Source: a virus (taxonomy: Duplodnaviria; Heunggongvirae; Uroviricota; Caudoviricetes). Taken from it: DNA of 7,450 nucleotides. Location of the stretch: the IMG/VR virus record IMGVR_UViG_2531839581_000012; one strand, written 5' to 3'. The translations under genes were made by a program, and so were the position numbers. Positions 1 through 7,450 of the stretch are shown here, one piece after another. A model generated the notes under the pieces. The model had not been told where the DNA came from. It worked only from the letters and a program-made list of their open reading frames with translations, and did no database searches. The stretch's first letter is position 1, and each line of letters starts with the position of its first letter.

Positions 1-1
1 C

Positions 2-340
2 AAAGCGTATTTCGAGCTGGGAATGACGTTCCCGGAACTGTATGACGACAGCCATCCGGAAGCCCTGGCTCGCAATACCCAGAAAATTTTCCGCTGGGTA
101 GAGAAAGACACCCCTGATGCAGTTGAAAAAATTCAGGCGTTGTTACCAGCGATCGAAAAGGCAATGCCACCTTTGCTGGTGGCCAGAATGCGCAGCCACA
201 GTTCAGCTTATTTTCGGGAGCTGGTGGAGACGCGGGAGCGACTGGTGAGAGACGCTGATGATTTTGTCGCAGTGGCAATCGCCGGTTTCAATCAGATGAA
301 CCGTGGTGGCCCGGCAGGAAATGCTGTGGCAGTACATTGA
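2..340 (+). CDS. 3' end of an upstream phage early-region protein (5'-truncated by the window edge); function not recognised
   Basis: The reading frame is open from the first full codon at nt 2 (KAYFELGMTFPELYDD...) through the TGA at 338-340; the ATG at 23 in the ORF track is internal to this frame. Composition is GC-rich like the rest of the phage backbone. It lies directly upstream of the replication initiator, where lambdoid genomes carry early regulatory genes. No motif was recognised. Confidence 0.45.
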   Translation, partial: KAYFELGMTFPELYDDSHPEALARNTQKIFRWVEKDTPDAVEKIQALLPAIEKAMPPLLVARMRSHSSAYFRELVETRERLVRDADDFVAVAIAGFNQMNRGGPAGNAVAVH

Positions 341-411
341 CTGACAATAGCCATATCGAATCGCTTCCGGCAACTCGTGAGTAAAAAGATTCGGTATCAG
401 AAGAGGTGAGT

Positions 412-1482
412 ATGGCTAACGCTTGGCTCAGATTATGGCATGACATGCCAAATGACCCTAAGTGGCGAACAATTGCCAGGGTGTCAGGGCAGCCAATTGC
501 AACAGTGATGGCAGTGTATATCCACCTCCTGGTGAGCGCGTCACGAAATGTCACGCGAGGTCACATTGATGTCACGACAGAAGATTTGGCAAGTGCGCTC
601 GACGTGACAGAAGAGGTAATTGATTCAATTTTGCAGACGATGCAGGGGCGGGTACTTGATGGTGATTTAATCACTGGATGGGAAAAACGCCAGGTGCTTA
701 AAGAGGACAACGGCAATATTTCGCAAACCGCAAAATCTCCTGCAGAGCGCAAGAGGGCGCAGCGAGAGAGGGAAAGAAAGCGGGAACAAAATGGCAATTG
801 TCACGGCGCGTCACGAAATGTCACGCACATGTCACGACGAGTCACGACAGATAAAGATACAGATAAAGATACAGATCAAGAAGATCAAAACACTATGGTC
901 CATGGCGTAAAAAACGCCACGAACCAGGCAGGGGATGTTCAGACCGTCAATCTTGGTCAGCCAGCAGGCACGACACCGGAAGCCGATTCAGCGTATGCGC
1001 TGAAAGCCGATTCGGGCGCTGTGCAGCAGGTGATGACCGCAAGGGCGGAGCAATCACACCAACTGCAGCAGCCTGAAGCCGATTCCGCCATTCAGCGGGA
1101 AGCCGATCGGGTAGTCCCGGAAAACACCGGGCAGTCTGTGGGACGAGTGGATTATCCGGATGTGTTCGAACAGGTCTGGCGGGAGTACCCGTTGCGTGCT
1201 GGGGCAAACCCGAAGAAATCCGCTTTCAGTGCCTGGAAGGCCAGATTACGCGAGGGGGTGCCACCAGAGGCCATGCTGGATGGCGTGAGGCGTTACGCAA
1301 GATACTTGGCGGCTACCGGGAAAACGGGAACGGAATTTGTTCAGCGAGCGACGACGTTTTTTGGACCGGACCGGAATTTTGAGAACCCCTGGTTGCTCCC
1401 GGTAAGCGGCACGAACAACCAGCGTTGTGTGAATCATATTTCTGAACCGGATAACGAAATTCCGCCGGGCTTCAGGGGGTAA
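412..1482 (+). CDS. Phage replication initiator / replisome-organiser protein with iterons embedded in its own gene
   Basis: The ORF track gives 406..1482 starting at GTG; an ATG at 412 lies 5 nt after AAGAGG (401-406) and is the preferred start. The N-terminal ~120 aa (WLRLWHDMPNDPKW...AVYIHLLVSAS) resembles the winged-helix N-domain of phage replisome-organiser proteins. A basic linker follows (ERKRAQRERERKRE). The C-terminal ~110 aa (DYPDVFEQVWREYPLRAG...FVQRATTFFGPD) resembles the conserved C-terminal domain of enterobacterial prophage initiators (DnaT-like or DUF1376-type, family assignment uncertain). Two iteron clusters sit inside the gene, as with lambda O and ori-lambda. Confidence 0.7.
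   Translation: MANAWLRLWHDMPNDPKWRTIARVSGQPIATVMAVYIHLLVSASRNVTRGHIDVTTEDLASALDVTEEVIDSILQTMQGRVLDGDLITGWEKRQVLKEDNGNISQTAKSPAERKRAQRERERKREQNGNCHGASRNVTHMSRRVTTDKDTDKDTDQEDQNTMVHGVKNATNQAGDVQTVNLGQPAGTTPEADSAYALKADSGAVQQVMTARAEQSHQLQQPEADSAIQREADRVVPENTGQSVGRVDYPDVFEQVWREYPLRAGANPKKSAFSAWKARLREGVPPEAMLDGVRRYARYLAATGKTGTEFVQRATTFFGPDRNFENPWLLPVSGTNNQRCVNHISEPDNEIPPGFRG
536..608 (+). repeat. Iteron cluster 1 of the putative replication origin
   Basis: TCACG/TCACA motifs start at 541, 551, 561 and 572, spaced 10-11 bp (about one helical turn), with an inverted copy CGTGAC at 602-607. The 21-mer GCGCGTCACGAAATGTCACGC at 536-556 recurs exactly at 806-826. Confidence 0.65.
801..846 (+). repeat. 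Iteron cluster 2 of the putative replication origin
   Basis: Five TCACG copies start at 801, 811, 821, 832 and 842 with 10-11 bp periodicity. The cluster contains the exact 21-mer shared with cluster 1 (806-826). Confidence 0.7.
851..890 (+). repeat. AT-rich tandem repeat next to the iterons; candidate DNA-unwinding element
   Basis: GATAAAGATACA occurs twice in tandem (851-862, 863-874), followed by GATCAAGAAGATCAAAAC with two GATC sites (874-877, 883-886). It lies immediately 3' of iteron cluster 2 and encodes the acidic low-complexity stretch DKDTDKDTDQEDQ. Confidence 0.5.
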
Positions 1483-1522
1483 GTGTTAATTTCTGGTCAT
1501 GAGGTAATTTTCAGGAGGGCTT

Positions 1523-1954
1523 GTGGCAAAAGTTTTTACACAAGAAGAGCGGGAAAAAATTAAAGGGCAGGTTCTTGAACTCGTACGCCAGAGTGGGCGC
1601 GAGACGTTACGACAACTGGAAGCTAAAACTGGGGCAACAAGATATCTGATGAGCGTTCTGGCCAGAGAGCTGGTTGCCAGTGGCGATGTATACAATTCTG
1701 GCTACGGGTTATTCCCGTCTGAACAGGCTCGTAAAGACTGGCAAAATGCCCGCAAAAAATTATCGAGGGCAAAGCTGAAGAAACCGGTTGTGGTTGATCC
1801 GGACCTTATCTGGTCATTACCAGACGGAGAAATACGCCGCTACGACAGGCGTCTGAACATAATCTGTCGCGAGTGCCGGAAGAGCGAAGTTATGCAGCGT
1901 GTGCTGGCGTTTTATCAGAATGGTTTTCGAGAGAGGCTTGGAGATCAGGGATGA
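1523..1954 (+). CDS. Hypothetical small basic phage protein (143 aa)
   Basis: GTG start at 1523 is preceded by AGGAGGG (1513-1519). Composition is GC-rich and backbone-like. The protein is basic and carries a CRECRK motif. No family was recognised. Its stop (TGA 1952-1954) overlaps an ATG at 1951. Confidence 0.55.
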   Translation: MAKVFTQEEREKIKGQVLELVRQSGRETLRQLEAKTGATRYLMSVLARELVASGDVYNSGYGLFPSEQARKDWQNARKKLSRAKLKKPVVVDPDLIWSLPDGEIRRYDRRLNIICRECRKSEVMQRVLAFYQNGFRERLGDQG

Positions 1955-2172
1955 ATAGAACGATGAAGGATGGAAGCTACATATTCTCGGTACTAAGATT
2001 TATTTTTCTGACACAAAATGACCATTTGGCGTTACATAATCCCAAAAAAACGTATCAAAAATCTCAAAATGCGTTACGATTAGAGAGTATTTTGATTCTG
2101 CGTGCTCATTTTTTGATTGCTGTGGCTTTTTGTTGTGGGAGTGTTGAATGGATTATTTATCAGAAGTGTTAA
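1951..2172 (+). CDS. Candidate small hydrophobic ORF (74 aa) bridging the phage backbone and the ATPase gene; may be spurious
   Basis: ATG at 1951 overlaps the upstream stop (ATGA) and is preceded by GGAGA (1940-1944). The product MNRTMKDGSYIFSVLRFIFL...ILILRAHFLIAVAFCCGSVEWIIYQKC has a hydrophobic C-terminal half. The ORF lies wholly in AT-rich sequence, where hydrophobic ORFs arise by chance, and overlaps the ATPase start by 25 nt. Confidence 0.2.
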   Translation: MNRTMKDGSYIFSVLRFIFLTQNDHLALHNPKKTYQKSQNALRLESILILRAHFLIAVAFCCGSVEWIIYQKC

Positions 2173-3302
2173 AAATCATTGAAGGTGCAACAAAGGCAAA
2201 TGCTTCGATGGCTAGTAATTATGCTGGGTTGCTGGCAGATAAGCTCGAACAAAAAGGGGAGGTCAAGCAAGCCAGAATGATAAGAGAAAGGTTGCTTAGA
2301 GCTCCCCAGGCGTTGGCAGGAGCTCAAAGGGCTGGAGGTGGGATATCTCTGGGCTCATTACCGGTAGATATTGATAGTCGACTCAACACTGTTGATGTCA
2401 GTTATCCTAAATTAGACAGTTCAGAGATTTTTCTGCCTGCAGCAATCAGTACCCGTGTTGAAGAGTTTATCACTAATGTTCAACGTTATGATGAGTTTGT
2501 TAAAGCTGATGCAGCATTGCCGAGTCGTATGCTCGTGTATGGAAAGCCAGGAACAGGTAAGACTATGTTATCTAAGTACATCGCTACCCGCTTAGATTTT
2601 CCACTTCTTACAGTGCGTTGCGATACTTTGATTAGTAGTTTATTGGGACAAACCAGCAAAAATCTTAGACAGGTTTTCGATTATGTAATGCAGAGGCCAT
2701 CAGTGCTTTTTTTAGACGAATTTGATGCTTTAGCTGGAGCAAGAGGTAATGAGAGAGATATAGGTGAGCTTCAGCGAGTTGTCATTTCACTATTGCAGAA
2801 TATGGATGCGGCATCAGAGGATACGGTAATTATTGCCTCAACTAACCATGAGCAACTTCTGGATCCTGCAATCTGGAGGCGATTTAGCTTCAGAATTCCA
2901 ATGCCTCTGCCTGACATACATCAGAGAGAGTTAATTTGGAAAAATCGTTTAAAGAATATGATATGTAGCGATCTAGATTTAAGTGATTTATCAAGAAAAT
3001 CGGAGGGATTATCCGGAGCAATAATTGAACAGGTGAGCTTGGATGCACGTAGGGATGCAGTTATTGAAGGTGCAAGTGTGATAAATCACCATAAATTGTA
3101 TAGGCGTTTGTATCTTGCGCAATCGCTTATGGAAGGTGTAAATTTAAGCACTTACGAAGATGAAATTCGTTGGTTACGTTCTAAAGATAAAAAATTATTT
3201 TCTATCAGAGTTCTTGCTAATTTGTACAAACTTACATCAAGAGTAATTTCAAACATTCTGAAGGAGTCAGGAGCATATGAGCAGAAGGGGTACACAGTTT
3301 AG
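2148..3302 (+). CDS. Classic-clade AAA+ ATPase (384 aa) with a C-terminal helix-turn-helix-like segment; IetA-like by architecture
   Basis: ATG at 2148 follows GGGAG (2137-2141) at 6-nt spacing and an in-frame TGA at 2145-2147. Walker A is GKPGTGKT (G132-T139, nt 2541-2564). Walker B is VLFLDEFD (D190/E191, nt 2715-2720). Sensor-1 and second region of homology read IIASTNHEQLLDPAIWRRFSF (N233, R244/R245), closely matching the canonical AAA pattern TN...LDPA...RRF. The C-terminal FSIRVLANLYKLTSRVISNILKE looks like an HTH. The stop (TAG 3300-3302) overlaps the downstream gene by 26 nt. Confidence 0.85.
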   Translation: MDYLSEVLKIIEGATKANASMASNYAGLLADKLEQKGEVKQARMIRERLLRAPQALAGAQRAGGGISLGSLPVDIDSRLNTVDVSYPKLDSSEIFLPAAISTRVEEFITNVQRYDEFVKADAALPSRMLVYGKPGTGKTMLSKYIATRLDFPLLTVRCDTLISSLLGQTSKNLRQVFDYVMQRPSVLFLDEFDALAGARGNERDIGELQRVVISLLQNMDAASEDTVIIASTNHEQLLDPAIWRRFSFRIPMPLPDIHQRELIWKNRLKNMICSDLDLSDLSRKSEGLSGAIIEQVSLDARRDAVIEGASVINHHKLYRRLYLAQSLMEGVNLSTYEDEIRWLRSKDKKLFSIRVLANLYKLTSRVISNILKESGAYEQKGYTV

Positions 3303-5541
3303 TAACGCAAAAGTTACAAACCCAATGTTAAGAATCCCTTTTTCCAGTAGTGACTTGGGTGCAATAGTAAACGCTGGCGGTGGGGCAAAGGTATTGGTTG
3401 ATGTAACAGCCGAATATAGACAAGGGCTAGTAAGAAATTTAACAACCAGTAAACATTATTTAGAATCCAAACTTTCAGAGTACCCTGGAAGCTTGGGTAC
3501 TTTGGTTTTCAAATTAAAAGACCAGGGAATAGCCAAAACGCATAGGCCGAACAAAATTGCTCAAGAGGCTGGATTGCAAAATGCCGGTCATGCCAAAATA
3601 GATGAAATGTTGGTTGCTGCTCATGCCGGCTGTTTTGACGTATTAGAGTCAGTCATTTTACATCGGAATATTAAAGCGATTTTGGCTAATCTAAGCGCGA
3701 TTGAGCGCATTGAACCTTGGGATGAGAATAGGAAGGTTCCAGGAGGCACTGATGGTTTGTTTGAATCATCAAACATCCTTGTACGACTATTTGAGTACAC
3801 AGGTGAAGATGCAACTTACAACAACTATGAAAACGTTATTTCTATATTAGAACAACACGGAGTTAAATATGATGAGATTAGACCAAAATGTGGTCTTCCC
3901 TTATTAAGGATAATGGATTTATCCCCAAATGATAGATATATATTAGACATTCTCATTGATTACCCGGGTATAAGAACGTTAATTCCAGAACCAAAATATT
4001 CAGCATTCCCGGTTAGTGTAAGTGATTCTGTTGGCATTGAAACAAATAGCTTTCCCGTACCATCAGAAGAATTACCCATTGTTGCTGTATTTGACACTGG
4101 GGTAAGCCCCATCGCGGCAACAATTACTCCTTGGGTAGTGAGTAGGGAAACATACGTAATTCCTCCTGATACGAGTTATGAACATGGGACTATGGTGTCT
4201 TCATTGATATCAGGCGCTCATTTTTTAAATGACAATCATCCATGGATTCCTGATACAAAATCTAAAATCCATGATGTTTGTGCTTTAGATGGAAATGGAT
4301 CTTATATATCAGATTTAATTCTGAGGCTAGCAGATGCTGTAAATAAAAGACCAGATATAAAAGTCTGGAATTTGTCTTTGGGAGGCGGACCATGTAATGA
4401 GCAGATGTTTAGTGATTTTGCGATGGAGTTAGATCGGCTCAGCGATAAATTTGGTATTTTGTTTGTAGTTGCTGCAGGTAATTATGTAGATGAACCTATA
4501 CGTACATGGCCAAATCCTGATCCGCTTGGAGGTGCTGATTTAATTTCCTCTCCTGGAGAGTCAGTCCGAGCACTAACAGTTGGTTCAGTTTCTCATATGG
4601 AAGCTAATGATGCTTTAAGTGAAATTGGAACACCGACACCATATACTCGTCGTGGCCCTGGGCCTGTATTTACTCCAAAGCCAGATATAATCCATGCTGG
4701 CGGTGGGGTTCATAGACCTTGGAATGTAGGAGCAAGCAGTTTAAAGGTCGTAGGGCCAGATAATAGGCTTTGCTCTAATTTTGGTACTAGTTTTGCTGCT
4801 CCAATTGTGGCAAGTTTAGCTGCGCATACATGGCAGAGAATAGCCACTAATTCAGACTTTAATGTTTCACCATCATTGATTAAAGCATTATTAATTCATT
4901 CCGCTCAATTATCTTCTCCTGATTACTCGCCAAGTGAAAGACGCTATTTGGGAGCGGGAATTCCTAATGAGGTTATTGAGACCTTATATGATAGTGATGA
5001 TAGGTTTACTCTGATTTTCCAAACATTCTTGGTTCCTGGGGTGAGGTGGAGAAAGGAAAACTATCCCATACCATCGGCACTTATTCAAAATGGAAAATTT
5101 AAAGGTGAGATTGTAATTACTGCTGCATATGCACCACCACTGAACTCTAATGCCGGCAGTGAATATGTTCGCGCGAACGTAGAGCTAAGTTTTGGCTTAA
5201 TTGAGAATAATACTATAAAAGGAAAAGTACCTATGGAAGGAGAAAACGGTCAATCTGGATATGAGAGAGCTCAAATTGAGCATGGTGGAAAGTGGTCACC
5301 AGTAAAAATTCATCGCAAGGCATTTAATAAAGGAATTACTTCGGGTAACTGGGCTCTTCAAGCTAAAACAACGTTGAGAGCGAATGAACCGGCCTTAATG
5401 GAGCCTTTACCTGTAACTATTGTAGTAACTTTAAAATCATTAGATGGAAACACACAAGTTTATGCTGATGGCGTAAGAGCTTTAAATGCTAATAACTGGG
5501 CTCACTATCCATTGCCTGCTCGTGTGCCAGTTTCCGTATAA
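3277..5541 (+). CDS. S8/subtilase-family serine protease (754 aa), probably cytoplasmic, with large N- and C-terminal extensions; IetS-like by architecture
   Basis: ATG at 3277 is preceded by AAGGAG (3261-3266) and AGGAG (3269-3273). The catalytic triad is in canonical subtilase order with signature contexts: Asp in VAVFDTGVS (D273, nt 4093-4095), His in YEHGTMVS (H303, nt 4183-4185), Ser in GTSFAAP (S505, nt 4789-4791). The oxyanion-hole Asn lies in VVAAGN (N402). The N-terminus MSRRGTQFSNAKV has no hydrophobic signal peptide. About 265 aa precede the catalytic core and about 180 aa follow it. Confidence 0.85.
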   Translation: MSRRGTQFSNAKVTNPMLRIPFSSSDLGAIVNAGGGAKVLVDVTAEYRQGLVRNLTTSKHYLESKLSEYPGSLGTLVFKLKDQGIAKTHRPNKIAQEAGLQNAGHAKIDEMLVAAHAGCFDVLESVILHRNIKAILANLSAIERIEPWDENRKVPGGTDGLFESSNILVRLFEYTGEDATYNNYENVISILEQHGVKYDEIRPKCGLPLLRIMDLSPNDRYILDILIDYPGIRTLIPEPKYSAFPVSVSDSVGIETNSFPVPSEELPIVAVFDTGVSPIAATITPWVVSRETYVIPPDTSYEHGTMVSSLISGAHFLNDNHPWIPDTKSKIHDVCALDGNGSYISDLILRLADAVNKRPDIKVWNLSLGGGPCNEQMFSDFAMELDRLSDKFGILFVVAAGNYVDEPIRTWPNPDPLGGADLISSPGESVRALTVGSVSHMEANDALSEIGTPTPYTRRGPGPVFTPKPDIIHAGGGVHRPWNVGASSLKVVGPDNRLCSNFGTSFAAPIVASLAAHTWQRIATNSDFNVSPSLIKALLIHSAQLSSPDYSPSERRYLGAGIPNEVIETLYDSDDRFTLIFQTFLVPGVRWRKENYPIPSALIQNGKFKGEIVITAAYAPPLNSNAGSEYVRANVELSFGLIENNTIKGKVPMEGENGQSGYERAQIEHGGKWSPVKIHRKAFNKGITSGNWALQAKTTLRANEPALMEPLPVTIVVTLKSLDGNTQVYADGVRALNANNWAHYPLPARVPVSV

Positions 5542-5554
5542 CAACTATATAAAT

Positions 5555-5584
5555 CAAACCCGCTGTAGCGGGTTTGATTTATTT
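5555..5584 (+). terminator. Rho-independent terminator closing the ATPase-protease operon
   Basis: A perfect 10-bp inverted repeat CAAACCCGCT / AGCGGGTTTG (5555-5564 and 5567-5576) with a short loop is followed by the T-rich tract ATTTATTTG. It starts 14 nt after the protease stop codon (TAA 5539-5541). Confidence 0.7.
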
Positions 5585-5870
5585 GTGGGTGTGTTTTATA
5601 AAAATACCGCCCATACACAACAAAATACAAAAAGTATTACAGATAAAAAAGGAGCGTAATGTGCAGATTTGTTGTTTTCCATATTTACTCACCTTAATAT
5701 GATTAATCCCGATAAGATTGTTATTTCAGCGGTTTTCAAATGAAATATTATGCTAATTTGGCAGATTTGCATAACATTAAAATTTAATTTATCTAACCGC
5801 TTTTAATAATAAGCGTTGTATTTTTATCCCAGCAATCTGTTGTTTGGTTTTTATTCCATTAAGGTGGGGC

Positions 5871-5898
5871 TTTACACTGGAGCCAGTTTATTTATACT
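5871..5898 (+). promoter_or_regulatory. Candidate sigma70-type promoter for the downstream nin-like gene chain
   Basis: TTTACA (5871-5876), a 16-nt spacer, then TATACT (5893-5898). It sits at the 3' end of a ~300-bp AT-rich non-coding spacer, about 50 nt upstream of the ATG at 5950. This is a consensus-like match only, with no experimental support. Confidence 0.3.
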
Positions 5899-5949
5899 TC
5901 ATACGTCAGCCTGAACAACTGGCACCTGCTGCGCCAGCAGAGAAAACAG

Positions 5950-6228
5950 ATGGCGCACGATACCAAATTTTACAATTCGGATAACTCTGCCGCCCCTGCC
6001 AGCAGGCACGGGCGGCGTTCTCATGCATTCAAATCTGACTGGTATCAGCACGACCCCTGCACCGAAGAACAGGCTGAATGGCTCATTCAGTGTTACCGCG
6101 GGCGCGGATGCGAGGTTAAAAAAGCCCTTAGCCTCGACTACCGTCACTGGATAATCTCCGTCAGGCTCCCTTACTCAGAACGGCCAGCGCGTCCGTCCCG
6201 CACATTCCAGCAACGGATCTGGAGGTAA
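5950..6228 (+). CDS. Hypothetical phage nin-region protein (92 aa)
   Basis: ATG at 5950 is the only start in its open frame, and the ribosome-binding site is weak. The stop (TAA 6226-6228) is followed directly by the next gene's GTG at 6230. It is first in a chain of tightly packed + strand genes with GC-rich phage-backbone composition. No family was recognised. Confidence 0.4.
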   Translation: MAHDTKFYNSDNSAAPASRHGRRSHAFKSDWYQHDPCTEEQAEWLIQCYRGRGCEVKKALSLDYRHWIISVRLPYSERPARPSRTFQQRIWR

Positions 6229-6229
6229 T

Positions 6230-6649
6230 GTGCGGGTATTACTTCGATCTGTTCTGGTACCGGAACTCGGTCTGGTTATCGTTAAGCCAGGCCGTGAATC
6301 AATGTCAGCATTCCATAACGGCAGAATACTGGTGGAGCCGGAACCAAAAAGCATGCGTAATCTGCCGTCCGGGGTCGTTCCTGCCGCTCGCCAGCCGCTG
6401 GTGGAAGACAAAACATTGCTGCCGTTTTTCAGCAACGAACGGGTGATTCGTGCTGCTGGTGGCGCTGGCGCATTGTCTGACTGGTTACTGCGCCATGTTA
6501 AATCCTGCCAGTGGCCCAGGGATTACACACAGGAAACCGTCATCACGTTAGGTCGGCGCATGGTGTTGTGCTGGCACTGGACAACCAGTTGCGTGACCAG
6601 CCTCGAATCACTTGAGCAACTTGCTCACCAAAACTGTCAGCATGGATGA
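6230..6649 (+). CDS. Hypothetical phage nin-region protein (139 aa)
   Basis: GTG at 6230 is preceded by GGAGG (6221-6225), though the spacing is short. Its stop overlaps the downstream start in an ATGA arrangement (6646-6649), which suggests translational coupling and supports a real gene. No family was recognised. Confidence 0.45.
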   Translation: MRVLLRSVLVPELGLVIVKPGRESMSAFHNGRILVEPEPKSMRNLPSGVVPAARQPLVEDKTLLPFFSNERVIRAAGGAGALSDWLLRHVKSCQWPRDYTQETVITLGRRMVLCWHWTTSCVTSLESLEQLAHQNCQHG

Positions 6650-7272
6650 TTGACGTCATCCGTCACGCAATCAGCGGTACGCAGGAGAGGGAGTTATCGC
6701 TGGCCGAATTATCCTGGTGGGCGGTCTGCAATCAGGTGGCTGATGCGCTTCCGGAGTCTGTATCGTGTCGTTCACTGGGATTACCGGTGGAAAAAATCCG
6801 CTCCGTATACCGTGAGAGTGACATCGTACCGGGAGAACAGACTGCCACCAGCATACTGAAGCAGCGCACAAAAAATATTGCGCTGCCACTTCACGCCCAC
6901 CAGCAACAGCCCCCACTCCAGGAAAAGACGTTAGTAAGCATCGCCGTTGATCCGGAGTCTCCGGCTCAGTATCTCCAGCGCCAGAAACCACAACGGGAAG
7001 AGATGCCTGTATACACGCGCTGGGTAAAAACGCAGAAATGCATGACGTGCGGTAATCAGGCAGATGATCCGCATCACATCATTGGTCATGGCCTGGGAGG
7101 TATGGGAACAAAGGCTGATGATTTGTTTGTTATTCCGCTGTGCCGTAAATGTCATAACGAACTGCACGCCGGGGTAAAAGATTTTGAAGAAAAATACGGC
7201 AGCCAGCTGTTGTTGCTGATTCGTTTTTTAATGCACGCGAGAAATTCGGGTGTCCTGAAGTGGAAAGCATGA
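6646..7272 (+). CDS. Phage nin-region protein (208 aa) with a C-terminal Cys/His cluster; putative zinc-binding or HNH-like domain
   Basis: ATG at 6646 overlaps the upstream stop (ATGA). Its stop (TGA 7270-7272) abuts the ATG at 7273 of the rusA-like gene. The C-terminus reads CMTCGNQADDPHHIIGHGLGG...CRKCHNELH, a C-x2-C ... HH ... C-x2-C-H arrangement. It resembles conserved prophage proteins found next to rusA or Q; a DUF968-type assignment is possible but uncertain. Confidence 0.6.
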   Translation: MIDVIRHAISGTQERELSLAELSWWAVCNQVADALPESVSCRSLGLPVEKIRSVYRESDIVPGEQTATSILKQRTKNIALPLHAHQQQPPLQEKTLVSIAVDPESPAQYLQRQKPQREEMPVYTRWVKTQKCMTCGNQADDPHHIIGHGLGGMGTKADDLFVIPLCRKCHNELHAGVKDFEEKYGSQLLLLIRFLMHARNSGVLKWKA

Positions 7273-7450
7273 ATGACCGAACGCATAGAATTTGTTTTGC
7301 CTTACCCGCCAACGGTGAACACCTACTGGCGACGTCGTGTCAGCACATATTTTGTATCAAAAGCCGGTGAGCGTTATCGCCGTGATGTGGCGCTTATTGT
7401 TCGCCAGCAGCGGCTGAAATTAAACCTGTCCGGAAGGCTGGCGATAAAGG
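7273..7450 (+). CDS. rusA: RusA-family Holliday-junction resolvase, N-terminal part (3'-truncated by the window edge)
   Basis: ATG at 7273 directly follows the upstream stop. The translation MTERIEFVLPYPPTVNTYWRRRVSTYFVSKAGERYRRDVALIVRQQRLKLNLSGRLAIK matches the conserved N-terminal region of RusA proteins (LPWPPSxNxYY...VSxEGxxYRxxVA...), and the gene sits in the nin region where rusA is found in lambdoid prophages. It was not in the ORF track because no stop is reached within the window. Confidence 0.75.
   Translation, partial: MTERIEFVLPYPPTVNTYWRRRVSTYFVSKAGERYRRDVALIVRQQRLKLNLSGRLAIK

Follow-up and report, generated by a model that had tools for sequence, protein, structure and literature searches.

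Phased copies of a short word inside a protein-coding gene raise the question of whether they serve the protein or the DNA and, if the DNA, what reads them. The case studied here lies in a stretch of 7,450 nucleotides (the window) from the tailed-phage record IMGVR_UViG_2531839581_000012, in which a replication-initiator gene holds two clusters of such repeats and an AT-rich tract. A preliminary description had proposed that this gene contains an iteron-type origin. That proposal fits what we found: selection at the DNA level, a conserved layout in relatives, joint change of the word in both clusters and a location in the replication module. Most likely, the repeats are the site at which a common E. 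coli prophage starts its replication. We put at roughly three in four the probability that positions 536 to about 930 form a theta-type origin of a lambdoid (Qin-like) temperate phage, placed inside the phage's own initiator gene. Origins within initiator genes are known, and it is the two-array form that is so far undescribed. Our search of the literature found no description of the origin of this initiator family, and a paper on the Eru replication types of Stx phages makes no mention of iterons, origins, DnaT or replisome organizers.

Anatomy of the locus

Eight GTCACG sites and one degenerate site, GTCACA, lie on one strand inside the open reading frame (ORF), which accounts for the nine TCACG-type repeats in two clusters noted before (Table 1). 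Neighbouring sites are 10, 10 and 11 bp apart in array 1 and 10, 10, 11 and 10 bp apart in array 2, so that the regular spacing of the preliminary description stands, with a mean of 10.3 bp instead of its ~10.5 bp. All array sites are in direct orientation, and array 1 is 230 bp upstream of array 2. What is conserved in a site is a 6-bp asymmetric core alone, with a weak T at -1, A or C at +6 and free spacers; several sites carry the word TGTCAC. On both strands of the window together, GTCACG occurs 11 times, whereas 2.18 copies are expected (sd 1.44), and none of 200 shuffles has as many. In the complete genome of phage Tritos (46.4 kb, 97% identical), 9 of 25 GTCACG sites fall within 302 bp of the initiator gene, and no other spot has at least three sites in 60 bp. 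The exact 21-mer said to be common to both clusters, GCGCGTCACGAAATGTCACGC, was found at 536 and 806, and the window contains no longer exact repeat. Its copies are 270 nt apart, that is, 90 codons, and the peptide ASRNVT is therefore encoded twice, as had been observed.

Table 1 Features of the initiator gene and its putative origin (positions in the window)
Feature	Position	Strand	Details
Initiator gene, 'phage replisome organizer' type	412..1482	+	356 aa; contains both arrays and the tract
N-terminal helical, winged-helix-like domain	412..702	+	aa 1-97
Iteron array 1	536..577 (sites 540-576)	+	GTCACG at 540, 550, 571; GTCACA at 560; encodes aa 43-55
Single inverted GTCACG	603..608	-	codons D-V-T; tenth copy
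Iteron array 2	796..846 (sites 800-846)	+	GTCACG at 800, 810, 820, 831, 841; encodes aa 130-145
AT- and purine-rich tract, predicted DNA unwinding element	847..895	+	ACAGATAAAGAT x 2.9; GATC at 874, 883
Inverted repeat, tentative origin element	896..926	.	13-nt arms, 5-nt loop; directly after the AT tract
C-terminal tail	1408..1479	+	aa 333-356; nearly identical to the extreme C-terminus of host DnaT

The preliminary description had spoken of two phased clusters. The two-array layout was recovered, but helical phasing between the arrays was not established: the window fits periods of 10.0, 10.4 and 10.8 bp equally because of aliasing, and the inter-array gaps of relatives (219, 227, 229, 238, 247 and others) give R values of 0.5-0.67 that are confounded by relatedness, so that conservation of phasing is not demonstrable from them. 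Rfam gave no match anywhere in the window, and a promoter and terminator scan of positions 300-1600 returned counts at chance level.

Array 2 directly abuts the AT-rich tract, whose GC content is 0.29 against 0.54 for the ORF and whose purine fraction is 0.71. The repeat units within it match at 95%, and the least stable 40-mer of positions 1-2000 starts at 851, inside the tract (-43.4 kcal/mol; mean -56.2, sd 3.8). The number of 12-nt units differs among near-identical prophages. The tandem repeat with two GATC sites is thus present as first described, while a meaning of the GATC sites is only suggestive. The inverted repeat that follows has a folding energy in the top 4% of the 44-nt windows of the ORF. 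Across the family, hairpin enrichment at this place is weak (median rank 0.09 versus 0.15, p 0.013), and we do not count a conserved hairpin among the features of the locus, although one is seen in the window.

Selection at the DNA level

Selection on the repeats acts through the DNA and not through the protein. GTCACG occupies all three codon frames, and synonymous-codon shuffles of the ORF give a mean of 1.64 copies and a maximum of 6, against the 8 observed (0 of 20,000). Among relatives, the arrays persist down to 44% identity (best aligned segment) while the peptides that they encode differ. The fold of the N-terminal domain does not need the peptide NVTRGHxDVT, since the repeat-less homologues L037 and L042 encode SASQAQERGIYQIG in its place.

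The coding positions of the arrays and the tract are permissive. In an AF2 model, array 1 encodes the end of helix 3 and a loop, a place where indels occur between helices, and array 2 encodes part of a disordered linker, to which array 2 and the tract together (800-895) contribute aa 130-161. Protein and DNA constraints are partly confounded at array 1, which overlaps a segment with a conserved R-G. In E. coli, 81 near-identical ORFs (48 distinct) contain too few substitutions for a within-species test of constraint; two singleton changes break a hexamer, at 543 and 802.

Conservation and word switches in relatives

Homologues with the same layout at the same positions are found in about 30 other species of Gamma- and Betaproteobacteria, even where the ORF has 60-68% GC. 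Their hosts include Shigella, Serratia, Rahnella, Pseudomonas, Gilvimarinus, Bordetella, Acidovorax, Chromobacterium, Aquitalea and Castellaniella. We tabulated the hexamers of 37 species-level ORFs, and in 24 of them GTCACG is the commonest, alone or tied. The two arrays of relatives sit at about nt 129-160 of the ORF, as seen for array 1 in about 25 species-level relatives, and at about nt 380-430; neighbours within an array are 10 bp apart in 114 cases and 11 bp apart in 33. An array directly precedes the AT tract in all repeat-carrying relatives. Nearly all relatives have an (AGATAA)n tract directly after array 2, and no 40-mer of the ORF has a lower GC content than this tract, even in ORFs of 60-68% GC. 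The inverted copy also recurs in 13 of the 37 ORFs, at ORF nt 192 or, where the match starts from residue 5, at nt 180.

Relatives that kept the protein and lost the repeats would have spoken against the origin proposed at the outset; the initiator lineages kept the repeats. Three low-GC lineages (L027, L029 and L034) retain the AT tract, with weak words before it and no clear array 1, which shows that array 1 is not universal.

In some lineages the word itself has changed, and it has done so in both arrays: to GTAACG in L021, L025, L030 and L033 and to CGAACG in L028, L031 and L032. The inverted copy of L025, an Enterobacter lineage, reads CGTTAC. The GTAACG lineages are not each other's closest relatives in the N-terminal domain, which points to two or three independent switches. 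A comparison of word classes did not single out specificity-determining residues in this domain, because most of the residues that set the classes apart are specified by the repeat sequences.

The initiator protein

The protein matches phrog_3729, 'replication initiation protein', over its full length (E 1e-256), and NCBI sources name it 'phage replisome organizer'. At E <= 0.01, the full protein matched no Pfam family, Phage_rep_O included, and it had no Rep_3/RepA-type match. When the search was widened to E values up to 10, it returned PF09681 (Phage_rep_org_N) and a Crp HTH, and nothing else. The PF09681 match is collinear, aa 5-123 with profile positions 1-119 of 121, and scores 16.6 bits, below the cut-off of 23.3 (E 0.008).

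The N-terminal domain, presumed to bind the iterons, is modelled by AF2 with five helices and a beta hairpin at 78-88, at a pLDDT of 82-90 over most of aa 11-90. Compared with PDB folds, the model had no match with an E value below 1; winged-helix DNA binders topped the list, and we do not take these non-significant matches as evidence of family membership. The motif WLRLWHDMPNDPKWRTI is invariant among 15 aligned homologues. At the other end of the protein, aa 333-356 align to positions 156-179 of 179 of the NCBIfam DnaT profile NF002770, and the last 21-24 residues align to PDB chains 6aep, 2ru8 and 9zbt_D. This DnaT-like tail, which contains IPPGFRG, is presumably a motif for recruitment of the host primosome.

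Genomic context and modular exchange

The initiator gene follows genes for CI, Cro and a YdaT/Rha-like protein, and downstream of it in the window come a DUF977/Ren-like gene and IetA/IetS. No helicase or loader gene is next to the initiator gene in the window, and none is annotated in Tritos. The gene that follows in relatives is lambda-P-like (PF06992) in L003, L024 and L028, IstB/DnaC-like in L016 and L033 and DnaB in L030. In mosaic relatives, similarity stops at about aa 138-157, which is where array 2 and the tract lie, and in E. coli O157-type variants it stops at window positions 870-882. Judged by these boundaries, the N-terminal domain, the arrays and the tract are exchanged as one unit.

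The replication cassette has matches in 2226 of 5426 complete E. coli genomes, with at least 80% of it covered in 1649, and prophages of many other Proteobacteria carry it as well. Genome annotations call the initiator 'hypothetical' or 'DNA-binding protein', the phage records that annotate the gene name it only as a replication protein, and the Tritos record lists no origin feature.

Alternative explanations

The exact 21-mer, repeated 90 codons apart and giving ASRNVT twice, might by itself suggest a recent internal duplication or a peptide motif selected in the protein, with no function in the DNA. This is barely credible given that the hexamer uses every reading frame, that no synonymous shuffle attains the observed count and that arrays in distant relatives outlast the peptides they encode. 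Sites for a host factor are a very unlikely alternative too. OmpR/PhoB-type response regulators bind direct repeats with an 11-bp period, close to the 10-11 bp seen here, and the TGTCAC of several sites resembles the pho-box half-site CTGTCAT. However, closely related lineages differ in the word in both arrays (L024 has GTCACG and L025 GTAACG, at 76% identity in the N-terminal domain), and the same word is kept in hosts from Enterobacterales to Burkholderiales. Each of these observations favours a reader encoded by the phage.

With a phage-encoded reader, the arrays could be operators only, through which the initiator or another DNA-binding protein of the phage blocks or tunes transcription of the replication operon, the origin being elsewhere. 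Phased sites within a gene would indeed act as a roadblock to transcription, array 1 has no adjoining AT tract, and a second array has a control role in iteron plasmids such as P1 and F. We nevertheless consider a purely regulatory role improbable, as it leaves the AT tract unexplained: array 2 is always fused to this least stable AT-rich segment, even in GC-rich genomes, and is swapped with it and the N-terminal domain as one cassette, and in the complete genome of Tritos the word is clustered nowhere else. That the site is centromere-like or serves packaging is highly improbable. The layout does recall parC of plasmid R1 and tubC, in which two arrays of short phased direct repeats are bound by a small winged-helix or RHH protein, but in the window no gene for a partition NTPase (ParM, TubZ) or for its adaptor adjoins the site, the annotation of Tritos has none either, and the neighbouring genes in relatives encode helicase loaders or helicases. 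Tritos is a lambdoid phage of the integrating kind, and its terminase genes lie at the opposite end.

Proposed mechanism

For the preferred reading, a replication origin within the initiator gene, we infer from the anatomy how initiation might proceed. The winged-helix-like domain would bind GTCACG words as direct repeats, one per helical turn, and initiators bound in this way would form head-to-tail rows along a single face of the DNA, at the five sites of array 2 and the four of array 1. The complex on array 2 would then destabilise the abutting purine-rich tract (847-895), which would melt under negative supercoiling, and the C-terminal half of the initiator would recruit the replicative helicase of the host. 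The phage has no helicase or loader of its own, and its initiator ends in the copy of the DnaT tail. Array 1 may be an accessory element that loops onto array 2 to give a larger wrapped complex, or it may be a control site, acting as a roadblock to transcription of its own gene or in origin pairing.

These elements can be joined in a more specific scheme, which as a whole we regard as rather unlikely: a bipartite origin in which a filament of initiator monomers forms on hexamers, one per turn, over two looped arrays, one of them within the sequence coding for the DNA-binding domain; a single-base change of the word through both arrays would reset specificity, and the E. coli lineage would load the host helicase by mimicry of the DnaT tail. 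If this scheme were true, GTCACG, GTAACG and CGAACG would define incompatibility-like classes of prophages, and the phage origin would be plugged into the replication-restart primosome and not into a loader of the P/DnaC type.

From a practical perspective, a defined origin with its specificity word would predict which prophages can still replicate and which share initiator specificity. It would also reveal the way in which mosaic phages exchange their origin modules, and it would yield compact vector parts that combine initiator and origin. The locus is a clean natural case of overlapping codes, with a presumed DNA-binding array in three reading frames inside a region that encodes a structured protein. 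Finally, DnaT-tail mimicry is a testable way in which the host helicase could be recruited by a phage that has only one replication gene.

Comparison with known systems

In ori-lambda, four iterons of 18-19 bp with internal dyad symmetry are bound by initiator dimers; next to them comes an AT-rich tract, and after it an inverted repeat. The window shows the same succession of iterons, strand-asymmetric AT-rich tract and inverted repeat, placed, as in lambda, where the gene encodes the linker that joins an N-terminal domain for origin binding to a C-terminal one for helicase recruitment. The gene also sits after cI, cro and a cII-like gene as in lambda, and its N-terminal half is exchanged together with the origin as a module, as in lambdoid and Stx phages. 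In contrast, the window has asymmetric 6-bp cores, one per turn and in a single orientation, and where lambda has one array it has two, separated by 230 bp; the initiator gene has no P-like gene after it, and the initiator is outside the Phage_rep_O family of lambda O. The preliminary description held that the locus mirrors ori-lambda inside gene O. This is borne out for the design but not for descent, since the protein has no Phage_rep_O match and instead a sub-threshold match to PF09681.

Related origins lie inside the replisome-organizer genes of phages of Gram-positive bacteria. The oriL of phage SPP1 is within gene 38 and consists of direct repeats bound by G38P and an adjoining AT-rich unwinding element, 356 bp being sufficient in vitro (PMC5737612; PMC6316719). 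SPP1 has a second G38P site, oriR, at a distance of about 13 kb and with a separate unwinding element (PMC6316719). The window resembles oriL in its direct repeats inside an organizer gene and its adjacent AT-rich element, with binding by the organizer known for SPP1 and only probable here, and it resembles SPP1 as a whole in having two separate repeat regions, which in SPP1 are recognised by G38P. G38P serves as a functional model; the PF09681 match of the window protein is collinear but weak and below threshold. Unlike those of SPP1, the arrays of the window lie within 300 bp and share one AT tract, and the window phage encodes neither a loader nor a helicase, whereas SPP1 has G39P and G40P.

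Two separate clusters of a short direct repeat are also found in satellite phage P4, whose ori and crr are both bound by the initiator and both act in cis. However, the alpha protein of P4 is a primase-helicase, and ori and crr are kilobases apart and outside the sequence coding for the DNA-binding domain.

In the iteron plasmids P1 (incC and incA) and F (incB and incC), an origin array and a control array flank rep. The window likewise has two arrays of the same word, one adjoining the AT-rich tract of the putative origin and the other distant from it. The plasmid iterons are 17-22 bp long and are not part of the rep coding sequence, and their readers are WH1-WH2 Rep proteins of the RepA/RepE/Pi type, whereas the sites of the window are 6-bp cores inside the coding sequence, with another kind of initiator, in a phage replicon of the lytic cycle. 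By analogy, the P1 and F arrays suggest that the two arrays of the window may take part in control by pairing or titration.

Results

Two phased arrays and an AT-rich tract inside the initiator gene

The preliminary description of this window pointed to phased repeat clusters sharing an exact 21-mer and followed by an AT-rich tandem repeat with two GATC sites, and this anatomy was confirmed in every particular. Neighboring sites are spaced by 10, 10, and 11 bp in array 1 and by 10, 10, 11, and 10 bp in array 2. Counting both strands of the window, GTCACG occurs 11 times versus 2.18 expected, a number reached in none of 200 shuffles. The shared 21-mer, GCGCGTCACGAAATGTCACGC, is the longest exact repeat of the window, and the tandem repeat of ACAGATAAAGAT is continuous with the end of array 2. 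Of all 40-mers in the first 2 kb, the least stable falls within the surrounding AT tract.

Table. Coordinates of the features discussed (window positions)
Feature	Position	Details
YdaT/CII-like gene	23-340	
Initiator ORF	412-1482	356 aa
21-mer	536; 806	exact copies
GTCACG, array 1	540, 550, 571	starts, + strand
GTCACA, array 1	560	start, + strand
GTCACG, inverted	603-608	single copy
GTCACG, array 2	800, 810, 820, 831, 841	starts, + strand
ACAGATAAAGAT repeats	847-881	2.9 copies
AT tract	847-895	49 bp; GC 0.29; top-strand purine fraction 0.71
GATC	874; 883	inside AT tract
Inverted repeat	896-926	13-nt arms, 5-nt loop; directly 3' of AT tract
DnaT-like tail	1408-1479	aa 333-356
DUF977/Ren-like gene	1523-1954	
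IetA/IetS anti-phage pair	2148-5541	genes overlap by 26 nt (3277-3302)
DUF968/YdfU-like HNH gene	6230-7272	two ORFs, 6230-6649 and 6646-7272

GTCACG is used in all three codon frames (GTC-ACG, V-T; TCA-CG, S-R; GT-CAC-G, C/G-H), which rules out peptide selection as its source. When the codons of the ORF were shuffled synonymously 20000 times, keeping protein and codon usage, the word appeared 1.64 times on average and at most 6 times, versus 8 observed. The AF2 model predicts with confidence that the N-terminal 97 residues fold into a helical domain that includes a beta hairpin. Array 1 codes for aa 43-55, where helix 3 ends and a loop follows, a place of indels among homologs, and array 2 and the AT tract code for aa 130-161, part of a long disordered linker. 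The repeats are thus placed where the protein tolerates them.

The 12-nt unit of the tract differs in copy number among otherwise near-identical prophages (L102, L112, L113, L119, L121, and L122): three distinct variants have 12 additional nt, one is longer, and one is 6 nt shorter, with DKDT peptide units gained or lost in the linker. By stability, the inverted repeat next to the tract is among the top 4% of windows of the ORF, and it is terminator-like when read on the minus strand; across the family, hairpins show weak enrichment at the corresponding position. Among loci L001-L033, a GATC within 70 nt after array 2 was found in 7/10 Enterobacterales loci versus 3/20 loci from other hosts, which hints at a Dam-related role (Dam/SeqA link), although relatedness and GAT codons confound the comparison. 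These sites may merely be GAT-CTA/GAT-CCC codon pairs.

Conservation and joint switching of the arrays

Relatives of the initiator were sought in one genome per species, which gave 44 loci, most of them matching the N-terminal 100-160 residues only. In 24 of the 37 tabulated ORFs, no hexamer is more frequent than GTCACG, whose two arrays occupy nt about 129-160 and about 380-430, matching their ORF positions in the window. Hosts include Enterobacterales, Pseudomonas, Gilvimarinus, Marinobacter, Bordetella, Acidovorax, Castellaniella, Chromobacterium, and Aquitalea. Almost all copies per 6.4-kb locus fall in the two arrays, with neighbors 10 bp (n = 114) or 11 bp (n = 33) apart; the conserved part of the site is a 6-bp core, with a weak T before and A/C after, and the 4-5-bp spacers are free. 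Directly 3' of array 2, nearly all relatives carry a purine-rich AT sequence of the (A/C)(C/T)AGATAAAGATAAAGA type, and no other 40-mer of the ORF is poorer in GC than this tract, even in ORFs of 60-68% GC. Three low-GC lineages (L027, L029, and L034) keep the tract without a clear array 1, so array 1 is common, not universal.

The same highly conserved N-domain (WLRLWHDMPNDPKW...) is fused to a different, longer middle and C-terminal part in L037 (Serratia MAG) and L042 (Pantoea), with the match starting at 3001. Neither hexamer arrays nor AT tract were found in these two homologs, indicating that the N-domain is also used outside the origin cassette.

Seven loci carry an alternative word, either GTAACG (L021, L025, L030, and L033) or CGAACG (L028, L031, and L032), and in all seven the new word is present in both arrays; the inverted site of L025 likewise carries it. 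By N-domain sequence, L021 and L025 adjoin the GTCACG lineage L024 (76-77% identity), the neighbors of L030 are GTCACG lineages, and those of L033 are CGAACG lineages. As the GTAACG lineages are not mutual nearest relatives, the switch occurred repeatedly, both arrays changing together on every occasion. Such joint switching would be expected if one reader protein recognizes both arrays. The Pantoea, Erwinia, and Enterobacter subfamily (L021, L024, and L025) has an extra inverted word pair at ORF nt about 210-235, CGTGAC n5 GTCACG in L024 and CGTTAC n5 GTAACG in L025. This pair lies within the helix-turn-helix codons, and the R-H-V versus R-N-V difference between the proteins is therefore dictated by the iteron word.

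Replication context

PHROGs assigns the initiator, across its entire length, to phrog_3729 ("replication initiation protein"), and NCBI sources name it "phage replisome organizer"; it aligns collinearly, below threshold, with Pfam Phage_rep_org_N (aa 5-123). C-terminal halves are mosaic among relatives. Homology of the window protein to these relatives breaks at aa about 138-157 and, in E. coli O157-type variants, at window positions 870-882, within the AT tract; the N-domain hence moves with both arrays and with the tract as one cassette, joined to alternative halves that would recruit the helicase. Lambda O follows the same N-half/C-half logic. The gene after the initiator is lambda-P-like in L003, L024, and L028, IstB/DnaC-like in L016 and L033, and a DnaB helicase gene in L030. 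Of 5426 complete E. coli genomes, 2226 contain a match to the cassette.

The initiator ends in 22-24 residues (...VNHISEPDNEIPPGFRG) that match the very C-terminal end of host DnaT (primosomal protein I; PDB 6aep, 2ru8, and 9zbt_D) almost exactly, and IP(P/D/E)GFRG is kept in distant homologs (45% identity). Preprimosome structures from 2026 show the C-terminal domain of DnaT docked on PriA and forming a filament along lagging-strand ssDNA (PMC13377028). The annotation of the complete 46.4-kb genome of Escherichia phage Tritos, an isolated relative, lists neither a helicase nor a helicase loader. The tail may be a DnaT mimic recruiting the host primosome to the origin of a phage without its own helicase or loader.

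The window comes from a temperate phage or prophage of the lambdoid, Qin-like type, with E. coli or Shigella as host. Its positions 1-1918 share 97% identity with the early region of Tritos, where CI, Cro, and a Rha/YdaT-like gene precede the counterpart of the initiator ORF, and positions 350-1500 are 98-99% identical to the isolated phages 204576, vB_EcoS-689R5, and Evi. IetA (AAA+ ATPase) and IetS (S8 subtilase) form a complete anti-phage system; both exceed the NCBIfam equivalog cut-offs and match PADLOC models. The prophage carries the pair as cargo, flanked by its DUF977 and DUF968 genes, and the Tritos cargo at this place differs. The two HNH ORFs, overlapping at ATGA, match the N- and C-parts of phrog_96 (profile 1-142 and 145-334), whereas the Tritos counterpart is a single 948-nt gene; identity to Tritos is only 86% here, with many indels, and the split may be a frameshift or pseudogene, or a genuine two-gene form.

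Discussion

The arrays and the tract are most likely an iteron origin and the unwinding element next to it. The conserved layout of two arrays and a tract, the joint word change, and the replication-gene context support the earlier proposal of an origin embedded in the initiator gene, and we put the probability that this is the origin read by the protein encoded there at roughly three in four. A neutral duplication or peptide repeat is contradicted by the three-frame use, the excess over synonymous shuffles, and the two-array layout of relatives. A purely regulatory role would leave the invariable AT tract unexplained. The word resembles a pho-box half-site, as a host-factor site might, but such a site explains neither why closely related phage lineages switch the word in both arrays together nor why the word stays constant across distant hosts. 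As for a centromere or packaging site, the partner genes are absent from the Tritos annotation.

Everything beyond the anatomy, conservation, and joint array change we infer. At the proposed origin, N-domains of the initiator would bind array 2 and array 1 in head-to-tail order, with one domain per helical turn; the complex on array 2 would open the adjoining AT tract, and the C-terminal half would recruit the host helicase. Array 1 could plausibly join the origin complex cooperatively, by looping, or serve as a control site, acting as a roadblock to the gene's own transcription or in origin pairing. Second iteron arrays and origin pairing are known from P1 and F.

The experimentally characterized ori-lambda lies inside its initiator gene, O, and the inverted repeat beside the tract recalls the palindrome adjoining ori-lambda. 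SPP1 oriL, in gene 38, is the other experimentally characterized precedent; its G38P-bound direct repeats and AT-rich unwinding element lie within 356 bp, which are enough to support theta replication in vitro (PMC5737612; PMC6316719). An in-gene origin of repeats and AT tract is of a known kind; for the origin of this initiator's family, no description was found in the searchable literature, the coverage of which is incomplete. Array 1 is without precedent in ori-lambda or SPP1 oriL. SPP1 has a distant second site, oriR, whereas GTCACG forms no clusters other than the two arrays anywhere in the complete Tritos genome, leaving no such site. The candidate origin further differs from the characterized models in its 6-bp sites, one per helical turn, in having two arrays, separated by about 230 bp, of which one lies within the coding sequence of the DNA-binding domain, and in its discrete specificity words, which switch in both arrays together.

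Follow-up and report, generated by a model that had tools for sequence, protein, structure and literature searches.

The window analyzed here, a 7,450-nucleotide stretch of a caudoviricete virus (IMG/VR record IMGVR_UViG_2531839581_000012), carries a gene for an AAA+ ATPase followed by one for a subtilase-like peptidase. The question that this locus raises is whether the pair belongs to the IetAS family of conflict systems or represents a new variant, and what it might do for the prophage and its host. We conclude, with a probability of about 0.9, that it is a canonical IetAS, i.e., a two-gene, toxin-antitoxin-like system for abortive infection defense that forms accessory cargo of a lambdoid Escherichia coli prophage.

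Identification of the gene pair as IetAS

The two open reading frames have the extents and lengths that the sequence-only reading gave them; in the ORF listing, they lie on the same strand in the order ietA-ietS and overlap by 26 nt:

2148..3302, + strand: ietA ("iteA" in RefSeq), AAA+ ATPase, antitoxin-like partner, 384 aa (PADLOC, NCBIfam, Pfam, RefSeq)
3277..5541, + strand: ietS ("iteS" in RefSeq), predicted cytoplasmic S8 subtilase, probable toxin/effector, 754 aa (PADLOC, NCBIfam, Pfam)

They probably constitute one operon read as a single transcript. Shine-Dalgarno sequences precede both genes, GGGAG 7 to 8 nt 5' of the ATG of ietA, whose start codon agrees with RefSeq, and AGGAG 5' of the ATG of ietS at position 3277. 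In profile searches, IetA matched the PADLOC IetA model PDLC02196 (8.9e-143; residues 1-374 on profile positions 1-371 of 374) and the NCBIfam equivalog NF042959 ("IteA"; 526.6 bits against a cutoff of 510 bits; profile positions 1-367 of 367), while IetS matched the PADLOC IetS model PDLC02197 (1e-299; residues 12-753 on profile positions 3-748 of 749) and the equivalog NF042956 ("IteS"; 1038.5 bits against a cutoff of 900 bits). The original AAA and S8 assignments are supported by Pfam, with AAA (PF00004) at residues 128-253 of IetA (2.6e-30, 106 bits) and Peptidase_S8 (PF00082) at residues 268-544 of IetS (1.1e-25, 91 bits). RefSeq names the corresponding proteins of E. coli TW10722 "anti-phage ATPase IteA" and "S8 family anti-phage peptidase IteS," and hundreds of homologs already bear IetA/IetS names in databases. 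Because the IetA and IetS profiles are matched over their full lengths, both equivalog cutoffs are exceeded, and the RefSeq names concur, the pair is, as judged from sequence, an already known system: of the two options in the earlier description, "IetAS-like or a new variant," only the former stood.

An unrelated ATPase-protease pair that merely resembles IetAS, be it a new variant or some other system, might be suspected from the low similarity of IetS to the Agrobacterium plasmid-type protein (28% identity to the IetS of pRiO132, confined to residues 260-736; BLASTP, 3e-30) and from its N-terminal 260 residues, for which a Pfam search matched no family. Against this, the profile matches are full length and take in that very N-terminal region, the equivalog scores and RefSeq naming point to IetAS, and the Agrobacterium pair shares the same best profiles. 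The full-length PADLOC matches and the equivalog scores thus refute this explanation, which we consider very improbable. The coupling of an ATPase to a subtilase, earlier regarded as a mechanistic oddity, is an already published, defining trait of the IetAS family. IetAS has been named, validated in relatives, picked up by standard defense finders, and annotated automatically by RefSeq; the value of the present locus is therefore descriptive, namely, a record of a prophage-borne IetAS copy at a site where lambdoid prophages of E. coli carry varying cargo.

Prophage setting, regulatory elements, and distribution

Homology to the prophage of E. coli MSHS 472, which is otherwise 97%/82% similar, stops at position 1929 and restarts at 5557, and the same slot is filled by different cargo in related prophages. 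The following features are recognized in and around the inserted segment:

about 1930..5556, no strand: AT-rich IetAS cargo cassette of ~3.6 kb, occupying a lambdoid prophage slot whose content varies (homology break and GC content)
2048..2080, + strand: conserved 33-nt upstream block, AAACGTATCAAAAATnTnAAAATnCGTTACGAT, a candidate promoter/operator proposed from its conservation
5549..5582, no strand: palindromic GC-cored hairpin, terminator-like on both strands, 8 nt 3' of the ietS stop codon

The GC content of the cassette is 35 to 45% (~40% overall) versus 50 to 59% in the flanks; ietA and ietS are each 40% GC (GC3 of 0.33 and 0.27, respectively), compared with 50 to 54% GC for the adjoining prophage genes, which bears out the description of the region as AT-rich cargo. 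Upstream lie genes for YdaT, a replication initiator, and DUF977, and downstream lies DUF968/HNH; the TW10722 locus, part of a complete lambdoid prophage adjoining ompW, adds RusA and an antiterminator further downstream. The slot is thus flanked by the replication module of a lambdoid prophage on one side and by its DUF968/RusA/Q genes on the other, in line with the original placement between the replication and nin/Q modules.

Outside three N positions, the upstream block is matched exactly in TW10722, phage vB_EcoS-683R6, and two Klebsiella prophage copies, and the ietAS region of the latter two has only ~69% DNA identity overall. A consensus scan predicted no sigma-70 site upstream of ietA, and expression of ietAS in the lysogen is therefore an assumption. 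The downstream hairpin comprises a 15-bp stem, ATAAATCAAACCCGC-TGTA-GCGGGTTTGATTTAT, with a T-rich run inside the stem end and TTGTGGG next on the + strand.

Copies at least 99% identical are present in 78 of 5,426 complete E. coli genomes (about 1.4%), each as a single copy, and in one sequenced phage; the copy in phage vB_EcoS-683R6 is 99.6% identical. A 74%-identical Klebsiella copy retains the partner, gene order, and 26-nt overlap, and the AAA gene likewise adjoins an IetS gene in the same order in Pseudomonas aeruginosa, where the neighbors are Fic, NERD, and AAA_15/AAA_21 genes, and in Agrobacterium pRiO132. Taken together, the homologs occur in prophages, plasmids, ICEs, and defense-island-like regions and not in secreted-protease or housekeeping operons, which agrees with the sequence-only reading of the pair as a defense module.

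Is the copy in the window still functional? The neighboring DUF968 gene has a reading frame broken by 16 single-base deletions, the ietS annotation is disrupted in 2 of the 78 E. coli copies (H152 and H153), and the IetS of the window carries R81K relative to that of TW10722, observations that would fit a decaying remnant in a degraded prophage. However, neither of the two frames is interrupted or shortened, every catalytic residue is in place, the cassette differs from that of TW10722 by one substitution over 3.4 kb, and the cluster of deletions in DUF968 looks like a sequencing artifact rather than decay. The change at residue 81, where 42 of 45 homologs have R, is conservative. We accordingly view loss of function as improbable.

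The protease IetS

The active site of IetS could be mapped completely:

4093..4791, + strand: catalytic residues of IetS (D273, 4093-4095; H303, 4183-4185; oxyanion N365, 4369-4371; S505, 4789-4791)

These four residues, in the contexts DTG (D273), HGT (H303), NLSLGG (N365), and GTSFAAP (S505), are invariant across 45 IetS homologs, and the full-length homologs keep to a range of 748 to 771 aa. The Asp/His/Ser triad recognized at the outset is hence intact, and S505, proposed as a mutant position, is indeed the serine of GTSFAAP. The structural model (pLDDT, 82.9; pTM, 0.87) has as its best PDB folds ProN-Tk-SP, KP-43, PCSK9, and furin. It predicts a build like that of a proprotein convertase, with a prodomain-like region at the N terminus, followed by an S8 core and, at the C terminus, a beta domain. 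Structure searches found no solved structure of IetA or IetS.

A simple hydropathy check, as opposed to a dedicated predictor, found neither a signal peptide nor a transmembrane segment in IetA or IetS (Kyte-Doolittle maxima for IetS of 1.48 for 19 residues anywhere and 0.99 for the 15-residue mean in the N-terminal ~40 residues). This result bears on the notion that the subtilase is secreted or serves housekeeping, with the ATPase as its chaperone, and that the pair has no part in phage or plasmid conflict: S8 peptidases are mostly secreted, and the nearest solved folds belong to proteases that are secreted or act in the secretory pathway, but the hydropathy profile, the exclusive location of ietAS genes on mobile elements in accessory positions, and the published toxicity and defense activity of relatives (PMC13069673; bioRxiv 10.1101/2022.08.27.505566; PMC5006074) all run counter to it, making it the least credible of the explanations considered here.

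The ATPase IetA

The structural model of IetA has the fold of a classic-clade AAA+ ATPase, like FtsH, PAN, and p97. The features of note are as follows:

2541..2564, + strand: Walker A, GKPGTGKT, aa 132-139 (K138), invariant in 43 homologs
2634..2648, + strand: pore-loop-1 position, S-S-L-L-G, aa 163-167, from alignment with K-L-A-G of p97 D1 and M-W-F-G of p97 D2
2706..2726, + strand: Walker B, LFLDEFD, aa 187-193, with L187, L189, D190, E191, F192, and D193 invariant in 43 homologs
3153..3263, + strand: C-terminal three-helix HTH-like tail, aa 336-372, in the AlphaFold2 model

With sensor-1 (ASTN, aa 230-233) and the arginine finger (RR, aa 244-245), all four motifs first reported from the translation were located, and K138, the other proposed mutant position, falls inside Walker A. 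The ATPase residues K138, D190/E191, N233, and R244/R245 are intact and invariant across the 43 IetA homologs. So are S163, S164, L166, and G167 of the pore loop, L165 being at least 90% conserved. In the alignment, IetA lacks the aromatic-hydrophobic-Gly pore loop 1, having S-L-L-G versus M-W-F-G in p97 D2, and instead resembles the nonaromatic K-L-A-G of p97 D1. This nonaromatic loop argues against a simple model in which an unfoldase feeds a protease. The tail is modeled as helices at 336-346, 353-359, and 364-372, with a pLDDT of >90 for the block. The equivalent tail of the Agrobacterium homolog gave Pfam HTH matches below threshold (best, HTH_22, 3.6e-4), and that of the window gave none in a Pfam search; the modeled helices suggest that the tail might bind DNA.

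Function and possible mechanism

IetAS was first described on pTiC58, as a toxin-antitoxin system acting in stability and incompatibility (PMC13069673, PMC5006074), and the S026/S025 pair of SGI1, reported to be 50% and 36% identical to the pTiC58 IetA and IetS, respectively, is a functional toxin-antitoxin system that helps to maintain the element (PMC5006074). IetS, the protease, acts as the toxin and IetA, the ATPase, as the antitoxin, and defense depends critically on protease activity, as in ietHAS, for which mutated ietA was not clonable (PMC13069673). Antiphage activity has been published for IetAS homologs in E. coli and Bacillus subtilis hosts (PMC13069673; bioRxiv 10.1101/2022.08.21.504612; bioRxiv 10.1101/2022.08.27.505566). 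In relatives, expression of one phage protein can suffice to set off toxicity. The Bacillus cereus system acts by abortive infection and is triggered by SPbeta yosG (bioRxiv 10.1101/2022.08.27.505566), and the ietAS of E. coli ECOR52, a system often borne by prophages, gave limited protection on its own (bioRxiv 10.1101/2022.08.21.504612). The defense function originally proposed for the locus fits this literature on a validated antiphage system that is also a toxin-antitoxin pair. By analogy with the pTiC58, SGI1, and ietHAS relatives, the IetS of the window would be toxic and neutralized by IetA, and by the same precedent, the pair would confer protease-dependent protection against phages.

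The same precedents can be read in another way, with the pair serving mainly as an addiction (postsegregational killing) module that stabilizes the prophage, phage defense being incidental or, for this allele, lacking altogether. The origin of IetAS in plasmid stability and incompatibility and the contribution of the SGI1 homolog to island maintenance (PMC13069673, PMC5006074) favor such a role, as do the limited protection by ECOR52 ietAS alone (bioRxiv 10.1101/2022.08.21.504612) and the 78 single-copy, near-identical E. coli copies, which are expected if the system travels with one prophage lineage. On the other hand, antiphage activity is published for homologs, the cassette occupies a variable accessory-cargo slot (cargo of this kind, or morons, typically benefits the host), and the two roles are compatible. 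A chiefly addictive function is thus a possibility to be kept in mind, albeit one that we doubt.

The molecular mechanism of IetAS has been described as unknown (PMC13069673), and the literature searched holds no account of how IetA restrains IetS, what the substrates of IetS are, or what triggers its release. All three questions concern the whole family and are not raised by this locus in particular. For abortive infection by the IetAS of the window, we propose the following course. The lysogen would express the operon from its own regulatory region, including the conserved block at 2048-2080, possibly with autoregulation via the HTH-like tail of IetA. IetA, probably as an ATP-dependent oligomer, would keep the cytoplasmic IetS zymogen-like and inactive until an infecting phage, through one of its products or activities, disturbs this restraint. 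The freed IetS might then cut host and/or phage proteins, such that growth halts before progeny are released and sibling lysogens are protected; the same addiction logic could also stabilize the prophage.

On the basis of the SLLG pore loop, the HTH-like tail, and the conserved 33-nt upstream block, we tentatively suggest that IetA might neither unfold IetS nor feed it but be a DNA-binding, ATP-driven switch that autoregulates the operon and clamps zymogen-like, convertase-type IetS until a phage cue arrives, although we think this unlikely. In that case, the mechanism of IetAS could conveniently be studied in this prophage copy as a native model. The support for such a switch comes from predicted structures and conservation, and none of it is specific to the window.

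Comparison with known systems

IetAS is reportedly, from Gao et al. 2020, an antiphage system of Enterobacterales and Pseudomonadota. With the IetAS of these lineages, the present pair shares full-length profiles, gene order, overlap, protein lengths, catalytic residues, and carriage on mobile elements, and there is no substantive difference beyond the R81K change relative to TW10722. The IetA/IetS of Agrobacterium Ti/Ri plasmids likewise consist of an AAA+ gene and then an S8 gene, with the protease as toxin and the ATPase as antitoxin. In this comparison, which used pRiO132 and not the founding pTiC58, the IetA proteins are 39% identical over 305 residues (BLASTP, 7e-62), and the pRiO132 pair has as its best PADLOC profiles the same IetA/IetS models, whereas for IetS, BLASTP aligned the catalytic and C-terminal domains and gave no alignment of the N-terminal ~260 residues. 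The pRiO132 genes are 52 nt apart and on a plasmid, while those of the window overlap and lie in a prophage. SgiAT (S026/S025) of Salmonella Genomic Island 1 comprises, by its description, homologs of the ATPase antitoxin and of the subtilase toxin on an integrated element, an integrative mobilizable island rather than a prophage (PMC5006074). The ietHAS system (Liu-DS4) has IetA and IetS components in common with the present pair and adds an SNF2-family helicase. Among the ORFs of the window and their Pfam matches, no helicase lies beside ietAS, the neighbors being DUF977 upstream and the terminator-like hairpin downstream; the three-gene variant is ruled out, there being no SNF2-family helicase gene in the operon.

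ATP-dependent proteases with a classic-clade AAA+ partner include FtsH, PAN-20S, and the 26S proteasome; to our knowledge, no known AAA+ protease has a subtilase as its peptidase. The ATPase core of IetA is nearest to p97, PAN, and FtsH in sequence and fold, but translocating motors have an aromatic pore-loop residue that IetA lacks. Unlike the ATPases of AAA+ proteases, IetA genetically restrains its protease instead of feeding it (PMC13069673, PMC5006074). The IetS model is nearest to subtilases that possess both a propeptide and a beta domain at the C terminus, such as Tk-SP, KP-43, furin, and PCSK9, and, unlike these secreted or secretory-pathway enzymes, IetS is predicted from hydropathy to be cytoplasmic.

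Identification of an IetAS gene pair in a lambdoid prophage

A six-frame ORF list of the window and motif scans of the translations recovered two overlapping genes, an AAA+ ATPase followed by an S8 subtilase, with the following features.

2148..3302 (+), ietA, 384 aa, AAA+ ATPase
IetA aa 132-139, Walker A motif GKPGTGKT, including K138
IetA aa 187-193, Walker B motif LFLDEFD
IetA aa 230-233, sensor-1 context ASTN
IetA R244/R245, arginine pair
3277..5541 (+), ietS, 754 aa, S8 subtilase
IetS D273 (in DTG), H303 (in HGT), oxyanion asparagine N365 (in NLSLGG) and S505 (in GTSFAAP)

The ORF coordinates, lengths, strand and overlap (26 nt) proposed in the sequence-only reading are borne out exactly. 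Every ATPase and protease residue that it named was found in the motif scan, in agreement with Pfam, which places AAA (PF00004, 2.6e-30) on the first protein and Peptidase_S8 (PF00082, 1.1e-25) on the second. Both genes have a good Shine-Dalgarno sequence ahead of the ATG, and their starts are those given by RefSeq in the near-identical locus of Escherichia coli TW10722. The pair is AT rich, as had been claimed: both genes have a GC content of 40% (third-position GC of 0.33 in ietA and 0.27 in ietS), against 50 to 54% in the flanking prophage genes.

Profile searches identify both proteins along their lengths. The PADLOC models for IetA (PDLC02196, 8.9e-143, residues 1-374) and IetS (PDLC02197, 1e-299, residues 12-753) match end to end. 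The equivalog-level NCBIfam models NF042959 ("anti-phage ATPase IteA," Ite being the NCBI spelling of Iet) and NF042956 ("S8 family anti-phage peptidase IteS") score 526.6 and 1038.5 bits, above their curated cutoffs of 510 and 900 bits, respectively. These matches establish the earlier identification as IetAS-like and rule out the alternative offered with it, that of a new variant; the pairing of an ATPase with a subtilase, which had been thought mechanistically unusual, is the feature that characterizes the IetAS family in the literature. Full-length profiles, gene order and adjacency, catalytic residues and homology to the plasmid type of the system all concur, and at the level of sequence the pair is IetAS. 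It is already known rather than new: over window positions 1950 to 5900, the TW10722 chromosome differs by one base, and the genes there are annotated iteA and iteS.

The pair is present in 78 of 5426 complete E. coli genomes, in all 78 of which it is at least 99% identical, single copy and chromosomal, and the sequenced phage vB_EcoS-683R6 has a 99.6% identical copy. The experimentally used strain ECOR52 is absent among the matches listed, which cover 60 of the 78 genomes. Homologues number in the hundreds in a large protein collection; many are labeled IteS or IteA by NCBI and UniRef, and they come from Morganella, Klebsiella, Leclercia, Providencia, Pseudomonas, Aeromonas, Burkholderia, Ralstonia, Comamonas and other hosts. 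A 74% identical Klebsiella copy occupies the corresponding position in a lambdoid prophage of that genus and keeps the 26-nt overlap, while a 56% identical Pseudomonas aeruginosa copy adjoins genes for Fic, NERD and AAA_15/AAA_21 proteins and a transposase. A search of the PDB retrieved no structure of IetA or IetS, the matches being only to generic subtilases (best, 9.5e-6) and p97/Cdc48-type ATPases.

The sole difference from TW10722 within the cassette, an A for G at 3518, produces R81K in IetS (window 3517-3519), a conservative change at a residue for which 42 of 45 aligned homologues have R. With both frames intact, the catalytic residues present and one base different from TW10722, we rejected the reading of the locus as a decayed remnant. 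Elsewhere, the match in E. coli F2_81 (NZ_CP043542.1) is in two pieces with an IS3-family transposase under it, and in strains NR3736 and B19695 the ietS region is annotated "S8 family peptidase" plus "hypothetical protein" rather than iteS. These copies suggest occasional natural inactivation of IetAS.

Prophage context and the cargo slot

In TW10722, the pair sits within a complete lambdoid prophage integrated beside ompW. The genes run in the order integrase, excisionase, exonuclease, dicB, repressors, YdaT, replication genes, DUF977, iteA, iteS, a 92-aa ORF, DUF968, RusA and antiterminator, followed by tRNAs, lysis genes, terminase, head and tail. This order is kept in the window, but with a different replication initiator (phrog_3729, 1.1e-256). 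The replication module of the window is mosaic in the region 330-1513: it has this single 358-aa initiator with a DnaT-like C terminus, in place of which TW10722 carries genes for an HTH protein, YdaV and a DUF1627 protein. Identity to TW10722 is 84% over positions 1-329 and 99.3% from 1514 onward, with no homology in between. Directly upstream of the cassette, the DUF977 protein (1523-1954) matches phrog_142 (1.8e-46), a family of the moron/host-takeover category that is labeled "Ren-like exclusion protein."

Homology to the prophage of E. coli MSHS 472 stops at window position 1929 and restarts at 5557, which delimits the ietAS cassette to approximately 1930-5556. The slot so occupied is a variable cargo position. 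Related prophages fill it with small ORFs and hokD, with QueH and hokD, with Ea22-like and other small genes or, in MSHS 472 (NZ_CP041302.1), with two adjacent hypothetical genes coding for 320 and 333 aa (2839-4818 of that locus, L005) and then hokD. The alternative cargo that we tested gave no PADLOC matches and only subthreshold Pfam matches and, being unrecognized as defense, does not make the slot provably a defense hotspot. For the MSHS 472 genes, the subthreshold matches are HEPN_RES_NTD1 (1.9e-4) and GNAT (8.8e-4); this two-gene cargo could be an uncharacterized cargo or defense cassette.

Farther downstream, a stretch of about 120 nt (6516-6634) has sixteen scattered single-base deletions relative to TW10722, and no substitutions lie between them. 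As a result, the DUF968/HNH gene, which is intact in TW10722 (1059 nt), is broken in the window into ORFs 6230..6649 and 6646..7272. The pattern resembles a localized cluster of sequencing or assembly errors more than natural divergence.

Noncoding elements around ietAS

Two noncoding elements flank the genes.

2048-2080, conserved 33-nt block AAACGTATCAAAAATnTnAAAATnCGTTACGAT, upstream of ietA
5549-5582, hairpin with a GC-cored 15-bp stem, 3' of ietS

The prophage copies of E. coli and Klebsiella agree almost completely in this block, whereas their ietAS regions as a whole share only about 69% DNA identity. On the basis of this conservation, it may be a promoter or operator, and is perhaps a target of the helix-turn-helix-like tail of IetA. 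A scan for sigma-70-like promoters upstream of ietA revealed none, the region having 5 sites against a mean of 12.5 in shuffles. Rfam searches over the whole window (E up to 0.1) retrieved no match; the AT-rich spacers thus contain no known RNA, sok-like or otherwise. The spacer between ietS and the next gene (5542-5949; 408 nt, 34% GC) is among these regions free of Rfam matches. Related prophages carry hokD just ahead of the conserved 92-aa ORF; the window has no hokD, and homology to most relatives restarts only at 5891. A promoter-like site (TTTACA, 16 nt, TATACT) at 5871-5898 precedes ORF 5950..6228.

Predicted structures of IetS and IetA

The structure model of IetS (pLDDT 82.9, pTM 0.87) has as its nearest folds subtilases with a propeptide and a C-terminal β domain, the best matches being ProN-Tk-SP (3afg), KP-43 (1wmd), PCSK9 and furin. 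Pfam searches at E values up to 5 retrieved nothing on the N-terminal 262 aa or the C-terminal 206 aa. We looked for a signal peptide and a membrane segment in IetS and found neither; this sets it apart from the secreted subtilases and led us to reject a secreted-protease operon. We read IetS as a cytoplasmic, zymogen-like protease of the convertase type.

The IetA model (pLDDT 79.0) has four parts, namely, an N-terminal three-helix bundle, the AAA+ core, a lid and three short, confidently predicted C-terminal helices. These last helices look somewhat like a helix-turn-helix; the tail of the Agrobacterium IetA has weak, subthreshold Pfam HTH matches, and that of the window protein has none at E values up to 5. 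The core belongs to the classic clade, nearest to FtsH, PAN and p97. Pore loop 1 (window 2634-2648, aa 163-167) reads S-S-L-L-G and is conserved in 43 homologues. Its S-L-L-G aligns with K-L-A-G of p97 D1, which it resembles, and with M-W-F-G of p97 D2, which it does not. An aromatic residue in this loop is typical of translocating motors, and IetA therefore lacks that feature. Thus, IetA is classic clade by fold but without the unfoldase pore-loop signature.

Proposed mode of action and comparison with known systems

IetAS was first described as a toxin-antitoxin system for the stability of pTiC58, in which the serine protease is the toxin and the ATPase the antitoxin; protease activity is critical for defense, and the antiphage mechanism "remains unknown" (PMC13069673). 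The homologous S026/S025 pair of SGI1 is a functional toxin-antitoxin system (PMC5006074). The IetAS of Bacillus cereus confers protection through abortive infection and is turned toxic by expression of the SPbeta gene yosG alone (bioRxiv 10.1101/2022.08.27.505566). In E. coli, ECOR52 ietAS gives limited protection alone and synergizes with Zorya II against T3, and IetAS is often prophage borne (bioRxiv 10.1101/2022.08.21.504612). Our literature search for the mechanism of IetA or IetS from 2023 onward returned only unrelated acronyms and known survey papers.

Going beyond the published genetics, we propose that IetA would use ATP to keep IetS inactive and may repress its own operon. A phage product would disturb this restraint, and the freed IetS would cleave cellular and/or phage proteins, aborting the infection; the identical addiction logic would stabilize the prophage. 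A more novel and less probable reading is that IetA acts as a switch that binds DNA and not as an unfoldase; it concerns the mechanism of the whole family and is not specific to the window.

A three-gene variant of the system, ietHAS, includes a helicase, and a mutated form of its ietA proved unclonable (PMC13069673). The window pair has no helicase gene and hence is not ietHAS. The pair on an Agrobacterium Ri plasmid is of the same type as the founding pair of the family, and we found it to be homologous to the window pair (39% identity in IetA and 28% in IetS), with identical best profiles.

What the first reader, a model, noticed from the sequence alone, without database searches (positions are those of the whole stretch)
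1955..5900. Compositionally distinct cargo island inserted at the replication / nin junction of a lambdoid prophage
Phage backbone genes on both sides (replication initiator, nin-like chain, rusA) are GC-rich, while the ~3.9 kb between them is markedly AT-rich. It carries its own operon and terminator and is flanked by AT-rich non-coding DNA, which suggests horizontally acquired cargo rather than core phage functions. No convincing sigma70 promoter was found by eye in 1955-2147, and the upstream genes chain into the ATPase gene through overlapping start/stop codons. The module may therefore be transcribed by read-through from the phage early-right operon, which would be repressed in a lysogen, or from a non-canonical internal promoter. 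Which of these holds determines whether it acts in the lysogen or only on induction or infection.
Basis: partly seen in the sequence, partly recalled or inferred. Interest (0 to 1): 0.55.

Follow-up and report, generated by a model that had tools for sequence, protein, structure and literature searches.

The report
IetAS anti-phage cassette in prophage
The AT-rich block is real, but it is an already catalogued two-gene anti-phage system (IetA ATPase plus IetS protease) sitting in a well-used cargo slot of a Rac/Qin-type E. coli prophage, so it is an ordinary example of a known kind.

Summary
The compositional island is confirmed: 39% GC against 52-53% in the flanks, with likelihood breakpoints at 1910 and 5905. 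The cargo is ietA (2148-3302) and ietS (3277-5541). These match the IetAS defence/toxin-antitoxin system at equivalog level and are 100% identical to genes RefSeq already names iteA/iteS.

The backbone is a Rac/Qin-like lambdoid prophage: YdaT, replication organiser, DUF977 | cargo | Rem-like, DUF968/YdfU, RusA. 554 complete E. coli genomes carry the same flanks with other cargo, such as hokD and hypothetical genes. Only 78 of 5426 carry this ietAS. No target-site duplication or terminal repeats were found, so the swap looks like recombination within conserved flanks.

- The "chain of overlapping genes" depends on ORF 1951-2172, which is not conserved and is probably spurious.
- The right AT-rich flank (5594-5890) is not cargo. 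It is an unannotated backbone spacer found in 1184 genomes, with an invariant promoter-like site.
- No canonical sigma-70 promoter precedes ietA. However, a ~37-bp element (2044-2080) travels with ietAS into every context examined, including a non-phage island.

This favours a cassette-borne promoter or operator, plus read-through on induction. That part is inferred, not shown.

The parts
23..340 (+). 3' part of a YdaT-family gene (backbone, early-right operon); the gene starts before the window
   Evidence: Pfam YdaT_toxin 3.6e-10; the 426-nt homologue in relatives starts 86 nt left of the window
406..1482 (+). Replication organiser (O-like) gene of the backbone, with internal GTCACG iteron-like repeats at 540-578 and 800-848
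   Evidence: Annotated 'phage replisome organizer' or 'DNA replication protein O' in relatives; repeats
1523..1954 (+). DUF977 (lygF/ydaW-like) gene, last backbone gene before the cargo slot; its last 36 nt (1919-1954) belong to the swapped segment
   Evidence: Pfam DUF977 2.6e-28; homology to the cargo-less relative ends at 1918
1919..5593 (+). Segment specific to ietAS-carrying genomes: the real cargo, about 3.7 kb and about 39% GC
   Evidence: 1919-2147 and 2148-5541 each occur in only 78 of 5426 genomes; in the listed rows the widespread backbone spacer matches from query base 12-13, i.e. window 5594-5595
1951..2172 (+). Unconserved 73-codon ORF bridging DUF977 and ietA; judged spurious
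   Evidence: Not annotated by PGAP; interrupted by stops or frameshifts in L007, L027, L028, L061 and L063; no Pfam or PADLOC support
2044..2080 (+). Conserved cis element upstream of ietA: an A-tract followed by CGTATCAAAAATCTCAAAATGCGTTACGAT. It can be read as a weak sigma-70 promoter (GTATCA-N17-TACGAT) and/or an operator
   Evidence: 81-94% identical to four homologues (64% to L061), where ietA third-codon identity is 41-64%; homology with other contexts starts here; the pattern hits only ietA-carrying contigs plus one contig-end fragment in IMG/VR
2148..3302 (+). ietA (iteA): classical-clade AAA+ ATPase, the antitoxin/regulator component
   Evidence: PADLOC IetA 8.9e-143; NCBIfam IteA_antiphage 526.6 bits against a 510 cut-off; Walker A G132-T139, Walker B D190/E191, sensor N233, R244/R245; GGGAG Shine-Dalgarno 7 nt before the ATG
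3277..5541 (+). ietS (iteS): 754-aa S8 subtilisin-like serine protease, the effector/toxin component
   Evidence: PADLOC IetS 1e-299; NCBIfam IteS_antiphage 1038.5 bits against a 900 cut-off; Pfam Peptidase_S8 at 268-544; D273, H303, S505 and N365 motifs intact
5549..5582 (.). Intrinsic-terminator hairpin ending the ietAS operon (perfect 16-bp arms, 2-nt gap)
   Evidence: the same AAACCCGC/GCGGGTTT stem follows ietS in Citrobacter, Kosakonia and IMG/VR homologues, and also ends the hokD locus in other prophages
5594..5890 (+). AT-rich non-coding backbone spacer, not ietAS-specific. Contains a mini-ORF with a strong SD (ATG at 5660, MCRFVVFHIYSP) and a hairpin at 5798-5815
   Evidence: Present in 1184 of 5426 genomes at 73-100% identity, unannotated, lying between hokD or other cargo and the first nin-like gene
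5871..5898 (+). Promoter-like site TTTACA-N16-TATACT reading into the nin-like genes
   Evidence: 10 of 12 consensus matches; second-best PWM site on the + strand of the window; invariant in four spacer copies down to 74% identity; spacer-less relatives have TTGTTT-N18-TACAAT with the -10 in the aligned position
5891..5936 (+). Conserved junction sequence (..CAGCCTGAACAACTGGCACCTGCTGCGCC..) shared by all contexts; right recombination boundary of the slot
   Evidence: Homology to 813R8 starts at 5891, while homology to 683R6 (different downstream genes) ends at 5934
5950..6228 (+). Rem-like small gene (backbone)
   Evidence: 279-nt homologue upstream of DUF968 in relatives, labelled 'toxin to Rem' in one auto-annotated phage record; it occupies the position that rem holds upstream of ydfU in K-12 Qin. 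The Rem assignment rests on position and that label only; no direct comparison was run
6230..7272 (+). DUF968/YdfU gene (backbone), split here into two ORFs (6230-6649 and 6646-7272) by scattered small deletions at 6516-6634
   Evidence: Pfam DUF968 7.7e-64 on the distal ORF; intact 1059-nt gene in relatives; deletions shown
7273..7450 (+). 5' part of rusA (backbone), runs off the window
   Evidence: Aligned to RusA CDS 14644-15024 of L001

Best explanation
The block is a self-contained IetAS cassette. It consists of a conserved upstream control element, ietA (AAA+ ATPase), a translationally overlapping ietS (S8 serine protease) and an intrinsic terminator. It occupies the variable cargo slot between DUF977 and the Rem-like/DUF968/RusA/Q genes of a Rac/Qin-type lambdoid prophage.

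How it arrived: most likely by homologous or illegitimate recombination within conserved flanking sequences, replacing other cargo (typically hokD plus small genes). It did not arrive by transposition.

How it works, from the literature: IetS is the toxic protease effector and IetA restrains it. A phage protein made during infection releases the protease and the cell aborts the infection. The pair can also act as an addiction module.

How it is expressed, my inference at about 0.6: transcription starts at a weak, cassette-borne promoter or operator at 2044-2080, so the system is present in the lysogen. Because no terminator separates it from the early-right operon, it is also read through after induction.

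The backbone spacer downstream of the ietS terminator carries a conserved promoter-like site. This could restart transcription of the nin-like and Q genes.
For: Identity:
- PADLOC IetA 8.9e-143 and IetS 1e-299.
- NCBIfam equivalogs IteA and IteS, both above their curated cut-offs.
- 100% nucleotide identity to RefSeq-annotated iteA/iteS.
- Catalytic and ATPase motifs intact.

Cargo status:
- GC and GC3 discontinuity.
- 78 of 5426 genomes carry ietAS, whereas 554 carry both flanks with other cargo.
- Alternative cargos listed.
- The same cassette lies behind the replication module of other lambdoid backbones, in a Kosakonia/Phytobacter integrase island and free-standing in Aeromonas. It is AT-rich relative to its flanks in each of four such contexts.
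- No TSD or terminal repeats.

Own control region:
- The 36-nt element is 81-94% conserved in four homologues where synonymous sites are 45-64% identical.
- Homology begins at the element.
- The element is found only at ietA loci in IMG/VR.
- It is present where the nearest upstream co-directional gene is 1.4 kb away.

Read-through: no terminator-like site on the + strand before 4351.

Terminator.

Mechanism from papers:
- TA nature, essential protease, and an ietA mutant that could not be cloned (PMC13069673).
- Abortive infection triggered by a phage protein (bioRxiv 10.1101/2022.08.27.505566).
- Prophage location in E. coli (bioRxiv 10.1101/2022.08.21.504612).
Against: - The candidate promoter is weak (3/6 and 4/6 hexamer matches, 4.5 bits). 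On sequence alone it is indistinguishable from chance, and the intergenic region scores below shuffled controls.
- In the most distant homologue compared (L061) the element is only 64% identical, and the -10 loses its first T.
- In Aeromonas the arrangement is not recognisably the same.
- No transcript data were available.
- The element could equally be an operator, an mRNA leader or a binding site for something else.
- The molecular mechanism of IetAS is unknown in the literature.
- The Abi and trigger data come from a Bacillus cereus homologue, not this E. coli one.
- The terminator stem is a generic motif shared with the hokD locus, so whether it came with the cassette cannot be decided.
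Confidence: 0.85

Rival explanations
1. ietAS has no promoter of its own in this prophage. It is transcribed only as the distal part of the early-right (pR-like) operon, so it is silent in the lysogen and made only after induction or during infection by the phage itself.
For: No sigma-70-like site at the scan threshold in 1955-2147. The best PWM score in the region, 6.2 bits, is below the shuffle median of 8.5. No terminator-like site between the replication genes and ietA. Same strand and close spacing to DUF977.
Against: A conserved 36-nt element with -35/-10-like geometry moves with the cassette, and homology starts at it. The same cassette sits in a Kosakonia/Phytobacter island with a 1.4-kb gap upstream, and in Aeromonas behind a divergently oriented gene. 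It must self-express there. ietA has its own strong Shine-Dalgarno. Accessory loci of prophages are commonly expressed in lysogeny (PMC7067206, listed).
Confidence: 0.25
2. In this setting the pair works mainly as an addiction (toxin-antitoxin) module that stabilises the prophage, not as an anti-phage system.
For: IetAS was first described as a plasmid-stabilising TA pair, protease toxin plus ATPase antitoxin (cited in PMC13069673). The same slot carries classical TA modules elsewhere: relBE and hokD in K-12 Qin, hokD in many relatives.
Against: Defence by IetAS is reported in the papers read here (Gao et al. 2020 as cited; Wu et al.). The two roles are not exclusive. NCBI's equivalog model names both proteins anti-phage.
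Confidence: 0.15
3. The island was inserted by a transposon, IS or site-specific recombinase and should carry target-site duplications or terminal repeats.
For: Sharp compositional edges.
Against: No direct or inverted repeats pair the two ends. No transposase or integrase ORF is present in the island. Edges fall in sequences conserved among different prophages: inside the DUF977 3' end, and at a shared 44-nt junction. Different relatives break homology at different points (1514 or 1918 on the left; 5891 or 5934 on the right), as expected for mosaic recombination.
Confidence: 0.03
4. The low GC reflects ordinary variation in the phage backbone rather than foreign origin.
For: The adjacent spacer 5594-5890 is AT-rich yet belongs to the backbone.
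Against: The ietA and ietS coding regions have GC3 of 0.27-0.33 against 0.48-0.62 in backbone genes. They are absent from 554 genomes with the same flanks. They keep about 42-43% GC in four other host or flank contexts examined.
Confidence: 0.02

Closest known systems
IetAS (IetA/IetS; NCBI 'IteA/IteS') anti-phage / toxin-antitoxin system
   Same: Both proteins pass the curated equivalog cut-offs and the PADLOC models. Gene order, overlap, size and catalytic motifs match. The sequence is identical to RefSeq WP_000385105.1 and WP_000091104.1.
   Different: Nothing at the protein level. This study adds only the conserved upstream element and the exact slot and boundaries in this prophage type.
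Phage 'morons' (Juhala/Hendrix definition; Cumby et al. 2012, cited in PMC9122126)
   Same: An extra transcription unit between backbone genes. It is absent from close relatives, compositionally distinct and ended by an intrinsic terminator.
   Different: The defining upstream promoter is only inferred here from conservation. It does not match the sigma-70 consensus well.
Prophage-encoded defence hotspots (P2/P4 hotspots, Rousset et al. 2022, PMC9122126)
   Same: A fixed position between conserved phage genes holds interchangeable accessory or defence cargo.
   Different: This is a different phage family (Rac/Qin-type lambdoid) and a different slot (DUF977 | Rem-like/DUF968 or DUF1367). Apart from ietAS and TA genes (hokD, relBE), the alternative cargos tested gave no system-defining hit to known defence models, only generic HTH-type matches and one marginal LmuB hit.
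relBE-hokD cargo of the K-12 Qin cryptic prophage
   Same: It occupies the equivalent position just upstream of rem-ydfU-Q. It is also a toxin-antitoxin-type cargo.
   Different: The proteins are unrelated. K-12 Qin lacks the 300-nt AT-rich spacer.
ietHAS (helicase-containing IetAS variant, PMC13069673)
   Same: Shares the ATPase and protease core.
   Different: No SNF2 helicase gene is present in the window. The cassette here is the canonical two-gene form.

Membership tests
IetAS defence / TA system | AAA+ ATPase matching the IetA family model | tested here: met
   PADLOC PDLC02196 8.9e-143 over 1-374; NCBIfam NF042959 equivalog 526.6 bits against a 510 cut-off
IetAS defence / TA system | S8 subtilisin-like peptidase matching the IetS family model | tested here: met
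   PADLOC PDLC02197 1e-299; NCBIfam NF042956 equivalog 1038.5 bits against a 900 cut-off; Pfam Peptidase_S8
IetAS defence / TA system | The two genes adjacent and co-oriented, with ietA first | tested here: met
   2148-3302 and 3277-5541, same strand, 26-nt overlap; same layout in RefSeq
IetAS defence / TA system | Intact catalytic residues (Asp/His/Ser triad; Walker A/B) | tested here: met
   D273, H303, S505 (GTSFAAP), N365; GKPGTGKT at 132-139, LFLDE ending at 191, STN at 231-233, RR at 244-245
IetAS defence / TA system | Protects against phage; protease toxic without the ATPase | not testable with these tools
   Literature only: PMC13069673, bioRxiv 2022.08.27.505566, bioRxiv 2022.08.21.504612
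Phage moron | Absent from otherwise closely related phages at the same position | tested here: met
   813R8 and 554 genomes share both flanks with other cargo
Phage moron | Nucleotide composition distinct from neighbouring genes | tested here: met
   39% against 52-53% GC; GC3 0.27-0.33 against 0.48-0.62
Phage moron | Own promoter upstream | tested here: inconclusive
   No consensus promoter. A conserved element with GTATCA-N17-TACGAT geometry accompanies the cassette in all enterobacterial contexts. No transcript data.
Phage moron | Factor-independent terminator downstream | tested here: met
   16-bp perfect hairpin at 5549-5582; 5535-5600 folds at -26 kcal/mol, z = -5.9. This is a prediction only.
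Rac/Qin-type lambdoid prophage backbone | Gene order: immunity/YdaT, replication, DUF977, slot, Rem-like/DUF968, RusA, Q, lysis, with integrase at one end | tested here: met
   Pfam hits; the full context in TW10722 includes integrase, excisionase, exonuclease, dicB, Q, holin and lysozyme
Transposon / IS / integrative insertion | Target-site duplication or terminal inverted repeats, and a mobility gene | tested here: not met
   No end-pairing repeats; no transposase or integrase ORF in 1919-5890

The most novel reading that the evidence does not exclude
Two modest readings remain open.

(a) The 37-bp element at 2044-2080 is a dedicated, possibly IetA-autoregulated, promoter/operator. It would make IetAS a portable unit that is expressed in lysogens independently of phage repression.

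(b) The unannotated 300-nt AT-rich spacer (5594-5890) is present in about 22% of complete E. coli genomes. It carries an invariant promoter-like site, and spacer-less relatives carry a positionally equivalent one. It may be an uncharacterised insulator/restart module that re-initiates transcription of the nin-like and Q genes downstream of terminator-ended cargo in Rac/Qin-type prophages.
Probability: 0.4. Interest if true: 0.35.

Novelty: already known. Interest (0 to 1): 0.2.

Why it matters
The window shows a textbook case of how temperate phages carry and swap host-protective cargo. A known abortive-infection system sits in a recombination-prone slot between conserved genes.

Its practical value is limited to four points:
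- exact boundaries of the slot in Rac/Qin-type prophages;
- a short conserved non-coding element that could serve as a handle for studying how IetAS is regulated, since its mechanism and control remain unknown in the literature;
- an unannotated backbone spacer with a conserved promoter-like site that may matter for late-gene control in a common class of E. coli prophages;
- a correction that removes a spurious ORF from the picture.

None of this changes current understanding.

Tried and rejected
- Rfam scan of the whole window at E <= 1 found nothing relevant.
- RNAalifold on the ietA leader gave only a 7-pair stem at -3.3 kcal/mol, so a structured RNA leader has no support. The stem corresponds to an imperfect DNA inverted repeat, ACGTAT..ATGCGT.
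- I considered a C-terminal helix-turn-helix in IetA that might bind the element. AlphaFold2 gives three confident helices at 336-375. A single-sequence model of the domain collapsed into one helix. The idea is left as speculation.
- Visual checks for other sigma-factor or regulator consensus sequences (sigma-54, sigma-E, sigma-28, IHF, LexA, CRP) found no match. These were not tool-based.
- PDB sequence search found no solved IetS relative beyond generic subtilases, and only generic p97/Cdc48-type AAA+ matches for IetA.
- PADLOC on alternative cargo proteins from the same slot found no known defence system; the only hits were generic HTH-type models on the Evi regulator and one marginal LmuB hit.
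- The Gao et al. 2020 paper could not be retrieved. I therefore could not check whether the E. coli IetAS they tested was cloned with this upstream region.
- The protein-only scan of genome contigs returned a single locus. Diversity had to come from IMG/VR, metagenomes and the protein database.
- No empty slot (DUF977 joined directly to the junction) was seen among the 40 best flank matches.

Full report
**1. Observation**

The window shows a sharp compositional step.
- GC is 0.522 for 1-1918, 0.391 for 1919-5890 and 0.529 for 5891-7450.
- A two-breakpoint likelihood segmentation places the edges at 1910 and 5905.
- 100-bp bins inside and outside differ with Mann-Whitney p = 1.8e-11.
- Third-position GC is 0.33 (ietA) and 0.27 (ietS), against 0.48-0.62 for all backbone genes.

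The described feature is therefore real and well beyond chance.

**2. What the cargo is**

The two long ORFs are 2148-3302 (384 aa) and 3277-5541 (754 aa).
- They hit the PADLOC IetA and IetS models at 8.9e-143 and 1e-299.
- They hit Pfam AAA and Peptidase_S8.
- They pass the curated cut-offs of the NCBIfam equivalogs IteA_antiphage (526.6 against 510 bits) and IteS_antiphage (1038.5 against 900 bits).
- The 3.4-kb pair is 100% identical to a stretch RefSeq already annotates as iteA/iteS in E. coli TW10722. It occurs at 99% identity or more, in single copy and chromosomally, in 78 of 5426 complete E. coli genomes.
- ATPase and protease motifs are intact: Walker A GKPGTGKT (132-139), Walker B (D190/E191), sensor-1 N233, R244/R245, and the protease D273/H303/S505 with N365.
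- The genes overlap by 26 nt, and each has its own Shine-Dalgarno sequence.
- IetA's ATPase core is closest to p97/Cdc48 D2-type classical AAA+ modules. No IetAS structure is in the PDB by sequence.

**3. The backbone and the slot**

The flanking genes are YdaT (23-340), a replication organiser with internal iterons (406-1482), DUF977 (1523-1954), a Rem-like gene (5950-6228), DUF968/YdfU (6230-7272) and RusA (from 7273). In TW10722 the wider context is a Rac/Qin-type lambdoid prophage with integrase, excisionase, exonuclease, dicB, a repressor/Cro pair, Q, tRNAs and lysis genes.

Homology comparisons define the boundaries:
- Against the phage record vB_EcoS-813R8, which lacks ietAS, homology runs 1-1918 (98.1%) and 5891-7450 (91.4%), with 2.07 kb of other cargo between.
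- Against vB_EcoS-683R6, which has ietAS but different downstream genes, homology runs 1514-5934.

The boundaries therefore lie 36 nt inside the 3' end of DUF977 and in a 44-nt junction (5891-5934) shared by all contexts.

A query made of the two flanks alone finds both within 2.2 kb in 554 genomes, always with other cargo. Examples of that cargo:
- a reverse-strand 269-aa gene plus hokD;
- DUF7167 and small genes plus hokD in ETEC H10407;
- DUF5677 plus hokD;
- an HTH/cupin regulator plus a GNAT gene in phage Evi;
- relBE-hokD in K-12 Qin.

No repeats pair the island's ends, and no mobility gene is present. The cassette was therefore exchanged by recombination in conserved flanks, the usual way lambdoid mosaics form.

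**4. The right flank is not cargo**

The left part 1919-2147 occurs only in the 78 ietAS genomes. By contrast, 5583-5890 matches 1184 genomes at 73-100% identity, from about position 5594 onward, and is never annotated.

In those genomes it lies between hokD (or other cargo) and the first nin-like gene. That gene is either Rem-like/DUF968 or DUF1367/DUF1364/DUF1133.

Alignment of four copies down to 74% identity shows:
- an invariant TTTACA-N16-TATACT site (5871-5898), the second-best sigma-70 PWM site on the + strand of the window;
- a small hairpin at 5798-5815;
- a 9-12-codon mini-ORF behind a strong SD.

Relatives that lack the spacer have TTGTTT-N18-TACAAT with the -10 at the aligned position, just before the shared junction. 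I infer a conserved promoter reading into the nin-like and Q genes immediately after the slot. This is untested.

**5. Own promoter or read-through?**

PGAP does not call it. In the same relative frame it is interrupted in all five homologous loci. I treat it as spurious.

The consensus scan finds none in 1955-2147. A PWM scan gives a best score of 6.2 bits, below the median best score of shuffled sequence, 8.5. The scan also finds no terminator-like site on the + strand upstream of ietA. Read-through from the early-right operon is therefore expected after induction.

Divergent ietAS loci tell a further story. I compared:
- a Citrobacter prophage (84% nt identity in ietA),
- three IMG/VR prophages (about 70%),
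- a metagenome contig (69% aa),
- a Kosakonia/Phytobacter integrase island (86% aa).

In all of these, homology to the window begins at an A-tract at about 2043. It then runs through CGTATCAAAAATCTCAAAATGCGTTACGAT (2051-2080), 45-73 nt before the start codon. The element is 81-94% identical in four homologues where ietA third-codon positions are 45-64% identical. In the most distant homologue it is 64% against 41%.

The degenerate pattern hits 23 IMG/VR contigs. Twenty-two of them are the contigs that encode IetA, and the last is a contig-end fragment.

In the Kosakonia/Phytobacter island the nearest upstream co-directional gene is 1.4 kb away. In Aeromonas the upstream gene is divergent. The cassette must drive its own expression there.

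The element can be read as GTATCA-N17-TACGAT preceded by an A-tract. That would be a weak sigma-70 promoter, possibly overlapped by an imperfect inverted repeat (ACGTAT..ATGCGT).

I therefore favour, at about 0.6, a cassette-borne promoter or operator giving expression in the lysogen, supplemented by read-through on induction. Read-through only remains possible at about 0.25. Conservation is the only evidence. No transcript data were available.

**6. Mechanism**

The mechanism is taken from the literature and was not tested here.
- IetAS was first described as a plasmid-stabilising toxin-antitoxin pair, with a protease toxin and an ATPase antitoxin. It protects against phages, and the protease activity is required. 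An ietA-mutant construct could not be obtained. The molecular mechanism is still unknown (PMC13069673).
- A Bacillus cereus IetAS behaves as an abortive-infection system. It is triggered by a single phage protein of unknown function (SPbeta YosG), and the paper also groups ietAS with systems escaped via replication-machinery mutations (bioRxiv 10.1101/2022.08.27.505566).
- In E. coli, ietAS has already been noted as prophage-borne (bioRxiv 10.1101/2022.08.21.504612; PMC11267873).

The classical-clade AAA+ fold of IetA would be compatible with an unfoldase or chaperone-like restraint of IetS. That is inference.

**7. Comparison and novelty**

The locus meets every sequence-level criterion of IetAS. 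It also meets three of the four classical moron criteria; the promoter criterion is inconclusive. It fits the general concept of prophage defence hotspots (PMC9122126) and of accessory loci expressed in lysogeny (PMC7067206).

The system, its annotation and its prophage location are already known. The exact mosaic (this replication module plus ietAS plus this nin-like arm) is not in the 5426 complete genomes, where the best coverage is 84%. That is ordinary lambdoid shuffling.

The only new items are small:
- the conserved upstream element;
- the recognition that the right AT-rich flank is a widespread backbone spacer with a conserved promoter-like site;
- removal of a spurious ORF.

**8. Verdict**

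Novelty: already known. Interest: low (0.2).

Noticed in passing
window 6516-6634: Sixteen bases are missing in about nine scattered 1-3-nt deletions relative to three relatives that agree with each other. This splits the DUF968/YdfU gene (intact at 1059 nt elsewhere) into ORFs 6230-6649 and 6646-7272. The clustering looks more like local sequencing or assembly error than natural decay.
   Followed up: partly
window 5594-5890: An unannotated AT-rich non-coding spacer is present in 1184 of 5426 complete E. coli genomes (73-100% identity), between hokD or other cargo and the first nin-like gene. It contains a mini-ORF (ATG at 5660, MCRFVVFHIYSP; 9 codons in the most divergent copy) behind AAGGAG, a hairpin at 5798-5815 and an invariant TTTACA-N16-TATACT at 5871-5898. 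It is absent from K-12 Qin.
   Followed up: partly
window 5899-5936: A conserved junction, CAGCCTGAACAACTGGCACCTGCTGCGCC, is shared upstream of two unrelated first nin-like genes (Rem-like or DUF1367). It probably marks a recombination boundary and/or the start of the nin-operon transcript.
   Followed up: partly
window 540-578, 800-848 and 847-870: Iteron-like GTCACG repeats occur in two clusters inside the replication gene, likely the origin as in lambda O. A perfect tandem duplication of ACAGATAAAGAT encodes a repeated TDKD in the protein linker.
   Followed up: no
window 3141-3275 (IetA residues 336-375): The AlphaFold2 model gives a confident (pLDDT > 90) three-helix C-terminal module after the AAA+ lid. 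It is strongly conserved (FSLRxLAxLYxLSTRxIxNILKE) but matches no Pfam family or PDB sequence. A DNA-binding role is only a guess.
   Followed up: partly
L063 / L064 (Kosakonia/Phytobacter), ietAS at 6001-9394: An 86%-identical ietAS lies in a tyrosine-integrase island next to folD, together with a KAP NTPase gene, a pEK499_p136-family gene and IS fragments. This looks like a small defence island rather than a prophage.
   Followed up: no
L028 5130-6149; rows H14, H78, H80: Some copies appear to be decaying. In L028 the ietS ORF is truncated to 339 aa. An IS3 transposase is annotated under the match to the ietAS block in E. coli F2_81. In two genomes ietS is annotated as a generic 'S8 family peptidase' plus a hypothetical protein instead of iteS.
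   Followed up: no
L007 3868-4628; L027 3359-3778; L028 3459-3668: In each lambdoid context examined, a gene for a small winged-helix-type protein (DUF977, PerC-like or IclR-like HTH) lies shortly upstream of the ietAS slot. A regulatory role at the slot was considered, but the Kosakonia/Phytobacter island keeps the ietA upstream element without any such gene.
   Followed up: partly

Follow-up and report, generated by a model that had tools for sequence, protein, structure and literature searches.

The AAA+ ATPase encoded in the window, the whole stretch of 7,450 nucleotides of viral DNA analysed here, is IetA; it is paired with the S8 protease IetS and its setting is a Rac-like E. coli prophage. 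Upstream of ietA lies an array of direct repeats phased at 21 bp, a feature newly noted in a system already known. On the evidence of sequence comparison and predicted structure, we think it rather probable that oligomeric IetA binds this array through a C-terminal helix-turn-helix (HTH) domain and autoregulates ietAS. IetAS has been validated both as a defence against phages and as a stabiliser of plasmids; how it works is still called unknown, and IetA is described only as an AAA ATPase (PMC13069673, 2026). The HTH tail, the division of IetA into long and short proteins and the upstream array are absent from that published description. The literature searched, outside which the original 2009 ietAS paper fell, held no joint mention of ietAS and helix-turn-helix. 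If the proposal holds, a DNA-binding domain whose target is defined, conserved and mutable would be the first concrete molecular handle on IetAS control.

Table 1. Features of the ietAS module and its upstream region (positions in the window)
Feature	Position	Strand	Description	Basis
Direct-repeat array	2031..2120	+	five direct repeats, exact 21-bp spacing; proposed HTH operator	
Site 1	2031-2036	+	GTTACA	
Site 2	2052-2057	+	GTATCA	
Site 3	2073-2078	+	GTTACG	
Site 4	2094-2099	+	GATTCT, degenerate	
Site 5	2115-2120	+	GATTGC, degenerate	
Shine-Dalgarno of ietA	2137..2141	+	GGGAG, 6 nt 5' of ATG at 2148	sequence
ietA	2148..3302	+	384-aa AAA+ ATPase, antitoxin/ATPase of the IetAS defence system	NCBIfam, PADLOC, RefSeq
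AAA+ lid	2916..3134	+	residues 257-329, four helices	AF2 secondary structure, PF17862
C-terminal tri-helical HTH domain	3153..3266	+	residues 336-373	
Segment first noted	3198..3263	+	residues 351-372, FSIRVLANLYKLTSRVISNILK	
Helix 2	3204-3227	+	residues 353-360	
Turn	3228-3236	+	K361-L362-T363	
Recognition helix 3	3237-3263	+	residues 364-372; invariant R365 at 3240-3242	
AAGGAG	3261..3266	+	codons K372-E373, end of recognition helix; also likely Shine-Dalgarno of ietS	
Variable IetA tail	3267..3299	+	residues 374-384, predicted disordered; overlaps ietS start	
ietS	3277..5541	+	754-aa S8 serine protease, toxin/effector	NCBIfam, PADLOC, Pfam
Hairpin	5549..5582	.	15-bp stem, directly 3' of ietS; terminator-like, closes the two-gene module	

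IetA and its C-terminal domain

Both genes are members of IetAS ('IteA/IteS' in NCBI), an assignment on which the two NCBIfam equivalog cut-offs, PADLOC, the gene order and the gene overlap agree. IetA scored 526.6 bits against NF042959 (IteA_antiphage; cut-off 510), the match spanning 1–367 of the 367-position profile, and matched PADLOC IetA with E = 8.9e-143; RefSeq names the same ORF iteA in E. coli genomes. IetS scored 1038.5 bits against NF042956 (cut-off 900) and matched PADLOC IetS with E = 1e-299, PF00082 covering residues 268–544. The sequence-only reading of this DNA had proposed an AAA+ ATPase next to a protease, as is borne out by the match of IetA to PF00004 (E = 2.6e-30) and by the S8 protease encoded downstream, and the ietA reading frame confirms its numbering of the first-noted segment as residues 351–372. 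The string quoted there has 23 residues, running one past 372 to E373 (3264–3266), a trivial discrepancy.

The ATPase motifs checked (Walker A, Walker B and arginine fingers) are intact: GKPGTGKT at 132–139, D190–E191, N233 and R244–R245 show no variation in sets of 99 and of 67 homologues. The nearest solved relatives of the ATPase are p97, PAN and FtsH, of the classical clade; the match to PF00158 (Sigma54_activat) stayed below its cut-off (14.4 bits against 20.2; E = 0.03).

The sequence-only reading had taken the segment for an HTH while allowing that it might be part of the AAA+ alpha-helical lid. The helix pair is indeed helical and follows directly on the lid; nevertheless, AF2 places four lid helices before it, at 257–271, 278–284, 290–306 and 314–329, and PF17862 (AAA_lid_3) covers residues 275–315. 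Alignment of IetA with PAN, FtsH and p97 D2 accounts for their complete AAA modules without drawing on the tail, the PAN module 3h4m_A (261 aa) being matched in full, and seven 'short' pTiC58-type IetA proteins (327–355 aa) lack the tail altogether, ending at the lid near residue 330. Structure prediction, which had been named as a check, sets the helix pair outside the lid in what would be a separate three-helix unit, and the tail modelled alone folds and matches HTH domains. We regard assignment to the lid as barely credible.

In both the full-length and the tail-only AF2 models, the tail has helices at 336–346, 353–360 and 364–372, with a three-residue turn at 361–363; these helices, past the end of the lid at 329, have pLDDT values of 86–89. 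The fold kept by the tail-only model resembles solved HTH domains, and its structural neighbours are nearly all dsDNA-binding HTH domains. With +3 to +4 against roughly 0 for IetA overall, the tail is basic, and the noted segment is strongly conserved: R354, Y360 and R365 are invariant among 99 homologues of 57–86% identity, while F351, L356, S363 and E373 reach at least 90% conservation in the same set. By our own reading, A357, G/K361 and I/V367 would occupy positions 5, 9 and 15 of the classic 20-residue HTH register.

P-loop families dominated the Pfam scan of full-length proteins, and the tails of homologues were scanned separately. Among 51 close homologues, HTH_36, HTH_28 and HTH_23 each matched 13 members; among 67 tails representing 50%-identity clusters, HTH_23 matched 12 members (best E = 1.7e-6), and HTH_3 (1.5e-6), HTH_28 (7.7e-7), HTH_38 and Sigma70_r4 were also found at E ≤ 0.01. 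The window's own tail, scanned alone and as three fragments, matched no Pfam family at E ≤ 10, and since the profile matches come from homologous tails, HTH membership by sequence is indirect, through homology. The tail differs from sigma-70 region 4, LuxR/NarL, resolvase, homeodomain-like HTH and MRP-L20/mS45 domains in passing no Pfam threshold and in its fusion partner, which is an AAA+ lid and not a sigma, receiver or recombinase domain. MRP-L20 (PF12824, mitoribosomal mL58) matched 34 of the 51 homologous tails at E ≤ 5 (best 3e-5) and gave no match to the window's own. When the tail profile was searched against PDB sequences with hmmsearch, only mitoribosomal mS45/mS26 (9e-5) and YmL20 were returned, classical regulators being absent. 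Judged from these profiles, the likeness to MRP-L20 is that of a shared HTH-like subdomain and not of family membership.

Conservation, the predicted helix-turn-helix and the Pfam matches of homologous tails all uphold the original HTH reading. The last 50 residues of IetA very probably form a real HTH domain, whose recognition helix would bind DNA.

Sigma region 4-like domains make protein contacts too, region 4 itself binding anti-sigma factors. The tail could likewise be a protein–protein docking module with IetS, an adjacent IetA protomer or a phage trigger protein as its partner, the upstream repeats being bound by another factor. Against this, the genes of all seven short, tail-less proteins still adjoin an S8 peptidase gene, and a cited report ascribes antitoxin activity to the pTiC58 AAA-ATPase/S8 pair (Yamamoto 2009). 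Furthermore, a Pfam scan of the two-gene module found no DNA-binding domain besides the HTH tail, and the repeats accompany the HTH across phyla and shift with changes at R365 or T364. We consider docking an unlikely role. The short proteins, together with two PADLOC IetA models (330 and 262 positions) whose matches to the window's IetA stop near residue 311 or 258, suggest that the tail is not obligatory for the system. In 'long' IetA proteins, conservation of the tail extends across phyla. P0211, the sole listed representative without the HTH, was set aside, its called downstream genes including no S8 peptidase gene.

Phased repeats upstream of ietA

By computation, the repeats exist, keep their phase, are specific to this locus, and occur and vary together with the HTH. 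Long-class ietA genes are preceded by 4–6 direct repeats, most commonly five and not six, which have the core YGNWWCR (logo aawwnYGnaACRa), strict 21-bp phasing and A/T-rich spacers, and which lie at about −120 to −10 relative to the ietA start codon. In the window, just three sites meet the strict core. The array became apparent solely through comparison of one locus with another; generic repeat and promoter tools applied to 1900–2200 returned an 8-nt TTTTGATT pair, no other repeat and no promoter.

Across 68 dereplicated loci, 4-mer autocorrelation upstream of ietA reached 34.5 per mille at 21 nt and 33.1 per mille at 42 nt, against a background of about 5, while four control regions gave no peak. 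At least three consecutive strict cores exactly 21 nt apart were present in 35 of the 68 loci, and in none at ten other periods, in controls or in 200 shuffles. All 61 strict chains found in 561 kb of locus sequence fell inside −260 to +10 of an ietA start. With relaxed cores, runs of at least four sites occurred in 48/68 long-class loci and 0/263 control regions, and runs of at least three in 59/68 long-class but 0/7 short-class loci (Fisher p = 5.8e-6, a test that overstates independence because the loci are phylogenetically related).

Substitutions in the recognition helix go together with changes in the core, as read from the sequences of a handful of lineages. Replacement of R365 goes with loss of the core G: Malikia, which has H at this position and the core CAAACA; L069 (G365) and L090 (A365), both with TTTCA at period 20; and L091 (S365), with TTGCR. 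T364Q lineages carry the cores GGAGCA or GGATCA, and the sister loci L061 and L062 (V364) have kept GAAACA. L089 is a counter-example, having R365 and a core without a sense-strand G. The array is the likely DNA target of the IetA HTH, to judge from these comparisons of loci. Natural specificity variants (R365H with a core G-to-C change) and a natural HTH-less class exist for comparison.

The repeats are strand-asymmetric (74 GAAAC against 19 GTTTC) and the array ends about 10 nt before the start codon, so that the last repeats at least could be transcribed. These properties, and the fact that the nearest sequence relatives of the tail are the mitoribosomal domains, would suit a tail that recognises the repeats in the leader of the ietAS mRNA and regulates the translation or stability of that mRNA. 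Nevertheless, a strict 21-nt period corresponds to two turns of B-DNA and is a hallmark of dsDNA sites on the same face, the array of about 105 nt exceeds typical leaders, and many loci have −10-like hexamers (TAAACT) between sites. The leader had no match in Rfam and its folding (z = −0.2) revealed no stable or conserved structure, and the structural neighbours of the tail again favour dsDNA. An RNA target appears very unlikely to us. Because a scan of 2000–2148 found no sigma-70 consensus promoter, overlap between sites and promoter is an assumption.

Proposed control of ietAS and related systems

In the mechanism that we favour, the small three-helix HTH of residues 336–373, appended to a complete AAA+ lid, would read the 4–6 direct repeats before ietA with its recognition helix (364–372). 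The spacing of two B-DNA turns would put all sites on the same face of the helix, and an IetA oligomer, presumably an AAA+ hexamer, could place one HTH on each repeat. Bound IetA would then block promoter and leader, repressing ietAS transcription in the style of a type II antitoxin. The 21-bp step (about 71 Å) would roughly match the span from one protomer to the next around the rim of an AAA+ ring, and, given also the A/T-rich spacers, the oligomer may therefore have DNA wrapped along or around it. We infer binding of the repeats by IetA, transcriptional repression and the ring geometry. Autoregulation had been suggested by the sequence-only reading, and the phased array, when taken alongside the HTH, appears to give it specific support; the results speak neither for nor against nucleic-acid sensing, the other function suggested there.

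Alternatively, the HTH might be a sensor of phage DNA or replication intermediates that triggers the protease, with the repeats incidental or secondary. The system works through abortive infection, and mutations that let phages escape a Bacillus cereus ietAS lie in replication-related functions (bioRxiv 10.1101/2022.08.27.505566); the basic charge of the domain also suits a sensor. Such a role leaves unexplained a phased, co-varying array confined to the region upstream of ietA, and the seven short proteins have no such tail; we judge a sensor role decidedly unlikely.

A bolder form of autoregulation, which we hold to be doubtful, would have the promoter DNA of ietAS wrap the IetA hexamer assembled on it, each 21-bp repeat taking one HTH; DNA would then serve the resting antitoxin as a structural cofactor and not just as its operator. 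Displacement or titration by phage would simultaneously de-repress ietAS and release or activate IetS; candidate displacing events would be replication through the locus, DNA-mimic proteins, nucleoid degradation and the replication-linked triggers of escape mutants. If true, IetA would sense infection as a classical-clade AAA+ ring scaffolded on DNA.

Type II toxin–antitoxins are autoregulated by the DNA-binding domain of the antitoxin, for example in HigA, MqsA and HipB. IetAS resembles them in having an antitoxin with an HTH and candidate operator sites before an antitoxin-first operon. It differs in its protease toxin, in having a ~43-kDa and presumably hexameric AAA+ ATPase as antitoxin, and in a candidate operator of 4–6 direct repeats at 21-bp phase rather than a palindrome. 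DnaA (with domain IV on DnaA boxes) and NtrC-type proteins (with a Fis-type HTH) are likewise oligomerising AAA+ proteins with a small C-terminal HTH and multiple sites, whereas IetA belongs to the classical FtsH/PAN/p97 clade and not to the DnaA or sigma-54-activator clades. We know of no classical-clade AAA protein with such an HTH tail. It would be unusual for a classical-clade AAA+ ATPase to read sites arranged in a phased array, and such a case would bear on how ring ATPases can be coupled to DNA.

Plasmid-origin iterons are direct repeats of 17–22 bp bound by Rep monomers. The ietA array resembles them in that several direct repeats run in the same orientation, are helically phased and are separated by A/T-rich spacers; it lies, however, in the promoter/leader of a defence operon found on chromosomes, prophages and plasmids rather than in an origin, and its proposed binder is not a winged-helix Rep. 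For annotation, the analysis divides IetA into two classes and draws attention to a cis element that 'minimal' ietAS clones may include or omit.

The ietA–ietS junction

The ietS start at ATG 3277 is the same in RefSeq and gives a 26-nt overlap with ietA; comparable overlaps of the two genes occur in other loci. The embedded Shine-Dalgarno and start codon of ietS at least partly account for the conservation of K372–E373 and of the [D/H/N]-G that follows the HTH, and we therefore rejected a purely protein-functional explanation of that conservation. The remaining residues of IetA, 374–384, differ in sequence and length between homologues, and pLDDT falls below 50 at 376–384.

The C-terminal tail of IetA

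IetA, the AAA+ ATPase of the pair, was modelled with AlphaFold2 from a 99-sequence alignment (mean pLDDT 76). The model places four lid helices at residues 257–271, 278–284, 290–306 and 314–329, followed by three more at 336–346, 353–360 and 364–372 (pLDDT 86–89), with 376–384 predicted to be disordered. The Pfam AAA_lid_3 match spans 275–315. Foldseek matched the full model to the ATPase modules of PAN, FtsH, Rpt and p97-D2; the 261-residue PAN module 3h4m_A was covered completely (TM 0.85 on target), and outside the match lie the tail and the first 70 residues. In seven plasmid-borne ATPase–S8 protease pairs of the pTiC58 type, the ATPases (327–355 aa, colinear with the window IetA) end at about its residue 330, where lid helix 4 ends. 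Since the tail lies beyond the lid helices, AAA_lid_3, the PAN module and these short homologues, it is an add-on module. The sequence-only reading, which had noted a helix-turn-helix (HTH)-like segment at residues 351–372 (bases 3198–3263; FSIRVLANLYKLTSRVISNILK), had allowed that it might belong to the AAA+ lid. This is ruled out by the end of the four-helix lid at 329, the extent of AAA_lid_3 and the short homologues; the predicted structure puts the helix pair after the lid, in an extra three-helix module of residues 336–372.

The HTH-like pattern itself is real rather than a chance resemblance. Among 99 homologues (57–86% identity), R354, Y360 and R365 are invariant, and conservation is 90% or more at F351, L356, S363 and E373 and, in the helix before, at E339, W342 and L343; the segment also follows the classic HTH register, with Ala at position 5, Gly or Lys at 9 and Ile or Val at 15. 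As first quoted, the string also included the next residue, E373. The ietS start codon (ATG 3277) falls within the tail coding region, and its likely Shine–Dalgarno sequence, AAGGAG, consists of the K372–E373 codons, where the recognition helix ends (window 3261–3279 region). In loci L001–L011, a conserved [D/H/N]-G a few residues past the HTH corresponds to the embedded ATG (nAT GGn), with GGAGG 5′ of it. Protein conservation near the ietA stop is therefore partly a translational-coupling signal.

Residues 330–380 modelled alone, with 51 sequences, formed the same three helices. Structural neighbours of this model include sigma-factor region 4 (SigF 6.5, SigG1 6.3, FliA 6.2, SigA 6.1), Lrp/AsnC and LuxR/NarL regulators, WhiA (6.1, 27% identity), Tn3 resolvase (6.0) and small terminase, together with the mitoribosomal proteins mS109 (7.1), mS45 and mL58. 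Because mitoribosomal proteins are among the best-scoring relatives, the alternative that the tail binds RNA or protein instead has to be kept in play. No Pfam model, every HTH profile included, matched the window's own tail; the tails of 51 close homologues matched MRP-L20 (34/51) and HTH_36, HTH_28 and HTH_23 (13 each). In a wider set of 67 representatives of 50%-identity clusters (29–60% identical to the query), almost all families matched at E ≤ 0.01 are HTH families: HTH_23 in 12 tails (best 1.7e-6), HTH_3, HTH_28, HTH_38, Sigma70_r4, MarR_2 and others. Many of these tails carry textbook-like HTH motifs, for example GMSMRDIEKATGVPRSTISYRLSK. The domain's net charge is +3 to +4, whereas IetA as a whole is about neutral, and Pfam detects no other DNA-binding domain in the ietA–ietS module. 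We conclude that the tail very probably has an HTH fold, as prediction and homology both support well; it is assigned as an HTH by its modelled structure and by its kinship to tails that match HTH profiles.

A phased repeat array 5′ of ietA

The DNA before ietA was examined in 76 loci with IetA relatives, one genome per species, and contains a short motif at regular intervals. Model-free 4-mer autocorrelation over −150 to 0 in 68 dereplicated loci rose to sharp peaks of 34.5 per mille at an offset of 21 nt and 33.1 per mille at 42 nt, with other offsets near 5; neither peak occurred in two far-upstream and two coding control regions. A strict core, G-N-W-W-C-R, recurring at exactly 21 nt formed chains of at least three sites in 35/68 loci and at least two in 46/68. 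Three-site chains at periods of 18–20, 22–24, 10, 11, 31 or 32 nt were found in no locus, and three-site strict chains were absent from control regions and 200 shuffles. When both strands of 561 kb of locus sequence were searched, 61/61 strict chains lay within −260 to +10 of the ietA start. The 21-nt unit has the logo aawwnYGnaACRa, with information only in the core and A/T-rich flanks. Arrays most often have five sites (32 loci), then four (21 loci), and the last site usually lies 8–35 nt upstream of the ietA start codon. They occur in Proteobacteria, Actinobacteria (L066, L067) and Enterococcus (L070, L076). In the window, a consensus promoter scan of 2000–2148 recognised none; the leader before ietA has no Rfam match and its RNA structure is not unusual (z = −0.2).

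Genes and array sites of the window
Feature	Sequence	Position	Remark
YdaT-like gene		23–340	
358-aa ORF		406–1482	counterpart in RefSeq genomes annotated DUF1627
DUF977 gene		1523–1954	
Array site 1	GTTACA	2031–2036	
Array site 2	GTATCA	2052–2057	
Array site 3	GTTACG	2073–2078	
Array site 4	GATTCT	2094–2099	degenerate
Array site 5	GATTGC	2115–2120	degenerate
ietA Shine–Dalgarno	GGGAG	2137–2141	followed by ATG at 2148
ietA		2148–3302	first of two overlapping central genes
ietS		3277–5541	second of two overlapping central genes
DUF968/HNH gene		6646–7272	

Association of tail and array, and a proposal for ietAS control

Under relaxed criteria, phased runs of three or more sites precede 59/68 long-class genes, which encode the tail, and 0/7 short-class genes, which lack the HTH (Fisher p = 5.8e-6, not corrected for relatedness of the loci). 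Runs of at least four occur in 48/68 long-class loci versus 0/263 control regions. The 21/42-nt signal is also present in pRi1724, a long-class plasmid copy with the HTH. Four lineages have another residue in place of the otherwise invariant R365, and 4/4 have lost the core G: Malikia (L012) has H365 with cores CAAACA and CGAACA, while a spirochaete (L069, G365) and L090 (A365) have TTTCA, and L091 (S365) TTGCR, all three at a 20-nt period. T364Q, in L041, L044, L047, L049, L051, L052 and L072 and independently in L060, accompanies GGAGCA or GGATCA cores; L061 and L062, sister loci of L060 with V364, keep GAAACA. More distant HTH-bearing relatives still have repeats before the gene, with other cores or layouts: three TTGAC at 21 nt (L087), AACGTnAT at 21 nt (L089), three TGTCCAA boxes at 11 and 31 nt within −63 to −15 (L086), and the palindrome GTACAAGCTTGTAC at −75 to −55, just upstream of a TTGACA/TATAAT promoter (L088). 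This is the pattern that co-evolution of recognition helix and operator would produce; the apparent co-variation rests on few lineages, with L089 an unclear case. A distant IetA-like gene (L071) has a different operator layout, AACGATAATCGTT at −33 to −17.

We propose that oligomeric IetA would occupy the array through its C-terminal HTH domains, one per repeat, covering the ietAS promoter and leader and thereby autorepressing ietAS, like type II antitoxins. Fold, conservation, array, specificity, co-occurrence and co-variation were computed; binding, repression and geometry are what we infer, and we hold the proposal as a whole to be rather likely. Given the exact 21-bp step, all sites should face one side of the DNA. 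This step (∼71 Å) is near the neighbour-protomer arc at ∼70 Å radius around the AAA+ ring, which, with the A/T-rich spacers, makes wrapping of DNA along the oligomer plausible. That the commonest site number is five rather than six, and that two of the window's five sites are degenerate, are weak points of the operator proposal.

The tail would act like an autoregulatory antitoxin domain, as in type II antitoxins, and some autoregulation is what a specialist would expect. Like IetA as proposed here, DnaA and NtrC combine an AAA+ module with a C-terminal HTH that recognises several sites; in contrast to them, the IetA ATPase belongs to the FtsH/PAN/p97 clade, and it fails the sigma-54-activator profile. 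It is unusual for a classical AAA+ ATPase to read an array of five strictly phased sites. In form the repeats are like plasmid iterons, but they are sited in the presumed promoter region. No pairing of ietAS with an HTH was found in the searchable literature, the 2009 founding paper lying outside the search, and a 2026 paper comparing the domain architecture of IetA makes no mention of one. What the finding adds to a known system is an undescribed regulatory domain, a cis element to match it and a division into two classes. With array and HTH in hand, experiments can directly address how this unsolved defence system is controlled.

The ietAS locus and its relatives

The 7,450-base window is a portion of a Rac/lambdoid-type E. 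coli prophage. Against the NCBIfam equivalog model of the anti-phage ATPase ‘IteA’, its first central gene scores 526.6 bits (cut-off 510), and it matches PADLOC IetA (8.9e-143); the second scores 1038.5 bits against that of the S8 peptidase ‘IteS’ (cut-off 900). By these profile matches, the pair is a bona fide IetAS member. IetA is reported to be the antitoxin and IetS the toxic protease (PMC13069673; PMC8562856) of a system whose anti-phage mechanism is described as unknown (PMC13069673); a Bacillus ietAS acts by abortive infection, with a phage protein as trigger (bioRxiv 10.1101/2022.08.27.505566). G+C content is 40% in the pair versus 52–53% in the prophage flanks, and the window is matched at ≥80% coverage in 7/5426 complete E. 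coli genomes. Such low G+C and rarity are typical of a recently acquired defence insert. With its flanking spacers, the pair occupies 1955–5950 (34–40% G+C), flanked by the DUF977 gene and the prophage genes that come next. A hairpin with a perfect 15-bp stem, ATAAATCAAACCCGC...GCGGGTTTGATTTAT (5549–5582), lies 8 nt past the ietS stop. The call was terminator-like for the minus strand, and the hairpin probably closes the module both ways. A Citrobacter freundii MAG contig (QFQQ01000127.1, locus L001) carries the same module, with IetA 91% identical. Its first three repeat cores are identical to the window's. The fourth, GATTCA, matches the core perfectly, and immediately 5′ of it there is a clearer −10-like element, GATAAT.

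At the pore-loop-1 position, IetA has S-S-L-L-G-Q-T-S (163–170, window 2634–2657), invariant or nearly so, where model confidence drops; the aromatic-hydrophobic-Gly loop of the FtsH, PAN and p97 unfoldases (e.g. K-W/Y/F-V-G) is absent, which may bear on whether IetA threads substrates. Residues 1–62 (2148–2333) form a three-helix region (4–17, 19–35, 39–62) with conserved A22, Y25, L28–A30, L33 and G37, followed by a low-confidence linker (55–69). The region has no family match; in overall shape it may be comparable to the MIT-like domains of Vps4 and katanin.

The short class (plasmid loci L077 and L079–L084; 327–355 aa, pTiC58 type) has neither HTH nor upstream array. In pTiKerr108, a DUF6088 gene directly upstream of the short-class ietA might supply regulation in trans. 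Klebsiella accounts for 204/614 plasmid records matched at E ≤ 1e-20. Giant proteins of 1000–2100 aa (P0121, P0122, P0124, P0128 and others) carry 4–6 tandem IetA-like AAA modules per chain, and may be covalently linked pseudo-hexamers; P0121 (2124 aa) has six matched IetA-like stretches.
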